Origin: Saprospiraceae bacterium
GTDB taxonomy: Bacteria > Bacteroidota > Bacteroidia > Chitinophagales > Saprospiraceae
Length of the DNA stretch: 64,000 nt
Reading direction: 5' to 3'
Assembly: GCA_016714985.1 (NCBI GenBank)
Contig: JADKBS010000032.1
Span: 11,036-75,035 of the forward strand
The number at the start of each line of letters is the position of its first letter. The first letter of the stretch is position 1. The notes beneath the pieces were generated by a model. That model was not told the origin of the DNA. It searched no databases and saw nothing but the letters and a program-made list of their open reading frames with translations. Both the position numbers and the translations under genes were made by a program. Positions 1 to 64,000 of the stretch are shown here, piece after piece.

Positions 1-3000
1 GGCCCCTTCAGCTTTGCTGACGCAATTAATGTTCAACAGTTTTCATACTCATCAGATAATCTATATGACCTAGGCGACCTTGACGCAGATGGACTCCCTG
101 ACCTGTATTTCGGCGAAACCAATGGGCGATGGCGGAAAAATCTTGGCAACGGGACGTTTTCCCCGGATATTCCGCTTTGTACCAATATCATTCATAAAGG
201 CATTGCCGATTTGGACCACGATGGCTACCTTGACGCTTATGGCTATTTGAAGGAAAACGATATTAACCAGTTCGGCTATGCCAAGAACAATGGCGACCAG
301 GCATACAAATGGATTCCGATTGCGGATTCCCTGCTCAACCCAAAGGCAGTGGACATGAATGCTGACGGGTTGCTCGATATCGTAGCTGGTATTGGCCGTA
401 ATCAAATTGGTTCTTTTTATCCGAAGCGTATAGAAGTTTGGCTGAATGAAGGCCCCGCTAATTTTCCCACAAAATTGGTGCTGCCAAATAAACCTGCCAA
501 TTGGCTGGCTACCTTAGAAACCTTTACCGCAGATGCGGATGGAGATGGAGACACAGATATTTTTGCCTATATCAGCAAATCGGATGCTATCACCAAAAGG
601 AACATCGCCTTGATGCTAAATGATGGCAATGGCCAACTCACGTTTCACGCCTACCTAAGTTCGAGCGACATCCTTTACCTTTGGGGAGCACATGTCCATG
701 ATTTTGATGGTGACGGAGACCCTGACGTCATCTTTAGCTATACCAATGAGGTTCGTTGGATGGAGAATTTGGGCAATAATAATTTCACGCCCATTAAGAT
801 GGCCTTAGACCTTGGTGATTTGGATTTTGGCACATTCTATTCCCTGGCAGATTTTGACAACGACGGGGTGGTTGACATCATTGGCGGGCCTACAACGTCT
901 TTAAATATCGCTTACTGGAGATCCTTGGCAGGCGTAATCGATGGCCCACATGAACTGGATGCAGAAATTGAGTACCCATATAACTTAACCGTTGTAGATT
1001 TTGACCTCGATGGCGATAATGATATTATGTATGCAGTTTTGGATGAAGGCTTGTATGGTGATGATTATTACTATATGTATTTGGCTGAAAACCTTGGCAA
1101 TGAAAACTTTGCTCCAACTGATTATATTGATGTGAAATATCCAAGTGGATCATATTATGCACAAGAGGATATAGACGGTGATGGTGACAAAGACATAATA
1201 CTATTTACGACGGGCATTGGCGATCAATCGCAATTGCGATGGTTCCCCAACTTGGCCGAAGACCACTTCACCCTTAGAGGCCGTACTTTTTGGGACATGA
1301 ACGGGAACGGTACCTTCGATGTGGGCGATTATCCGTTCACTAACCGTAAGGCCAAACTCTTTCCTCAAGGCCAACTCATTTATGCTAACATTGAGGGCAA
1401 GTTCCTAATACAGGGATCGACGGGCACCAACCACCTGACCACCGAACCTGATACCATCTGGCAACTGACCACAACACCGGACACCTTTCAGATAGACCTG
1501 CCAAAGCCCCCCAACAGCGCATCAGAGTATATTTTCGGGTTCGAAGCCTTGACAGACACGCTTTTGGGTGAAGCATTTTTGCAAACCTCTAGCTTGCGAT
1601 GCAATACCACGACCTCCCAGTGGGGCGGAGTCCTCAACAATGGTACTACCCTGATGAGCGGAACCGTCGCTTATACCCCCGATGCTAATGCAACATTGCA
1701 CAGCTTTGACCCCTTGCCAAGCAGCGTCGCCAATGGCACCTATTTCTTTGACTTTGAAAACATACCACCCGGCAGTTATTTTGTATTTAAAATGGCGCTA
1801 ACGATGCCCGATGTCTCGTTTTGGATTCTGCGTTCGTGTTCAAGGTGCAAGCATACGTGGACAATCCGCTTGGCTTACAGACTGACACCATCAACCATCA
1901 AATCTCTGGTACGCTGCTGTGTGCATTCGACCCTAACGACAAACTCGTTGAGCCAGCCGGGATTGGCTCCCACGGCCTCCTTGATGCAGCCCCAGACGTA
2001 TTCACTTACACCATCCGTTTTCAAAATACAGGCAACGACCTGGCCTTCACGGTCACGCTCAAGGATGAATTGCACCCTTTGCTCGATTGGAACAGTTTGC
2101 GACCATTGGCAGCAAGCCACCCTTACAATGTCAGCATTGATGCTGAGGGACTTATGGAGGTGAGGTTTGAAAACATCAACCTGCCTGACAGCACTACAAA
2201 TTACACGGGCAGTCAAGGCTTCTTCATGTATGAAATAAAGCCGAGGGACGCATTGCCGATTGGCAGCATTGTCACGAATAGTGCTGGTATTTACTTTGAC
2301 TTCAACCCACCTGTGCTCACCAACGAGGTTAAGAACCTAATTGGCTACGAACTGGACGTCGTTATAATGGCAAATGGCTCCATTTTGTGCGACAGCAATG
2401 CCTTATTGTTGAATGCAGCGATTCATACCACCTTGGATTCATTTTCATATCATTGGGAAAAAGATGGCGTGTGGGTATCTGGGGATTCCACGTTGGCCGT
2501 GAACGAGACAGGCCAATATGTCATCGTTGTGAACAGTTATGGAGTCATATTGACTGACACGATAGTCATAACACAAACCAACGACTTAATAGCCAGTTTC
2601 TCGACTGGCATTGATGGCAACGAAATCAGCTTCTTCAATGAGTCGGTCGGGGCTGATTCCTCGTTCTGGGATTTTGGCAATGGCCAGACCAGCAACAACG
2701 ATTCCCCTCAATTGACATTGCTAACGGGGGTGGGCAGTCTTTACGTCTGTCTGACGGTCGTCAATACCTGTGGGACGCACCAAAACTGCCAGCATATAAT
2801 ATTGAGTGGTACAGCACCCAATGCCGGACAAATGGAAGTCTTGAGCATAAGCCCCAATCCCACCAAGGGGCTAGTGTCACTCCGATTGGCGCTTTCCAAA
2901 GAGGCGGAGATACAGCTATCATTGTTTGACATGCAGGGGCGTCACGCCGGCTTTGACAGGACATTGTTCTATACCAAAGGGATGGAAGATGTACTAATTG

Positions 3001-3086
3001 ACCTGGACAGCCATCCAGCAGGGGTTTATTTGCTGAGAATACAAGTTGGTGATACCGTCGTTTGGAGGAAAATAGTGCATCAATGA
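1..3086 (+). CDS. Secreted FG-GAP/VCBS-repeat protein with conserved-repeat and PKD-like domains and a T9SS (Por) C-terminal sorting domain. The 5' end lies outside the window, and the frame is broken once near 1819-1822.
   Basis: Frame 1 is open from nt 1 (GPFSFADAINVQ...), so listed ORF 211..2163 is only its internal part. It carries repeated DxDGDxD FG-GAP-type motifs (DADGDGDTDIF, DFDGDGDPDVIF, DFDLDGDNDIMY, DIDGDGDKDIILF). After about 1820 the frame-1 translation becomes nonsense, while frame 3 (ORF 1821..3086) continues sensibly with FDPNDK...YTIRFQNTGND, the PKD-like 'FWDFGNGQTS' and a C-terminal 'LSISPNPTKGLVSLRL...VYLLRIQV'. Confidence 0.75.
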
Positions 3087-3260
3087 AAATCAACCTTTCA
3101 GCAATAGGCCTCATGTTGGAGAGATGCTAAATTAATTGCCGAAGTGCGTAGATTGGTATGAGCCAAATTACTTTATGCCCCTGCCTTCCATTTAAGCAAG
3201 CGTCACTGACACACCGTTGTCACTCAATCTCTTTTTCTTTGCACCCAAAAAAACGCCACC

Positions 3261-3665
3261 ATGCACACCACCAACTACTTCAACACCTTCATCGAAATAG
3301 CCGAGGACTGCCCCATCAGCGCTGCCGAGGTGCCGCCCCAGAAGGGCGAGGCCAAGTCGGTGGCCAACCTGCAATTCGAGCTAATCGAGCAGCATCCCTA
3401 CCAGTACACCTCTGATGACGTGATTTTTGGCATCCATGCGCTGCGCAATGGACTGCCCAACAACGAGGCTGAACGGGCGGCTTTTTTCTCCAAAGGCCAA
3501 GCCTGCCTGCGCTCCTCGCCGTTGGGCAAGCGCTATGCTTGGGGCATTCACCACGATGCTGAGGGGAAAGTGGCTATATACCCAGCCGGGTCGGAGGAGT
3601 ACCAGCGACTGGCGGCTGACCCTAACTTGAAGCACACCAAGGCCATGCGCTCGAAGCGGGCTTGA
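3261..3665 (+). CDS. Small conserved hypothetical protein (resembles the DUF6157 family as I remember it)
   Basis: 134-aa ORF with an ATG start and no competing gene. The N-terminus MHTTNYFNTFIEIAEDCP and the overall size fit a small bacterial family of unknown function. The family name is unverified. Confidence 0.55.
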   Translation: MHTTNYFNTFIEIAEDCPISAAEVPPQKGEAKSVANLQFELIEQHPYQYTSDDVIFGIHALRNGLPNNEAERAAFFSKGQACLRSSPLGKRYAWGIHHDAEGKVAIYPAGSEEYQRLAADPNLKHTKAMRSKRA

Positions 3666-3738
3666 GTTCCACTCATTTCCCATTTTTGCCTTCCCATATT
3701 TTTTTCAATAAATTCTCCGCCCTTTGTCCGACCTCGTG

Positions 3739-3768
3739 CAACCCGTTCGTCAGCGGGTTGTGTTTTGA
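3739..3768 (+). terminator. Hairpin plus T-rich tail downstream of 3261..3665
   Basis: CAACCCG (3739-3745) pairs with CGGGTTG (3754-3760) across an 8-nt loop, followed by TGTTTTG. It sits about 75 nt after the stop codon. Confidence 0.4.
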
Positions 3769-3816
3769 TTCTGAAACACGATGAACCAAATTTTTTCACT
3801 CAAAATTTAAGTAAAA

Positions 3817-4170
3817 ATGGACAAGTACATGTTATTGTTTCGCACCGATTCAAACGTTGAAGACCTTTACGCCAATATGTCGCCGGAGGAGATGGAGGCA
3901 GAATTGGGCAAGTGGAACACATGGATTGGCGGTATTGCTGCCCAAGGCAAATTTGAAGGCTCGGAGGCGCTACAGCCTACCGGCAAAATCGTGACTGGTT
4001 CCAAGCTAGTGGTGTCAGATGGCCCCTATGTCGAGAGCAAGGAAATGGTCAGTGGCTACCTTATACTCAAAGCCGATAGCATAGAGGAAGCCATCGAACT
4101 ATCGCAGGGCTGCCCCATCTACGACCTTGAAGGCATCGTGGAAGTGCGGCAGATTCAGGTTTTTGGGTAG
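3817..4170 (+). CDS. YCII-related (DGPF-type) domain protein
   Basis: 117 aa. 'VSDGPYVESKEMVSGYLILKADSIEEAIEL' is the YCII/DGPF signature. Its position upstream of a COG4941-type ECF sigma gene is the usual pairing. Confidence 0.8.
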   Translation: MDKYMLLFRTDSNVEDLYANMSPEEMEAELGKWNTWIGGIAAQGKFEGSEALQPTGKIVTGSKLVVSDGPYVESKEMVSGYLILKADSIEEAIELSQGCPIYDLEGIVEVRQIQVFG

Positions 4171-4227
4171 TCATTGGTCATTGAGGTCATTGGTCATTGA
4201 GGTCATTGGGGGTCATTGGTCATTGGG
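4171..4227. repeat. Tandem heptamer-type array (TCATTGG / TCATTGAGG units, about 7 copies). It forms the left inverted arm of the four-helix-bundle cassette.
   Basis: Read directly: tcattggtcattgaggtcattggtcattgaggtcattgggggtcattggtcattggg. It starts the base after the YCII stop codon and is the reverse complement of the unit in array 4700-4787. Confidence 0.9.
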
Positions 4228-4308
4228 ATGTTTCAATTTATGAAAAATAGTATTTGCATAAATTGCAGCAATCGCATTGTTTTGTGATTCCATTGACCCT
4301 AATGGCCA

Positions 4309-4710
4309 ATGACTAAAATGACAAATACTATGAGCTACTTACCACTTGACGAAATCGAGGTTTATCAAATGGTAATGGATATAGGGGATGATGTTTGGGA
4401 GATTGTCATCGGCTGGGACTACTTTCTAAAGGATACTATTGGCAAGCAATTCTGTCGTTCAGCAGATTCAATTTCAGCCAATATAGCAGAGGGTTATGGA
4501 CGATTTCACTATAATGAAAACCGTAATTTCTGCTTCTATGCGAGAGGCTCATTGCTCGAATCAAAAACATGGCTAAAAAAAGCGCATAAGCGAAAAATTA
4601 TCTCAGATGATGTTTACTCAGCCATTTTGGAGAAACTTTCAAGATGCCATCTAAAACTCAATAAATACATCAAGACCATTGGCAAAACCCCACCCAAAAA
4701 TGACAAATGA
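4309..4710 (+). CDS. Four-helix-bundle protein (23S rRNA intervening-sequence protein family)
   Basis: 133 aa. 'ADSISANIAEGYGRFHYNENRNFCFYARGSLLESKTWL' matches the family signature from memory (TIGR02436-like). Alternative starts are at 4318 and 4330. The stop codon lies inside the right-hand repeat array. Confidence 0.8.
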   Translation: MTKMTNTMSYLPLDEIEVYQMVMDIGDDVWEIVIGWDYFLKDTIGKQFCRSADSISANIAEGYGRFHYNENRNFCFYARGSLLESKTWLKKAHKRKIISDDVYSAILEKLSRCHLKLNKYIKTIGKTPPKNDK

Positions 4711-4787
4711 CCCTAATGACCCTAATGACCAATGACCAATGACCAATGACCAATGACCAATGACCAATGACCCAATGACCATTGACC
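4700..4787. repeat. Tandem heptamer-type array (CCAATGA / CCCTAATGA units, about 11 copies). It forms the right inverted arm of the cassette.
   Basis: Read directly: atgacaaatgaccctaatgaccctaatgaccaatgaccaatgaccaatgaccaatgaccaatgaccaatgacccaatgaccattgacc. CCAATGA is the reverse complement of TCATTGG. The array covers both the 4HB stop codon and both candidate sigma start codons. Confidence 0.9.
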
Positions 4788-6013
4788 ATCTCTTCCGGCA
4801 CGAGTCGGGAAAGATGCTTGCCGTGTTGGTGAAGCTGTTTGGCCTCCAACAGGCCGAGGTAGCGGAGGACATCGTGCAGGAGACCCTGTTGGCAGCCATG
4901 CAAACCTGGAAGCTAAAAGGCATGCCTGACGACCCAAGGGCCTGGCTCTACCGAACTGCCAAGAACCGGACCATTGATTTTTTGCGCCGGGAGCGCAATT
5001 TCCGGGACAACATTGCTCCAAGTTTTGCGCAGCAAAGCCTCCTGAACGCAGCGCCGACCCAGTGGATGGACAGCTTTTTCTTTGATGACGAAATCGAGGA
5101 CGCACAACTCCGCATGGTCTTTGCCTGCTGCCACCCGGCCATCCCCGTAGAGGCGCAACTGTCGCTGGTGCTGCGCAGCCTGTGCGGACTTAGCAACCGA
5201 GAGATAGCCGCAGCCTTCCTCTTGCCGGAGGAGACCGTTGCGAAGCGCCTGTACCGGGCCAAGGAAAAAATCCGGGAAGAAAACCTGCGGCTGGAAGTGC
5301 CACATGGCGAGCAGCTGACGCCCCGACTGGACGCCGTGCTGCAAGCGGTTTACCTGCTGTTCAACGAGGGCTACAAGTCCGCCACCACCGACGCCATCAT
5401 CCGACCTGACCTCTGCGAAGAGGCCCTACGCCTCAGCCAACTCCTGGCAAAGCACCCTTTCACCAACTTGCCCAAGACCCATGCCCTGCTGGCGCTGATG
5501 TGCTTCCACGCCGCCCGTTTCGCCGCCCGCATGGACGAGGATGGCGGCATCGTCCTGCTGGAAGATCAAGACCGCAGCCAATGGAATCGCCGATTGATAG
5601 GGCTTGGCTATATGCACCTGCGTGACGCCTCCGCCGGGAACGTCATCAGCGAATACCACCTCGAAGCGGCCATTGCCTCCTACCATGCCTCCTCGCCGAG
5701 CTTCGGCCAAACGAACTGGAAAGGCATTTTTTACTGCTATGATTTGCTGCTGAAAACAAACCCATCGCCGATGGTGGCCATGAACAGGGCCATCGCCTTG
5801 GGATATGCCGATGGCTCAAAGGCAGGCATTGAAGCATTGCTAAAGCTGGCAGGCTTGGAAAAGAACCACTTCTACCACGCCGCATTGGGCGATTTTTGGG
5901 CAAAAAACGGGGACTCCAACAAGGCAAGGGATTGTTACGAAAAAGCCTTGCAGTTGGCACAATTGCCCGCTGAGCGGAAGGTGATGAAGGGGAAAATCGG
6001 GAAGTTGGCGTGA
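4760..6013 (+). CDS. ECF-type RNA polymerase sigma factor with a long C-terminal extension (COG4941-like)
   Basis: Region 2 is 'DIVQETLLAAMQTW...PRAWLYRTAKNRTIDFLRRER' and the region 4 HTH is 'LSNREIAAAFLLPEETVAKRLYRAKEKI', followed by a roughly 230-aa helical extension. The ATG at 4775 (MTIDHLFRHESGKM) is an equally plausible start. Confidence 0.85.
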   Translation: MTNDPMTIDHLFRHESGKMLAVLVKLFGLQQAEVAEDIVQETLLAAMQTWKLKGMPDDPRAWLYRTAKNRTIDFLRRERNFRDNIAPSFAQQSLLNAAPTQWMDSFFFDDEIEDAQLRMVFACCHPAIPVEAQLSLVLRSLCGLSNREIAAAFLLPEETVAKRLYRAKEKIREENLRLEVPHGEQLTPRLDAVLQAVYLLFNEGYKSATTDAIIRPDLCEEALRLSQLLAKHPFTNLPKTHALLALMCFHAARFAARMDEDGGIVLLEDQDRSQWNRRLIGLGYMHLRDASAGNVISEYHLEAAIASYHASSPSFGQTNWKGIFYCYDLLLKTNPSPMVAMNRAIALGYADGSKAGIEALLKLAGLEKNHFYHAALGDFWAKNGDSNKARDCYEKALQLAQLPAERKVMKGKIGKLA

Positions 6014-6176
6014 AAAATTGCACTATTTTCCTGGAGGATTTGGACAAACTCAAAAAGGCGGGGGTTCGGCATCGTGATGTGAGGCATGCAAGGGTTGTTC
6101 ACCAAAAATTACTTGTCAATTTTGCGGTTGCACCCTACCGCAACTTTCCCCCAATTTTGCCCATAAAAAAAGCACC

Positions 6177-7217
6177 ATGCAACTCACCACCGACCGCATG
6201 TACCAGGCCATTCTGGACAAAGACCCCAGCTTCGAAGGCGTTTTTTTCACTTGCGTAAAAACGACGGGCATCTTCTGCCGCCCGGTCTGCACGGCCCGCA
6301 AGCCCAAGCTGGAGAACGTTGAGTTCGTGCCTTCGGCAAAGGTGGCAATGGGCAAGGGCTACCGGCCCTGCAAGATTTGCGAACCGCTGCGCCTGCCCGA
6401 CGAGACGCCCGATTTCATTCAAAACCTATTGGCGGAAATCAGGGAAAACCCTTCTGCGAAAATAGGCGACTGGGACCTGCGGCAGCGGCACCTCGAGCCG
6501 CACACCATCCGGCGTTGGTTCCTCAAAAACCACGGCATGACCTTCCACGCCTACCAGCGCATGTTCCGGTTGAATACGGCCTTCAAGAAGCTGCAACAGG
6601 GCGACTCGGTGACGGACGTCGCCTTTGGCACGGGCTACGAGAGCCTCAGCGGCTTCGGCGACCAGTTCAAGGCGGTGTTTGGCGTGTCGCCCAAGCAGGG
6701 CAGGGCACAGGGAGTAATTGACCTCACCCGCTTGGAGACGCCAATCGGCACTATGTTCGCCGCCGCCGTGCCGGAGGGCATCTGCCTACTGGAGTTCACC
6801 GACCGCAAGGCGCTTCCAACGGAGCTGAAGACCCTTGCAAAGCACTACAATGCAACGATATTGCAGGGCGACAACCCACATTTTGCGAAGCTGAAAGCGC
6901 AGTTGGCCGAGTATTTTGGCGGCAGCCGCCGGGAGTTTGATTTGCCTTTGGCCATGCCCGGCACGGCCTTCCAACAGTCGGTCTGGCAGGAACTGTTGAC
7001 CATTCCATACGGTAGCACCCGCAGCTATGCCGGGCAGGCCGAGCGCCTTGGCAAGCCAAATGCCGTGCGGGCTGTGGCCAATGCCAACGGCATGAACCGC
7101 ATGAGCATCATTGTGCCCTGCCACCGGGTCATCGGCTCCGACGGCCACCTGACGGGCTACGGCGGAGGGCTTTGGCGGAAGCAGTGGTTGCTGGAATTGG
7201 AGCGGGGGAAAGTGTAA
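6177..7217 (+). CDS. ada: Bifunctional Ada-type regulator / methylated-DNA-protein-cysteine methyltransferase
   Basis: N-terminal Zn-Cys4 methylphosphotriester module (FFTCVKTTGIFCRPVCTARKP...PCKICEP), a central AraC-type HTH and the C-terminal alkyltransferase active site 'IVPCHRVIGSDG'. Confidence 0.85.
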   Translation: MQLTTDRMYQAILDKDPSFEGVFFTCVKTTGIFCRPVCTARKPKLENVEFVPSAKVAMGKGYRPCKICEPLRLPDETPDFIQNLLAEIRENPSAKIGDWDLRQRHLEPHTIRRWFLKNHGMTFHAYQRMFRLNTAFKKLQQGDSVTDVAFGTGYESLSGFGDQFKAVFGVSPKQGRAQGVIDLTRLETPIGTMFAAAVPEGICLLEFTDRKALPTELKTLAKHYNATILQGDNPHFAKLKAQLAEYFGGSRREFDLPLAMPGTAFQQSVWQELLTIPYGSTRSYAGQAERLGKPNAVRAVANANGMNRMSIIVPCHRVIGSDGHLTGYGGGLWRKQWLLELERGKV

Positions 7218-7261
7218 TTAATTGCTGTTTATCCTATCTTTCTCCCAAAATCTAAATTGAC

Positions 7262-8074
7262 ATGATGCCAACACATTTTCCCTCGTTTGTTCTCCCATTT
7301 TTCTGTGCATTGCTTGCGCTATCCTCCTGCCGCAATGAGCCGCAGGAAGAATTGAAAGGGATTTCCGTTGACCAATTGTCCGATACCGAAGGAGTGGCGG
7401 ATTCGGTGGGAGAGGGCGTTCCTGCAAAGGTCGTCACCCGGCCCAGTGACGTCCTGCTGACCGCTCATGCCGACCACCGCTTGGTGACTGTTAACCGCTT
7501 GATGCAGCACTCGTCGTATAGAGGCGGCAAAACTTACCTTGGCTCCAATTATTATTACAGTTCCTCTGATTACGAGGAGGAGGAAGGGTATCCAAGGCTA
7601 AACGCTTGGCACGGCCATTATATGCCTGGCATCGAAGCGGTTCGTGGGGTCAACCTGCTCAATATCAGCCATTACAACATGAACACGAAGACCAAGCACG
7701 ACCTGTTCGAGCTTCCGGTTTGGGTGAATACCTTGTATTATCCAGCTTTTGAAACAGATACCTTGAACGGGAAGCCGGTCATGCGGGACTACTACATGGT
7801 CTCGGCCTATGACGAGGACACCAACAAGGACAGCATCTTGAATTACCACGACCTGCGCAGGTTTTACCTGTTCGACTTGGAAGGGAAGCGGCTGGCGCAA
7901 TTGGTGCCACCCAATTATTCCGTCGTTAGTTCGGAATACGACCCGGCGAATGATGCCATGTTCGTCTATGCCAGCCTAGACGAAAATGCGAACGGGAAAA
8001 GGGATGTTGTAGAGCCGGTTCACGTATTTTGGTTTTCGCTAAAAGCACCTGCACCGGGTGAGCGGCTTTATTGA
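7262..8074 (+). CDS. Hypothetical lipoprotein
   Basis: 270 aa with a signal peptide ending in the lipobox-like 'LLALSSC'. No family recognised. Confidence 0.6.
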   Translation: MMPTHFPSFVLPFFCALLALSSCRNEPQEELKGISVDQLSDTEGVADSVGEGVPAKVVTRPSDVLLTAHADHRLVTVNRLMQHSSYRGGKTYLGSNYYYSSSDYEEEEGYPRLNAWHGHYMPGIEAVRGVNLLNISHYNMNTKTKHDLFELPVWVNTLYYPAFETDTLNGKPVMRDYYMVSAYDEDTNKDSILNYHDLRRFYLFDLEGKRLAQLVPPNYSVVSSEYDPANDAMFVYASLDENANGKRDVVEPVHVFWFSLKAPAPGERLY

Positions 8075-8154
8075 TTCGAATTGTTTTAAAATTCGCCAAG
8101 TTCTTTACCTTGCCGCATTATTCACCAATTTTTTCACCTTTCACCTTATCAACT

Positions 8155-8553
8155 ATGGCTTATTTAGAAATTCTTATTGGAGCTGTCGCAGCCTTTTTAT
8201 TGGGTTTTGCATGGTACACTGTTCTGTTTGGCAAAGCATGGCAAGCTGAAACGGGCATCACCGACGACCAAGCAAAAGCAGGTGTGGCCATGACGCACGG
8301 CCTTGCCTTCGTGATGATGGCGGTGCTGGCCTATTCCGTCAACATGATGATTGGCTACCACGACCTTGCAGAACAGACCTTCACCCACGGGGCGTTTCAT
8401 GGGATGCTGATGGCACTTACCGTCGGTCTTCCCGCCGTGGCCATCAACTACCTGTACCAGAAGAAATCGTTGAAATTGTTCTTGATTGACGGTGGTTACC
8501 TGGTGGCCTTCATGGTGCTGATGGGCGGTGTGATGGCTGCTTTGAAATTCTAA
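8155..8553 (+). CDS. DUF1761-like membrane protein
   Basis: The ATG at 8155 gives MAYLEILIGAVAAFLLGFAWYTVLFGKAWQ, typical of the family N-terminus. The listed ORF starts earlier (8071), but that extension is AT-rich leader-like sequence. Confidence 0.65.
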   Translation: MAYLEILIGAVAAFLLGFAWYTVLFGKAWQAETGITDDQAKAGVAMTHGLAFVMMAVLAYSVNMMIGYHDLAEQTFTHGAFHGMLMALTVGLPAVAINYLYQKKSLKLFLIDGGYLVAFMVLMGGVMAALKF

Positions 8554-8555
8554 AC

Positions 8556-8588
8556 AGTATCGGCGTGGCTCAAACCCACGCCGATACT
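8556..8588. terminator. Bidirectional intrinsic terminator between convergent genes
   Basis: AGTATCGGCGTGG (8556-8568) pairs perfectly with CCACGCCGATACT (8576-8588) over 13 bp with a 7-nt loop. TTT follows on the + strand. Confidence 0.75.
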
Positions 8589-8597
8589 TTCAACTTA

Positions 8598-8738
8598 TCA
8601 GGCTTGTTCGTCATTTTCGGAATACGAGTCTGGTTCCGATTTTTTCTTCGCTGTCAGTACCCGGTAAAAAAAGTACCCGCAGAAACTGCCGACGATGAGC
8701 ACAGTAGAAAGCCACATCATTAAAGCGCTATTGTTCAT
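8598..8738 (-). CDS. Possible 46-aa single-pass membrane micro-protein directly downstream of nhaD
   Basis: It is below the ORF-track cutoff. Translation by hand gives MNNSALMMWLSTVLIVGSFCGYFFYRVLTAKKKSEPDSYSENDEQA. The ATG lies 3 nt after the nhaD stop, and the ORF ends just before terminator 8556-8588. Confidence 0.35.
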   Translation of the reverse strand: MNNSALMMWLSTVLIVGSFCGYFFYRVLTAKKKSEPDSYSENDEQA

Positions 8739-8741
8739 TTT

Positions 8742-10019
8742 TCAGAAGATTTGAAGTTGAAGGAAATAGACCAGCACTCCTGCGAAATAACCGAGCAGTG
8801 CCAGTAGGCTGATTTTTTTGAGGTACCAGAAAAACTCAATCCTTTCCATGCCCATAGCAGCTACCCCAGCTGCCGACCCGATGATGAGGCAACTGCCGCC
8901 TGTACCTGCACAATAAGCGAGAAACACCCAGAAATTGTGGTCGGTGGGCAACTGCTCCAGCGGGTACATCCCCATTGCGGCAGCAACCAAGGGCACATTG
9001 TCAATGACCGCCGAAAGCAGCCCGATGGAAACCACGATGGCATCTTGGTTCCCGATGTTCTCCGAAAGCCAAGCTGAAAGTTGAGTCAATATGCCCGCAG
9101 ACCCAAGCGCCGATACCGCCGTCAGGATGCCCAAGAAGAACAGGACGCTCGCCGCATCTGCCTTTTGCAAGGCGTGTACCACGGACAGCCGCCCCTTTTC
9201 CTCTACATTTTTTTGATGGTGGAGGATTTCGGTCACTGCCCAGAGCACACCCAAGACCAACAGGATGCCCATGAAAGGCGGCAGGTGCGTCAGGGTCTTG
9301 AAAACCGGAACGAACATCAGGCCGCCCACGCCCAGGCCAAATACCATATTGCGCTCCCGTTTGGTGGTGCCCTTGGGCTTTATTTCCTTGAGCGGGGGGA
9401 TAACTGGAGCGTCCTTGCGCATTTTCCAATTGAGGTACAGCAGTGGTACGGCAAGGCAGGCCAGGCTCGGCAGCAACACTTTCACCAGGAGGGTCAAAGC
9501 GGTCACCTGCCCCCCAATCCACAGCATGGTGGTGGTCACATCCCCGATGGGCGACCATGCCCCGCCCGCATTGGCGGCCACCACGATGATGCCCGCAAAG
9601 AACAACCTGTCCTTTTTGTCTCGGAGGATTTTGCGGAGCAAAGAAACCATGACGATGGTGGTGGTCAGGTTGTCCAGCACCGCCGAAAGGAAGAAGGTGA
9701 TGAAACCAACCATCCAGAGCAGCTTGCGGGGGCTGTCGGTCTTGATGTGTTCCGTGATGATTTCAAAGCCATCATGGGCGTCCACCAGTTCAACGATGAC
9801 CATTGCGCCGAGTAGGAAGAAAATAATGCCCGCCATTTCGCCAAGGTGCTCCTGCAACTGGTGGTTCACGGCATGGGCATCGTTGCTGTAAAGCATGTAA
9901 ATCGTCCAGCAGAGCACCCCTGTGATGAGCGCCGATGCGGCCTTGTTCACGTTGATAGGGTGTTCTAGCGCAATGGCGGCATAACCCAGGATAAAAACCA
10001 AGGCAAGAAGAATTTCCAT
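8742..10019 (-). CDS. nhaD: NhaD-type Na+/H+ antiporter
   Basis: 425-aa polytopic protein. The N-terminus MEILLALVFILGYAAIALEHPINVNKAA and the overall layout match the NhaD/ArsB-superfamily antiporters I recognise. Confidence 0.8.
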   Translation of the reverse strand: MEILLALVFILGYAAIALEHPINVNKAASALITGVLCWTIYMLYSNDAHAVNHQLQEHLGEMAGIIFFLLGAMVIVELVDAHDGFEIITEHIKTDSPRKLLWMVGFITFFLSAVLDNLTTTIVMVSLLRKILRDKKDRLFFAGIIVVAANAGGAWSPIGDVTTTMLWIGGQVTALTLLVKVLLPSLACLAVPLLYLNWKMRKDAPVIPPLKEIKPKGTTKRERNMVFGLGVGGLMFVPVFKTLTHLPPFMGILLVLGVLWAVTEILHHQKNVEEKGRLSVVHALQKADAASVLFFLGILTAVSALGSAGILTQLSAWLSENIGNQDAIVVSIGLLSAVIDNVPLVAAAMGMYPLEQLPTDHNFWVFLAYCAGTGGSCLIIGSAAGVAAMGMERIEFFWYLKKISLLALLGYFAGVLVYFLQLQIF

Positions 10020-10109
10020 AGGATGTGATTTTTGTCAAGTAAATGGCTACCGCCGTTGGCTACTCCCAGTGCTTAGGTATTGCCTACAGCAGTAGCTTTA
10101 CCAGGTGTT

Positions 10110-10214
10110 TTAAAACTTCTTGTCCTTGCTGCCTTTTGAGAAAATGGCATAAATGATAAGGCCACCAATAATGGCCAATGCAATATAAGGGAAAGTATTT
10201 TCGAAGAATTCCAT
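10110..10214 (-). CDS. Possible 34-aa single-pass membrane micro-protein upstream of nhaD
   Basis: The internal ATG of listed ORF 10110..10337 gives MEFFENTFPYIALAIIGGLIIYAIFSKGSKDKKF (one TM helix plus a basic tail). The longer N-terminal extension looks non-coding. Confidence 0.3.
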   Translation of the reverse strand: MEFFENTFPYIALAIIGGLIIYAIFSKGSKDKKF

Positions 10215-10381
10215 GATATAATGGTTGTGGCCGCACGTGCCTGAACGAGCCTGGCGTGCTTGACCGATTAGGGAGAATGCCCAGCAACCATAGCTAAATG
10301 GTGGTATGCATTGGCATCCATGCAACATGGGTATCAATGCAAGCGGGTCATTGCCGAATAAATGAGTTAAGAAAAGGAGGC

Positions 10382-10502
10382 AACTACTTAGCAGGGGGGG
10401 GTTGGGTAAAATTGAAAATTTTCCCCAAAAAACACCCCAAAATGTGGGAGGAGAGAGGAAAATGAAATTTTTCTCTCTCCTCCCACACCCTCCTAAGTAG
10501 TT
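10382..10502. repeat. Nested palindromic intergenic element containing a minus-strand terminator-like hairpin
   Basis: The outer arms AACTACTTAG (10382-10391) and CTAAGTAGTT (10493-10502) are inverted repeats. The inner stem GTGGGAGGAGAGAG (10444-10457) / CTCTCTCCTCCCAC (10473-10486) is a perfect 14 bp. On the minus strand the hairpin is followed by ATTTTGGGGTGTTTTTTGGGG. Confidence 0.7.
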
Positions 10503-10514
10503 ACGAAAAGGGAA

Positions 10515-10829
10515 TCAAGCGGCCTGTTTGGGCGGCGGTAGGATGATGGGAAGGAAGACTTGTTTTATCGCAAACTGCGGTTGTCCGCAATATTGCTTTG
10601 CATCGAACCCCGTTTCCATTGAAGGAATCGGATTGACAGGGGCGGCAATGTTCTTGAACCACTCTGTTTTCTCTTCCTTGCTCTCGGTGGGCAGGCTATC
10701 GTTGTGTGCATCAATGACGACCGGACACGGCCTTGCCGTTGCCTCCGGCCATACCAATGGACTTAGGTTGGCTGCGGAGACACAGGCCAGGGAAAGCAAT
10801 AGAATGGTATGTCGGAAGATGCCCCTCAT
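10515..10829 (-). CDS. Small secreted hypothetical protein
   Basis: 104 aa with the signal peptide MRGIFRHTILLLSLACVSAA. No family recognised. Confidence 0.4.
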   Translation of the reverse strand: MRGIFRHTILLLSLACVSAANLSPLVWPEATARPCPVVIDAHNDSLPTESKEEKTEWFKNIAAPVNPIPSMETGFDAKQYCGQPQFAIKQVFLPIILPPPKQAA

Positions 10830-10968
10830 ATCGAATATGATGGGGCAAGATAGCAGTTTTGTGAAAAATGAAAAGGATATTGCTCAGAACAAAGTATTGC
10901 TCATTGGAAGCCTTGAAGCTTGGTAAACGAGTATATTGGCCTTTGAATCAATCAACAACAACAAAATC

Positions 10969-11628
10969 ATGAAAAACAAGACCCTGTTTTTTGCAGCCCT
11001 TTTATTGGTGTTTTCAGCATGTAAACATTCCTCCCAGCCCACGACTGCCGTCGAACCTCCCTTGCTCGGATATTTCAAGACGATGCCCGCCACCGACACG
11101 CTGCACCTCGAACTGCCCACCGACGAGGAAACAGAAATACCCGGCGACACCATTCCCAATGCTGTATTTTTCTCCAGCCTCGATACCGCTTGGCTGCACG
11201 ACATTGAGCATGTGGCAACGCCCGGCGAGGCGGTCATTTATTCGCGGGGAAGGTTCCAATTGGCCAAGGGCTATGAAGGCTGCATCGTGGAGGTACACCA
11301 GCACTGGTTCAAGCATTGGTCGCTGCTCGTATATGACCAACAGCGCCATACCTTTACCGACCGCAGGACGGTGGCCGAATGGTACGGTGGCGAGGGCGGA
11401 CAGATACTCACGGGCAGTTGGTTGTTCGATTATGACGGCGATGGGAAGAGGGATCTTGTCCTTCGGGAAATCGAGCATTGGACGAAGCCCAACGATGCTG
11501 GCGAACCGCTGGAAACATTTGTGGAACGGGCGGGCTTGTTGCTTTGGAAGGATGGTGGTTTTGTGCCCTCGCCCTTGGCCGATACAGTTGCATTGGTGAA
11601 GCGGTGCCCTATCAGGTCGGTGTGGTAA
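10969..11628 (+). CDS. Lipoprotein with an FG-GAP-like C-terminal motif
   Basis: The ATG at 10969 gives MKNKTLFFAALLLVFSACKHS (lipobox). The protein contains 'FDYDGDGKRDLV'. A degenerate copy of its C-terminus lies at 12246-12459. Confidence 0.65.
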   Translation: MKNKTLFFAALLLVFSACKHSSQPTTAVEPPLLGYFKTMPATDTLHLELPTDEETEIPGDTIPNAVFFSSLDTAWLHDIEHVATPGEAVIYSRGRFQLAKGYEGCIVEVHQHWFKHWSLLVYDQQRHTFTDRRTVAEWYGGEGGQILTGSWLFDYDGDGKRDLVLREIEHWTKPNDAGEPLETFVERAGLLLWKDGGFVPSPLADTVALVKRCPIRSVW

Positions 11629-11659
11629 TCTGCTTTGCCGCCCCAATGCCAAAGCCATT

Positions 11660-12154
11660 TCATAACTCGATGCTTACGTCTTCCTTCATCCGCACCATCA
11701 GATCGGTCCGGTTAACGGGCACCCGGATGGTGAACAGCACGTCATGGTTTTGGAAAAAACCGGCCTTCTGTCGGTACCAACGGCCATCGTAAAGGAAGCT
11801 TACCTCATAGTAGTCATCGCCGTTGATGATGGAGAGGATATTGGGCGGGCCGCTGGGGGCCGTCAACGCCCGGAGCCGCTGCTCAAAGGCGAGGTGCGAG
11901 TCCTGTTTTTGCTCCGTAATGGTGGATATCACGGAGAATGTGCCTATGCTGTCGGCAGTGAAGAACACGAGACTGTCCTCGTCCGGCGAAAAATAGGTAA
12001 AGGGGAACAGCGATGCAGGATAGTCGAGGCAATAGCCAAACCGCTCGTTGCAGTACTGCTGACTGCTGCGAATTGCAGGTGCTTTCCACCCAAACCATGC
12101 CATGCAAAGTAAGGAAGCCCCCGCAAGCAAGAAGAAGGCTGCTTTGGTAGCCAT
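11660..12154 (-). CDS. Hypothetical secreted or membrane-anchored protein
   Basis: 164 aa with a hydrophobic N-terminus (MATKAAFFLLAGASLLCMAWFGW). Convergent with 10969..11628. Confidence 0.5.
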   Translation of the reverse strand: MATKAAFFLLAGASLLCMAWFGWKAPAIRSSQQYCNERFGYCLDYPASLFPFTYFSPDEDSLVFFTADSIGTFSVISTITEQKQDSHLAFEQRLRALTAPSGPPNILSIINGDDYYEVSFLYDGRWYRQKAGFFQNHDVLFTIRVPVNRTDLMVRMKEDVSIEL

Positions 12155-12245
12155 TAAGTGAAGGCTTGCAAAGGAAGTGCCACATGGTGTTAGTAAGGAT
12201 TTGAGCTTATTAAAGGAGGGCAGTCAAAGTTTCTTTTTGGGTGAT

Positions 12246-12459
12246 TGGGAGTTAGTAGTTCGACTATGAAGGCGATGGTGGAAAAGACCTCGTGCGGCGT
12301 GAAATCGAGTATCCCATGAAGATGGATTAGCAGGGTGAACCGATTGAATCCAAAGTGGAGCGGGGGAGTTTACTGCTGCTCAAGGATGGGAGGTTCACAC
12401 AGTCGTCGGCGGATTCTGCGATGCTAGTTCAACGGTATCCTATACGGTCGGTATGGTAG
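12246..12459 (+). pseudogene. Degenerate fragment paralogous to the C-terminus of 10969..11628
   Basis: Hand translation gives GS**FDYEGDGGKDLVRREIEYPMKMD*QGEPIESKVERGSLLLLKDGRFTQSSADSAMLVQRYPIRSVW*. The intact gene reads GSWLFDYDGDGKRDLVLREIEHWTKPNDAGEPLETFVERAGLLLWKDGGFVPSPLADTVALVKRCPIRSVW*. The fragment has three in-frame TAG stops and lacks the N-terminal two-thirds. Confidence 0.8.
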
Positions 12460-12461
12460 GG

Positions 12462-12911
12462 CTATTTGTAAAGCTGAATCGCAGCGTTGGCAAAATCGTT
12501 CGACAAGGATTTGCCGTTCAATTGCAGGGTCTCAAACTCAAGGATACCGGGGCAACACTTGTCACCCTCAGACAGTATGGACGTGATGGTCAAGGTGTCT
12601 GGCTTAAGGGAACCAAGTTGGATGATAAAGCTGTCCACATTTGGGTGGGCTGAAACGCTGGCAATGTACTCGTCCCCTGATGGGGCAATGGTGATACTGC
12701 TACCGGGATTTTCGTTGTTGACTAATTTTTCCGTAATGGTCAACGAAGTCAAGGGGTAGCTTCCATTGATGATTAAGTCGGTACTGTCCGTTTGGGAGAG
12801 GAAATGGAAGAAGACACGCTCATCAATGGCACAGTCCACATTATTGCACTCACAGGAGGCAAAAGAACCGATACAAGCAATTGCGAAGCAAAGGAGAAGG
12901 GTGTTTTTCAT
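12462..12911 (-). CDS. Hypothetical lipoprotein
   Basis: 149 aa. MKNTLLLCFAIACIGSFASC is a lipoprotein signal. Confidence 0.55.
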   Translation of the reverse strand: MKNTLLLCFAIACIGSFASCECNNVDCAIDERVFFHFLSQTDSTDLIINGSYPLTSLTITEKLVNNENPGSSITIAPSGDEYIASVSAHPNVDSFIIQLGSLKPDTLTITSILSEGDKCCPGILEFETLQLNGKSLSNDFANAAIQLYK

Positions 12912-13093
12912 AAATTGTGGTTAATGGTAAAATTCTCTGGAATAAGGGACTACGAAAAATGACCATTAGGACACAAAGAAAGCATAAAACAGTTGGGTTA
13001 AGCGATTTGGTTAAAAATATTACATTCGCCCCATCCAAAATCATTAAAGCCGTTAATGGCAAAATTCAGGATAGGAAGTTCAACGCCCAACCC

Positions 13094-13121
13094 TGATTGC
13101 CAACTGCTGACTGCCAACTGC
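13094..13121. repeat. Two tandem copies of a 14-mer immediately upstream of the GMC oxidoreductase start
   Basis: tgattgccaactgc followed by tgactgccaactgc, ending 5 nt before the ATG at 13127. Confidence 0.85.
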
Positions 13122-13126
13122 AAAAT

Positions 13127-14854
13127 ATGCCTAACATCAACGGGAAAGCACAACAAGATCGCACCTACGACGCCATCGTCGTGGGCAGCGGTATCAGCGG
13201 CGGGTGGGCCGCCAAGGAACTCACCGAAAAGGGCCTCAACGTGCTCATGCTGGAACGGGGCAGGAACATGGAACATGTCAAGGGCTATACCGGGGCGCTC
13301 AACAACCCCTGGGACGTGAAGAACCGGGGCATGATTCCGAAGGAAATCCTCGACCAGCACCCCGTTCAGAAAGATTGCTACGCCTTCCAAATTGACAATC
13401 AGGACTTTTGGGTGAACGACATCCAGAACCCCTACCAACAGGACAAACCCTTCAATTGGTTTAGGGGCGACCACCTTGGCGGGCGCTCGCTCACTTGGGG
13501 CAAGCAAAGCTACCGCTGGAGCGAAATGGATTTTGAAAGCAATGCCCGTGACGGCCACGGCGTGGACTGGCCCATCCGCTACAAGGACCTCGAAAAATGG
13601 TACGACTACGTGGAAACCTTTGCTGGCATCAGTGGCTCAAAGGAAGGGCTGGCCCAACTGCCCGACAGCAAGTACCTGCCCGCCATGGAGATGAACTGCC
13701 TCGAAAGGCATACCTCCGCTACCATCAAGAAAAATTGGAACGACCGCCGAATGATCATAGGCCGGGTGGCGCACCTGACCGAGCCAAAAGAGCAGCACCT
13801 GAAACTGGGACGGGGCAAGTGCCAGCACCGCAACCGCTGCCATTGGGGCTGCCCTTATGGCGCTTATTTCAGCAGCCTTTCGGCAACGATACCGGCTGCC
13901 ATGGCCACGGGCCGCCTCACCGTCCGTACCGATGCCAACGTGAGCGAGGTCATTTACGATGAAAAAACACAACGTGCCACGGGCGTGCGCTTCATTGACC
14001 GCAACTCCAAGCAGACCGAGGAGTATTTTGCTAAAATCATCTTCCTCAATGCCAGCACCATCGGCACCTCTTTCGTGCTGCTCAACTCCAAGAGCAGCCG
14101 CTTCCCCAACGGCCTTGGCAACGACAGCGGCGTCATCGGCCACTATCTGATGGACCACCACTTCGGCGTTGGGGCCTTCGGTGTTCACGACGACTTCGGC
14201 GACCAGTACTGGTCGGGCCGCAGGCCAAACGGCATCTACGTGCCCCGCTTCCGCAACCTGCCTGGCAAGAAGCAGGAAAATGACTACGTGCGGGGCTTCG
14301 GCTTTCAGGGCGGGGCTGACCGGGGCGGCTGGGGCCGGGTGAACGGCAAGCCGGGCTTTGGCGCAGCCATGAAAAAGGAAATGCACGATCCCGGCCAATG
14401 GAGCTTCTGGCTCGGCGGCTGGGCGGAGCACCTGCCGCATTTCGACAACAAGGTCACGCTCGACACTAGCAAGACCGACCCTTGGGGCCTGCCGCTCCTC
14501 CATATTGATTGCGAGTTCAAAGACAACGAAAAGGCGATGCGCAAGGACATCATGAAATGCGCTGCCGAGATGCTCGAAGCCGCTGGCCACAAGAACATCT
14601 CCCAGTTCGACGACCTGGAGACGACGCCACCCGGCCACTGCATCCACGAGATGGGCACCTGTCGCATGGGCAAAGACCCCAAAACCTCGGCGCTGAACGG
14701 CAACAACCAAATGTGGAACGTGCCAAATGTCTTCGTTACGGACGGCTCCTGCATGGCCAGCACTGCCTGCCAGAACCCGTCGCTTACGTACATGGCGCTG
14801 ACGGCACGGGCGGCGGATATTGCGGTGCAGCAGTTGAAACGAGGGGAATTGTAG
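13127..14854 (+). CDS. GMC-family FAD-dependent oxidoreductase
   Basis: The start at 13127 gives MPNINGKAQQDRTYDAIVVGSGISGGWAAKELTEKGLNVLMLERG (Rossmann GxGxxG). The length and the C-terminal 'HEMGTCRMG...VFVTDGS' are typical of the GMC family. Confidence 0.85.
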   Translation: MPNINGKAQQDRTYDAIVVGSGISGGWAAKELTEKGLNVLMLERGRNMEHVKGYTGALNNPWDVKNRGMIPKEILDQHPVQKDCYAFQIDNQDFWVNDIQNPYQQDKPFNWFRGDHLGGRSLTWGKQSYRWSEMDFESNARDGHGVDWPIRYKDLEKWYDYVETFAGISGSKEGLAQLPDSKYLPAMEMNCLERHTSATIKKNWNDRRMIIGRVAHLTEPKEQHLKLGRGKCQHRNRCHWGCPYGAYFSSLSATIPAAMATGRLTVRTDANVSEVIYDEKTQRATGVRFIDRNSKQTEEYFAKIIFLNASTIGTSFVLLNSKSSRFPNGLGNDSGVIGHYLMDHHFGVGAFGVHDDFGDQYWSGRRPNGIYVPRFRNLPGKKQENDYVRGFGFQGGADRGGWGRVNGKPGFGAAMKKEMHDPGQWSFWLGGWAEHLPHFDNKVTLDTSKTDPWGLPLLHIDCEFKDNEKAMRKDIMKCAAEMLEAAGHKNISQFDDLETTPPGHCIHEMGTCRMGKDPKTSALNGNNQMWNVPNVFVTDGSCMASTACQNPSLTYMALTARAADIAVQQLKRGEL

Positions 14855-14912
14855 GGGCGAACCTTGCGGTCGCCCAGATGGGCCTGAAAGGTTTAAAAAG
14901 TTGATAACATAA

Positions 14913-14946
14913 AAAAGGCCATCGGAATTAATGCCCGATGGCCTTT
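14913..14946. terminator. Bidirectional intrinsic terminator between convergent genes
   Basis: AAAAGGCCATCGG (14913-14925) pairs perfectly with CCGATGGCCTTTT (14934-14946). The A/T runs on both sides serve both strands. Confidence 0.75.
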
Positions 14947-14972
14947 TATGTTTCATCAAGAGTAGGAAGCAA

Positions 14973-15611
14973 TTACTCAATATGATACTCCACCAAGCGG
15001 CTTTCGTAATAATCTGGGGTGCTGTAAAATGAAATATAGTGCTGCACCAACCCAACTCCCTTTGCATAGTAATAGGGATAAGTGCGAACCCCAAAGGGAG
15101 ATTCAAGTCCCAACGGATAAATAAGGAGGTCTTTGGAAAGGCACTCCTCAAAAGTGCCAGCGGGGACAGTTACAGGGGAGAACCCAGTCTTCATTTTTTC
15201 TTCAGTCCAGAACAATGGGAAGTCGCCGCTCCAAGTCGTGTCTTGTCCCAATAAAATGCCCTGATTTACGGAAAACACTGGCGTTCCCCCATCTGCTTTC
15301 ACCAAGAACCCGCTGGAGTCACGATAAAGGTGCTCGAATTCGCCGCCGAAATTGGTGCCTTTCACTTTGGCATAAGTAAAGCCATTCACTACTTCCTCGC
15401 CTGTTACGGTCACCGTATCAATCCTAATGTAAGGTGTTTCGTTGCCCATTGTGTCAATCTTGACCCAATTGTAAATCCAATAGTTGCCGGGTGAGAGCGG
15501 AAAGTATTCGGTGGCAGAGATGGGTGCAGTCGTGGCGTCGTCGTCCTTGTCTTTGCAAGAAAAGGCAAGCATGATAGTGTAGGCCAAAAACAGATAAGCT
15601 AGGTTTTTCAT
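14973..15611 (-). CDS. Hypothetical lipoprotein
   Basis: 212 aa. MKNLAYLFLAYTIMLAFSCKDKDDD is a lipoprotein signal. Confidence 0.6.
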   Translation of the reverse strand: MKNLAYLFLAYTIMLAFSCKDKDDDATTAPISATEYFPLSPGNYWIYNWVKIDTMGNETPYIRIDTVTVTGEEVVNGFTYAKVKGTNFGGEFEHLYRDSSGFLVKADGGTPVFSVNQGILLGQDTTWSGDFPLFWTEEKMKTGFSPVTVPAGTFEECLSKDLLIYPLGLESPFGVRTYPYYYAKGVGLVQHYISFYSTPDYYESRLVEYHIE

Positions 15612-15692
15612 CTTGAAACTTAATTTGGTGAAGAATGGGGCTATAACGATATGGTGGGCTTACTTTTGTTTAAAGTCAATAAATTAACAGCC

Positions 15693-16253
15693 ATGAAAGC
15701 AGCCACCACCTTCCCCCACCAATACCTCGAGAAAATGCTCCACACCGAAGACCAGCACCTGCGAAAGCTGCACGGTCTGGTTTCCGATGCCTTGAAGGAA
15801 GAAAAATTGATTGTAAAAAACTTGCGGCAGCAATCCACGGAAAAGTCCACCACCGGCCAGCGCATTGCTGATCAAGTGGCGACCTTTGGCGGAAGCTGGA
15901 CCTTTATCATCAGCTTCGGCATGGTGCTGGCGGCCTGGATTGGTGCCAACGTGGTCATGGCCACCAAGGCATTCGATCCGTACCCGTTCATCCTGCTCAA
16001 CCTGGTGCTGTCCACCATAGCCGCCCTGCAAGCCCCGGTCATCATGATGTCGCAGAACCGCAAAGAGGAAAAAGACCGAAAACGGGCAGAGAACGACTAT
16101 ATCATCAACTTGAAGGCCGAAATCGAAATCCGCAACCTGCACCAAAAAATCAACCTGCTGATGGAGGAGCAGTTCCAGACATTGTTGGATGTGCAGAAGT
16201 ACCAAGTGCAATTGCTGGAGGAGATTGCAGGGAAGAAAGGCGGGGGTAAATGA
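15693..16253 (+). CDS. DUF1003-like membrane protein
   Basis: The ATG at 15693 (MKAATTFPHQYLEK...) is followed by two TM helices, then 'MMSQNRKEEKDRKRAENDYIINLKAEIEIRNLHQKI', as in the DUF1003 family. Confidence 0.75.
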   Translation: MKAATTFPHQYLEKMLHTEDQHLRKLHGLVSDALKEEKLIVKNLRQQSTEKSTTGQRIADQVATFGGSWTFIISFGMVLAAWIGANVVMATKAFDPYPFILLNLVLSTIAALQAPVIMMSQNRKEEKDRKRAENDYIINLKAEIEIRNLHQKINLLMEEQFQTLLDVQKYQVQLLEEIAGKKGGGK

Positions 16254-16276
16254 AATTGGGAAATTGGGAAATTGAG
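16252..16276. repeat. Short tandem array of GAAATTGG(G) units overlapping the DUF1003 stop codon
   Basis: gaaattggg aaattggg aaattgag. This is the same unit as the arms of the palindromic array at 54042-54134. Confidence 0.85.
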
Positions 16277-16296
16277 TGAAGCGATTGAACCCTCAA

Positions 16297-17721
16297 TCAC
16301 TCGGAATAGTACAACCTCTCCTCCTCCGTAACCCGCCAGATTTGCAGCAATTGGGCATTCAGTTTGGAGGCATTGGGGTGCGTGATTTTTTCATTCCAGC
16401 CAAGCACGGGACAGTCGCTGGCCAGTTTCACTTTATTTTCCGAGGAGCGGGCAATGGTTTCCAGTGCCGCTTTTTCGCAGTCGTTGTGGTCAAACTCCGG
16501 CAGGTCGGCAGTGGTGACTGCCAGCGAAAGGGCGGCCAAGCCCCAGGCATACCAGCGGCGTTTCGGCCAGTTGTTGCGGAGCAATATAATTGCCGTTTTT
16601 GCATAAAAAAATACCAAGCAAAGCGTGACGGGCAGTATCGTATCGTGCCGGACGATGAGTGAGCGATAGTGCCGGTATCCGCCCAAAGGCAACAGCAGCA
16701 GGTATGCGACGATGAAAACGATTAGCCATTTCCCAATGAGCTTGACTTGGGCTTTGTCTTGGGCACTAGCGAATTTCCGTATCAAAACGAGGTTGACCAC
16801 AATGCCCAATAGCAGCAGTGGGAAGCCCAATTTCAAGGTCAAAATTGAGGCAAGCCCACGCAGTAGGGCAGGGTAGCGCCCTGTCAAGGAAATGATGGCA
16901 GGGCTGTCCGATTCGCTGTTGAAGCTGCCAACGTAAAGCGACCAAAGCGAGAGTAGCACGACCAGCATGAAATAAAAAAGCAGTGGTTTGGGCATTTCGG
17001 CAGCGGCTTTGGTTGCCCTTCGGGCAATGGGAAAGTCGGTCAGTTCACGCATGTTTTTCACATAAAAAAATAGCAAGGCAAATGGGCAAACGATGAGCAA
17101 AATGCCCGGCACGAGCGGCCCGCTCAATGGCAGTGCCACGGCCAAGGGCAGCAGCCAGAGGTGTTGCCAACGCTGGACATTGCCGCGGTAAAAAGGGAGG
17201 AAAAAGGCCAATAGGAAGGCCATCGGCAACGGGTAGAAAAAGGTGTAGGTGATGGATTTTTCGATGATGCCCATCTGTAGATTGTAGCCATAGGCTTGGA
17301 AAAACGGCGTTACCAACGCTGCGGCCAGCAGCAGTTCCCAGCGGCGGTTCCCACCTACGGCGAATGCGGCCAGCAGTCCAATAAGGGCCAATTGTAAGGC
17401 GGTTTTCAGCAGGGCACTGGAGCGGTAAACGCTGTTGACGGGATTCGAAAACGCTTGTAGAGCTTGTGGCAAGTGCATGAAAAACCAACGCATCGGGGCA
17501 TGAACGAAGTAGCGGTTGGGGGCGCAGTACCGCTCGCCCTCCAGTACGGTGAGGCCAAAGGGGTCGTGCAGCACCTGCTCATATTTGTCCGCTGGCACGA
17601 CGATGGGGGCGATGTCGCCATCGAGCACAGCGTTCAGGTGCTGGAAGAAGGAATATCCCCCGTCTAACAAGAGGAACAGCACCACCAGTACGAGGATGGC
17701 GTGTGGCGGCTCAGTGCGCAT
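16297..17721 (-). CDS. Large polytopic membrane protein of unknown function
   Basis: It has more than 10 hydrophobic segments. The preferred start is the ATG at 17721 (MRTEPPHAILVLVV...), which overlaps the stop of the upstream gene in the string ATGCGCACTGA. The listed start at 17775 would overlap that gene by 65 nt. Confidence 0.6.
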   Translation of the reverse strand: MRTEPPHAILVLVVLFLLLDGGYSFFQHLNAVLDGDIAPIVVPADKYEQVLHDPFGLTVLEGERYCAPNRYFVHAPMRWFFMHLPQALQAFSNPVNSVYRSSALLKTALQLALIGLLAAFAVGGNRRWELLLAAALVTPFFQAYGYNLQMGIIEKSITYTFFYPLPMAFLLAFFLPFYRGNVQRWQHLWLLPLAVALPLSGPLVPGILLIVCPFALLFFYVKNMRELTDFPIARRATKAAAEMPKPLLFYFMLVVLLSLWSLYVGSFNSESDSPAIISLTGRYPALLRGLASILTLKLGFPLLLLGIVVNLVLIRKFASAQDKAQVKLIGKWLIVFIVAYLLLLPLGGYRHYRSLIVRHDTILPVTLCLVFFYAKTAIILLRNNWPKRRWYAWGLAALSLAVTTADLPEFDHNDCEKAALETIARSSENKVKLASDCPVLGWNEKITHPNASKLNAQLLQIWRVTEEERLYYSE

Positions 17722-18061
17722 TTTCAGCCAAGTGAAGTTTGTGTAGCAGGCGGTGCAGGGCTGGCGCAATGACAATGGACACCGCTGCTAGGAATGCAAT
17801 GCCGCTGTACAAGGCGTAAAATGCAGCGAACAGTTTGCAGCTATCAGTTTCGGCGCCGGGGCCGGGGCCCATCCCCGTCAAAATCATGGCGGCGTTGTAG
17901 AAGCCATCAATCAACGAGAGGCCACCAAGGTAGCAGTAGCCGAACATGCCCACACCGAGTGAAAAGGCGATGAGCACCGCACTGGCCAAAAAATAGCGGA
18001 ACACCCGGCGGCGGAAAACGGCGGGCTTGGCAAGGGGCTGCTTTTTGTGCTCGAATTTCAT
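17711..18061 (-). CDS. Small two-TM membrane protein
   Basis: The internal ATG at 18061 gives MKFEHKKQPLAKPAVFRRRVFRYFLASAVLIAFSLGVGMFGY... (116 aa). The upstream part of listed ORF 17711..18445 overlaps the divergent gene 18281..18703 and looks non-coding. Confidence 0.5.
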   Translation of the reverse strand: MKFEHKKQPLAKPAVFRRRVFRYFLASAVLIAFSLGVGMFGYCYLGGLSLIDGFYNAAMILTGMGPGPGAETDSCKLFAAFYALYSGIAFLAAVSIVIAPALHRLLHKLHLAENAH

Positions 18062-18280
18062 GCTGGCGAATTTTTGGCGAAAATAGTCCAAGTTTGCACT
18101 TAGGGACGAGACACCAATAAAATGTACATCTTGGCCGGCTCTTTTTCCTTCTAAATCGCTTAAAAAATAAGTCCGTAGCGCTGCTATGCACTGATTTTTT
18201 AAGCGATTTACAAGAAAAAATAGCTCACCCAATCTTGTACACTTTATTGATGCCTCGTCCCTAAAACATTCCAACCCACC

Positions 18281-18703
18281 ATGCAGCAAGCCATAATTTT
18301 CGCCCTTTTGTCCATGCTCTTTGCGGGCTTCACCTCTGTAATCGCCAAGATGGGGCTGAAAAACGTCAGCGGGGATGCCGCCCTCGTGGTGCGCACGGTC
18401 TTCGTCATGGCCGTCGTGCTGGCCAATGCGGCCCTGTTCCGCCAATTCAAGGAGCTTAAGGCGCTGACAACCAGTGATATAACCTTTCTCGGCATCTCAG
18501 GTTTTACTGCAGCCATGTCGTGGATATTCTTTTACAAGGCCATCAAAATCGGCGACGTCTCGCAAATCATCCTGATTGACAAGGCGAGCATTTTGATAAC
18601 CTTGGTGCTCTCATTCCTCATCCTGAAAGAACCGATGACCCTGAAAACCCTCCTCGGTGGTGGGCTGATCCTGAGCGGACTATTGGTCTTGACTTTGAAA
18701 TAA
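18281..18703 (+). CDS. Single-EamA-domain (DMT superfamily) small transporter
   Basis: 140 aa with four to five TM segments. The N-terminus MQQAIIFALLSMLFAGFTSVIAKMGLKNVSG is typical of EamA-type proteins. Confidence 0.7.
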   Translation: MQQAIIFALLSMLFAGFTSVIAKMGLKNVSGDAALVVRTVFVMAVVLANAALFRQFKELKALTTSDITFLGISGFTAAMSWIFFYKAIKIGDVSQIILIDKASILITLVLSFLILKEPMTLKTLLGGGLILSGLLVLTLK

Positions 18704-18718
18704 TCAGCAACTTCGCTT

Positions 18719-19087
18719 ATGCTCAAATTCAACCGAAAATACTTCCTCCTCGCCCTCTTGATTTTCATCCTGGAGGTGCTGATAGCGCTGTATGTCCACG
18801 ACCGCTTCGTGCGGCCCTATGTAGGAGACGTGCTGGTGGTCATCCTGCTTTATTGCTTCGCAAAAGCATTCCTGGACCTACCTGCCTTGCATTTGGCCCT
18901 TGGCGTGTTGGCGTTCTCCTTTGCCATCGAAATCATGCAGTTTTTCGAGGTGGTTGAACTGCTGGGGTTGGGCAGCAATCAACTGGCGAGGGTGGTCATT
19001 GGCACCTCTTTCGCTTGGGAGGATTTTTTGGCATACACGGCGGGCATCTTGGTAGTCATAATAGTTGAAAACCAGCAGAATCGCTGA
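18719..19087 (+). CDS. DUF2809-like membrane protein
   Basis: 122 aa. 'RFVRPYVGDVLVVILLYC' and the helix layout match my recollection of DUF2809. Confidence 0.6.
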   Translation: MLKFNRKYFLLALLIFILEVLIALYVHDRFVRPYVGDVLVVILLYCFAKAFLDLPALHLALGVLAFSFAIEIMQFFEVVELLGLGSNQLARVVIGTSFAWEDFLAYTAGILVVIIVENQQNR

Positions 19088-19144
19088 TATTTGCAGCACC
19101 CCATCAACCCTTATCCACCTTTTATCCACCATTATCAACCCAAA

Positions 19145-19729
19145 ATGGATATCACCGAAGTCTTCTACCCACACACCCGCCAGCACTGGCACAACTGGCT
19201 CGCCGAGCACCACTTGATTAAAAAAGAAGTCTGGGTTCAAAAATTCCTGAAGGCAAGTGGCAAGCCCTGCATTTCCTACGATGACCTCGTGGAGGAATGC
19301 CTTTGCTTCGGCTGGATTGACGGCACACAGAAAAAATACGACGAGGAAAGTTCCGTACAGCGCATCACGCCCCGCCGCAAGAAGAGCTTCCTCAGCGAAC
19401 TCAACCGCCAACGCATCTGGAAGCTCCAGCACCTCGGCCTAATGACCCCAGCGGGCATCGCCCCTATCGAGTCGCAAATCGGCTCGCCCGACGACCCCTT
19501 TCAAATCCCTCAATGGATACTGGAATCCCTCCAACAGGACGAACAGGTCTGGCGCAACTTCGAGGAGTTTCCGCATTTTTATAAAAGGCTGAAGGTCAAC
19601 TGGATTACGGAAGCTGGCCAACTGCGCATGGAGGAGATGCAAAAGCGGCTAAACCACCTGCTAAAAATGACGGCACAGGGCAAACGGTATGGGTCGGAGC
19701 CGATGATAGGGTTGGTTTTGGAGGTATGA
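19145..19729 (+). CDS. YdeI/OmpD-associated family protein
   Basis: The start at 19145 gives MDITEVFYPHTRQHWHNWLAEHH. 'CFGWIDGTQKKYDEESSVQRITPRRKKSFLSELN' is the family core. Confidence 0.7.
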   Translation: MDITEVFYPHTRQHWHNWLAEHHLIKKEVWVQKFLKASGKPCISYDDLVEECLCFGWIDGTQKKYDEESSVQRITPRRKKSFLSELNRQRIWKLQHLGLMTPAGIAPIESQIGSPDDPFQIPQWILESLQQDEQVWRNFEEFPHFYKRLKVNWITEAGQLRMEEMQKRLNHLLKMTAQGKRYGSEPMIGLVLEV

Positions 19730-19925
19730 GGCTATGACTGTCCATTCGGTAGGCGTTTGGTGTAGGCGGGATAGCAAAATGCCAATTTGTACGGACCAAG
19801 TATGAGTCATATCAGGAAATGACCAAGCAACACAACGAGGTATGTAAGTTTAATTGCAGGAATGGAAAATTCAAACCGCTTGCCTACATTTACCGCCCAT
19901 TTTCACCAGCAAAAAATAAATTGCA

Positions 19926-20714
19926 ATGCAAGAAGATAGCGCCAAAATTGACAAAATAGTTCGAGATGCCAACGATTTCAGGCTTGGGGAATACCTCAGC
20001 CGAGGCTTCGGGCTTTTTCAGAAGGATCTTGGCGGCTTTATCGTGTTCACCCTGGTTTTCATCATTATTTCGATGGTAATAGGGGTAATTCCGTTCGTTG
20101 GCAGCCTTGCCAATTCCTTGGTTGTTGGCCCCGTTGCCGCAGCGGGTTTTTACCTCGTGGCCCGTCGGCTCGACCGGGGGGAGGCCGCCGAGTTCGGCCA
20201 GTACTTCAAGGGGTTCGACTATGCGGGAAAGCTAGTATTGGCGGCCCTTGCCACTTCTATCATTTCAGGCTTGGCCTTCATACCGTTCATAATGGCTGTT
20301 TGGGATCCCAGTTGGGTGGAGTGGTACCAAGAGATCATCCAAAATCCCGGCCAACCGCTCCCTGAGGTGCCCGTACTGCCCCCGCTGTGGTCGTTATTGT
20401 TGCTGTTGCCTGTGGTCTGTCTGGCCATTGCCTACAGCTTTACCTATCATTTCATCATCTTCCACGGGCTGGATTTTTGGCCAGCGATGGAAGCGAGCCG
20501 CAGGCTGCTGACCAAGCATTTTTTCATGTTCTTCATGTTCGGGCTGGTGCTTGGCCTTATCTTGGTTTTTAGCCTTTTTGTCTTCTGCGTTGGCATATTG
20601 GCGGGCTTCCCCGTTGTTTATTGCGCACTCTATGCTGCCTTTGCCGACCTCACCAAACTCAATGTTGCACCGTTAGACGAAGAGGAGGGGTTAGAACGGC
20701 ATTTGGTGGATTGA
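19926..20714 (+). CDS. Polytopic membrane protein (DUF975-like layout)
   Basis: 262 aa with five to six TM helices. The family assignment is tentative. Confidence 0.55.
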   Translation: MQEDSAKIDKIVRDANDFRLGEYLSRGFGLFQKDLGGFIVFTLVFIIISMVIGVIPFVGSLANSLVVGPVAAAGFYLVARRLDRGEAAEFGQYFKGFDYAGKLVLAALATSIISGLAFIPFIMAVWDPSWVEWYQEIIQNPGQPLPEVPVLPPLWSLLLLLPVVCLAIAYSFTYHFIIFHGLDFWPAMEASRRLLTKHFFMFFMFGLVLGLILVFSLFVFCVGILAGFPVVYCALYAAFADLTKLNVAPLDEEEGLERHLVD

Positions 20715-20807
20715 TGGGGGCATCAACACTTACTCGTGCCTTGGTTAAATAATCCGAGTCATTGAACTACCGCTTCCAACAAGCGTTTTTTTGCCTAAAA
20801 CCCATTT

Positions 20808-21449
20808 ATGACGGTAGAAATCTGGTCCGATATCGCCTGCCCGTTCTGCTATATCGGCAAGCGGCGATTTGAGCGGGCGCTGGCGCAATTTGAAGGAAAA
20901 AACGAGGTAGCCGTCACTTGGCGCAGCTTCCAGCTCGATCCCACATTGGAGACCGACCCCAGCATCAGTGCTGTGGCGTCCTTGGCTGAGAAAAAAGGCT
21001 GGTCGCTGGAGCAGACCCATCAAGCACAGGCCTACGTGACCCAAATGGCGGCAGGCGAAGGGCTTGCCTACTATTTCGACAAGCAGGTGGTTGCCAATAC
21101 CTTCGATGCGCACCGCCTCACCCATTTTGCGAAGCAGCATGGCAAGCAACTGGAGGCCGAGGAGGCCATTTTCCACGCCTATTTTACCGAAGGAAAAAAC
21201 ATCGCCGACCACGATGCGCTGGCCGAAATCGGTGCCGCCATCGGACTCGACCCCGTGGCCGTGCGGGCCGCCCTCGCCTCCGATGCCCATGTCGATGGGG
21301 TAGGCGAGGACATCCAACTCGCCCAGCAATTCGGTATCAGCAGCGTGCCCTTTTTTGTTTTCGATCGGAAATATGCGGTGTCGGGAGCGCAGGAAGTGGG
21401 AGCTTTTTTGCAGGTGATGGAGCGGACGCAAGCGGCTACTGCTGGTTGA
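20808..21449 (+). CDS. DsbA-family (FrnE-like) thiol oxidoreductase
   Basis: MTVEIWSDIACPFCYIGKRRFERAL contains the CPFC active site at the expected position. 213 aa. Confidence 0.85.
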   Translation: MTVEIWSDIACPFCYIGKRRFERALAQFEGKNEVAVTWRSFQLDPTLETDPSISAVASLAEKKGWSLEQTHQAQAYVTQMAAGEGLAYYFDKQVVANTFDAHRLTHFAKQHGKQLEAEEAIFHAYFTEGKNIADHDALAEIGAAIGLDPVAVRAALASDAHVDGVGEDIQLAQQFGISSVPFFVFDRKYAVSGAQEVGAFLQVMERTQAATAG

Positions 21450-21519
21450 TTTTGAAAAAAAGCGGTGTACGGGTTTCCACTGCTTTCCCATTTTTGAATA
21501 CCTTTGATTTTCGCAACGC

Positions 21520-21882
21520 ATGAAAAACGCAAGCCACATCCTCCGAAACGTTTCCGCTTTGGTGCTCACGGGCATCTACGTGGCGTTTTGGGCTTGGATG
21601 AGCTTGCACCATTTCGTCCTTCACGACCACCATCACCACGGTCAGAAGACCTGCTACCACGCCCCAACGGAGAAGCACCTCCACTCGGAGGAGTACGGCG
21701 GGCTGGATTGTTCGCTTTGCCATATCGTGCCAAGCTTGGCGGAGCCGCCCGTGCTTTCGGGGCTTTTGCTCCAACTGCCTGAATTGGTTCAATGCCCACC
21801 CGTTTTCGGCGACCGCATCCTTTGTTCCGCTTCGCCGCACACCCTTTCCCAACCCCGTGCGCCGCCCGTGCGCCCTGCCTGA
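21520..21882 (+). CDS. Small membrane-anchored His/Cys-rich protein
   Basis: 120 aa with one TM helix, then 'HHFVLHDHHHHGQKTCYHAPTEKHLHSEEYGGLDCSLCH'. No family name recognised. Confidence 0.5.
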   Translation: MKNASHILRNVSALVLTGIYVAFWAWMSLHHFVLHDHHHHGQKTCYHAPTEKHLHSEEYGGLDCSLCHIVPSLAEPPVLSGLLLQLPELVQCPPVFGDRILCSASPHTLSQPRAPPVRPA

Positions 21883-21986
21883 TTTTTTTTCCTGCTGATT
21901 TTTTTCGTGAAACCGAGCGGTTGACCGCAAGGCTGTGGGCGTTCCCCTCTCTGCCGTTAACCGTCCGCCGTTGGCTGTAACCTATC

Positions 21987-22442
21987 ATGCTTAAAACTAT
22001 GCTTCTAAGTGCTGCCCTGTTGTGGGTAGCGCAAACGCCCATTGTGCAGCAACAAAGTGGCTGGGCGCTGTTTGCCAAAGTGAAATTTAAGGACCTCTAC
22101 TTCGAGGAATACGGTGCCTTTGCCGCCGTGCCTGTCTTCGATGCCGCCATCAAGTCGTGGCAAGGCAAGGAAATCAGCCTGACGGGCTATGTGCTGCCAC
22201 AATCGGAGTTGCAGGACGGCTTTACGGGGATCGTGCTCTCGAAGTACCCTTACAGCCAGTGCTTTTTTTGCGGCATGGCTGGGCCAGAAAGCATCGCCGA
22301 GGTGCAGTTGGCGGGCAAGCGCCCCAAGTTCCGCACGGACAAGACCTATGCTTTCACGGGCAAGCTGAAGCTGAACGAGCGGGACATGGCGCACTTGAAT
22401 TTCATGCTGGTGGGGGCCGTTGTTGACCCAATTTCAAATTAA
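21987..22442 (+). CDS. Secreted DUF3299-like protein
   Basis: 151 aa with a signal peptide. 'ISLTGYVLP...LSKYPYSQCFFCGMAGPESI' resembles DUF3299-type proteins as I recall them. Confidence 0.55.
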   Translation: MLKTMLLSAALLWVAQTPIVQQQSGWALFAKVKFKDLYFEEYGAFAAVPVFDAAIKSWQGKEISLTGYVLPQSELQDGFTGIVLSKYPYSQCFFCGMAGPESIAEVQLAGKRPKFRTDKTYAFTGKLKLNERDMAHLNFMLVGAVVDPISN

Positions 22443-22459
22443 AACAAATGTTCTCATGC

Positions 22460-22500
22460 GCCGGGCTTGCCTTGCCCAAACGGGGTAGCCCGGCTTTTTT
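22460..22500 (+). terminator. Intrinsic terminator
   Basis: GCCGGGCT (22460-22467) pairs with AGCCCGGC (22487-22494), followed by TTTTTT (22495-22500). Confidence 0.7.
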
Positions 22501-22506
22501 CCAATT

Positions 22507-24828
22507 ATGAAAATCCGAATACTTCAATCAATATCCGGCAGCTTGGCCTTGCTGCTGTGGCTGGTGCGCACCTGTCGGCAATGCCGGAAAACGTGCAAGA
22601 GCAATGACCGGCAATTTTTCAAACGGTGGTTTTTGTCGGCGGCAATGGGCTTGCCGTCACTCAACGCAATAGGGCAGACAATGGCCGAGAACTTCCCCCC
22701 GCCCGAAAACCCGCCCGTCGTTCGGGCCGTGAAAACCTCCGGCAAAATTGCCCTTGACGGCTCGCTCGACGAGGCAGACTGGCAACGGGCAAGCCCCGTT
22801 TCCGGCAACGATTTTTTCAGGATGGAACCCAAGCAGGGCGGCGAATTTGAGTTCAAAACCATTATCCGGCTGCTTTTTGATGAAAAAAACCTCTACGTTG
22901 GGGTGTTTTGCGAGGACAGCTTGGGCAAAAAAGGCGTGCGGGTGCAAGACTTCCGGCGGGACTTCCTCTACGGGGAAAACGATGATTTTTACTTCCAACT
23001 CGACCCCCAGAACCTGCGCCGCTACTGCGTTTCCTTCCAAACAACGCCAGTTGGCACACAACGGGACGTACAGGTGTTCGACGATGATTTCAAGGACAAC
23101 GACTGGGATGCGCTGTGGCAGGTGAAGACCAAACTGCTGGGAAACGGCTGGTCGGCGGAGTTTGCCATCCCGTTCAAGAGCCTGCGCTACGAACTGCCGA
23201 AGGCGGGCGAGGCGCCGTCGTGGGGCTTCACGGCTGCGAGGCTTGCCCGACGGACATACGAGCAAACGGTTTTCCCGCCCATCCCACAGGCGTTTTCGCC
23301 TTACCGCATGACCTATGCCGCCCGGTTGGAAGGGCTGGAACTGCCCAAGCCCGCCTTGAACCTGCGGCTGAACCCTTATGCCCTCTATGATTTTGAAGAA
23401 ACAGCCGCCAATGGCTCGGGTGCGGTTGCCGAAGGCAAGCCGAAAATCGGCGGCGATGCCAAATGGGCCATCAACTCCCACGCCGTGCTTGACCTGACCG
23501 TCAACACCGATTTCGCCCAGGCGGACGTGGATCGGGCCGTGAACAACCTCACCCGCTTCAACGTGTTCTTCCCCGAACGGCGGCAGTTCTTCCTCGAAAA
23601 CAGCGGGATTTATCCCTCCGATGGCAGCAGCATCTACCCGTATTTCAGCCGGACAATTGGCTTGTCCAACAGCCAGTTCAACGCCGCTGCCGTGCCGATT
23701 GATGCGGGCGTTCGCTTCAACGACCGCAACGAAAAGCGCACATTATCAGGGCTTTACGTCCACCAGCGTGGCACGGGGCAGCAGGGTGGGGCGAGTTTCG
23801 GGCTTGCCCGTTTCCAGCAAAATTTTGGGAAGCAGAGCAATATCGGGGCTATGCTCACCCATCGCTTCGACGAGGCGGGCGAGGGCTTCCTTGGCAACCA
23901 CAACACGACGCTGACCGCCGATTTTTTCCTCCGACCCAACGACTCTTGGACGGTGAACGGCTTTTGGAGCGGCAGCCGTGACGAGGGCACTGGCAAGCTG
24001 GGCCACGTTGGGCATTTTTACGCAGGGTTGAACTTCAACGATTGGTATGGTGGCTGGGTGACCAAATGGGTGACGGCGGACTACCTGCCCGGCATGGGCT
24101 TTACCTTTGGGCAGAACGTCATCCATCACAACCCCGGTAGCTATTTTATCTGGCGACCAAAAAAGGAGAAATCACTACTGAGGCGGGCCGACCCTGGCTT
24201 TTTCATCAATTATTACCACAACGCCTCTGATGGCAAGTTTCAGCAGGCCGACCTCTACCTGTTCCCTGTCTATCTGTTTTTCAGGGACAACTCGTTTTTG
24301 GAGGTTTCGCTGTTCCCGACCTGGCAAAACATTGAATTCGAGTTCGAGCCATTGGGCATCATCGTGCCGCAGGACAGGTATTTTTATGCCCGTAAGTTCG
24401 TTCAGTACAACACCGACCGCAGCCGAAAACTGTCGGGGTCGGTCAGTGCCAATTTCGGCAAATTTTATGACGGTCGGCTCACCACGTTCTACACCGATGT
24501 GCGCTTTGCCCCCACGCCCCACGCCGCCCTCACGCTCGACTACGAGCTGAACCGGGCAAGCTCGCTCGGCCAAAGCGAGGAGGACAAGGACGTACACCTC
24601 TATGCCGGCGGCTTGCGCCTCGCCCTGAACCCTCAGTTGCAAGGCACGGTGTTTTATCAATACAATTCCTTGGACAAAACAGGTCGGTGGAATGCCCGCC
24701 TGAGTTGGGAATACCGCCCGCTGTCGTTCCTGTACCTCGTTTTCAACGATACGAGGAGCGACTTGGGCATGGACAGGTTCCGAACGACGGGGGCGATTGG
24801 GAAGGTGAACTGGATGCGGCAGTTTTAA
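22507..24828 (+). CDS. CBM9-like / DUF5916-type outer-membrane-associated protein
   Basis: 773 aa. The N-terminal 'IALDGSLDEADWQRA...FFRMEPKQGG' is CBM9-like, and the long beta-rich C-terminal part ends in an aromatic residue (MRQF). The true start may be internal. Confidence 0.65.
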   Translation: MKIRILQSISGSLALLLWLVRTCRQCRKTCKSNDRQFFKRWFLSAAMGLPSLNAIGQTMAENFPPPENPPVVRAVKTSGKIALDGSLDEADWQRASPVSGNDFFRMEPKQGGEFEFKTIIRLLFDEKNLYVGVFCEDSLGKKGVRVQDFRRDFLYGENDDFYFQLDPQNLRRYCVSFQTTPVGTQRDVQVFDDDFKDNDWDALWQVKTKLLGNGWSAEFAIPFKSLRYELPKAGEAPSWGFTAARLARRTYEQTVFPPIPQAFSPYRMTYAARLEGLELPKPALNLRLNPYALYDFEETAANGSGAVAEGKPKIGGDAKWAINSHAVLDLTVNTDFAQADVDRAVNNLTRFNVFFPERRQFFLENSGIYPSDGSSIYPYFSRTIGLSNSQFNAAAVPIDAGVRFNDRNEKRTLSGLYVHQRGTGQQGGASFGLARFQQNFGKQSNIGAMLTHRFDEAGEGFLGNHNTTLTADFFLRPNDSWTVNGFWSGSRDEGTGKLGHVGHFYAGLNFNDWYGGWVTKWVTADYLPGMGFTFGQNVIHHNPGSYFIWRPKKEKSLLRRADPGFFINYYHNASDGKFQQADLYLFPVYLFFRDNSFLEVSLFPTWQNIEFEFEPLGIIVPQDRYFYARKFVQYNTDRSRKLSGSVSANFGKFYDGRLTTFYTDVRFAPTPHAALTLDYELNRASSLGQSEEDKDVHLYAGGLRLALNPQLQGTVFYQYNSLDKTGRWNARLSWEYRPLSFLYLVFNDTRSDLGMDRFRTTGAIGKVNWMRQF

Positions 24829-24947
24829 TCAAACTCAAATTTTTTAAAATGAAGAGGCGATATTTCGTAAAAACAGGCAGTACGCTGGCATTGGGTATCC
24901 CACTGTTGCCCAATACCTTGATTTTCAATAAATTAAATCCAGTTAGG

Positions 24948-25850
24948 ATGAAGAAAGAATTTGATGTCATCATCATAGGCGGTAGTTATGCTGGCTTATC
25001 GGCAGCAATGGCATTGGGTCGCTCGTTGCGGCATGTGCTGGTCATTGACAGCGGACTGCCCTGCAACCGTTTCACGCCACATTCCCACAATTTCATCACC
25101 CACGATGGTGCGGCTCCGGCAGAAATCGCCCGGCAGGCAAGGCAGCAGGTGGAGCGGTACCACACCGTGCATTTTCACGAAGGATTAGCTGTGGAAGGCA
25201 GGAAGGCACAGTTGGGTTTTGAGGTGAAAACGAAGTCGGGCGAGGTGTTTTTCGGCAAAAAAATAGTTTTTGCCACCGGGATAAAGGACAAAATGCCCAA
25301 TATCGAGGGCTTTGCCGCCTGTTGGGGCGTTTCCATTATCCATTGCCCGTACTGCCACGGCTACGAGTTTCGTGGGCAAAAAACGGGCATTTGGGCAAAC
25401 GGTAAGCGGGCATTTCACCTCGCTTCTTTGGTCAAAAACCTGACGGACGACCTAACAATTATGACGGCGGGCAAGCCTGATTTCAGTGTGGAGCAGTTGG
25501 AAAAATTGGAAAAGCACCGCATCGAAATCGTGGAAACCGAAATCGCTGAGGTAGAGCACGAACATGGATTGGTCAAAAACGTGGTTTTCAAGGATGGCAA
25601 AGAACTGCCGTTCACCGTCGTTTACGCATCCATTCCATTTGCGCAGCACTCGGATATTCCCACCGCTTTGGGTTGCGAACTGACGGAGCAAGGCTACCTG
25701 AAAACAGACCCCTTCCAAAAAACCAGCGTGGCGGGCATTTTCGCCTGCGGCGACAATTCAAATATGATGCGGTCTGTGGCAAATGCGGTTTACAGCGGGA
25801 ACCTTGCGGGGGCAATGGTCAACATGGGCCTGACGGAAGAACGTTTTTAA
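24948..25850 (+). CDS. NAD(P)/FAD-dependent oxidoreductase (thioredoxin-reductase-like)
   Basis: MKKEFDVIIIGGSYAGLSAAMALGR (GxGxxG) and the CxxC motif 'CPYCHGYE'. An alternative start at 24849 (MKRRYFVKTG...) would add a signal-like leader. The listed start at 24687 overlaps the previous gene. Confidence 0.75.
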   Translation: MKKEFDVIIIGGSYAGLSAAMALGRSLRHVLVIDSGLPCNRFTPHSHNFITHDGAAPAEIARQARQQVERYHTVHFHEGLAVEGRKAQLGFEVKTKSGEVFFGKKIVFATGIKDKMPNIEGFAACWGVSIIHCPYCHGYEFRGQKTGIWANGKRAFHLASLVKNLTDDLTIMTAGKPDFSVEQLEKLEKHRIEIVETEIAEVEHEHGLVKNVVFKDGKELPFTVVYASIPFAQHSDIPTALGCELTEQGYLKTDPFQKTSVAGIFACGDNSNMMRSVANAVYSGNLAGAMVNMGLTEERF

Positions 25851-25868
25851 CATTAATCAACAACAACA

Positions 25869-26723
25869 ATGATACAAGTTTTCACATCAGATTTTCGACA
25901 CCAGGCCGAGGCGGAGAACCTTTTGGATGTCCTCAAAATCCGCTTTGAACGGTTGAAACTTGCTTTCGACCTGACCGATTCAAAGGAAGCATATCCCTGT
26001 GGGCACAGCATACTTCGGGTAGAAGGCGAATTTATTGATGACAATAAAATAATGGAAACACTGCATGAGAAGGGGTTCAGGTGCGATATTTTGGAAGATA
26101 AAATTTGCGATGCCGAACAACAAGAATTTTGGGAAAAAAACTTCCTTGAAAAACAAACCATGTGGGGCTTGGAACCTGCCCGTTCTGCCGTTTTGACAAA
26201 GGATTTTTTTCTTCAAAGCGCTGTCAAAAGCGTCCTCATACCCGGCATCGGCTATGGGCGGAATGCGCAGGTTTTCCGGGAAGCCGGGATGACCGTGGCG
26301 GGCATTGAAATCTCGAAAACAGCTATCGAACTGGCAAGGAAGCATTACGGCTCCGACATGGTCATCCATCATGGCTCGGTGACAGACATGCCTTTCGACG
26401 ACCATAGGTACGATGGGGTTTTTTGCTATGCGCTCATCCACCTGCTGGACGAAGCGGAACGTGCGAAACTCATACGTGACTGCTACCGCCAACTGACTGA
26501 GGGCGGCTGTATGGTTTTCACCGTCATTTCGAAGGATTCGCCAACATACGGGCAAGGCACCCCCGTAGGTAAAGACCGCTTCGAGATGTTCGGCGGGGTT
26601 AGGTTGTTTTTTTATGATAGGGAGAGAATCGAAACTGAATTTGGTGGATTTGGATTGTTTAAAATTATGGCATTAATGGAGAATTATCCGTTTTGGCTGG
26701 TTAAATGCAGGAAAGGCAACTGA
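25869..26723 (+). CDS. Class I SAM-dependent methyltransferase with a roughly 90-aa N-terminal extra domain
   Basis: Motif I 'VLIPGIGYGRNA', then 'MTVAGIEISKTAIELARKHYG' and 'YDGVFCYALIHLL'. Confidence 0.75.
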   Translation: MIQVFTSDFRHQAEAENLLDVLKIRFERLKLAFDLTDSKEAYPCGHSILRVEGEFIDDNKIMETLHEKGFRCDILEDKICDAEQQEFWEKNFLEKQTMWGLEPARSAVLTKDFFLQSAVKSVLIPGIGYGRNAQVFREAGMTVAGIEISKTAIELARKHYGSDMVIHHGSVTDMPFDDHRYDGVFCYALIHLLDEAERAKLIRDCYRQLTEGGCMVFTVISKDSPTYGQGTPVGKDRFEMFGGVRLFFYDRERIETEFGGFGLFKIMALMENYPFWLVKCRKGN

Positions 26724-26794
26724 GGTGGAAAGCAACCAATTCACCCATTGTATTAGGCTACAACGACAATGAGAGACGTTACCGGAGGAGGGGC

Positions 26795-26995
26795 CTAATC
26801 CCCTTCTTCCAATTCAAAAATCGCCTCAACTGGTGCCCCAAATACCCGTGCAATTTTCAGGGCCAGTAGGGTAGAGGGCACGAACTTGCCCGCCTCGATG
26901 GCATTGATGGTTTGTCGGCTGACGCCCGTTTGCTCGGCAAGCTCGCCCTGCGTCATGTCCTTTTTTGCCCGCTCAACTTTGATGCTGTTTTTCAT
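26795..26995 (-). CDS. XRE-family helix-turn-helix transcriptional regulator (YozG-like, 66 aa)
   Basis: 'MTQGELAEQTGVSRQTINAIEAGKFVPSTLLALKIARVF' is a canonical HTH_3 motif. Confidence 0.85.
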   Translation of the reverse strand: MKNSIKVERAKKDMTQGELAEQTGVSRQTINAIEAGKFVPSTLLALKIARVFGAPVEAIFELEEGD

Positions 26996-27016
26996 AAAAC
27001 CTTGGTTTTGAATGGA

Positions 27017-27478
27017 TTAATCGTTTTCGGCAGCCGTTTCGGAAAGACCGTAGCGGCGCTTGGCCAGCATCAGGCCGAACAAGTAGGCAATGAAGACCAT
27101 GGGCAGTAAATGGCGGTACGACCAGTTTTCGGCATTCAACGGCGCTACCATTTGCAGCAGGCTCAACAGTAGCAGGCCCAGCACCGTGAGCGGAAACGCG
27201 AGGGCGAGCGCCTCCAATTGCACCTGCCTTTCCAGTTCATCGACGCTGCGCACGGCCTTGAAGAACCTGAACAGGAAAACCAGAAAGGGCACGAGCGTCA
27301 GCAGGGCGATGCTGTAGCCGAGCGGTTTGGGATAATCAAACTCCATGAGGTAAATCCGGGAAGCCAGCCATGCGACGAGGGAAACCAATGCCCACGTGGC
27401 AGTGCCGTTGTTCTGGGCGGTCAAATTGACATTTGCGCTTTCATAAGAATCAACTGTTTTGGTGAAACAATGAGGCAA
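27017..27478 (-). CDS. Membrane protein co-oriented upstream of the small XRE regulator
   Basis: 153 aa with four hydrophobic helices. This is the usual 'membrane protein + tiny XRE' pair. The exact start is uncertain. Confidence 0.55.
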   Translation of the reverse strand: MPHCFTKTVDSYESANVNLTAQNNGTATWALVSLVAWLASRIYLMEFDYPKPLGYSIALLTLVPFLVFLFRFFKAVRSVDELERQVQLEALALAFPLTVLGLLLLSLLQMVAPLNAENWSYRHLLPMVFIAYLFGLMLAKRRYGLSETAAEND

Positions 27479-27582
27479 AGGTCAATTTTAATTTCCAAAA
27501 TGTAAAACAAACCTTACAAGAAGTAAAAAATAATTTCTGCCACTTGACGATTTATATATGTGCAGTAGCCTTGTATTGATGG

Positions 27583-28106
27583 CTATTGGGCAGGTAGCTT
27601 CCAATTTTCCCTTTTCAGTTTAAAAACGAAACAATCGCTTTCATCCTCGCCCAATTGCTTTTGTTCGATGAATTTGAAGCCCAACCGCTCATAAAACCGA
27701 TGCGCTCGGACGTTGGTCGCCAAGGGGTCAATCAAAATGGCATGTACAGCAGCATCGCTAAAACAGCGTTTGATGGCTAATTGCATCATGGTGGTGCCAT
27801 GTAGCCCTTGCCCAAATCATCGGCCTCGCCTATCCAAATATCAATCGCCCGCAAGCCCTGCGGTACGTCGCCCCAGTAGTGGGTTTCTTCTTCCGCTGGG
27901 TCAATTATCTGGACAAAGCCGAGTGGCCGCCCGTCCAGTTCTGCCATGAGTTGCTCCCGCCACGAGGGTTCGTGGAGCAGTTCGTTTTCCCAGTCCCAGT
28001 TGCCATCGAGGTCGGAGGCGATGACGTGCGGCTGCTCGTCCCAATGCAGCAGGATGGGCAAATCGGCGATGGTGGCGAGGCGTAGTTTGATGTTTGGATG
28101 CAGCAT
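27583..28106 (-). pseudogene. GNAT-family N-acetyltransferase split by a frameshift near 27790-27800
   Basis: ORF 27786..28106 ends '...IGEADDLGKGYMAPP*'. ORF 27583..27789 starts 'MMQLAIKRCFSDAAVHAILIDPLATNVRAHRFYERLGFKF'. Joined, they give the GNAT acetyl-CoA motif (GKGY-G-T-MMQLAI). One base appears to be missing around 'tacatggc'. Confidence 0.75.
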
Positions 28107-28313
28107 AGCAATTCAATTTTATACAAGACAAAAAAACTCGGAAATGAATAGGTTTGTTTAAACCACAAGGCCAGAAATGCCTCGACAAATAGCGAATTAA
28201 AGTACCGCAGCCCTGACAAAAATCTGACAAACCCACGCCAACGCCCAACGCTCTGCCCGCTGTCTTGGGGGGTGACTGTATAAATTATGCCGTAAGCTGT
28301 TAATCCTTTAGAA

Positions 28314-28384
28314 GTTGATAAGAGATTATAAGGTTGATGAGGGTTGATAATCAACTTCATAAACCCATATCAATTCTTATCAAC
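28314..28384. promoter_or_regulatory. Cluster of GTTGATAA-type octamers in both orientations upstream of 28418
   Basis: GTTGATAAG (28314-28322), GTTGATGAG (28333-28341), the perfect palindrome GTTGATAATCAAC (28343-28355) and TTATCAAC (28377-28384). The cluster ends 34 nt before the ATG. Confidence 0.45.
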
Positions 28385-28417
28385 CTAAGTTTGAGCTGCG
28401 AGCAAAAATCACCCATC

Positions 28418-30083
28418 ATGCAAAAAAGAAACATTTTCATCCCAGCAATCCTCTTTTTACTGCCCCTGCTTGGCCAAGCACAAGCCTGGAAATGGGCCAA
28501 AAGCCTTGGCCAGTCCAATAACATCACCACCGTCAAGAACATCCGGCCCTACACGGGTACGCAGGTGCTGGTCAGCGGCAATTTTGCGGCAAGCACCCTC
28601 ACGCTCGGCAGCCAAACCCTCTCCAACGCCGGGCAAGACGACGGCTACGTGGCCATCGTGGACGATTGGGGCGAATATGCTTGGGCCGCCAAATTCGGCG
28701 GTTCGGGTCAAGACTTCGTGGTGGATGCCGCCGCCGCTTCCAACGGCGATTTCGTGGTGGCGGGCAATTTCAAGAGCATCACAATTACCATCGGCGGCAC
28801 GAACCTGAGCAACAGCGGCGAGACCGACGCCTTTGTTGCGAAGTACAACGCCGACAAGACCCTCGCCTGGGCCAAGAAAATCGGCAGTGCAGATATTGAC
28901 GAAGTGGGCAATGTGGCCATGGATGCCGATGGCAATACCTATGTCTCTGGGCTTGTGCTGGATAAATTCACCAATGCCATCAAGCATTATTTCGTCCGAA
29001 AATTGGACGCTGCTGGCAACCAGGTTTGGGAACGGAAGGGTGAGACAACGGGCGGCTATCCGCAGACCGGACTAGCACTCGACGACGACCAAAATGTTTA
29101 CCTCGGCGGCTCCGTTTTCGGTACAGCGACCTTTGGCAACACCACCATGACGAGCGACACGAGCTATGGGGCGTTCATCGTGAAATACAACTCCGCTGGT
29201 TCCCTAATTGATACCTACCTCAATACGGGTATTGACAAGTTCAACAGCATAACTGCACAGGCAGGCAATGTTTTTGCCTGTGGTGAGAAAATCAACGGCT
29301 GCATAGGTTGGGGTTGGCCACTTTCCCACTCAAAGACCCATGTGGTAAAAATTGATGCAAATCTTAATACTGTTTGGCATAAAACAGCAGGAGGAGAACA
29401 CCCTTGCCAGAGCTACGACATCGCCAAAAGCCTCAGCGTGGACGACGAAGGGAACGTCTATGTCACAGGCAGTTTTTTCAGTCCTGCCCTTGAATTTGCT
29501 GGCGATTCGCTGCGCAATTCTTTCAATTTGGAATATTACTACCCGCAAATCTTTGTGTTCAAATACTCGCCCAACGGCAATGAGCTTTGGGGGAAATCCC
29601 TCGGCGGCATCCACTTGGACGAGGCAACCTGCATCCATGCCTTCGGCGACGACAAGTTCTACCTCGGTGGCAATTTCGAGTCCGACCCCCGCCGGTTTCG
29701 GAGCCTACAACCTGCGCAACACAGGCAGTTTGGATTCCATTTACGTTCACTTGCGGCCTGCCCGCTATGGGCGCAAGTCAATGGGCTTTTTGGCCGTCTT
29801 CGACAAAAATGTGAGCAGCACTTTGCCGGAACCAGCCTTTGAGGAGGTGGCCATCTTCCCGAACCCCACCAACGGCTTTGTCACGGTGCGCCTGAAAGCC
29901 CCAACCAATTCGCCGCTGGCTTTCCAGCTCCATGCTGCGGATGGTCGTTTGCTCCGCAAAACAACCCACAATGACCCAACTATTGAACTGAGAGAGGACT
30001 TGACGGGGCTACCGCCGGGCTTGTATTTCGTGACCTTGCGAACGGAGGAAGGGGTGTTTGTGGGGAAAATTGTGAAAAACTAA
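28418..30083 (+). CDS. Secreted beta-propeller (SBBP-like repeat) protein with a T9SS C-terminal domain. The frame is broken at the C-run 29686-29690.
   Basis: The start at 28418 gives MQKRNIFIPAILFLLPLLGQAQA. Repeats of the form 'D..GNxYVxG.F' are present. Frame 2 reads '...GGNFESDP' and frame 3 then continues 'AGFGAYNLRNTGSLDSIYV...' to 'VAIFPNPTNGFVTVRL...LYFVTLRTEEGVFVGKIV' (T9SS CTD). Removing one C from the C5 run restores a single ORF. Confidence 0.75.
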
Positions 30084-30112
30084 TTGACCGCCATATTACG
30101 ATTGGGGGTTCG

Positions 30113-30210
30113 TAGGGCGTTGCCCAACGCTAACATATTGCGCCCTTTCAGGGCTTGATGCAATGATAGCCCTGAAAGGGCGCAATATACTAGCATAGGG
30201 CAACGCCCTA
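30113..30210. repeat. 98-bp imperfect palindrome (two 43-nt inverted arms), MITE/REP-like
   Basis: Left arm: tagggcgttgcccaacgctaacatattgcgccctttcagggct. Right arm: agccctgaaagggcgcaatatactagcatagggcaacgcccta. The outer 13 nt and inner 20 nt are perfectly complementary. The arms also contain local hairpins (GGGC-GTT-GCCC and GCCC-TTTCA-GGGC). Confidence 0.85.
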
Positions 30211-30217
30211 TGAATGT

Positions 30218-30270
30218 GAAACCATAAAACCATAAAACCATGAAACCATGTAACCATGTCCCATAAAACA
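30218..30270. repeat. Degenerating tandem 8-mer array (AAACCATA/G)
   Basis: gaaaccata aaaccata aaaccatg aaaccatg taaccatg tcccataaaaca. It lies between the palindrome and the CotH gene start. Confidence 0.85.
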
Positions 30271-30310
30271 ACGTGACCATCAAATATCTCATCCAAAAAA
30301 TTGATTTCCA

Positions 30311-33300
30311 ATGTTTAGCAACCAAATAAAACATAATATCGCCATCATCGCAATGGCAGTCTGCACCATCCACCAAACCCACGCCCAACTCCAAATCAAC
30401 GAACTGCTCGCCATCAACACCACCGTCGCCTACGACCCCGATTTTGGCGAGTTCTCCGATTTTGTGGAGCTTCGCAATGCCTCCGACGCTCCCATCAACC
30501 TCGCTGGCTATACCCTCACCGACGACCCCACCGACGAGGGCAAGTGGGCGCTGCCAGCCCTCGAACTTGCACCCGGCCAGCACCTCCTCATCTGGACGGA
30601 CGGGCTGGACAAGCGCCCCGGTGATACGGCTTTCGTTTTCTATAAAAATGCGGTGCAAACCATGACCGCACTCCATGCCAATTTCCGCCTGAGTGGGGAC
30701 GGGGAGTACATTGGCCTGTTCAGTCCACAAGGCAGTTTGGTGGATGAACTCACTTATTGCATACAAACCAGCGATGTTTCCTACGGGCGCAATTATATAG
30801 CTGCTTCACAATGGCTGTACTTCGGGGAGCCAACACCCGGCACCGCCAATTCCCCCTTCGGCTCGGCGATGATGGAGACGCCTGGCGAGCCTGTTTTTTC
30901 CTTGCAGGAAGGTTTTTATCCGACCCCACAACTGCTGCAACTGACCACACAGGAGCCGGGCGCCGTTATCCGTTTCACTTACGATGGCACCATGCCGAAT
31001 AGCAGTTCGCCCATCTTCACCGACGATTTTGAGATGAACCTCAACCTCACCATCAAGGCGAGGCTCTACGTGCCGGGCAAGATGCCGGGCAAGGTGGTCA
31101 CGAAGACTTATTTCATCAACGAGAACAACCAGTTGCCTGTGCTGTCCATCAGCGCCAACGCCGACAACCTCTACGGCTTCGATTTTGGCATCCTGCAAAA
31201 TGCCATCAAGGATCGGGAAGTGCCCGCCACCATTGAGTATTTCGAGCCGGGCACGGGCGAGCGGGCGTTCCTCGCTGGCGTGGGGATTCGGGTCTTCGGT
31301 ACCTCCATTTACAACCTGCCGCAGCGCCCGCTTTCCGTTCGTTTTCGGGAAAAATACGGCGACGAAATCCTGAAATACCCGCTCTTCGAGGGCAAGCCCA
31401 TTCCCCGTTACTCGGCTTTTTTGCTCCGCAATGGCGGCAACGACTACAACACCGCCTACTTCCGGGACGGGCTAGGCGTCAACCTCGTCAAGGGCAAAAT
31501 GGAAGTAGACTACCAAGACTACAAGCCCTGCATCGTGTTCATCAACGGCCAGTACAACGGAGTCTATGAGCTACGGGAACGCCTCGACGAGCAGTACATC
31601 GGCAGCAACCACGAAATCAATTCCGACAACCTCGACTACCTTGAGGACAGCCTGAACGTGGTGGCGGGCGACCCCTACGACTTCCTTGCTTTGATGGATT
31701 TTGTGAAAAACAACGACTTGAGCGAACCTGCCGTTTTCGACAAGGTCGCTGCCCAAATTGACCTCAACGAATTCACCAACTACCTGATTCTCAGGGCTTT
31801 CATCGGCTACCAAATCGCCGACCTCAACAACCGCTACTGGCACAACAACGACACAAACGGCAAATGGCGCTGGATTGCCGCCGACCTCGAACACGGCTTC
31901 GGGCAGCTTGGCGGCGACCCCGTCGAGGCGAACACCATCGCCAAGCTGGCGGGCCTCTCCGGTGATTTGCCCGAATGGGCGACTCTCCTCTTCCACCAAC
32001 TGCTGCAAAACCCCGGCTTCCGGGACGGCTTCATCCAACGCTCGGCGGCGTACCTGAACACGATTTTTAGCCCAACCACCACCATCGCCACGGTGGACAG
32101 CCTGAAAAACCTGCTGCAACCCCAAATGCCCCGCCACATCGGCCGCTGGAGTTCGCCGCCGAGCATGGCCACTTGGCAGGGGAATGTCAACCAAATCAAG
32201 GCTTTTTTGCAAAACAGGCCGGGATATTACCGCCAACATTTGACCGATTTATTTGGTAAACAGGACGGCGCAATGGTTTCGATGGAAATAATCGGGCAGG
32301 GAAAAGTGCTGGTCAGCGGCGTGGCTTTTACCGAAAACATGAGCGGCCCATTTTTCAAAAATGCCAATATCACGCTGCAAGCCGTGCCAGCGCCCGGCCA
32401 CCGTTTCGTGGCGTGGCAGGGACTGAACAGCACGGACGAAAACGCCAGCCTAACGCCCCTTGACGACACGGCATTCGTGGCGGTTTTTGCGCCGCAAAAC
32501 GGAGTCAGCATCATCCCACCCGTCATTTCCTCTGACACGACCTTGGCCGCAGCCGCCTCGCCCTGGTACGGCTTCGAGGATGTGACCGTGCAGCCCGGTG
32601 CCCGCCTCACCGTAGAAGCCGGTGCTACGCTCCTGCTCACCGATGGCGTCTGCTTTGACGTGCAGGGCGGCCTGAAATTGGACGGCTCGCCCAACCAGCG
32701 CATCAGCATCCAGCCCGACCCATCGCCCTCTGCGAGGCGCTCGTTTTATGGGCAATCGGGCCGCTGGGGCAGCATCATGGCGGATGCGCCGACGGACAGC
32801 CTCATCGTCCGTTACACCGACCTTCGGGGCGGCAGTTTCGGGCGGGACAGGGGCCGCCATTTTTCCATCATCTCCGCTTACAGCACCAACCTGCGGGTGG
32901 AGCACTCGACCATTGCCGAAGGCAAAGCACCCCTGATTGCTAGGGGCGGCAGCGCTTACATTGGGCACTCGGAGTTCCATACTTTTTCGAGTGTCAACGG
33001 CTTCATCAGCCTCTACGACATGGACGCCCCGCTCATCGAGCATTGCGTTTTCAGGGGCAACCGTGCCATCAATACCGACGCCATTGACATCAAGGGCACC
33101 ACGAACGGGGTGGTGCGGCAGAACGAGGTTTACGGTTTCCTCGGCTCCAATTGCGACGGCATTGACCTCGGCATTTATTCGCAAAACATCCTCGTGGAGC
33201 GGAACATCATCCACGATTGCTCGGACAAGGGCATTTCTATTGGTTCGCAGTCCAATGCGCTCGTGCGCCGCAACGTGATTTACGACTGTGACCTCGGCGT

Positions 33301-34879
33301 GGCGCTGAAGGACAGCCTTGCCGTCGCCCAAATTGACCAGAACACGTTTTACGGCAACCGCATCGCAGTGGCTTGCTATGAAAAAAGCGCCCTGCGGGGC
33401 GGTGGAAAAGCCTTCGTGAAAAACACGATTTTGGCAGCCAGCACCGAGGCGAGCCTGTTTTTCGATGCAAAATCCGAGATTCAGGCCAGCTACTCGCTCT
33501 CCGACCGGGAGGCGCTGCCCGGCACGGGCAACCTGCACGCAGACCCCCTGCTCGTCCACCCGACGACGGGCAATTTCGAGCTGGCCGCCAACTCGCCCTG
33601 CATTGACGCTGGCGACCCATTCTCTCCCAACGACCCCGACGGCAGCACCGCCGACATGGGCGCCTACTATACCCACACGGGCAGCTTCGGGCTGACGCTA
33701 CACGTCAACGAGTTCAATTACCATCCGCCCTTCAACTACCCCACGGGCGACTGGGTGGAACTGCACAACCGCACCGACCAACCGATTGACCTCACGGGCT
33801 GGCGCATGGCGCAGGGGCTGTACGAGTTTGTTTTTCGTGAAAATGCGGTGGTCGCTCCGGGCGGCTACCACGTGGTTTGTCAGGACACGGCGCAGTTCCG
33901 TGCCTTCCATCCCGATGCTGGCGCAATTGCCGGGAGTTTCCATTTTGACCTCAACAACAAGTCGGGCAAAATCGCCTTGTACGACCCGTCGGGCAGGCTT
34001 GTCCACAGCGTCCGCTATGCCGATTATCGCCCCTGGCCGCCACTTGCCGACGGGGATGGCGCTACCGTGGAACTCGACCAAAACCAAGAAGGCAACCTGC
34101 CCACCGATTGGCGGGAAAGCTATATGCTGCTGGGCAGCCCCGGCGAGCCGAACAGCCGACCTCTGGATATTTCGGGCTTGTTCGTGAATGAAGCCTTGGC
34201 CGCCAACACCAGCATCCTGCCTGACGAGCAGGGCGAATACGACGATTGGTTCGAGCTGTACAATGCCTCAGACGCCCCGCTGAACGTGGGCGGGCTGTGC
34301 TTCACCGACGATGAGGACGAGCCGTGCCGTTGGCAATTGCCGCTGCATTTCCCCGAACAGACGACCATCCTGCCGCACGGCTTCCTGCTGCTTTGGGCGG
34401 ATGGGGAGCCGGAACAGGGGCTGTTCCATGCCGATTTCAGGTTGAGCGCCGCTGGCGAAATGGTGGCCGTTTTTCAAAGGGATGGCGCAAGCTATGGCGA
34501 AAGGGAACGGCTTTCATTTGCGCAGCAAAGCCCCAATGTGGCGTGGGGCCGCTACCCGGACGGCAGTGCGGAACTGCGCTTCATGTACCCGACGCCGGGT
34601 GCTACGAATGTGGCTTCGGGCGTGGAGTCGTCGGGGGTTGAAGCCTTGGTGATGTTTCCCAACCCGTTTTCGGAGCAGCTTTTTATTGATGCGGGTGAGG
34701 TGGAGAAGCCTTACCGGGTGATGGTGGTGAATGCACTCGGGCAGGTTGTTTTTGAGGGGGATGGCTTGCGGGAGGAAACGGCCATTTTGCAACGAAACGC
34801 TCTGCCTGCGGGGCTTTATACGGTGGTTTTGGTGGATGCTGGGGAGAGCAGGTATGTGGGGAAGGTGGTGGTGGAGTGA
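30311..34879 (+). CDS. Giant secreted CotH-kinase-family protein with three lamin-tail (LTD) domains, a right-handed beta-helix region and a T9SS C-terminal domain
   Basis: LTD-type segments: 'LQINELLAINTTVAYDPDFGEFSDFVELRNASDAPINLAGYTLTDD', 'LHVNEFNYHPP...DWVELHNRTDQPIDLTGW' and 'LFVNEALAANTSILPDEQGEYDDWFELYNASDAPLNVGGLCFTDD'. The CotH core reads 'RFREKYG...LLRNGGNDYNTAYFRDGLG...IVFINGQYNGVYELRERLDEQY'. The C-terminus is 'LVMFPNPFSEQLFID...LYTVVLVD'. Confidence 0.8.
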   Translation: MFSNQIKHNIAIIAMAVCTIHQTHAQLQINELLAINTTVAYDPDFGEFSDFVELRNASDAPINLAGYTLTDDPTDEGKWALPALELAPGQHLLIWTDGLDKRPGDTAFVFYKNAVQTMTALHANFRLSGDGEYIGLFSPQGSLVDELTYCIQTSDVSYGRNYIAASQWLYFGEPTPGTANSPFGSAMMETPGEPVFSLQEGFYPTPQLLQLTTQEPGAVIRFTYDGTMPNSSSPIFTDDFEMNLNLTIKARLYVPGKMPGKVVTKTYFINENNQLPVLSISANADNLYGFDFGILQNAIKDREVPATIEYFEPGTGERAFLAGVGIRVFGTSIYNLPQRPLSVRFREKYGDEILKYPLFEGKPIPRYSAFLLRNGGNDYNTAYFRDGLGVNLVKGKMEVDYQDYKPCIVFINGQYNGVYELRERLDEQYIGSNHEINSDNLDYLEDSLNVVAGDPYDFLALMDFVKNNDLSEPAVFDKVAAQIDLNEFTNYLILRAFIGYQIADLNNRYWHNNDTNGKWRWIAADLEHGFGQLGGDPVEANTIAKLAGLSGDLPEWATLLFHQLLQNPGFRDGFIQRSAAYLNTIFSPTTTIATVDSLKNLLQPQMPRHIGRWSSPPSMATWQGNVNQIKAFLQNRPGYYRQHLTDLFGKQDGAMVSMEIIGQGKVLVSGVAFTENMSGPFFKNANITLQAVPAPGHRFVAWQGLNSTDENASLTPLDDTAFVAVFAPQNGVSIIPPVISSDTTLAAAASPWYGFEDVTVQPGARLTVEAGATLLLTDGVCFDVQGGLKLDGSPNQRISIQPDPSPSARRSFYGQSGRWGSIMADAPTDSLIVRYTDLRGGSFGRDRGRHFSIISAYSTNLRVEHSTIAEGKAPLIARGGSAYIGHSEFHTFSSVNGFISLYDMDAPLIEHCVFRGNRAINTDAIDIKGTTNGVVRQNEVYGFLGSNCDGIDLGIYSQNILVERNIIHDCSDKGISIGSQSNALVRRNVIYDCDLGVALKDSLAVAQIDQNTFYGNRIAVACYEKSALRGGGKAFVKNTILAASTEASLFFDAKSEIQASYSLSDREALPGTGNLHADPLLVHPTTGNFELAANSPCIDAGDPFSPNDPDGSTADMGAYYTHTGSFGLTLHVNEFNYHPPFNYPTGDWVELHNRTDQPIDLTGWRMAQGLYEFVFRENAVVAPGGYHVVCQDTAQFRAFHPDAGAIAGSFHFDLNNKSGKIALYDPSGRLVHSVRYADYRPWPPLADGDGATVELDQNQEGNLPTDWRESYMLLGSPGEPNSRPLDISGLFVNEALAANTSILPDEQGEYDDWFELYNASDAPLNVGGLCFTDDEDEPCRWQLPLHFPEQTTILPHGFLLLWADGEPEQGLFHADFRLSAAGEMVAVFQRDGASYGERERLSFAQQSPNVAWGRYPDGSAELRFMYPTPGATNVASGVESSGVEALVMFPNPFSEQLFIDAGEVEKPYRVMVVNALGQVVFEGDGLREETAILQRNALPAGLYTVVLVDAGESRYVGKVVVE

Positions 34880-34952
34880 AAACCAAATATACTAAAAATT
34901 GGCGGTTTGCCTTGCTTTGTTTTATTTTGGGCATCCATTCAAAGGATTCCAA

Positions 34953-35114
34953 ATGTCCGAATTCCTTGGAGGTCTCGCAGTCGAAATCATTGGTTCCCTG
35001 ATAGATAAGGCAGGCACGTACCTTCGGCAGATCATGCGGCAGCACCAAGGGGATATTCAGGTGATGAGCGAGGTGGGGAGGGGGACGATTTTGACGTTGA
35101 TATTCCTCGATTAA
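34953..35114 (+). pseudogene. Chimeric remnant: a paralogous STAND N-terminus (about 26 codons) fused to the last ~27 codons of a histidine kinase
   Basis: MSEFLGGLAVEIIGSLIDKAGTYLRQ compares with MSAFLEGIAVEIIGSLIDKAGTFVAGQ at the start of the STAND gene at 35774. My rough hand comparison of the DNA gives about three-quarters identity, and both ATGs are preceded by CCATTCAA about 15 nt upstream. The tail 'QGDIQVMSEVGRGTILTLIFLD*' is a typical HATPase_c C-terminus. Confidence 0.7.
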
Positions 35115-35172
35115 TGCTTAAAATCGGGCTTTATCCACGCCATTTCGAGGTATTCTTTGTGCAAGACGAATC

Positions 35173-35472
35173 TCATTGGCTCAATTGAGATAATAGCAAG
35201 TCAATCGGTTCGGTGATGTTGATTTCCTTGACCAATTGGTCGAACCGCTCCCGGTTGACGCCTTTGTAGTTCCTAGCTTTCTTCAACGCCTCAATATCCA
35301 AGGTCTTTGCGATGGGCCGCCGCAGGTTATCGAGAGGGTCTTTTCCGTTTTTCACCTTTTGCTCGGCCTGCTTTTCAATGACAACGTGGACGCTCTCCAA
35401 ATTCATTGAATTCAGTACGCTGAGCAGCTGCGCCATGTCGTTTGGATTGCCTACTTCTATTGTTACTCGCAT
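35173..35472 (-). CDS. Small helical hypothetical protein (antitoxin-like Bacteroidota family, unnamed)
   Basis: The ATG at 35472 gives MRVTIEVGNPNDMAQLLSVLNSMNLESVHVV...DIEALKKARNYKGVNRERFDQLVKEINITEPIDLLLSQL (99 aa). The layout resembles small proteins I have seen in Bacteroidota, but I cannot name the family. Confidence 0.5.
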   Translation of the reverse strand: MRVTIEVGNPNDMAQLLSVLNSMNLESVHVVIEKQAEQKVKNGKDPLDNLRRPIAKTLDIEALKKARNYKGVNRERFDQLVKEINITEPIDLLLSQLSQ

Positions 35473-35773
35473 GGTTTGGTGCTTTTGAATTTGAAAAAGT
35501 CCCGTCAATACAGGGTTGTTTCGACTTCAAAGGTATCGCTTTCTGGGGAATATTGCCTTTGAAGTTCCGAAGTCAAGTTCTGGGGGATACTTTGGAGAAA
35601 GGCGCACTTGGCTTGTTGAGCGCAGAAAGCGGCCACAATGCAATTGCAAATCGTAAGCGAAGGGGGAATGATTTTGTGGGGTAGGGCTTCTTTCATCCTT
35701 GTCAAGACAATCAGTTCTACATGGGATTTCTCAAATCATTGCCCTATCTTGCCCCTCCATTCAACCACTCTAT

Positions 35774-38700
35774 ATGTCAGCATTTTTGGAAGGCATCGCC
35801 GTAGAAATCATAGGCTCCCTGATAGACAAGGCGGGCACCTTCGTCGCCGGGCAGGCTGGCAACCGCATTGACTGGAAAGTTTGGAAAAACAAGTACAAAT
35901 TTACTGACAACGAAAGCGACTTCCTCGACCGCTATGCGGAAGCATTGATAACGTTGAACGAAGCAGGCAAACCCAAAGAACTGCTCCAATTTTATGGCCG
36001 TGAGCACGTTATCCAAATCATCCATGATTACTGGTACGGGGAACTTGATACACCCACTTTTGAAAAGAAATTCAATGACCTTATCCATTGGTTCACCATT
36101 GATAAACAACTCACTGATTTCAATGCAGCCAAAGAGATATTTTTCTTCCTCACCCATTACCGCAAAGCAGTAAACGAAAACCGCACAGCGGGCGAAACCG
36201 AAGTTTACCAGCTTTTGCTGGAAATACTCAAGGAAGTAAGGCAGGGAAATCAAAGGAAGACGAGCGAACTATACGACCAAGTCTTCATCTATGCCAACCG
36301 TTCCGACCAAGCTTGGGTGGAACGGGAACTACTGCCAAGACTGGATGAAGTCGGGTCGAAATACCATACGGACTTTCGGGTTTATAGTACAGACGACTTC
36401 CCCAATTGGAAGGAAAAAGTCAAGACTTGCCGAAATACTATCGTTGTCTATTCTCAAAACCTATCAGAAGACGAACGCCGATTGGTAGATGGCTTTATAA
36501 GCTTGGAGCGCCCCGAACTCGTGGCCGACAAACTGTTGCCCTTCAAACTGGACGATGTGCAAGTTCCTGAAAAACTGAGGGAAGCGTACGATTTTACTAA
36601 CACAGCAAGCAGCACTGCCGCTTGGCGAAGGCTTGGCGTTTCTTTTGCACGAAAAGCGGTTGAAGCTCCCATAACTTATCCGCCGCTGGATGCCAAGCTT
36701 ATAGATATCACTAGCCTTCCCAATGGCGGCATCCCCGGCCTGTTGTTTGGCAGGCAAACCGAATTGGCCTTGCTGGACAAAGCCTGGGAAGACTCCAACT
36801 GCCATGTCATCTGCTTTACGGCACAGGGCGGGCAGGGCAAGTCGGCGCTTATCAACCGATGGCTGGACGATATGTGCAAGGACAATTATCGTGGTGCTGA
36901 ACGGGTATTCGCCACTTCATTTTGCAGCCAAGGCACGGGCGAACGGGTCACCTCCGCCGACCAGTTCATCAATGCCGCCTTGAAATGGTTTGAGGAGCGG
37001 GCGGCAAGTGAGGGCAGCACTTCGAGTGACACCCTCACTACGACCGACACCCCCACCTCCCCTTGGGAAAAAGGCAAACGCCTCGCCCGCCTAGTCGCCG
37101 AACACCGCTGTCTGCTCATCCTCGATGGACTGGAACCCCTCCAAGAAGGTGGTGTGGTGGATACGGGCAAAATCAAAGACCCGGCCCTTTTCGTGTTGGT
37201 ACGTGAACTTGCCCGGCGAAACAATGGCGGGCTTTGCATTATTACCAGTCGTCTGCCACTTGCTGGCTTGGAGCGTCAAGCGGCCCATATCCAGCAAGAA
37301 AATCTTGAACATTTGTCCTCGGAAGCAGGCAAGCATATACTTCGCTTCGCTGGGGTGCGGGGCAGTGATGAAGCACTTGAAGCAACAGTATCTTCCTTTG
37401 GAAACCATGCCCTTGCGATAAACCTGCTGAGTGCTTGGCTCTATGCGCAGCCGGGACACAAAATCGAAGATGCTAAGCTCATTCCTGACTTACCGGAAAT
37501 TTCCGTGGAGAAGGGCAAGCATCCCCGGCGGGTGATAGCAGCATTTGAGCGCTGGCTAATTGAAAATGGAAAAACCGAAGCTGCCGGGTCTTGCAATTGT
37601 TGGGTTTATTTGACCGTCCCATTTCTAAAGAAGTCATCGCCGTAGCCGATCCCTCGCTGAACCTATCCGATGCGCTGGCTGTATTGCGTCGCCACCACTT
37701 AATTTTCGAGGAAAGCCGTCATGACCCAGAGGAGGTAGATTGCCATCCATTGATAAGGGAACATTTTGAGGAGTTGTTTCAAAAGGAGCAGTCGGAGCAA
37801 TGGAAGGCGGCACATGGGGCGTTGTACGAATATTACAAGGCGCTGCCGGAGAAACTATACGGGAAGTATTTGCCGGATACGTTGGAGGAGATGGAGTACT
37901 TATATCAAGCAGTAGTGTATGGGTGTAAAGCGGAATTACATCCAGAAGTTTTAGATGAAATATACTCTGCGAGAATTAGAAGAAGATTAATAGCATATTC
38001 ATTTAAACTCGGAGCATTTAGTTCTGACTTAGCTGCTTTGTCTCATTTCTTTGAAAAGCCTTGGGAGAAACCAGTGCAATCTCTTGGAACAGATTGGCAG
38101 GCTGTAACTTTAAGTTGGGCTGGGTACTGTTTCAAAAGTTTAGGCAAACTTTATGAAGCTACAATAACAACAAAAAGTGCATTTGAAATATTTGTAGAAA
38201 GGGAGGAATGGTCAGAGTGTTCTTTAAATGCTTCTAACTTGAGCGAAATGTTTCTTTTAAGAGGTGATGTTAAAAAGGCAATTTTATACGGTCGAAAATC
38301 CAGTGTAATTGTAGAGAAAGAAAATAAATGGAAGTCCAGCGTAGTATGTAATTTGCAATATGGGAATGCTTTGTATCATGCAAATAAGATTAAAGAAGCA
38401 AAGAAGTATTTCCTCAAAGCTGAATACAGTTTGCAATCAAATGGTAAAATTAAATACTTATATCCTTATCAAAGTTTTTTTTATTGCGAAATACTCATAG
38501 AAAAAGGAGGGCATAAGGAGGCAATTATAAGAGCAAAATCAGCTTTAAAAATTGCAAATGAATTAGGATTATTGTCTGCATCAATGTGGAAATTGAACTT
38601 AGGAAAAATATACAATTCTCTTCAAGAAACTGGCATATTAGACTCAATGTTTGAGGATGCAATCCAAAATTTCAATCAAAGCATAATCGGCATTCGGACA

Positions 38701-38999
38701 GTCGGTCATTTAGAATATCTTCCTTTCGGTCTCCTCGCCGCGCCACCTACCACCGCCACACCCACAACTGGCAAGCCGCCGAAGAAGACCTCGAAGAAGT
38801 CCTGGACATCGCCGAGCCATCCGGCATGCGCCTCCACCTCACCGACTACCACCTCGAAATGGCAAGGCTGCGCCTCGCACAAGCCCGACCAGCGGATGCC
38901 CGCCCGCACGTAGCGGAGGCAGCACGGCTTATCAGGGAGACGGGGTACCACCGGCGGGACAAGGAATTGGAGGAACTTCAAAAGGCGCTGGGAGGTTGA
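35774..38999 (+). pseudogene. STAND NTPase: helical N-terminal module + TIR-like domain + NB-ARC-type ATPase + TPR-like repeats. It is read across three frames (breaks near 37583-37588 and 38736-38744).
   Basis: Frame 2 runs 35774 to ~37585, frame 1 from ~37586 to ~38740 and frame 3 from ~38741 to 38999. TIR-like segment: 'QVFIYANRSDQAWVERELLPRL...TIVVYSQNLSEDE...LLPFKLDDVQVPEKL'. Walker A: 'FTAQGGQGKSAL'. Walker B: 'RCLLILDGLEPLQ'. Also 'LCIITSRLP' and 'FGNHALAINLL' (GLPL-like). After the first break the sequence continues 'LQLLGLFDRPISKEVI' (the usual winged-helix continuation), followed by TPR-like helices and the terminal 'MRLHLTDYHLEMARLRL...ETGYHRRDKELEELQKALGG*'. Whether the breaks are real is unresolved. 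Confidence 0.8.
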
Positions 39000-39028
39000 T
39001 GAAAACGAAAAACTTCCCTACCCAAAAA

Positions 39029-39059
39029 TTGCCCAACTCCCCAAATACCCCTACTTTTA
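39029..39059 (+). promoter_or_regulatory. Candidate Bacteroidota-type promoter for the two-gene module
   Basis: TTG (39029-39031) and TACTTTTA (39052-39059) give a near match to the -33 TTG / -7 TAnnTTTG consensus with a 20-nt spacer. The motif ends 19 nt before the ATG at 39079. Confidence 0.3.
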
Positions 39060-39078
39060 CTGAAAAATAAGCAGCCGC

Positions 39079-39369
39079 ATGAGCATCCTGCAACTTCAAC
39101 ATACCTTGTACAACCTACTGCCACAACTGAACGAGGTGCAGCTTAGGAAGTTAATGGCGTTTGTGCAGTCCTTGCTACCTGCCCAAAAACAGCAGCCAGC
39201 CCCCAAGCCAGTTGTCAGGGGCAAGCGGGAGGTCAAGGTCATTGCTGATGACGCTTTCGATCTCGAAATGGATGAAATTTACTCGGCGGTGCCGTTTTCC
39301 AAAACCTACCAAGTGAGCGCCAAAGTGGTGGCGGTCGAAAAACTCAAACCCTCCGCAATTGCCGTATGA
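39079..39369 (+). CDS. DUF2281-like antitoxin-type small protein (96 aa)
   Basis: The N-terminal helix 'LLPQLNEVQLRKLMAFVQSLL', a P/Q/K linker and then 'GKREVKVIADDAFDLEMDEIY' mirror the DUF2281 pattern (xxLPxxxxxxVxDFIxFL ... GxxKGxIxxxDDFDxPLxDF). The stop overlaps the next start (ATGA). Confidence 0.6.
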   Translation: MSILQLQHTLYNLLPQLNEVQLRKLMAFVQSLLPAQKQQPAPKPVVRGKREVKVIADDAFDLEMDEIYSAVPFSKTYQVSAKVVAVEKLKPSAIAV

Positions 39370-39905
39370 GCTTTCCTTGGTACCAAGCCATCTCCCAGCC
39401 TGAACCGCTCCAACAAGGCGACATCATCAATGATTGTCAGGTCATACACCCACCTCGAAAATTGGAAGCGGGTCAATTGGAGAATATCACCGTCAAGGAA
39501 ATTGATGCCATTGTGCTGACGCAGTCCTGCGACCTGGGGCAGAACAAAGTGGAAATCGTGCTGGTTTGTCCGCTATATCCGTTGAAAGATTTTCTCGATG
39601 CCCTTCCTGCCGACCAATACGCTTCCATAAAGAGCAAGCGCAAAGTGGTCGAGAACCTCAAAAAAGGCTATATCAACGGCTACCATTTGCTGAACAAGCA
39701 AGCAGATATTGTCGGTGATTTCATGGTGGCGGATTTCAAAAACGTCTATGGCGTCCATTATGACTTTTTGGTTGAACTGACTACAAACACAACGAACAGG
39801 GTTCGCCTGTTGCCGCCGTACCGGGAACACCTTTCCCAAGCATTTGCAAGGTACTTCATGCGAGTTGGGCTTCCTATGGATGTTGATGTGGAAGGGTATA
39901 TTTGA
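39366..39905 (+). CDS. Unrecognised 179-aa protein, candidate toxin partner (possible CcdB/MazF-like motif order)
   Basis: It overlaps the upstream gene by 4 nt. 'QQGDIINDCQV...IDAIVLTQSCDLGQNKVEIVLVCPLYPL ... MVADFKNVYGVHYDFL...RVRLLPPYREHLSQAFARYF' follows the same order as the CcdB/MazF motifs (GDI..., hhhhxQSDxx...hhhxPL, late 'xxxDxxxhxxh' strand, C-terminal helix). This is an eye-level similarity only. Confidence 0.55.
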   Translation: MSFPWYQAISQPEPLQQGDIINDCQVIHPPRKLEAGQLENITVKEIDAIVLTQSCDLGQNKVEIVLVCPLYPLKDFLDALPADQYASIKSKRKVVENLKKGYINGYHLLNKQADIVGDFMVADFKNVYGVHYDFLVELTTNTTNRVRLLPPYREHLSQAFARYFMRVGLPMDVDVEGYI

Positions 39906-39936
39906 TGGGAATTAAGTGGACACTCCATCTTCTAGC

Positions 39937-40110
39937 ATGCGTCTCCACCTCACCGACTACCACCTCGAAATGGCAAGGCTGCGCAAGGACATGGGCCGAT
40001 TGGAAGAAGCCAAAGACAATATGGAAAAGGCTGCAAAGCTCATTGAAGAGACGGGCTACCACAGGCGGGACAAGGAATTAGAGGAACTGCAAAAGACCCT
40101 GAAAAATTGA
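39937..40110 (+). pseudogene. Orphan copy of the STAND/TPR C-terminus (57 codons)
   Basis: MRLHLTDYHLEMARLRKDMGRLEEAKDNMEKAAKLIEETGYHRRDKELEELQKTLKN. The 43-nt core ctccacctcaccgactaccacctcgaaatggcaaggctgcgc is identical to 38832-38874. There is no upstream coding continuation; gene 39366..39905 ends 31 nt before it. Confidence 0.8.
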
Positions 40111-40176
40111 AAATTTATCTTTCCTTCATTTCCTAACAAAAGTCAAAATCCAATCATTTTCCAAAATCCTCCAATC

Positions 40177-40272
40177 ATGGCCCGCAAACTCACCCTTTAC
40201 ATCGCCGCCAGCCTTGACGGCTACATCGCCAAGCCGGGCGACGACCTCTCCTTCCTCAATGCCATTGGATAA
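40177..40272 (+). pseudogene. 31-codon N-terminal stub of a RibD-C/dihydrofolate-reductase-family gene
   Basis: MARKLTLYIAASLDGYIAKPGDDLSFLNAIG* is the conserved N-terminus of that family (normally about 170-190 aa) and ends abruptly in a stop. Confidence 0.65.
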
Positions 40273-40318
40273 TGTTGCGGGGCAAAGTTTTTATTCCCTC
40301 CCAGCTAAACATGCCTGC

Positions 40319-43300
40319 TCATTCCACCACTAACCGTAAAAATGCCTTTACCTCGTCGCTTGTCAACTCAATCAGATAGACACCGCTCGGCAGTCCGTTG
40401 TCCTCAAAATGAATGGTTGAGGCACCTACCGGAAATGACCCGGCACGGCTTTCGACCACTTGCCCCAGCAAGTTCAATAGCCTGATTTTCAAGGTTTTAC
40501 TTTGCAATAGCTGCATTTCCAACCAAAATTCCCCGGCAGTCGGATTGGGCAATATTTGCATGGAAGTCACGCCCTCCAATTGCGAAGCGGCAACAAACGG
40601 CAAAACGCTGACCTGTACGGAATCCATCCCCGTGCAACCTTGCAAATCGGTAAAGCTGTAGAAAATCCAGTGCTGGCCTACTCCCGCTGAAGTCGGGTCG
40701 AATTGTCCGCCTGTCACACCAGGACCAGTGAAAATGCCACCGGTTGGCACTCCAATCATTGCCACTGGAGGGTCTTGGTTGGTATAGTTTGCCGCCAATC
40801 CCGAAAGCGTCACTTGGGGCAAGGGTACGGCTTGCAAAATGGTGGAAGTATAGGCGTAACAGCCGTTTTCGTCAAACACTAACAGGTTGTAAGGGCCCGA
40901 TTGGCTTGGATAAAAATTCGTAAAAACAATGGTCTGCTCGTACATAAAGCTACCGCCCGGTAATCCCCAAATAAAGCTGTTTCCGCCCGAACCAATCAAG
41001 GATACCGTACCACCTTCACAAACCAAACTGTCGGGTGAAACAGTGATGGCAGGGTCGGGCAGCGGCCATACTTCCACCGTGATTTCATTGGAGAAACTGC
41101 CGCAATTGTTCAAATCAGCAGCATAGATGGAGTAAATACCGGGATTGTAAACCACGATGTTTGAACTATTGGAAAAAGCAACGGGCATCCCATCCAAATA
41201 CCATTGATAAATGGCAAATGCGCTACCGTCCACGCCCAATATCACCTCACTGCCTTGACAAAATTGGGTAGGAGCGTTGGCGGAGATACTCACTTGTGAT
41301 GGCACACATGCCACTTGTACCAACTGCAAACTTGTATCAGCGCTACATTCATTCGTCGCAATCAATTGGACGAAATAGCTACCAGACGAAACAAACCCAG
41401 CGGTTGGGTTGGTTTCCGTGGAGGTAGCCCCGTTCCCAAAGTCCCAGAGAAAGCTCGTGGCGTTTTGCGAAGTATTGGCAAATGATACGGTCAGGTTGTT
41501 TGCCGAATAGTTGAACGAAGGAATGGGTGTCGGGCTGATGGACACGGTCACGGGGTCGGAGACAACACCGCAATTTGGCGTGTTGGTTGCGTGTACTACA
41601 TAGTCGCCCGATGTAGAAGCCGAATAAACGGATGAATCCGCACCTTGAATTACCTGGCCGTTGCGCCGCCATTGGTAATAGGCTATGCCTGAGCTTGCAT
41701 TCAACTGCACCGCTTGGCCCTCGCAGATCGAGATGGGGCCAAGAGGGGTTATTTCCACAGAAATGGGGGCACAGTCCACCATCACGGTTTGTGTCAGCGT
41801 TTGGTTGCCGCAAGCATTGCTGGCGTACAAGGTCACGTCATAAGTACCTGGTGCTGAAAAAATATGAAGGGCGTTAGCGGGGTCGCTAGTATCGGAGTTC
41901 CCTCCGCCACTATCCCCAAAGTCCCAATCCAAGAACGTGGCGTTCTGCGTTTGGCTAGTGAAATACACGATCAAGTCATTGACCGAAAAATCAAAAACCG
42001 GCACTGGCGAGGATTGCACCTGTATGAAATCCGCTTCCGTCTTCGTCGTGGTGCCCACGGCATTGCCCACCGTCAGCGTGACCGGGAAATTGCCGGGATT
42101 TTGATAAACCACCGTTGGGTTCGCCAAGGTCGAGGTGACGGGAGCTCCGCCTGGGAACGACCAGTTATAGCTCAGGCAAGGGGCGTTTTGCGTAGCAAAC
42201 TGCACCGTGAGCGGCCCGCATCCCGATTGAACATTGGCGGTGAAATCGGTGGTTGGTGCGCTTGCGTTTTCCGGCTGAAAACAAGTTTCCCCATTGCAAG
42301 CGGCATTGCCAGCCGTGCCGTTGACCATGAATTGGTGGAGCAGTTTATTGTAGCCCGTAGCCGCTTCCCAGACGCCTTCATTGGCGAGCCGAATGGCATA
42401 TTCGGGCCTTGCGGTCAGGGTAGGGTATGGGTCGGCGAGGTGCAACAGCAGTTCGTAGTTGCCATGCGGCAAATCGGGCGGTAGGCAAAAAGCGTGTTCG
42501 ATGGAATAGGTCGCCTCGCCCGCCAGCCACCTGCGGGGGTCATCGGGCAGTTGGACTTGCCAGATAGCGCCCGTGACTGCATTGCGGAGCAAAAGCCGCA
42601 GCAACCTTGCATTGAACGGCGCAGCGAAGCCCTTGTTTTTCAAGTCAATTTTAATGGAAATGGACTGGCCCGGCTGGGCCTCCGTTGGGTATTCGCCAGC
42701 TTGCAATTCGAGCCGATAGCCGAGCCGCTGTTTGATTTCGTCTATGCAGCCGCCGCCGACCCAGTCGTTGTTGAGGGCGTTGTTGTAGTCGGCGTTCAGG
42801 TACGACCAGTGCATTCTTTCCATCTCCGCTTGGGCACCGCCGCCGGGCTGGCCGTTGCAATTGGAATAAGGGTTGAAATCAGCGCAGGTCTCGCCGCCGA
42901 CTGGCACGAAGCGGGAATCCAGCGCCATATAAGGCTTCAAGTTCAAGGTGTCGAAACCGTTCGCCCCGGCATCGTAGTTTTCGTAAGTGCCAATATCGTT
43001 TTCGCTCGAAAGGAAACAATCGTTGTGGTGGCCGATACGGGCCTTCGCCGTGTTCTGGAAAGCCTCGGCTGGCGTCAGTGCAGCGGAAGTGACGGGGGCA
43101 TTTACCCCATAGACCGTCTTTTGCTTTTGCTGCGGATAGCGCACTTGCAGCGCTCGGTCGATGGGCAGGGCATCCAACAGGGCGGCGATGATTTCGTTGC
43201 GGTCTGCCCAATTTTGGGCGGTTAGGCCGAACGGTGCTTGCGAAGCGTCGCCAAAAAAATCGGTGTAGTAGCCCTCGCCCCAAATGCCGATAAAGCCGAG

Positions 43301-46009
43301 TTGCAAGGTGGCAATCACGTCGGCATTGGCTTGCAAGATGGGCTTTAGCTGCGTAATATGCTGCATTACGACGCTTTTCGGGGCATCGCCGTAGGGCGAG
43401 CAGTAGGTGTCGCCGCAGACCTCGCCGCTTACCGTATAGACAAATCGTGGAATCAGTTTCACCCCAGCTTGCCGGGCGGTTGCGAAGTCCTGCGCCACGG
43501 CGTTCAGATAGGTTTGGGAGATGGGGCCACCCTTGAAATCCTCCAGCACGAAGTACCGAAAGGCCAAGGTCGAGTAAATCGAATAATTGGCCCCAAACGG
43601 CTGTTGAAGGCTGCGCCAGCTTTGCAATTCGTTGGCATCCAATGGGTTATAGTTTGAGGAAGTGGTTTCGGTATAACGGTAAAAGCCCCGCTCTGGGTTC
43701 GGGAAGTCCTCGGTGGAGGCGGTATAATCCACTTGGCCGGGCACTATCGCCTTGCTTTTCCAGACGCCGCCGCCCATTGTCGTCACCCAGGTTTCATCCG
43801 GGTTGTTCGGTGGGAAAAACACCCGCTTTGGCCGCCAAAACGGGAAGGCATCCACCCGCTCGAAATTGGGCGAGGCACCGAGGTTTTCCGTAAAAAACAG
43901 GCCATCGTTTTCAGCAGTGAGGTAAGCCGTGCCCGGTTTGGTGGGGTGTATGGTGATGCTTTCCGCCGATTCATTGGCGAAGACCCTTGTCCAAGTTTGG
44001 CCCCGGTCGGTGGTGCGGTAGAGGCCGCCGTTGCCTTGGTTGTTTGGCCCGGCGAAGGTGGTGAACCGGCCCCAAACCGTGGCGTACCATGTGTTTTGAG
44101 CCGGGTCGTGCGGGTCAACAACGAGGTCTTTGGTGTAAAATTTCATGGCATTCGCTGTGCGGTCGAGCCAAGCATTGCCGCCCGGCGGCAGCAGGAAAAC
44201 CCCGCTGCTTTCGTTCAAGGTCACGCCATCAGGCTCGGCACGGGCGGAATAGGTGGTGACCAAGCTGCCATCTTCCAAACTGACGAGGTTGTAGGGGTGG
44301 CCCTGCGTGCGGGGCGGGTTCGGCAGCTTCGTCCAAGTGCCGCCGCCATTGGTGCTTTGGAAAACGCCGCCTTCGGTGGAATGTACCACGCTGGCGTAAA
44401 GCTTCGAGGGATTGACTTTGTCCACCTCCATCCACACGACCGGGTGGCCGAAATTGTAGGTGGTGTCCCAAGTAAGGCCATCGTCCATGGACTTGGCGAC
44501 CAAGCCGCCGACCCCATCCAGCACATCGTCGGTGATGCGGTAGCTGAGGTACATATCGTTGATTTCGGACACGGCGGCAAACAAATGCCCGGTCGTAGGT
44601 TGCCGCAGGATAAGGTACCAGTTGTTGTCCGACACGACGCCCCAAGGCTGGAAGAGGTTGTGCGCAAAAGTCCAAGTCTCGCCGCCATCGTTGGAATAGG
44701 TCTGCCCGATGTCGGTGTTGCTGACGAATATTTCCTGCTCGTTTTTCCAATAAATATGGTGCGCCGTGGTGACGTCGAGGCCGGAGGTCTTGTAAAATTG
44801 GTTGATGCTGGAAGGCTGCCCCACAGCGTTTTGCGAAGCAGGAAGCACATAGGTCGCCCGCCAAGTAGCCCCGCCGTCGGTGGTGATATGGCCAGTGCCG
44901 TCGGCGATGATGACCCGGTCGGGGTCGGTGGGCGCTACGTCCAAACCCAGTGCCGTATCGTTGAAGTACAGCCAAAATGCGCCCTCATGCCCCGTCCAGC
45001 CCGATTGGATGTTCTGGTTATTGTCGAGCAGATAAGTGTTTGTCCAATTGCTGCCGCCGTTGGTGCTTTTATAGACCAAAGGCTCGCCATTGGCGATGGC
45101 CGCTGCTGCCCAGACGGTTTGGGTATTGCCCTGCGCCAAGTCCACCCAAGCGATTTCGACATCGTTGGGGATGTTTCCTCGGGAATTTGTCCAAGCAGCG
45201 GAGGTCGAGTAGTTCATCCTGAAAATGCCCTGCAATTGGTCACGGACGCTCAGGGGTTCGCCCCAGGCAAACAGTTGGTCGGCGGCCACGGGGAGGCAGA
45301 ACAGCTGGAGGGTATTGCCCGATTTTGCACCAGCGAGGTGGTAGATGCCCGTGCCAGCGGGCAGTCCGCTGTGGTTTTCTATGTTGAAACTGGTCCCGTT
45401 GTCCTTGGAAACGAGCAGCCCTTCGTTGGTGCCCACGTAGATGTTTTGCCCATCCCAAAACACGCCGCCGAGCCACATATTGCCGCTGGGCGGCACATAA
45501 ACCTGTGTCCAATTGGCCCCGCCGTCATTGGAGAAAAACAGGCGGTCGTATTCGTTGAGTAGCAGCCGCTGCGTACTGTTGGGGTCCACTTCCAAGCGAT
45601 GGACGCCCGTAGCAGTAGGGTCGGGAAGCGGTTGCCAAGAAGTGCCGCCATCGGTGCTCTTGGCCAGTTCGCCCCGCCACCAAGGGTCGGTGAGGTTGGT
45701 GGTGGAGCGGCGGCAAACATAAAGGACACTGGGGTCGGAGGTGAACTGCACCTTGCCCTTTACTTGACTAACCATTTCTTGGTAATGCAGCATTTGCCAA
45801 GTCTGCGCCCCATCGGTGGAGCGATAGACGCCGCCCATGTCGCAGTTGAGATAGACTTCATTGGCATTGTGCGGGCTGATGCTCGGCACGTAGGTATAGC
45901 CGCCGCCGCCGGGGCCGTGGTTGGTGAAATGGGTGGGCATTTGTGCCGTTGCTGTTCGGTTGCAAATAAAATTTACGAGTAGGAGGGCAAAAATTATGCG
46001 GTATTTCAT
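40319..46009 (-). CDS. Giant (1896 aa) secreted protein: BNR/Asp-box beta-propellers + DUF4874/DUF4832-like glycoside-hydrolase-type module + PKD/Ig-like domains + T9SS C-terminal domain
   Basis: Signal peptide MKYRIIFALLLVNFICNRTATAQ. About ten SxDxGxTW Asp-boxes (STDGAQTWQ, STDGGTSWQ, SNDGGANWT, TTDGGATWR, SNDGGETWT, STNGGGTWT, TTDRGQTWT and others). 'DFPNPERGFYRY...' begins the DUF4874/4832-like part. PKD-type 'FLDWDFGDSGG' and 'FLWDFGNGATS' are present. The C-terminus is 'MQILPNPTAGEFWLEM...VYLIELTS'. Confidence 0.85.
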   Translation of the reverse strand: MKYRIIFALLLVNFICNRTATAQMPTHFTNHGPGGGGYTYVPSISPHNANEVYLNCDMGGVYRSTDGAQTWQMLHYQEMVSQVKGKVQFTSDPSVLYVCRRSTTNLTDPWWRGELAKSTDGGTSWQPLPDPTATGVHRLEVDPNSTQRLLLNEYDRLFFSNDGGANWTQVYVPPSGNMWLGGVFWDGQNIYVGTNEGLLVSKDNGTSFNIENHSGLPAGTGIYHLAGAKSGNTLQLFCLPVAADQLFAWGEPLSVRDQLQGIFRMNYSTSAAWTNSRGNIPNDVEIAWVDLAQGNTQTVWAAAAIANGEPLVYKSTNGGSNWTNTYLLDNNQNIQSGWTGHEGAFWLYFNDTALGLDVAPTDPDRVIIADGTGHITTDGGATWRATYVLPASQNAVGQPSSINQFYKTSGLDVTTAHHIYWKNEQEIFVSNTDIGQTYSNDGGETWTFAHNLFQPWGVVSDNNWYLILRQPTTGHLFAAVSEINDMYLSYRITDDVLDGVGGLVAKSMDDGLTWDTTYNFGHPVVWMEVDKVNPSKLYASVVHSTEGGVFQSTNGGGTWTKLPNPPRTQGHPYNLVSLEDGSLVTTYSARAEPDGVTLNESSGVFLLPPGGNAWLDRTANAMKFYTKDLVVDPHDPAQNTWYATVWGRFTTFAGPNNQGNGGLYRTTDRGQTWTRVFANESAESITIHPTKPGTAYLTAENDGLFFTENLGASPNFERVDAFPFWRPKRVFFPPNNPDETWVTTMGGGVWKSKAIVPGQVDYTASTEDFPNPERGFYRYTETTSSNYNPLDANELQSWRSLQQPFGANYSIYSTLAFRYFVLEDFKGGPISQTYLNAVAQDFATARQAGVKLIPRFVYTVSGEVCGDTYCSPYGDAPKSVVMQHITQLKPILQANADVIATLQLGFIGIWGEGYYTDFFGDASQAPFGLTAQNWADRNEIIAALLDALPIDRALQVRYPQQKQKTVYGVNAPVTSAALTPAEAFQNTAKARIGHHNDCFLSSENDIGTYENYDAGANGFDTLNLKPYMALDSRFVPVGGETCADFNPYSNCNGQPGGGAQAEMERMHWSYLNADYNNALNNDWVGGGCIDEIKQRLGYRLELQAGEYPTEAQPGQSISIKIDLKNKGFAAPFNARLLRLLLRNAVTGAIWQVQLPDDPRRWLAGEATYSIEHAFCLPPDLPHGNYELLLHLADPYPTLTARPEYAIRLANEGVWEAATGYNKLLHQFMVNGTAGNAACNGETCFQPENASAPTTDFTANVQSGCGPLTVQFATQNAPCLSYNWSFPGGAPVTSTLANPTVVYQNPGNFPVTLTVGNAVGTTTKTEADFIQVQSSPVPVFDFSVNDLIVYFTSQTQNATFLDWDFGDSGGGNSDTSDPANALHIFSAPGTYDVTLYASNACGNQTLTQTVMVDCAPISVEITPLGPISICEGQAVQLNASSGIAYYQWRRNGQVIQGADSSVYSASTSGDYVVHATNTPNCGVVSDPVTVSISPTPIPSFNYSANNLTVSFANTSQNATSFLWDFGNGATSTETNPTAGFVSSGSYFVQLIATNECSADTSLQLVQVACVPSQVSISANAPTQFCQGSEVILGVDGSAFAIYQWYLDGMPVAFSNSSNIVVYNPGIYSIYAADLNNCGSFSNEITVEVWPLPDPAITVSPDSLVCEGGTVSLIGSGGNSFIWGLPGGSFMYEQTIVFTNFYPSQSGPYNLLVFDENGCYAYTSTILQAVPLPQVTLSGLAANYTNQDPPVAMIGVPTGGIFTGPGVTGGQFDPTSAGVGQHWIFYSFTDLQGCTGMDSVQVSVLPFVAASQLEGVTSMQILPNPTAGEFWLEMQLLQSKTLKIRLLNLLGQVVESRAGSFPVGASTIHFEDNGLPSGVYLIELTSDEVKAFLRLVVE

Positions 46010-46119
46010 TTGAGTGTGGTGTGTCGGTCAAAAAGGACGAGGTAAAAAAGCCTGTAAATGTAGGGTTGCAGCGCCAATACTATTATAGTGGTTTGATTAA
46101 CTATTTGGGGCAGGAGCAG

Positions 46120-46208
46120 GGCTTGAGGTGACGACACCTCGAAAGGGCGAGCAAACATTATCGTATTTGCACAAGTTGAGCCGCCGTTTCGAGGCGTCGC
46201 CTCAAGCC
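46120..46208. repeat. Pair of inverted small palindromic units (REP-like)
   Basis: The unit GGCTTGAGGTGACGACACCTCGAAA (46120-46144) and its inverted, slightly diverged copy TTTCGAGGCGTCGCCTCAAGCC (46187-46208). Each unit is itself a hairpin (GAGGTG-ACGA-CACCTC and GAGGCG-T-CGCCTC). Confidence 0.8.
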
Positions 46209-46253
46209 TCGGAACTATAACCAGGCTTGCGGGAAGTGGATGTAACTCGAAAC

Positions 46254-46616
46254 TCATGAGTGGAACACCGCCACCGCCTCCTCCCGACTCCCCACAAAAT
46301 TAACCTGCTTCCGCTGGTTGCTTTCCCGGATGAAATCTAGCAGGCTCTTGCTTTCCACTTGGCTGAAATCGCCTACGATGGCCAGTTTGAGCTGATAATT
46401 GGTGAATTTCTGAAGGATTTCACCCGCCAAGCCTGTTCTCAGTTCAAAAAAATCATCACATAAAACGCCTTTGGGTATGATGACCCCAATGCTGCCATTG
46501 TACAGCACGTCGCCCCAAAACGCCATCACATCCTCCACGCTGCGGATAGTGGGGTGTTGCTCGGTGATTTCGGCAATGACTTGCCCGTTGTAGGTCTGAA
46601 ACAGTAGATTTTCCAT
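46254..46616 (-). CDS. DUF4180 domain protein
   Basis: 'DFFELRTGLAGEILQKFTNYQLKLAIVGDFSQVESKSLLDFIRESNQ' is the DUF4180 core. Confidence 0.8.
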   Translation of the reverse strand: MENLLFQTYNGQVIAEITEQHPTIRSVEDVMAFWGDVLYNGSIGVIIPKGVLCDDFFELRTGLAGEILQKFTNYQLKLAIVGDFSQVESKSLLDFIRESNQRKQVNFVGSREEAVAVFHS

Positions 46617-46994
46617 TCAAGTTTGATTTTTGATGACCAGCCACTCCACCACCCCCAGCCCGCCAATAATGACCACTTCCAACCCGAAATAAACCACCCC
46701 CAGCCCCGTGCAGCTAGGGAAGAATTGCGTCAGCAGCACGGCAGCAAACAAGGCGTAGGCCAAATTCGCCACCACCAGCGTCCAAAGCATCCAGCGGGGG
46801 CGGTTCCTGCGGCGAGCGAGCGGCAGCGAGTAGCTTGCGTAGCAAAGGTTGATGATCCCCTGCAAGGTGAGCAGCCAGGTGGGCAACCCCAGCAGCCCAG
46901 CCAAGGGTTCCCGAACTACCAGCAGGAAAACGCCAACAACAAGGGCAGCGAGTCCATCAAAATAAAGCAGGCGGGTCAGCGGTGGAAGCGTCAT
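46617..46994 (-). CDS. Four-TM membrane protein of unknown function
   Basis: 125 aa with four hydrophobic helices. Its start overlaps the stop of the upstream MBL gene (ATGA), and its stop abuts the DUF4180 start. Confidence 0.55.
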   Translation of the reverse strand: MTLPPLTRLLYFDGLAALVVGVFLLVVREPLAGLLGLPTWLLTLQGIINLCYASYSLPLARRRNRPRWMLWTLVVANLAYALFAAVLLTQFFPSCTGLGVVYFGLEVVIIGGLGVVEWLVIKNQT

Positions 46995-47704
46995 GGTAGG
47001 TGTTTTTTCAGCAAAGCCTGGGTATGCCGCAGCCCGTCGCCCTGCCAGCCGAAATGCCCGGTGATGATGTGGCGGGGCTTCCGGTATTTGCGCTTAGTTT
47101 TCTTCACAGCCTTCAACCAAACGGGCGGGTTGGCGTGGGAGAGATTGCCGAGGCCCGTGCTTTCGGTGCTTTTGATGAAACAGCCGCCGTACAGGATTTT
47201 CTCCTTCGGAAACCAGACGACGATATTGTCGGGGGCGTGGCCTTCGCCGGGGTAAAAGGTCTCGAAACGCAGGTTGCCAATCCGGAACGTCGTGTCCTTT
47301 GCGAAGCAAAACTGCGCCTGCGGCTCGCCTTCCCGTCGGCACCAGTCGAGGGTGAGGCAGGAAGAATAGGTGCGGATGCCCCGTGCCTTGAAGTAGTCCA
47401 GCCCTGCCGTGCGGTCGGCATGGAAATGGGTGGAAAGGCAGAACACGACCTCCTTTCCATGCCTCGCCCGGATGCTGTCGAGCAGGGGCTGGCATTGGGC
47501 AGTGTCCCAAGGTGTGTCGAGCAGGATGGCGCCCGCATCGGTCAGCGCATAGAGGCTATTGGACGGGACGGGTTCGCCTTTGTAGTCGTTGTAGGTGGTA
47601 TAAACATAAAAATCGCCCGTGAGCGGGGTGATTTTGAGGGCAGGGGTGGGGTTTTGCGCAAGCAAATAAATTGGGAAAAACAGCAGGAAAACACATGCCT
47701 TCAT
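46991..47704 (-). CDS. Subclass-B1-like metallo-beta-lactamase
   Basis: The start at 47704 gives MKACVFLLFFPIYLLAQ (signal peptide). 'STHFHADRTAG' (HxHxD zinc motif, compare BcII THAHADRIGG), 'GGCFIKS' (compare GGCLVKS) and 'ITGHFG' (distal His) are present. The listed longer ORF adds an implausible leader. Confidence 0.75.
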   Translation of the reverse strand: MKACVFLLFFPIYLLAQNPTPALKITPLTGDFYVYTTYNDYKGEPVPSNSLYALTDAGAILLDTPWDTAQCQPLLDSIRARHGKEVVFCLSTHFHADRTAGLDYFKARGIRTYSSCLTLDWCRREGEPQAQFCFAKDTTFRIGNLRFETFYPGEGHAPDNIVVWFPKEKILYGGCFIKSTESTGLGNLSHANPPVWLKAVKKTKRKYRKPRHIITGHFGWQGDGLRHTQALLKKHLP

Positions 47705-47901
47705 CGAGGTGATTTTTTTGCAAAGAAAACCATTTCTGCTTGTTCGCCTTGGCCTACATGCGCTGTAATTTTTATAAAAATGCAAGCCAATACCTTCATT
47801 TCGAGCAAATTGCCGGATTCGTCCATGCGAGGGCACCGTCGGTCGGCTTAGTGCATGAAGTGAATCGTGGCGGATTAAGTTTGTGCATCAAAGCAATTTA
47901 A

Positions 47902-48519
47902 ATGATAAAGAAACACTTGACCCTGTTTGGCATCGTCATAGCCCTCGTATTCTTGTTCATCTCCATTGGGCTATACCCCGGCGGCTCGCAGCACGATGAA
48001 ATGACTGTTGGCTTCGACTGGCGGCACAACTACCTGAGCAATTTGCTGAACCCCATCGCAGTGAACGGGGCGGATAACCCCGCCCGCACTTGGGCAGTCT
48101 GCGGAGTGCTCTTCCTTTGCGCCAGCGCTGCCTTGGTTTTTGTTCGCCTTTCGGCAAAAATCCCGCATAAAACTTCTGCTAACATCATCCGTTACGCTGG
48201 GGTAGGTGCCATGCTCTCTGCGTTACTGGCTGCTACGCCGCTGCACGATTTGTCCATGAGCATTTCCGGCACGCTGTTAATGTTGACCTTGTTTTATGCT
48301 ACAGTTTTCATTTTTAAAACAAAGCGGTATTGGTTGAAAGCGTTGTCAGTGGCGTATTTGGTGACGCTGTATTCCACTGCCATCATCTATTTCACCCAAA
48401 CTGGATTGGCCTACCTGCCCGTGGTGCAGAAGCTGAACCTGTTCGTGGCCATTGCTTGGCTGCTGGGGTTGGAATACGTGGTAAGGAGCGAGGATTTTCT
48501 TGTTTTGAAGCAAGATTAA
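47902..48519 (+). CDS. DUF998-like polytopic membrane protein
   Basis: 205 aa with six TM helices. The family call is tentative. Confidence 0.5.
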   Translation: MIKKHLTLFGIVIALVFLFISIGLYPGGSQHDEMTVGFDWRHNYLSNLLNPIAVNGADNPARTWAVCGVLFLCASAALVFVRLSAKIPHKTSANIIRYAGVGAMLSALLAATPLHDLSMSISGTLLMLTLFYATVFIFKTKRYWLKALSVAYLVTLYSTAIIYFTQTGLAYLPVVQKLNLFVAIAWLLGLEYVVRSEDFLVLKQD

Positions 48520-48548
48520 CCCAGCAATCCAGAACACCGCATGCACCC

Positions 48549-49065
48549 TCACGGCGGCGTAACCGCCCCGTATTCCAGCCGAAGCAGCCGGGCAGCGCCC
48601 CTTTTTGGCACCAGCACGATGAACAGTTCGTCATAATCGCCATGCTGGAGGTCGGCAGGTCGGGGCTGGGCGCCCAGCAGGTGGGCCGTCAGCGGCACAG
48701 TGTTGCTGTGGCCTACCACCAACACGGCTTCGCCCCGGTGTACCTTTTTTATTTTTGGCAAAAACGGTGAGCTGGCTGCTGTCCGGCTCGTAGGTGCGCA
48801 CAGGGATGCCAAGCCTTTTGGCCAGCGGCTCGGCAGTGGCCCGGGTGCGGGCCTTATCAGTGGAATAGATGGCCGTGATATTGGCGTCGGCCAGCACCCT
48901 TGCCAGTTCATTGGCCCTTGCCGTTCCGAGTACAGGTTCGAGCTGGTCGAGGTCGCCTTGTCGGTCGGCGTGGCGAACCAGCACGATGGTGGTGATGGGA
49001 TGGGAGCAGCCGAGCAGTAACGCCAATGCTGAAAAGCAAACCAGTTTTAGGATATGAGTGGTCAT
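48549..49065 (-). pseudogene. Secreted histidine-phosphatase-superfamily (SixA/PGAM-like) protein split at a homopolymer (48745-48750)
   Basis: ORF 48631..49065 carries the lipoprotein-like signal and 'IVLVRHADRQGD' (RHG motif). ORF 48549..48911 carries 'AVLVVGHSNTVP' (second catalytic His). The frames meet at the run AAAAAAGG (minus strand): '...VFAKNKK' joins '(V)HRGEAVLVVGHSN'. Confidence 0.75.
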
Positions 49066-49092
49066 GTTTTTGGGCGAAGATAGGCAAGGGCA

Positions 49093-51522
49093 CTATAACC
49101 TCCTCCTTTCCTCACTCGCCCCCCCATCCCGCTGCCGTGCCTCCCGCAGTTTCCGGTTCCCAAACTTCCCGCTCCACGTCAGCATGAACACCCGCTCGGC
49201 CTGCAGGTAGCCTGCTTTCACGTAGAGGTTCTGGCTATCTTCACGGGAGGTGCCCTTGAAATTGTTGGTCATGAAAATATCGTTGCAATTGAAGGCCAGC
49301 TTGCCCCATTTCTCCCCAAAATCCTTGGAAAAACCGAGGTTCAGGTTGCCGTTCGGGCTGAACTTGGTCACGCCGTAGCGGTTGGCGGTGATGAAAAAGG
49401 CACTCAGGTCTATCGTGAACTTGTGGGGCAAGCGGAAACTGTGGTTCGAGTTGAATCCCAGCAAGTAGGCGTCGTAGTTGAAGTCCACACCCTCCAGTTC
49501 CACCAAAAAACTTTGCCAGGCCAAGAAGACGTTGTTCTGCGTCTCGTACCATTTGGTGGGCTGCACGGCGAAATTGACCATGGCGTAGGCGGTCTGCGTC
49601 GAGCCGTTGTTCACGGGGTAGGTGATGTGCGTGTTGTTCACCACGTCCACGTCGGGGATGTCCCTCATGCTCTCGGTTTCCTTGTTGTACTCCACGGTCA
49701 GGTTGATGATTTTGTAGCGGTAATCCGCCCGAATGGCCTGAACGAAGGCGGGCTGCAAGGACGGGTTGCCACCCTGCACGGTGCTGGGGTCATAAAATAT
49801 GAGGTAGGGTGCCAACTGCGTGAACCCGGGCCGGAATATGCGGCGGCTATAGGATAAATTAATGCTCTGGTTTTCATTGATATTCCGCATTAAATAAATA
49901 CTGGGAAACCACGAGCCATACTGCCTGTCCACTACGTTTGGCTGGGCTTTTGAGCCGAGGTTGGTATTGGTGTATTCATACCTTAAACCCAGCTTCATGT
50001 CCATTTTGGCATTTAATTTAAAAGATATGGTACTATATGCGGCGGCAATATCCTCCGTCAATTTAAACCGGGAAGTGAGCATGGAATCGGCCTGCCAGTC
50101 GCTGCCCTGCACCTGGTTTTCCACCCGCACGTCGTTGTCGAAATTGGACTGGGCGAACTTCACCCCTGCCTCGAACTGTGTTTCCTTTTTAAAGGTCTGG
50201 GCATAGTCGGCCTTTGCTACGGCGATATTGATGGGCGTTTCCTTGTTCACCCTTAGTTGTTGCTCGTTGCCCGTTTCGCCATTATTAAACTCCGTGAAAT
50301 ATCGGTAATCACTGGGGTTGTCTATGAAATAATCAATATAATCGGCGTCGAAGGTCAGCGTCTGCTTATCGTTAAACTTATGCTGCACATTGAAGTTTCC
50401 AGCCAATGATTGCCAATGGTTTATTTCATTGGTAAACATGCGGGTCGTGCTGTCCAAGGCGCTGCTCGTGCGGTGCAGGATTTTGTTCTCGGCGGTCATG
50501 TCCCAATAACGGTCGAAGAGGCTGCCCAACACGCCGATGGTCGTTTTTTTGCTCACGTCCAAGTCTGCTCCGAAGCGAGCGTTCTGCGTCCAAAGGTCGG
50601 GCGAGCGCACGCTGCGGCCATCTGTTTCTATGAAATCACTGCCCCGCTGGATGCCCCGGTAGTTGGTGAACACCTGCGGGTTATGGTCGAATTGCATGGA
50701 ATAATTGCCGAAGAGGTTCAGTTTTCCCCTGCGGAAATTCAGGTTCAACCCTGTGCCGTACTTCTCTGCCTGGCCGTAGCCGCCGTTCACAGAATAGCTG
50801 CCGTTCAGGCCAGCATCTGCCGTTTTTTTCAGCACGATATTGATGACCCCGGCGCTGCCCTGCGCATCGAAGCTGGCTGGTGGTGTGTGTATCAGTTCTA
50901 TCCGCTCAATATTGTCGGCCAAAGTCCCTTCCAGCAGCGAGATGATGGCGTCGGGTGGCAACGGGCTGATTTTCCCGTTTATCATTATGATGACCCCTTG
51001 CTTGCCGCTCATTGAAATGCTGTTCGATTGCTTGTTCACGAGCACGCCCGGCGAGCGTTGGAGCACCTGCAAGGCGTTCCCCCCGGCGTTCACGCTACTG
51101 GCCGCCACGTTGATGTTCATGCGGTCAATCTTCTGCTCGAAGAACGGCTTCTTCGCCACGACCTGCACCTCCTGCAATTGCGAGGCTTCCTCCTGCAACA
51201 CAATGGTTTCCAAGGACTTGTGCCCCGTGTTCTCCATTGTGAAAACACTGGACAGGTACTCGCTGAAACCGACCATTGTCACCCGCAGCAGGTAGTTCCC
51301 GCCGCTGATTTCATCGAGGCTGAATTTCCCGTCGTCATTAGTGACGTTGCCCTTGGCGAGGCTGGAATCTGCCGCAATTAATAGTAAAACGGATGCGCCG
51401 GGCAATGGCTGGTCAGTTGCATCGGTAATTTCGCCCATGAGTTGCGCTTGTGCAAACGAGGAGGAAATGCAAAGAGAATTAAGGCCGAACAGCAGCGCTG
51501 CGGCGAGGGTTTTTGATAACAT
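49093..51522 (-). CDS. TonB-dependent outer-membrane receptor with an N-terminal carboxypeptidase-regulatory-like domain
   Basis: 809 aa with a signal peptide. 'GEITDATDQPLPGASVLLL...DGKFSLDEISGGNYLLRVTMVGF' is the CarbopepD_reg-like domain, followed by plug and barrel. The C-terminal region has beta-strand periodicity. Confidence 0.8.
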   Translation of the reverse strand: MLSKTLAAALLFGLNSLCISSSFAQAQLMGEITDATDQPLPGASVLLLIAADSSLAKGNVTNDDGKFSLDEISGGNYLLRVTMVGFSEYLSSVFTMENTGHKSLETIVLQEEASQLQEVQVVAKKPFFEQKIDRMNINVAASSVNAGGNALQVLQRSPGVLVNKQSNSISMSGKQGVIIMINGKISPLPPDAIISLLEGTLADNIERIELIHTPPASFDAQGSAGVINIVLKKTADAGLNGSYSVNGGYGQAEKYGTGLNLNFRRGKLNLFGNYSMQFDHNPQVFTNYRGIQRGSDFIETDGRSVRSPDLWTQNARFGADLDVSKKTTIGVLGSLFDRYWDMTAENKILHRTSSALDSTTRMFTNEINHWQSLAGNFNVQHKFNDKQTLTFDADYIDYFIDNPSDYRYFTEFNNGETGNEQQLRVNKETPINIAVAKADYAQTFKKETQFEAGVKFAQSNFDNDVRVENQVQGSDWQADSMLTSRFKLTEDIAAAYSTISFKLNAKMDMKLGLRYEYTNTNLGSKAQPNVVDRQYGSWFPSIYLMRNINENQSINLSYSRRIFRPGFTQLAPYLIFYDPSTVQGGNPSLQPAFVQAIRADYRYKIINLTVEYNKETESMRDIPDVDVVNNTHITYPVNNGSTQTAYAMVNFAVQPTKWYETQNNVFLAWQSFLVELEGVDFNYDAYLLGFNSNHSFRLPHKFTIDLSAFFITANRYGVTKFSPNGNLNLGFSKDFGEKWGKLAFNCNDIFMTNNFKGTSREDSQNLYVKAGYLQAERVFMLTWSGKFGNRKLREARQRDGGASEERRRL

Positions 51523-51582
51523 AGTCGGATGATTTACCTCACACTAGCCCTTCTCTTGCGAGGAGAGCAGGGAGTGCTTGAT

Positions 51583-52365
51583 TCAAAAGATTAACTTAGT
51601 TGGTGGTGATTCCTGTTTTGAGTACCAGTAGTCCATCATCTGCTGAGTCAGTGCCTGCTGGCTGGTCGTGTCTTTTAATAGGTCATCAAAACTCATCTGC
51701 TTGATGTCGAGGCAATATTGCATGAGCAGCCACGCCTCATAATAATCCCTTGGTGCTACCGTGCCGTCCTTGAAATGAAATGCCCAGCCGTCTGTTTCGT
51801 CCATTTTTCGTTCAATATTTGCCTTTAGATAAAGCTGGTCAGCGTCCTTCCGGGCAATGTATTCCGGATAGCCTTCCCACTTCCAGTTGGGGTGGCCAGC
51901 GACTGGGTTGGAGTGCAAAAACCCATATTTTTCAAATTGCAAACAATGCACCGCCTCATGGGCGATTAATTGGGTCAGGTTCCATTGATGGCCATTTAAT
52001 GCCACATAATTCGCCTTGGAATCGGCATCCCCCATGAGCACTATGATGTCCGAAAATCCCCAACCAAAAGCCTGTCCACGCAGCGTTTCCATGAGTTTCG
52101 GATAAATGGAGCCGTCGTTCAGGCAGAGGTTCAGCCGTGTGTTTTCATTAAACAGCTCGCTTGATTTTAATAATTGTGCAGCATCATCAAGCCTTGTGAT
52201 TAAATCCTTTTCCAGCGGCGAATGATGGTAAACGGTGAACATCCCTGCCGCTGTTTTATTGGCATATAACCAATTTGGATTTAAGGCAATGCCTGCCAAA
52301 ATCCCCAGCAATAGCAGGCCCGTTGCCGTTATTCTTGCTGCCCATTTTGCGATAATTCGTTTCAT
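51583..52365 (-). CDS. Membrane-anchored HExxH protein (putative metallopeptidase-like)
   Basis: MKRIIAKWAARITATGLLLLGILAGIAL forms the anchor. 'LTQLIAHEAVHCLQFEKYG' contains HEAVH. No family name recognised. The listed ATG at 52386 is also possible. Confidence 0.55.
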   Translation of the reverse strand: MKRIIAKWAARITATGLLLLGILAGIALNPNWLYANKTAAGMFTVYHHSPLEKDLITRLDDAAQLLKSSELFNENTRLNLCLNDGSIYPKLMETLRGQAFGWGFSDIIVLMGDADSKANYVALNGHQWNLTQLIAHEAVHCLQFEKYGFLHSNPVAGHPNWKWEGYPEYIARKDADQLYLKANIERKMDETDGWAFHFKDGTVAPRDYYEAWLLMQYCLDIKQMSFDDLLKDTTSQQALTQQMMDYWYSKQESPPTKLIF

Positions 52366-52465
52366 ATAATTATGTTTTTTAGTCATTGCTAAGCAATTTT
52401 CCTACGTATAGTTCGCCCTTATAGCGTGGACGGTTCGCTTCGGGATGAAAAAAGCGGCGTGTGCC

Positions 52466-52510
52466 CCCTCTCACCCTCTCACTCTCTCACCCTCTCACCC
52501 TCTCACCCTC
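52466..52510. repeat. Tandem 8-mer array (CTCACCCT, about 5 copies) abutting the stop codon of the response-regulator segment
   Basis: ccctctca ccctctca ctctctca ccctctca ccctctca ccctc. The last base is the first base of the minus-strand stop triplet (52510-52512). Confidence 0.85.
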
Positions 52511-53424
52511 TAATTCTCCACCCCCGCCAGCCTATCCCGCCACTCCACGGGCGTCATGCCGAACTCCTGCTTGAACACCCGCCCGAAATAGCCGGGGTCG
52601 TTGAAGCCGGAATCGAAGGCCACGGAAGTAATGGTCAGGTGCTGGTTTTCGAGCAGTTCCTTGGCCTTTGCTAGCCGGATGTTTCGAATGAACTTCGTGG
52701 CCGAGCAGCCCGTCAGCGCCGAGAGCTTGCGGTGCAGGTGCGAGTGGCTCATGCCTATTTCCTTGCAAAGCCCCTCCACGTTGAACTCGGCATCGTCTAA
52801 ATGGGCTTCCACTGCACGGCGCACTTTCCGTACGAAATAGTCTTCTGATTCCTTCATTTCAGGGGCAACGGGTTTGGTCAATTTCAATGGGAAATGCTCC
52901 CCGCCAATGCCTGCCACGCTACGGTAGTGGCGTTGCAAGCGGCGGCGGGTTTCCAGCAGGTTGCGGATTTGCAGCAGTAGCTCTTCCCGATGAAAAGGCT
53001 TCGCCAGATAGGCATCTGCCCCCTGCTCCAGCCCTTCCAAGCGGCTCTCGACACCCACTTTGGCTGTGAGCATGATAACCGGGACGTGGCTGGTGCGCTC
53101 GTCGTTTTTCAAAAAACGGCACGCCTCATAGCCGTTCATCACGGGCATCATCACGTCCGTCACCACGAGGTCGGGGATTTGCTGTGTGGCCAATTCGACG
53201 CCTTCTTGCCCGTTGACAGCGCTTACCACCCTGTAATTGCTTGACAAACAGGCCTTTAAGTAGGTCATTACATCAGGGTTGTCCTCCATGAGCAACAGCA
53301 AAGGCAGGCCGTTTTCATCGCCACTCCTGTTTTCTACTCCGCCAATATTTTCCCCGATAGGAAAAATTGCTAAAGGAGAAAGGGCAACTTGTAATTCCTC
53401 ATCGGCAATCTGTTCCTTAAGCAA
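52510..53424 (-). CDS. Receiver (REC) + AraC-type HTH segment, most likely the C-terminal part of one hybrid two-component system gene together with 53370..56789
   Basis: 'LLLLMEDNPDVMTYL...DLVVTDVMMPVMNGYEACRFLK...VIMLTAK' is REC. 'GMSHSHLHRKLSALTGCSATKFIRNIRLAKAKELL...VAFDSGFNDPGYFGRVFKQEFGMTP' is the AraC HTH. Its frame stays open upstream through the kinase 3' end. Confidence 0.85.
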   Translation of the reverse strand: MLKEQIADEELQVALSPLAIFPIGENIGGVENRSGDENGLPLLLLMEDNPDVMTYLKACLSSNYRVVSAVNGQEGVELATQQIPDLVVTDVMMPVMNGYEACRFLKNDERTSHVPVIMLTAKVGVESRLEGLEQGADAYLAKPFHREELLLQIRNLLETRRRLQRHYRSVAGIGGEHFPLKLTKPVAPEMKESEDYFVRKVRRAVEAHLDDAEFNVEGLCKEIGMSHSHLHRKLSALTGCSATKFIRNIRLAKAKELLENQHLTITSVAFDSGFNDPGYFGRVFKQEFGMTPVEWRDRLAGVEN

Positions 53425-56400
53425 ATCCGTTTTACGTCCAACGCTGATAGGAACTGAACCCTGCCCCCCAATCGTAAATCCCCAATGGGTATCGCCACCA
53501 CAAACTCCGCCCCTTCCCCTCCTCTGCTTCGGGCCACAATCTCCCCGCCCATCAGTTTCACGAACTCCTTCGTCAAGGCCAGTCCGATGCCGCTGCCTTG
53601 GTACTGCGCCGACTCAGTGGCTTGGAAAAAGCGGTCGAAAATTTTTGGCAATTTCTCCGCTGGGATGCCGGGGCCTGTGTCCCGAACCTTGAGGAGCAGG
53701 GTAGGGGAGCCGCCCTGCGGGCCGGGTTGCTGCGCAACGGAGACATAGACATTTCCACCTGCTGGGGTGAACTTCACTGCATTGGACAACAGGTTCGATA
53801 ACACCCGTTGCAGCTTTTCGGCGTCGAAGTCCATCACCAGTTCATCGAGGTCGGAGAGGAAGTGCAGGCCAAGCTGCTTGTCCGAGGCCATGGAGTGGAA
53901 ATTATTGGTGACGTATTTCAAATAGCCCACCACGTCGCCCTGCTGGAGGTTCAGGCGCTCGGCGCCGTTTTCCATTTTGGCCAATTCCAGCATCTGGTTC
54001 ACAAGGCCGAGAAGGTTTTGCCCGTTCCGCTCAATGAGGTCGAAATTGGAAATTAAGGAAATTGGGAAACTAGGGCCCTGCTGTACCGAAGCCCCAATTT
54101 CCGAATTTCTCAATTTCTCAATTTCCAATTTCCCGTTTTCAACCATACCGAGAATAATCGTCAGCGGCGTCCGAAACTCGTGCGTGATGTTCGCAAACAA
54201 GCGGTTCTTCGCATTGTCCAACTCCTTCAATCGCAGTGTCTCCTGCCGTTCCATGCGGCGGTCGAGCAGGAAGCGGTATGCCACGAAAATTGCGCCAGCA
54301 ACCATGAATGCGTACAGTGACCATGCCCACCAAGTGAGCCACCACGGCGGCGAAATGGCCACCACCACCGAGGTTTCCTTGCCCCAAACGCCGAAGCTGT
54401 TCGCCCCACGCACCCGGAACTGGTAGGTGCCCGGCGGCACTTTCACGTAGGTCGCCTTGAGGTCTTGGCCCGCCACCCGCCATTCGTCGTCAAAGCCTTC
54501 GAGCTTGAATTCGAGGCGGTTGGCGTCGGGGTCGTTGAAGTCGAGGGCTGAGAAGCTGAAGTTGAACACGTTCTCATCGTGCCTCAATTCCAGTGGGCTT
54601 AGCTGGCCCATTGCAGCGTCATAGCGGCTTTCGGGGCCGTCGGCGTCCAGCAGCTCGAAGCCAGTGATGCGCACGGCTGGCGGGGTAGTGTTCAAACTAT
54701 CGAGCTGTCGGGGGTCGAAATAGTGCAGGCCGCTGCGCCCGCCGACGAAGACCAGGCCCTCCTCGTTCTTGAAAATGGCGTCCTGCTCGAAGGGTAGCGC
54801 CGAAAGCCCACTTGTCCCGCCGTAGGAGAACACGGTCTCTTTCACGGGGTCGAAGGCCAGCAGCTTATCGGACAGTACCCAAAGGCGTCCGTCATTGTCC
54901 ATGGTCATGCCTTTTAGGTGGCCGCCCTTCGTGCCGAAGCGGTTTTGGTCGAAAAAGCCGCATTCGCCCGTTTCGGGGTTCAACTTCAGCAGCCCGGCGT
55001 CAAGGCAGACCCAAATGAAGCCGTTTTCGTCCTGTGCGGGCGGGCTTTGCCAGAAATTGCTGCCTTCCGGCACATCGTTGATTTTGTAGCGGGTGAATTG
55101 GTGGGTCGCTGGCGCAAAACGGGTGATGAAGAACGGCATTTTCGTTGCGTCCTTGCCGCCGCCCGTTATCCATAGCGCCCCTTCGTTGTCCATGAACAGC
55201 TTCCCTGTGTAGTCGTGCGGCAGGCTGTTCGGGTCGCCTTTTTTGCTCCGCAATGCGGTGAACTGCTCCGTTTTTCCATCGAAATGCACAAGGCCAGCGC
55301 CATAAGTGGCCAGCCATAGGTTGCCTTTTTTGTCTGCCAAAACATCCCGTAGCGGTGCGGCTGGCAAGCTGTTCGGGTCGCTTTTTTGATGCACAAATGG
55401 CTTGGCCTGCTTGTGCTCCAAGTCGTAGCGGACGAGGCCACCAGCCGACTTCATGCCCCAGATTTTGCCTTCGGCACCCTTTACGATTTTCTCGCTACCA
55501 GCCAGCGCGGCGTCCTGTTCACTGTACTGCGGCGCTTTGGAACCTCCCTGCGGCTGCGTACTAAGCTTGCCCAGCAGGTTTTCTTTGGTGGAAAACAGGA
55601 TATTTCGCTGACCGTCCTCGCAGATGCTCTTCACGGCGTCGGTCTTTGTGGGCAGATACACGGCATTGAACATGCCCCGCTTGCCCGCCGTGCGATAGAC
55701 CCGTGCGCCATCTGAGGCCGTGCTGAACCAACGCACCCCGTCCTTCGATTGGAAGCCCGCCCAAGCATTGTTTTCACGGAGGTAACTGCCCTTTTTACCA
55801 TCGGAATTGTAAATCCGGGCTTGGCCCGTGGCGGGGTCGTAGCATTTGATGCCGCCCGCCCAGTTGCCAATCCAAATCAGGCCGTCCTTGTCCTCGAAAA
55901 GGAACGTTACCTGCGAGCGCCAATTGGCATTTCCCTTGGGGATGCTAAGGCTGTTTTCGTCGCCTTCGTTCTTGAATCGCTTGAAACTGCCGCTCGCCTT
56001 GTCCATGCGGTGCAGCCCGTTGCCGTCCGTACCGACCCAGAGGTTGCCTTTTTTATCTTCGTAAATGGCCCGTACTTCATTGTTGATGAGGGTGGTCGGG
56101 TCGTTTTTTTTATTCAAAAAGCGGTCGAAATCGTTGGTTTCGGAGCGAAAGCGGTTAAGGCCGCCCGCGTCATCGCCATCGAAAAAGAAACCCGTACCGA
56201 CCCAAAGCGTGCCCTTCGAGTCAATAAGCAGCGAGCGCACTTGGTTGCAACTGAGGCTGTGCTTGTCGTTGGGGATGTTCTGGTAGCGCACGATGTCGCC
56301 CGTGCGGGGGTTGAGCCGGTCGAGGCCACCCATGGTGCCCACCCAGATGTAGCCGTCCTCATCTTCGGCGATGGCGCTGATGGCATTGTCGCTGAGGCCC

Positions 56401-56789
56401 TGCCGCCCGCCGAAGTAGCGGGTAAAGCGGTTGGTGCTGGGGTCATAGTGGTTGAGGCCACTGCCCCAGGTGCCTATCCAAAGCGAACCGTCGCTGGCCG
56501 GGAAGATGCACTCGATATAGTCCCCGGAGATGGAGCGGGGGTTGTTGGGGTCGTGCAGGTAGGTGCGGAACTGGTTGCCGTCCCAGCGGTGCAGGCCGTA
56601 CTGCGAGCCAAACCACATATAGCCGTAGCGATCCTGCACGATGGCCTGAACGTGGTTGCCCGGCTCGCCGTTCGGCAGTTCGAACTGCTGGAGGTCGAGC
56701 GCATCGAGGCGGTTGGTGGGCTGCTGGGCAATTGCCCCCCCGATGGGAAACAGTAGAAGGAGGAATAGCCGGGTGATTGATTTCTTCAT
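53370..56789 (-). CDS. Sensor part of the hybrid two-component system: periplasmic two-component-regulator propellers + Y_Y_Y + TM + HisKA + HATPase_c
   Basis: Repeated 'LW(I/V)GTxxxGLxR(Y/F)' propeller blades, Y_Y_Y 'YQFRVRGANSFGVWGKE', TM 'WWLTWWAWSLYAFMVAGAIFVAY', H-box 'FANITHEFRTPLT' and 'VRDTGPGIPAEKLPKIFDRFFQ...GSGIGLALTKEFVKLMGGEI'. The last ~35 codons (after '...FVVAIPIGDLRLGG') are out-of-frame tail. Confidence 0.85.
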   Translation of the reverse strand: MKKSITRLFLLLLFPIGGAIAQQPTNRLDALDLQQFELPNGEPGNHVQAIVQDRYGYMWFGSQYGLHRWDGNQFRTYLHDPNNPRSISGDYIECIFPASDGSLWIGTWGSGLNHYDPSTNRFTRYFGGRQGLSDNAISAIAEDEDGYIWVGTMGGLDRLNPRTGDIVRYQNIPNDKHSLSCNQVRSLLIDSKGTLWVGTGFFFDGDDAGGLNRFRSETNDFDRFLNKKNDPTTLINNEVRAIYEDKKGNLWVGTDGNGLHRMDKASGSFKRFKNEGDENSLSIPKGNANWRSQVTFLFEDKDGLIWIGNWAGGIKCYDPATGQARIYNSDGKKGSYLRENNAWAGFQSKDGVRWFSTASDGARVYRTAGKRGMFNAVYLPTKTDAVKSICEDGQRNILFSTKENLLGKLSTQPQGGSKAPQYSEQDAALAGSEKIVKGAEGKIWGMKSAGGLVRYDLEHKQAKPFVHQKSDPNSLPAAPLRDVLADKKGNLWLATYGAGLVHFDGKTEQFTALRSKKGDPNSLPHDYTGKLFMDNEGALWITGGGKDATKMPFFITRFAPATHQFTRYKINDVPEGSNFWQSPPAQDENGFIWVCLDAGLLKLNPETGECGFFDQNRFGTKGGHLKGMTMDNDGRLWVLSDKLLAFDPVKETVFSYGGTSGLSALPFEQDAIFKNEEGLVFVGGRSGLHYFDPRQLDSLNTTPPAVRITGFELLDADGPESRYDAAMGQLSPLELRHDENVFNFSFSALDFNDPDANRLEFKLEGFDDEWRVAGQDLKATYVKVPPGTYQFRVRGANSFGVWGKETSVVVAISPPWWLTWWAWSLYAFMVAGAIFVAYRFLLDRRMERQETLRLKELDNAKNRLFANITHEFRTPLTIILGMVENGKLEIEKLRNSEIGASVQQGPSFPISLISNFDLIERNGQNLLGLVNQMLELAKMENGAERLNLQQGDVVGYLKYVTNNFHSMASDKQLGLHFLSDLDELVMDFDAEKLQRVLSNLLSNAVKFTPAGGNVYVSVAQQPGPQGGSPTLLLKVRDTGPGIPAEKLPKIFDRFFQATESAQYQGSGIGLALTKEFVKLMGGEIVARSRGGEGAEFVVAIPIGDLRLGGRVQFLSALDVKRICLRNRLPMRNYKLPFLL
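53466..53481. repeat. Solo copy of the CCCCAATCGTAAATCC 16-mer at the kinase/receiver junction
   Basis: It is identical to 56954-56969. It adjoins the C6 run (53464-53469) where the two HTCS reading frames can be joined. Confidence 0.85.
54042..54134. repeat. 93-bp palindromic double array of GAAATTG(N) units, in-frame inside the kinase coding sequence
   Basis: Left arm: gaaattggaaattaaggaaattgggaaac. The 21-nt spacer tagggccctgctgtaccgaag contains AGGGCCCT. Right arm: ccccaatttccgaatttctcaatttctcaatttccaatttccc, the reverse complement of GAAATTG-type units. It encodes GKLEIEKLRNSEIGASVQQGPSFPISLISNF between the H-box helix and 'LIERNGQNLLGLVNQMLELAK'. Confidence 0.85.
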
Positions 56790-56953
56790 AAAAATCGCAT
56801 TGTGCAGCCCCTGACCTTTAGGGGTCAGGGGCTGCGCATGTATCGAAAAAGCAAAGCGAGCCTACTGCCCACCTTGCCCAAAGATTGTATGAAACTTAAG
56901 TCTTGGATTCCGGTTTTCCGATGTAAGCGGTCAAAAATTGGAAGTAGCAGTAC

Positions 56954-56991
56954 CCCCAATCGTAAATCCGCAATCGTAAATCGTAAATCAC
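56954..56991. repeat. Heptamer-type tandem array (AATCGTAAAT/CGTAAAT units) upstream of the HTCS gene
   Basis: ccccaatcgtaaatccgcaatcgtaaatcgtaaatcac. It begins 165 nt upstream of the HTCS start (56789) and 2 nt beyond the stop of 56993..57409. Confidence 0.85.
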
Positions 56992-56992
56992 T

Positions 56993-57409
56993 TCACTTCC
57001 CCTTCACAAGTTCATCCCCCTGTGCAGCTGGCACTTCCATCTTCTGATGCTTCAAGACCTCCAGTACCCCATTGGAAAGACGTAATGCCTGTATGACCGT
57101 TGCATCTTGCTGGCTGATGGTCAGGGTATAGGTGCCATCGGGCATTCCCTTGAGGTTGAGCCGCTTGGCGAACCCTGCCTTCCGACTGACGTACTGCGAG
57201 AACCAGTTGTTACCGTTCACATCTTGCAATAGGACAAGCGTACCCTTCTTTTCCAAATTGGCCAGCCGAAGATCGAGCGAAGTGCTGTTGTCAGCCGATT
57301 TTTCGATGCTCACCAAAAGGCGACTGAGCGGGCTTGGCATTTGGTTGGCGAAGGTGGTGACTGCTCCAAACAGCAGCATTGCGACGATCAACTTGATTGT
57401 TTTTTTCAT
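56993..57409 (-). CDS. Small secreted hypothetical protein
   Basis: The ATG at 57409 gives MKKTIKLIVAMLLFGAVTTFANQ (signal peptide). 138 aa. No family recognised. Confidence 0.55.
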   Translation of the reverse strand: MKKTIKLIVAMLLFGAVTTFANQMPSPLSRLLVSIEKSADNSTSLDLRLANLEKKGTLVLLQDVNGNNWFSQYVSRKAGFAKRLNLKGMPDGTYTLTISQQDATVIQALRLSNGVLEVLKHQKMEVPAAQGDELVKGK

Positions 57410-57706
57410 GTCGGATGATTTTTGGATGCTGGATATTGGATACTGTTGGGTAGAACAGGAGCCAAGCGCAAGCATCGGTTAGTTGTCTCGCAAAGATGTG
57501 GTCGGTGCTATGGTCCTCGTTCGGACAGATGGGCCAAGGTATGGGATGAATCGCCCATTAGAGTGGGACGGGTATTGCCAATATGGCAATAGTATTGTTT
57601 TTACATGGCAAGGAGGTACCTTTTAGGAAGTAGTACTAACTGTTCTGTTGAATTTGATGGGAAAATTGGGACGAATGAACTGAAAAAGCACTTGATGGGT
57701 GAAAGC

Positions 57707-57742
57707 AAAAAAAAATGCCGAACCTGATTCCTCAGGCTCGGC
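57707..57742 (-). terminator. Strong intrinsic terminator on the minus strand with no convincing gene upstream
   Basis: The minus strand reads GCCGAGCCTGA-GGAA-TCAGGTTCGGC (11-bp stem with one G-U) followed by ATTTTTTTTT (A-run 57707-57715 on the plus strand). Confidence 0.65.
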
Positions 57743-58171
57743 AAATGCGATTTCGTGTTTATCTCTTTGGAAAAATCTGGCGGTACAAATAATATTGTGA
57801 TTACCTATCCGCCAGATATATTTAAAGATCTTAGTTGTAAGTACTGTGTTTGGGCGAACCAATGAATTGATTCAAAATGCTTGGACTAATTCAGTGGTCA
57901 AAACGATTCCACATTGAAAATTTGTCTTAAATAGTGTGGTACTGGTTTTCAGATTTGAATACATGACAAAGGTAGGTGCAGAAGATAGACGCTCAAAATC
58001 CAAAAAAGCAATCAATGTTCCTGAAAATAAGGAAAAAATAGTGGGTTTCAAGTGAGATGTACCGCTAATAACCAATTGACTGACAATAATTTGTAATCTA
58101 TTCTATCAAATGAGGCTTGTTCAGAAAAATTGCTAATTTTGACCTTGATTGGTGAAACAAATACGCAACAC

Positions 58172-59052
58172 ATGTTGGACTACAAACTCATAAAACTGAT
58201 GCAGGTACTGACTTCCAAAGAACTATTGGAGCTAGAAAAGCAGTTGGCAGTACCGTTCTACCATGCAAATGAAGATGTTTTGAAGCTATTCGCCAAACTT
58301 TGCAAATACCATCCCAGTTTTGACCACCCAAAACTCTCCAAAGCACAACTTTACGCCAAAGTTTACGGCAAGGCCCCCTACCACGACGGCAAGATGCGCA
58401 AACTGATGACCCAGTTGACGCAGTTGATTGAGCAGTACTTGGTGTCGAAAGAACTCGATGCTTCGGAGGATGTCAAGGCCAAGCTGTTGGCCCGCTCCTT
58501 GGCTGGAAGGCAGAACTACGACTTGTTCTTGGATGTAGTAGATGCCCGGTTGAAGGAATTGGAAAAGGGTGTGGAGCGGGGGAGGGATTATTTCAGGGAG
58601 GGGTTCGAGCTGTCGGAGATGATTTACTATCATCCAAGTTCTGGGAAATTGGCCAAGCGCGCAGATTATTATGATAAAGCGCTAAACGACCTGGAGCGGT
58701 TCTTTACTTTGGTGCTACTTCAGAATGAAGCCAATAATGTTGTGAGGACACGATTGGTTCGTGAAAAAGGTTCCCGTGTTTATTTGGATACTGCACTTGA
58801 AGCAGTTAAGATAGAAGTCTTTCATCTAATCTTCCTATTCAATTTTTCAGGCACATCATAATGCTGCTAAAAGGAGAGGTGGATGAAAACGTTGTTGAAC
58901 TCCGAGAAAAAGCATTTGAGGTATTCAACAATTTGGGTCGATTCGAAAAAGATTTAGCCATCAGCTTACTTAGGAACTATGCGGTTCCTAAATCTAATCA
59001 AGGTTCAGAATATCACAGAAAATTTGTTTTTGATCTTTATAAATGGAACTGA
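58172..59052 (+). pseudogene. Decayed gene for a helical protein of unknown function. Further broken remains probably extend to about 59.8 kb.
   Basis: MLDYKLIKLMQVLTSKELLELEKQLAVPFYHANEDVLKLF... reads well to about 58815. Frame 1 then continues (…NLPIQFFRHIIMLLKGEVDENVVELREKAFEVF…) to 59052. Downstream, every frame is interrupted every 20-60 codons, and no ORF of 60 aa or more exists on either strand in 59053-60642. Confidence 0.55.
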
Positions 59053-60374
59053 ACAAGGATTACTGTCAAATGCAATCAGGCTCTGCAGCTTTTATGAACA
59101 TTCGGCTATTGGGTAAGCGTAGGTGAACTTGAATGGGTTAACCAATTTTCTCTGAGTTCAGTGACTATCTTCCTGAAAACGAAAGGGATATGAGCCTTCA
59201 TTGTAAGGGGCTTTGGTTGCATTATTACCATGGCTTGAAAATTAATGAGCATAAGAGGCTTTACTTATGCAAATGGGCTTTAATGAATAGGCAGGTAATC
59301 CCATATAAGAACTGGCCCTCTTTACGAATTAAGGGTAAGGCCAGATATGCTAAAAATACATTATGAAATTTTTATTAGAGGCAAAGAAGCAATAGAAGAA
59401 GTTTTGAACCAAGTCAGAAACTTCGAAAGCGTAATGTTTGGGTAACAATATTTTAGAGCTTATCAAGAATCTCTATTCTGAATACCGTATCATCATTTTG
59501 AAAACTTTATAAAATAATTGTACGGGTTACTTAGAAACCATTGACTTGAAAAAGTCGAATATCCAAGAAGTAATAAAGTCTTTGAGCGTTTTAAATGAAG
59601 ATATTGCTTTTAAACCTTGTCGTTAGACAAAAATCTAAACAAGATTAGCTGAAATCAGTTAAATTCTGTTTCTGGATATTATCAAGATTGATTCTAATAT
59701 AATCATCCCAACCTTTGGCTTTGGATTAATCAGAACTACTCTCTCCCACTGCCATCCGTTCCCCCCTTCAACTGCAATTGCTGGGCGATTACAATTCCCT
59801 TGGCCTCAAAAGCTGCGAATGTAGTTTTTGTGTTTTTGACTAACATGGTAAAATGATTTTGCCTGTAGCAACGCTACAGCTTGGTTAATGAATAAATACC
59901 ACGCTCCACCCAGTGGCAAGACTCATCCTGCACTGGCCATGAAGGAAATGGCTTTGTTTGAGTACTTCCTTTCTAAAGATGGATGAACCATCCAACTATT
60001 TTTTTACAGCCTTGTATGGGTTAGAGATGGTGGGACTGGCGCAAGCAACTGCGCTTGGCCTACACGGTGTATGGCGCTAAATGTCAGTTCAAATTACCCG
60101 CTGTGTCCGTAAATTTTTTCTGGCCCATTCTTGTTCAACAAACAATTGCATCGAGTTGCGATAACGATTAATTACAAGAAGGGAATACAGTGCTATGGGA
60201 ATGTGAAAGCCAAATGGGAAAAGTGCCAGGATTGAAAAACGCTGCAAAGTTCAGGGCAATGCTTTTCCGAAAAAAGTGCAAAGTCTATCTTCTGTGACGC
60301 TCAAACCCACAATCACATTAAAGAACCGATTGATGGCCGCACACCCCCCCAACAGGGAGGGTGTCAAAGAGAAA

Positions 60375-60390
60375 TTTGTAATATTACAAA
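60375..60390. promoter_or_regulatory. Perfect 16-bp palindrome TTTGTAATATTACAAA, about 250 nt upstream of the giant adhesin gene
   Basis: Read directly. The sequence is self-complementary over all 16 positions, and no other copy was seen in the window. Confidence 0.35.
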
Positions 60391-60642
60391 AATAAATAAT
60401 TTGTTGGCAAGGTCTTTGCCGTGCTAAACATGCAAATAATTTTTAATTCGAAACATGCGGATTGGCTTCGCTTTTTATTGGCCAAAAATCCGCGGGCTTG
60501 TTTCCCTCCAACCGATTTTGACACCTTCCATACTGCGAGAATTACCTACACCGATGGCTTGCTGATTTTTTTATAGCTAACTGATAATCAATGCTTTTTG
60601 ACGTTGGCAAGCTGAGGCAGAACAAATTTTAATCCTTTTGAC

Positions 60643-63600
60643 GTGAAATACTTAAACCTGACATGGGCTGTTTTTGCCTGCCTGTCGTTTGCCAACCTTC
60701 TGCAGGGTCAATGTACCTTGGCTTGCAGCGACTTGGTCAACATATCACTTCCGCAGGACGGCTTTGTCGTCGTCACCGAGGCAATGGTGCTCAACGGCCC
60801 ACACCCTTTTTGCCCAGGGCCAAAGACCATCACTGTCACATCCTCCTTCGGTGACAACCTGAACGATACTGTGACATGCGACCAGTTGAATTTAACGCTC
60901 ATGTACAGCGTTTTTGACCAAAATTCTGGAAGCTCGTGTTGGGGAAGCCTTTTTATTCAAGATTATATACCCCCTGTCATCACCTGTAACGACCTCACGG
61001 TTGACTGTACGGACAACCTCGCACCCAACAGCTTAGGCTTCGCCACCGTCACCGACAACTGCGACGACGACCCCATAGTGAACTTCAGTGGCGAGCCAGT
61101 GCTACAGCCTTGCAACAGCCCCTTTACTGCCATACTCATGCGCACCTGGCATGCTTCCGATGCCAGTGGCAACCACGCCATGCCGTGTGTCCAAAAAATC
61201 AACGTAAAGCGCCCCAGCTTCGCCGATGTCGTTTTTCCGCTCAATCGGGATGGCATCCAATCACCTGCCATCCCCTGTGGCCCCAATCCAAATACCAGCC
61301 CCAACGCTACTGGCGTGCCTACCATTGACGGCAAGGCCGTGGTAGGTTTCTGCAAAATGGTCGTCACCTACGAAGACCTGAACCTCGGCGGCTGCGCCAA
61401 CGAAAAAACCATCATCCGCTCTTGGTCGGTACTGAACTGCTGCACCAATGCGGTGCTGGAACACAATCAGATCATCAGGGTGGCAGACGACATTGGCCCC
61501 GTTATGACTTGCCTCGACACGCTGGTATTCAGTGCCAACAGCCCCAACTGCACGGGCATTTTCTTCCTGCCCGCCATGTCGGCCACCGACAACTGCTCAT
61601 CGGCCATCACTTGGCGCACCCTGTCGCCTTGGGGGGTATTGCAAGGCAATGGAGGAATGATATACGCTGCACCTATCGGCACCTATACGGTCACTTATGA
61701 GGCCAAGGATGCCTGCGGCAATGTTTCCACTTGCCCCGTCAAGGTCATCGTCGCCGACAATGTGGCACCCGTAGCCATTTGCCGGGAATACACCGTAACC
61801 GCACTCAGCAGCTCGGGCTTTTCAAACATAGCGGCCAGCCTGCTCGACAACGGCAGCTACGATGCCTGTTGCACCAATGTCACATTGCTCGCAAAGCGGA
61901 TGGATGCGCCCGCCAATGCGCCCTTCACACCCTCCGTCCAATTTACCTGCGCCGATGCTGGCAAGCACATACCAGTCATCGTACAAGTGACAGATTGCAA
62001 GGGCAACAAAAACACCTGCATGGTACAAGTGGAAGTACAGGACAAGACGGCACCTGCGCTCGTTTGCCCGGGCACGAAAACAATACCATGCTCGACACTA
62101 CTGCCCCCACCAACCACGCTTACGGGTGCACCTACCATCACAGAGGCTTGCGGGCTTGACACCATCTATTTCGCCGATGTCAACAACTTGAACATGTGCC
62201 GGGTAGGCAAAATTACCCGCACCTTCACGGCCATTGACAATTTCGGCTGGTCGGGCACCTGTACCCAGACCATCAATCTGGTGGACAATACCCCGTTGAA
62301 GTTCTTCTTCCCACCCGATACCGTGGTGAGCTGCAACCAACCGCTCGACGACCTACAGGCAGGCTCGCCCTCCGTGGTTTCTGATTGTGAAATGGTTGGC
62401 CTTAATGTCAGTGACCTCATCGTGCCCGTCAACTGTGGACTTAAAATATACAGGACTTATTCCTACCTCGAATGGTGTACTGGGTTTGATACTTCCTATA
62501 CCCAGTTGATAAGGGTGACAGACAATGCTGGCCCGGTCTGGAACGAACCCGTGGGCTTTCACGACAGGACCTTCCAATGTGCAGCTGGGGTGGCACTGCC
62601 CCCGCCACCCACGGCCACCGACTATTGCGGCACGGCCACGGTCTCGCTCCTGACCGACATCACGACGCCGGGCAGTTGTACGAACCGCTTCATACGGGTG
62701 CTTACCTTCAGGGCCGTGGACAACTGCGGCAACCTATCTGTGCCCTATACCCAGACCATTGTGGTCAATGACCAGACAGGGCCAACGGCATTGCCAATGC
62801 CCACCATCGGGCCTTTCAATTGCTATTCAGGAATACCTGCGCCCAACGTCAACGACGTATTGGGGGAGTCCGACAACTGTGTGGGGCCAGTTACCGTCAC
62901 TTGGGTGTCGGATGGCCCCAATCCAGGCTGTTCTGGTACGGTCATCCGTACCTACCGCTTACAGGATGCCTGTGGCAATAGCTCGAACATCACCCAACAA
63001 ATACTCATCAAAGACAACACGCCACCGACAGCCCCACCACTCCCCAACCAGTCGTTTGCTTGTGCGAGCCAGATTCCTGCTCCTGACGTGAACGTTGTCG
63101 TGGGCGAATCCGACAACTGCGGTGGCAATGTGACGGTCACCTTCGTTGGCGACGTGGGAAGCCCAGGCTGTTCAGGCACGGTAACCCGTACCTACAGGCT
63201 GACTGATGCCTGTGGCAACGCTTCGAACATTGCGCAGCTATTTAATGTCAATGACAACGTGGCCCCGACGCCCATTTGGACGGATACGATCGAAACCGTT
63301 ATAGTCGGCCTTACGTGCGAGAAGTTCGTAACGGTCACGGCCTCCGCAACGGACAATTGTCCCGGCAACTCGGTCGCCATCACCAACAGCTTCAATGCAA
63401 ATGGAGCCAATGCAAGCGGCCTGTACCCCGTAGGACAGACCATCGTGACCTTTAACTTCACCGATGGTTGTGGGAACTCCGTGCAGCGACAAACGGTCGT
63501 CATCGTCTCGGAGACCATAGCACCTAGCAACTTCTGTATGCCGTTCGACGCATCGCTCGATTCGACTGGGCTTTTTGTTCTTGACCTACAGGCACTTATC

Positions 63601-64000
63601 TTAGATAGCATCCTCGGGGGACAAGACCTTTGCACCCCCGTCACCTTCCAACTCAACCTCGACACCCTGACCTGCGACAGCATGGACCTGGATACCCTGC
63701 CAAGCGGTGATGTAGTAATTGTTGACCCGACTGTGGTGCCTTATGAACTGACGGTGACCGATGCCTTCGGCAATTCGTCCCACTGTGCCAACTCCATCAT
63801 ACTGGCCGACCCGACGGATGCCTGCTCTTCCGACGATCCACTGGTGGTGAGCGGACGCATTTTCAATGAATACCTGCAACCGCTCAGGGGCATAGAAGTA
63901 CAGCTAATGGACAATGGCAGCATGGAACAGGCCTTCACCGCTGACTTTGGCATGTTCCGCTTTCAGGGTATGACCGCTGGCATGAGCTGCGAGCTGCGGC
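60643..64000 (+). CDS. Giant cysteine-rich repeat adhesin (HYR-like / 'TDNC' repeat modules), 3' end beyond the window. Not in the supplied ORF track.
   Basis: I translated frame 1 codon by codon from 60616 to 64000. There is a stop at 60613-60615 and none afterwards. The GTG at 60643 gives (M)KYLNLTWAVFACLSFANLLQGQC, a good signal peptide. Modules of the form '..PP/AP..C..d..v.C....P......(A/V)TDNC....v.......C.....i.RT(W/Y)...DA(C/S)GN...C.Q.I.V.D' recur at least 8 times (ATVTDNCDDD, SATDNCSSA, ESDNCVGP, ESDNCGGN, SATDNCPGN and others). Confidence 0.85.
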   Translation, partial: MKYLNLTWAVFACLSFANLLQGQCTLACSDLVNISLPQDGFVVVTEAMVLNGPHPFCPGPKTITVTSSFGDNLNDTVTCDQLNLTLMYSVFDQNSGSSCWGSLFIQDYIPPVITCNDLTVDCTDNLAPNSLGFATVTDNCDDDPIVNFSGEPVLQPCNSPFTAILMRTWHASDASGNHAMPCVQKINVKRPSFADVVFPLNRDGIQSPAIPCGPNPNTSPNATGVPTIDGKAVVGFCKMVVTYEDLNLGGCANEKTIIRSWSVLNCCTNAVLEHNQIIRVADDIGPVMTCLDTLVFSANSPNCTGIFFLPAMSATDNCSSAITWRTLSPWGVLQGNGGMIYAAPIGTYTVTYEAKDACGNVSTCPVKVIVADNVAPVAICREYTVTALSSSGFSNIAASLLDNGSYDACCTNVTLLAKRMDAPANAPFTPSVQFTCADAGKHIPVIVQVTDCKGNKNTCMVQVEVQDKTAPALVCPGTKTIPCSTLLPPPTTLTGAPTITEACGLDTIYFADVNNLNMCRVGKITRTFTAIDNFGWSGTCTQTINLVDNTPLKFFFPPDTVVSCNQPLDDLQAGSPSVVSDCEMVGLNVSDLIVPVNCGLKIYRTYSYLEWCTGFDTSYTQLIRVTDNAGPVWNEPVGFHDRTFQCAAGVALPPPPTATDYCGTATVSLLTDITTPGSCTNRFIRVLTFRAVDNCGNLSVPYTQTIVVNDQTGPTALPMPTIGPFNCYSGIPAPNVNDVLGESDNCVGPVTVTWVSDGPNPGCSGTVIRTYRLQDACGNSSNITQQILIKDNTPPTAPPLPNQSFACASQIPAPDVNVVVGESDNCGGNVTVTFVGDVGSPGCSGTVTRTYRLTDACGNASNIAQLFNVNDNVAPTPIWTDTIETVIVGLTCEKFVTVTASATDNCPGNSVAITNSFNANGANASGLYPVGQTIVTFNFTDGCGNSVQRQTVVIVSETIAPSNFCMPFDASLDSTGLFVLDLQALILDSILGGQDLCTPVTFQLNLDTLTCDSMDLDTLPSGDVVIVDPTVVPYELTVTDAFGNSSHCANSIILADPTDACSSDDPLVVSGRIFNEYLQPLRGIEVQLMDNGSMEQAFTADFGMFRFQGMTAGMSCELR

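Follow-up and report, generated by a model that had tools for sequence, protein, structure and literature searches.

Organization of the locus

Within the 64-kb stretch of DNA analysed here (the window), a small gene for a four-helix-bundle (4HB) protein lies between a YCII-family gene and an ECF-type sigma gene and is enclosed by inverted arrays of heptamers. The features of the locus are as follows.

3736–3763, + strand: terminator-like hairpin 5' of the YCII gene (12-pair stem, then a T run)
3817–4170, + strand: YCII-family gene, the upstream host gene (PF03795, E=1.6e-12; stop TAG at 4168–4170)
4170/4171–4227, + strand: 5' arm, tandem (G)TCATTG(G/A) or (TCATTGG)n, about 7 copies (7.1) (TRF, repeat finder and pattern search)
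4228–4289, + strand: AT-rich inner spacer of 62 nt with a small palindrome, 4229–4246 / 4253–4270 (sequence inspection, repeat finder)
4290–4326, + strand: proximal array of the right-arm type, CCATTGACCCTAATGGCCAATGACTAAAATGACAAAT, directly 5' of the 4HB start (repeat finder)
4330–4710, + strand: 4HB gene, 126 aa (PF05635, TIGR02436; stop TGA at 4708–4710, inside the distal array)
4699–4788, + strand: 3' arm (distal array), tandem (AATGACC)n or (CCAATGA)n, about 12 copies (12.1) (TRF score 121, 90% matches)
4760–6013, + strand: ECF-type sigma gene, the downstream host gene (Pfam Sigma70_r2, Sigma70_r4_2, DUF6596 and TPR)

The original prediction had (TCATTGG)n begin at the first base after the YCII stop and a reverse-complementary array cover the 4HB stop and both candidate sigma starts, and the arrays lie exactly there. 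The 5' arm measures 57 nt from 4171, or starts at 4170 if the G of the YCII TAG is counted. The 3' arm runs across the 4HB stop and the two sigma starts (ATG 4760 and ATG 4775) and contains stretches of 14–17 nt that the repeat finder scores as 100% complementary to the 5' arm. The inverted heptamer arrays at this locus are not a product of chance: with at most two mismatches, the 14-mer TCATTGGTCATTGG occurs 11 times in the window, every time within 4171–4785, against a mean of 0.57 and a maximum of 3 in shuffled sequence. The unit AATGACC has no other occurrence in the 64 kb.

The proximal array at 4290–4326 had not been noticed in the original prediction. The repeat finder pairs it with the 5' arm over 37 nt (78% complementary, 80-nt loop), so this third array offers the 5' arm an alternative local hairpin and alternative pairings. 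The proximal and distal arrays bracket the 4HB ORF as direct repeats and share the exact 12-mer AAAATGACAAAT at 4315–4326 and 4697–4708. An in-frame alternative start of the 4HB gene (4309) falls within the proximal array; homologues begin at MSY, which corresponds to 4330.

The downstream gene combines Sigma70_r2 and r4 domains with a C-terminal TPR extension and has the YCII-family gene directly 5', an arrangement that we take to mark the ECF42 group. Its first codons, 1 to 5–10 depending on whether ATG 4775 or ATG 4760 is used, are encoded by the array, and homology to relatives resumes only at about 4787 (HLFRHESGK).

The hairpin at 3736–3763 likely marks the start of a YCII–4HB–sigma transcription unit, and a terminator scan found no terminator-like site between YCII and sigma. 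No sigma-70-type promoter was predicted on the + strand inside the element, by a scan whose model does not cover Bacteroidota promoters. The inner spacer could hold an internal promoter of the Bacteroidota type, which is not established; a TAnnTTTG reading made by eye is ambiguous.

Searching Rfam with 3600–5000 returned no rRNA or other family, only sub-threshold matches to plant miRNA-precursor models that are explained by hairpin shape alone. A CRISPR-like array was ruled out, as the units are 7 nt long with no spacers between them. In agreement with the earlier statement that no transposition gene is recognisable, the scan of ORFs in window positions 1–15 kb detected no transposase, integrase or reverse transcriptase; of the 10 ORFs newly scanned there, 5 lack a Pfam match. 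A T9SS sorting domain is encoded among the same scanned ORFs.

Family and fold of the 4HB protein

The product of the enclosed gene is a four-helix-bundle member of PF05635 (81.3 bits against a cut-off of 33.8, profile positions 2–105 of 106) and TIGR02436 (85 bits against 24), with an Avd-like fold according to its structural model; the profile search of the ORF returned no other family. Exact-sequence look-ups of this protein, of the YCII protein and of the closest homologue returned no record. The AF2 model (pLDDT 87.5) places helices at residues 10–26, 31–55, 61–87 and 93–116. With Foldseek it best superimposes on 2gsc (Xcc0516; TM 0.85–0.95, rmsd 1.0) and 2rld (BT_0352; TM 0.75–0.87), followed by the Avd structures 4dwl and 8ub7 (TM 0.7–0.85), and a sequence profile search also recovers 2gsc (E=3.2e-6). 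Sequence identity is 21–23% to the free-standing 2gsc/2rld family, which also gives the better TM, versus 7–11% to Avd. The PDB entries 2gsc and 2rld contain five chains each; Xcc0516 (2gsc) is described as a homopentamer, and the S23p-family ORF has been tied to it (PMC4990558). PF05635 resembles Avd, and a common superfamily has been suggested (PMC10053308).

Potential of the arms to form a stem

Local alignment of the upstream flank of the 4HB gene with the reverse complement of its downstream flank gave a score of 35, against 9.3 ± 1.2 (maximum 12.5) for dinucleotide shuffles. Positions 4170–4226 and 4736–4786 can form 50 pairs with 1 mismatch. The predicted RNA fold of 4150–4810 reaches −207.4 kcal/mol, compared with −158.4 ± 7.3 for shuffles (z=−6.7), which bears out the earlier claim that the arms could form a long stem; the local hairpin fold of 4160–4340 has −71.7 kcal/mol (z=−8.4). 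The 5' arm has two competing partners, the proximal array (4290–4326) and the distal one (4699–4788).

Insertion between YCII and sigma

Among the 80 related sigma loci that we compared, none carries a 4HB homologue (0/80), and in most of them a YCII homologue lies just upstream, its end no more than about 150 nt from the sigma match, as expected if YCII and this type of sigma gene are normally adjacent. The closest relative, a Saprospiraceae MAG (L001; sigma 83% and YCII 85% identical), has a YCII–sigma spacer of only 78 nt. The empty comparison set and this short spacer argue that the 4HB unit is an insertion, the discrete insertion that had been proposed. This conclusion comes from sequence comparison, and its direction, gain and not loss, is taken by parsimony over the 80 loci, with the nearest relative 15–17% diverged. 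The L001 spacer contains short repeats of the AATTGAG type, a unit different from that of the window arrays. As a candidate hairpin of an empty site it was discarded: it looks partly complementary by eye, but its fold (z=−1.06) is no better than that of shuffles.

Recurrence of the hairpin-enclosed layout

The enclosure of 4HB genes by complementary flanks extends well beyond this locus. Complementarity between upstream and downstream flanks exceeds all 30 shuffles at 72 of 81 4HB loci. Dropping repeated samples of the same site left 70 independent loci, 52 of which (74%) reach our arm criterion, a score of at least 15, compared with 5 of 72 control ORFs from the same loci (7%, or 4% without two that are second 4HB genes). 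Besides these two, the scoring controls include a REP-flanked gene that is Y1 transposase-like by sequence (L132, RAYT-like). The stems have a median of 28 pairs, with at least 20 pairs in 47 of the 52 loci. The repeat units vary from locus to locus (for example GGCACTCG/CCCGAGTG, TAATCAT/TGATTAT and GAAATTA/AATTTCC), and divergent 4HB paralogues within one locus have completely different arm units; it is therefore the complementarity that is conserved, not the sequence. The original prediction had named further copies with the same architecture as a test; such copies make up about 74% of the independent 4HB loci, and isolate genomes have them too.

The placement of these elements is regular. 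The upstream neighbour shares the strand of the 4HB gene at 42 of 45 loci. In 26 loci the genes on both sides run in its direction, and in 1 both run against it. Relative to the upstream stop codon, the 5' arm begins at a median of −1 nt; from the end of the 3' arm to the downstream ATG the median distance is 8 nt. The gap between the 5' arm and the 4HB ATG is under 35 nt in 23 of the 52 loci, which leaves no room for a promoter. In an isolate of Pedobacter (CP060723.1) the cassette separates thyA from folA; 30 of 35 bp are paired, and the ATG of folA falls within the 3' arm. At the locus of a Mucilaginibacter protein it lies between a CBS-domain gene and an NAD kinase gene. Members of the 4HB family are also reported from within cas gene clusters, for instance between cmr3 and cmr2 (PMC3936711).

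About a quarter of 4HB loci have no clear arms, and our search of a plasmid collection gave one match, an armless 4HB copy on a Pseudanabaena plasmid (38% identity), so the arms are not obligatory. The hairpin-enclosed layout apparently represents a widespread and undescribed class of small inserted elements. We found no published link between genes for 4HB or intervening-sequence proteins and flanking tandem or inverted repeats outside rRNA, which does not prove that none exists elsewhere.

Inheritance, copying and instability of the arms

Related 4HB genes tend to share arms. GTCAT-type upstream arms combined with ATGAC-type downstream arms occur at 12 of 32 loci with at least 45% protein identity versus 2 of 38 below that value, and this polarity is never reversed in the 70 loci. 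The unit type of the window recurs at unrelated sites, by a peptidase M16 gene (L081) and between purH and an HhH-GPD gene (L083). At a further locus (L094) an internally deleted copy of the cassette occupies the spacer preceding that of the full copy, so a full cassette can give rise to a pair of arms without a gene. The arms are co-inherited with the 4HB gene, and at L094 the cassette has been copied into the neighbouring spacer.

At one site sampled in 10 metagenomes, the encoded protein is identical while the arrays hold 12–27 units upstream and 29–45 downstream (complete downstream flanks); copy numbers of tandem repeats taken from short-read assemblies may be unreliable. The arms are part of the element, growing and shrinking quickly by slippage with their complementarity kept. 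If selection acted on sense RNA, G·U mismatches should outnumber A·C. Across loci we counted 58 G·U and 62 A·C in sense RNA, no bias towards G·U, and nothing here singles out sense RNA over DNA as the level of pairing. The result neither supports nor excludes a role in RNA.

Interpretation

We propose that the element is a mobile cassette resembling an rRNA intervening sequence, one that resides in the spacers of operons and is transcribed from host promoters by read-through, and we assign this account as a whole a probability of about 0.6. We are considerably surer of its structural core, namely that 4171–4788 was inserted and belongs to a recurrent class of hairpin-bounded 4HB cassettes. For a stem that works in RNA and is cleaved by RNase III the argument is one from analogy, to which we would give at best an even chance. 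Pairing in RNA and not in DNA, cleavage by RNase III, what the protein does and how the cassette moves are all inferred.

At this locus the cassette would have replaced a short YCII–sigma spacer together with the first sigma codons. Transcription of such cassettes would usually come from the upstream host gene by read-through, in this case from a promoter ahead of YCII, a supposition based on the lack of a terminator between YCII and sigma. In the transcript the arms may form a stem some 50 bp long, with either the proximal (4290–4326) or the distal (4699–4788) array as partner of the 5' arm. The stem would loop out the 4HB ORF and bring the YCII stop beside the sigma start. It would be an expected substrate of RNase III, as in those rRNA intervening sequences that contain a gene of this family, and cleavage would release a 4HB message with paired ends. 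If the 62-nt inner spacer of the window copy holds a promoter, the 5' arm would be present in the 4HB message only through read-through. Several points stand against the account: the 5' arm has two competing partners, the proximal and distal arrays that flank the ORF are direct and not inverted repeats, the mismatches show no G·U excess, about a quarter of the loci lack clear arms, and RNA data for the source organism do not exist.

The arms might instead work in DNA. Hairpins or cruciforms, arising in replicating single strands or supercoiled DNA, would then be substrates for structure-specific copying, with the 4HB pentamer or a host enzyme as mobility factor and RNA folding incidental; a comparable use of DNA structure is seen in integron attC sites, IS200/IS605 ends and REPINs. 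The Watson-Crick complementarity of the arms without G·U bias (58 versus 62), the copying of cassette and arms to unrelated sites and into an adjacent spacer, and a length polymorphism of the arrays as expected of DNA slippage all suit this possibility. Complementarity kept despite sequence change fits template switching between arms, and one control with comparable flanks is the REP-flanked Y1 transposase-like gene. Nevertheless, arms that differ wholly between divergent paralogues in one locus make sequence-specific end recognition unlikely, the ORFs scanned in 1–15 kb (5 of 10 new ones without a Pfam match) include no transposase, integrase or reverse transcriptase, and no target-site duplication is evident. 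Nor is co-orientation (26 loci versus 1) predicted, unless 4HB expression depends on read-through. We regard a DNA-level role as unlikely but worth keeping in mind; it does not exclude the RNA-based cassette that we favour.

It is also conceivable that ordinary simple-sequence hairpins of this genome, akin to the STRR hairpins of cyanobacterial operon spacers and serving mRNA stability or translational coupling, already existed in the YCII–sigma spacer and that the 4HB gene landed or was retained in their loop without any functional tie. Arrays without a 4HB gene do occur in the window, at 16252–16274 (beginning within the stop codon of an ORF that ends at 16253), at 52466–52523 (between two co-directional genes) and as an inverted pair at 54042–54134; short AATTGAG-type repeats lie in the L001 spacer, and gene-less hairpins of 7-bp repeats are known between hupS and hupL (PMC2670836). 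Yet the L001 unit is different and its fold unremarkable (z=−1.06), AATGACC occurs nowhere else in the 64 kb, and related 4HB genes elsewhere bear the same unit in the same polarity. Complementary flanks at 74% of 4HB loci against 7% of controls (4% without the second 4HB genes) are equally hard to reconcile with an accidental association, and the deleted copy at L094 indicates that gene-less arms can be derived from a full cassette. We hold this explanation to be improbable. Scarcely credible, finally, is that the gene encodes the Avd accessory protein of a diversity-generating retroelement to which the repeats belong. The fold of the model matches Avd (4dwl and 8ub7, TM 0.7–0.85), in line with the published likeness of PF05635 to Avd (PMC10053308), but identity to Avd is only 7–11%, against 21–23% and a better TM for the 2gsc/2rld family. 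The repeats are 7-nt tandem units, no reverse transcriptase is present among the ORFs scanned in 1–15 kb, and no template/variable repeat pair was seen (3400–5800 by eye, 4100–4850 with the repeat finder); on these last two grounds a diversity-generating retroelement was rejected.

In RAYT/REPIN systems, REP-associated tyrosine transposases (RAYTs) are flanked by inverted REP sequences, which are conserved within a genome. The 4HB cassettes resemble these systems in having a single small gene between inverted copies of a hairpin-forming repeat, with gene-less hairpin forms elsewhere in the genome, although a link between the gene-less arrays of the window and 4HB cassettes is not demonstrated. 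They differ in that the 4HB protein has neither HUH/Y1 motifs nor the corresponding fold, being a four-helix bundle, and in that cassette arms differ within one genome whereas REPs are conserved. It is tempting to speculate that 4HB cassettes are master copies in the manner of RAYTs and REPINs, an Avd-like pentamer acting on structure, not on sequence, to maintain or spread hairpin arms of short tandem repeats, and gene loss, as at L094, leaving gene-less arrays behind. We consider this a long shot. If true, it would account for how STRR-type heptamer hairpins arose in Cyanobacteria and Bacteroidota, among them the in-frame hairpin arrays inside genes (a histidine kinase gene at 54042–54134; an ArsA-like gene, L094), and for the route by which intervening sequences enter rRNA genes.

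Significance

Where rRNA intervening sequences and their conserved ORF come from, how they move and what purpose they serve have been unanswered questions since the early 1990s, and what the heptamer repeat arrays of cyanobacterial and Bacteroidota genomes mean is likewise open. The architecture described here joins an intervening-sequence-type gene, a terminal stem and short tandem repeats in one recurring unit, and places it in ordinary operons (thyA/folA, purH/glycosylase gene, cas genes). In culturable Pedobacter, and perhaps Mucilaginibacter, cutting by RNase III, coupling of the flanking genes, binding of the stem by the protein and copying are all testable. There is also a consequence for annotation, as the arrays overwrite the start codons and N-termini of downstream genes (sigma here, folA in Pedobacter).

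Relation to known systems

The intervening sequence of Coxiella rRNA is closed by a 28-bp terminal stem, contains an S23p-family (four-helix-bundle) ORF in the loop and is cleaved by RNase III (PMC4990558), so the analogy drawn in the original prediction agrees with the literature. Like the 23S rRNA intervening sequences of Leptospira and Coxiella (PMC4990558), the cassettes carry a gene of PF05635 that is looped out by a terminal stem (28 bp for Coxiella; for the cassettes, 28 pairs as the median and about 50 in the window copy), lie inside a host transcription unit without a mobility gene, and have a stem base that rejoins the host flanks. Measured against the definition of such sequences, the window element has the complementary enclosing termini but not the location in a 23S rRNA helix: it occupies an mRNA operon spacer and not helix 9, 25 or 45. 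Further differences are that cassette arms are short tandem repeats of variable copy number, that the window copy has a third array and hence alternative pairings, and that cleavage by RNase III is demonstrated for the rRNA elements and only inferred for the cassette.

The TAACTGA heptamer repeats of Beggiatoaceae, Cyanobacteria and Bacteroidetes (PMC4679880) are similar in forming arrays at gene junctions and in being scattered over phyla in a way that points to horizontal spread, by no known mechanism. Unlike the window arrays, they have another unit, are mostly direct repeats just 5' of starts, and have not been reported with a 4HB gene.

Cyanobacterial STRRs are tandem 7-nt units in operon spacers, often in inverted pairs able to form hairpins (PMC2670836, PMC4692102). 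For the 7-bp repeat hairpins between hupS and hupL, transcript stabilisation or translational coupling has been proposed (PMC2670836), and three tandem heptanucleotides are reported in Calothrix (PMC4692102). The window arrays meet the trait of intergenic tandem heptanucleotides (period 7, 7.1 and 12.1 copies). They differ from STRRs in enclosing a gene and in their host, a member of the Saprospiraceae (Bacteroidota) and not a filamentous cyanobacterium; the T9SS sorting domain and the Saprospiraceae affiliation of the nearest relative identify the host as Bacteroidota, so the taxon criterion for an STRR is not met. We found no published connection between STRRs and 4HB genes. The heptamer unit of the window arrays is a rotation of TTGGTCA, as stated in the original prediction, and TTGGTCA is said to be the STRR2 of Mazel et al. 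1990.

A four-helix-bundle gene between complementary arrays

The sequence of window 3400-5800, read together with the ORF list, gives the following gene order, in which a four-helix-bundle (4HB) gene and its flanking arrays lie between a YCII gene and an ECF sigma-factor gene.

3817-4170, + strand: YCII gene, stop TAG 4168-4170 (Pfam PF03795, E=1.6e-12)
4170-4227, + strand: left tandem array of (G)TCATTG(G/A), 7.1 copies (Tandem Repeats Finder)
4228-4289, + strand: AT-rich stretch (sequence reading)
4290-4326, + strand: proximal array, shorter and opposite in sense to the left array (sequence reading and repeat finder)
4309/4330-4710, + strand: 4HB ORF (Pfam 23S_rRNA_IVP, PF05635, 81.3 bits against a cut-off of 33.8)
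4699-4788, + strand: distal array of (AATGACC)n, 12.1 copies, 90% matches (Tandem Repeats Finder)
4760 or 4775 (start ATG, inside the distal array) to 6013, + strand: sigma-factor ORF (Pfam Sigma70_r2, Sigma70_r4_2, DUF6596 and TPR)

NCBIfam assigns the enclosed ORF to TIGR02436, 'four helix bundle protein'. The arrays, ORFs and positions described in the original prediction were all correct by the ORF list, Tandem Repeats Finder, Pfam and NCBIfam; the proximal array was absent from that description. The repeat finder returned many pairs of 14-17 nt, 100% complementary, between the left and distal arrays. Allowing up to 2 mismatches, the 64-kb window contains 11 matches to the 14-mer TCATTGGTCATTGG, every one within 4171-4785 (shuffled-sequence expectation: mean 0.57, maximum 3). 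The proximal array is 78% complementary to the left arm over 37 nt, with a loop of 80 nt, and with the distal array it forms direct repeats on either side of the 4HB ORF, the two sharing the exact 12-mer AAAATGACAAAT (4315-4326 and 4697-4708). The inner AT-rich spacer and proximal array make the window copy atypical; its three-array arrangement is also found in a close relative, L081.

The potential for a long stem, also part of the original prediction, is supported by the predicted fold. For RNA 4150-4810 the folding energy is -207.4 kcal/mol, compared with -158.4 +/- 7.3 in shuffled sequence (z=-6.7), and the best local flank alignment joins 4170-4226 with 4736-4786 in 50 pairs with 1 mismatch. 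In the minimum-energy structure the proximal and distal arrays share the left arm, and the local hairpin 4160-4340 alone reaches -71.7 kcal/mol (z=-8.4). The element matches no Rfam family.

At E<1e-5, 4,880 homologues of the window 4HB protein were found, and 36 positions are invariant across 30 of them at 54-80% identity, which indicates strong constraint. Structure modelling predicts a four-helix bundle with confidence (pLDDT 87.5), and the model is matched best by Xcc0516 (2gsc, TM 0.85-0.95) and BT_0352 (2rld) and next by the retroelement protein Avd (4dwl, 8ub7; TM about 0.7-0.85).

The element fills the spacer between YCII and sigma

Our scan with the sigma protein, one genome per species, yielded 80 loci from many phyla. 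In most of them a YCII homologue immediately precedes sigma (tblastn, window YCII as query), so the adjacency of the two genes is indeed the normal state, and the window 4HB protein found a homologue by tblastn at 0/80 of these related sigma loci. Two loci (L003, L004) have a wider gap, filled by other ordinary genes and not by 4HB. The nearest relative, a Saprospiraceae MAG (L001; 83% identity in sigma, 85% in YCII), has a spacer of only 78 nt. Homology with the window ends at the YCII stop codon and restarts at 'CATCT(C/T)TTCCGGCACGA', about window 4787, which argues that the element occupies the entire spacer in the window and that the first 5-10 sigma codons are written in repeat. The sigma N-terminus reads MTNDPMTIDH-LFRHESGK in the window (MTIDH- if the ATG is 4775) and MSESEKVHQTATH-LFRHESGK in L001.

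Judged by these spacers, the element is an insertion between YCII and sigma, discrete as had been proposed. It also remains without a recognisable transposition gene, as no transposase, integrase or reverse transcriptase appears among the named ORFs of window 1-15 kb, where 5 of 10 newly scanned ORFs lack a Pfam match. Since a terminator-like hairpin is present upstream of YCII (3736-3763) and none between YCII and sigma, the YCII, 4HB and sigma genes probably form one transcription unit.

Complementary arms are a property of the gene family

Our sample of 4HB loci comprised two close homologues found by exact look-up (P0003, 74% identity; P0015, 60%) and 80 loci from an alignment-based metagenome scan. 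The two close relatives, one upstream of a peptidase M16 gene (L081) and the other between purH and an HhH-GPD gene (L083), occupy unrelated sites. Both carry the ATGAC-type heptamers of the window, as GTCATT-type arrays on the upstream side and CAATGAC-type arrays on the downstream side. Over the set of loci, Tandem Repeats Finder reports upstream arrays paired with downstream arrays of the reverse-complementary unit. The unit itself varies by locus, with a length of 7-11 nt; examples are TGGTTCAT/AATGAACT, GGCACTCG/CCCGAGTG, TAATCAT/TGATTAT, GATGATGA/CATCATCT and GAAATTA/AATTTCC.

When 250 nt upstream was aligned with the reverse complement of 250 nt downstream, the resulting flank score lay above all 30 dinucleotide shuffles in 72/81 loci. 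With repeated samples of one site removed, it was at least 15 in 52/70 loci, against 5/72 control ORFs from the same loci, two of these five being second 4HB genes. The median stem has 28 pairs. The complementary-arm layout is a property of the 4HB gene family, and the expectation that other copies would have inverted flanking arrays was borne out. Another of the five controls (L132, 3933-4613) is Y1 (RAYT-like) transposase-like by sequence and flanked by repeated palindromes; it is the only unrelated control with flank complementarity of the 4HB-cassette kind.

The upstream neighbour lies on the cassette strand in 42/45 loci and the downstream neighbour in 32/40; both neighbours share the cassette's direction in 26 loci, and in 1 both run against it. 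Measured from the end of the upstream stop codon, the median position at which the 5' arm begins is -1 nt; at the other side, the first ATG of the downstream frame follows the end of the 3' arm at a median distance of 8 nt. Within the cassette, the median gap is 44 nt between the end of the 5' arm and the 4HB start (<35 nt in 23/52 loci) and 8 nt between the 4HB stop and the beginning of the 3' arm. These distances imply that the cassettes fill operon spacers completely, that they often lack the space for a separate promoter, and that the host stop and start codons sit at the base of the stem.

The arms travel with the gene

GTCAT-type upstream and ATGAC-type downstream arms occur in 12/32 loci at >=45% protein identity to the window's 4HB and in 2/38 loci below 45%; the reversed polarity occurs in none of these loci. 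Divergent paralogues within one locus (24-33% identical; L104, L146, L171) have quite different arms, and near-identical copies (80-81%; L094, L116) have arms in common. L094 holds two cassette copies in consecutive spacers of one operon. Copy two (2455-2925) is complete; copy one (1311-1510) has kept both arms, the ORF start and a middle piece, the remainder being lost by internal deletion. This locus shows copying into a nearby spacer, arms included, and its deleted copy shows one route to gene-less arm pairs. Judged by sequence, the arms are part of the element, which is itself copied.

At the purH/HhH-GPD site, ten metagenomes (L083-L092) encode an identical 4HB protein with 12-27 upstream units and, where the downstream flank is complete, 29-45 downstream units. 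Short-read assembly of repeats may distort these counts, and the variation may reflect either rapid length change or repeat collapse in assembly.

A Pedobacter isolate with a complete genome (CP060723.1) carries a 4HB cassette (L176, 1893-2460) that splits the classical thyA-folA pair. Its arms (1896-1930 and 2435-2469) pair at 30/35 positions, and the folA start codon falls within the 3' arm. The layout is thus not a metagenome-binning artefact, and this cultured isolate offers a convenient experimental system. A further 4HB gene (L178) lies between a CBS-domain gene and an NAD kinase gene; its protein is assigned by NCBI to Mucilaginibacter sp. SG564, and the DNA is a public-run assembly.

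Possible mode of action and alternatives

Among described systems, the 23S rRNA intervening sequence (IVS) comes closest. In Coxiella this element measures 428 nt, its termini form a 28-bp stem and RNase III excises it; its loop holds an S23p-family ORF, there related to Xcc0516. An early proposal by Ralph and McClelland was that such elements are mobile, with the ORF serving mobility (PMC4990558). Genes of the 4HB family also lie between cas genes, e.g. cmr3 and cmr2 (PMC3936711). By analogy, the window element is most likely of the same kind as the 23S rRNA IVS, residing in an mRNA operon. The comparisons establish the anatomy, recurrence, orientation and copying of the cassette; how it works is inferred. 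Read-through would transcribe the cassette and the arms would then pair; the resulting stem would expose the 4HB message as a loop and hold the stop and start codons of the host genes side by side. A stem of such length would be an expected RNase III substrate.

Our RNA-level test on arm mismatches gave no signal, G.U (58) not exceeding A.C (62). Pairing in DNA, for instance as hairpins used in copying or with complementarity maintained by template switching, is still a serious alternative, and both levels may play a part; that the arms act purely at the DNA level seems to us unlikely, though far from negligible. It is more doubtful still that simple-sequence hairpins were there first and merely hold an unrelated gene in their loop, as related 4HB genes at unrelated sites carry the same unit and AATGACC is found nowhere else in the 64-kb window. 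A diversity-generating retroelement can be set aside almost entirely, since the ORFs scanned in window 1-15 kb include no reverse transcriptase and the stretches inspected show no template/variable repeats.

Heptamer arrays, the rRNA elements and the 4HB gene family itself had each been described before. TTGGTCA, given in the original prediction as a rotation of the window unit, is presumably a cyanobacterial short tandemly repeated repetitive (STRR) heptamer. Full-text literature searches found nothing linking the 4HB family to flanking tandem or inverted repeats outside rRNA. Heptamer arrays have been treated as unexplained (PMC4679880, PMC4692102, PMC2670836). What appears new, as far as those searches reach, is a cassette resembling the IVS that occupies operon spacers and has arms built of tandem repeats.

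Arrays without a 4HB gene

The unit CAATGAC (window 4708-4790; L094 3220-3262) holds both ATG and TGA, so in a pure array 21 nt are enough for each frame to include both a start and a stop codon. Host ORFs that read through arrays have lost the in-frame TGA by single-base changes or 8-nt units. At window 54042-54134 a hybrid histidine kinase (- strand ORF 53370-56789) contains an in-frame inverted pair of GAAATTGG/CCAATTTC arrays, just past the H-box in the HisKA-domain loop. At this point the kinase is 18 residues longer than 11 homologues, its HisKA match spans 83 residues against a 66-position profile, and the sense RNA of the pair folds at -46.1 kcal/mol (z=-5.5). An ArsA-like ATPase gene in L094 contains another in-frame pair (3144-3262), a GGTCAGG-type followed by a CCAATGACC-type array, in which the in-frame TGA of one unit has become TGT and the frame stays open. 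4HB cassettes with GAAATT-type arms occur in other organisms (L140, L144, L146). An origin of gene-less hairpin arrays from 4HB cassettes fits these cassettes and the two in-frame pairs, and is not proven.

Other short tandem arrays at gene junctions of the window are GAAATTGG x2.9 at 16252-16274, starting inside the stop codon of ORF 15651-16253; CCCTCTCA x5.8 at 52466-52523, between two co-directional minus-strand genes; and TGAAACCA x5.2 at 30217-30258, upstream of ORF 30311-34879. Directly before the TGAAACCA array, at 30100-30215, is an almost perfect palindrome, about 100 nt long (tagggcgttgccc...gggcaacgcccta), that looks like a REP-type element.
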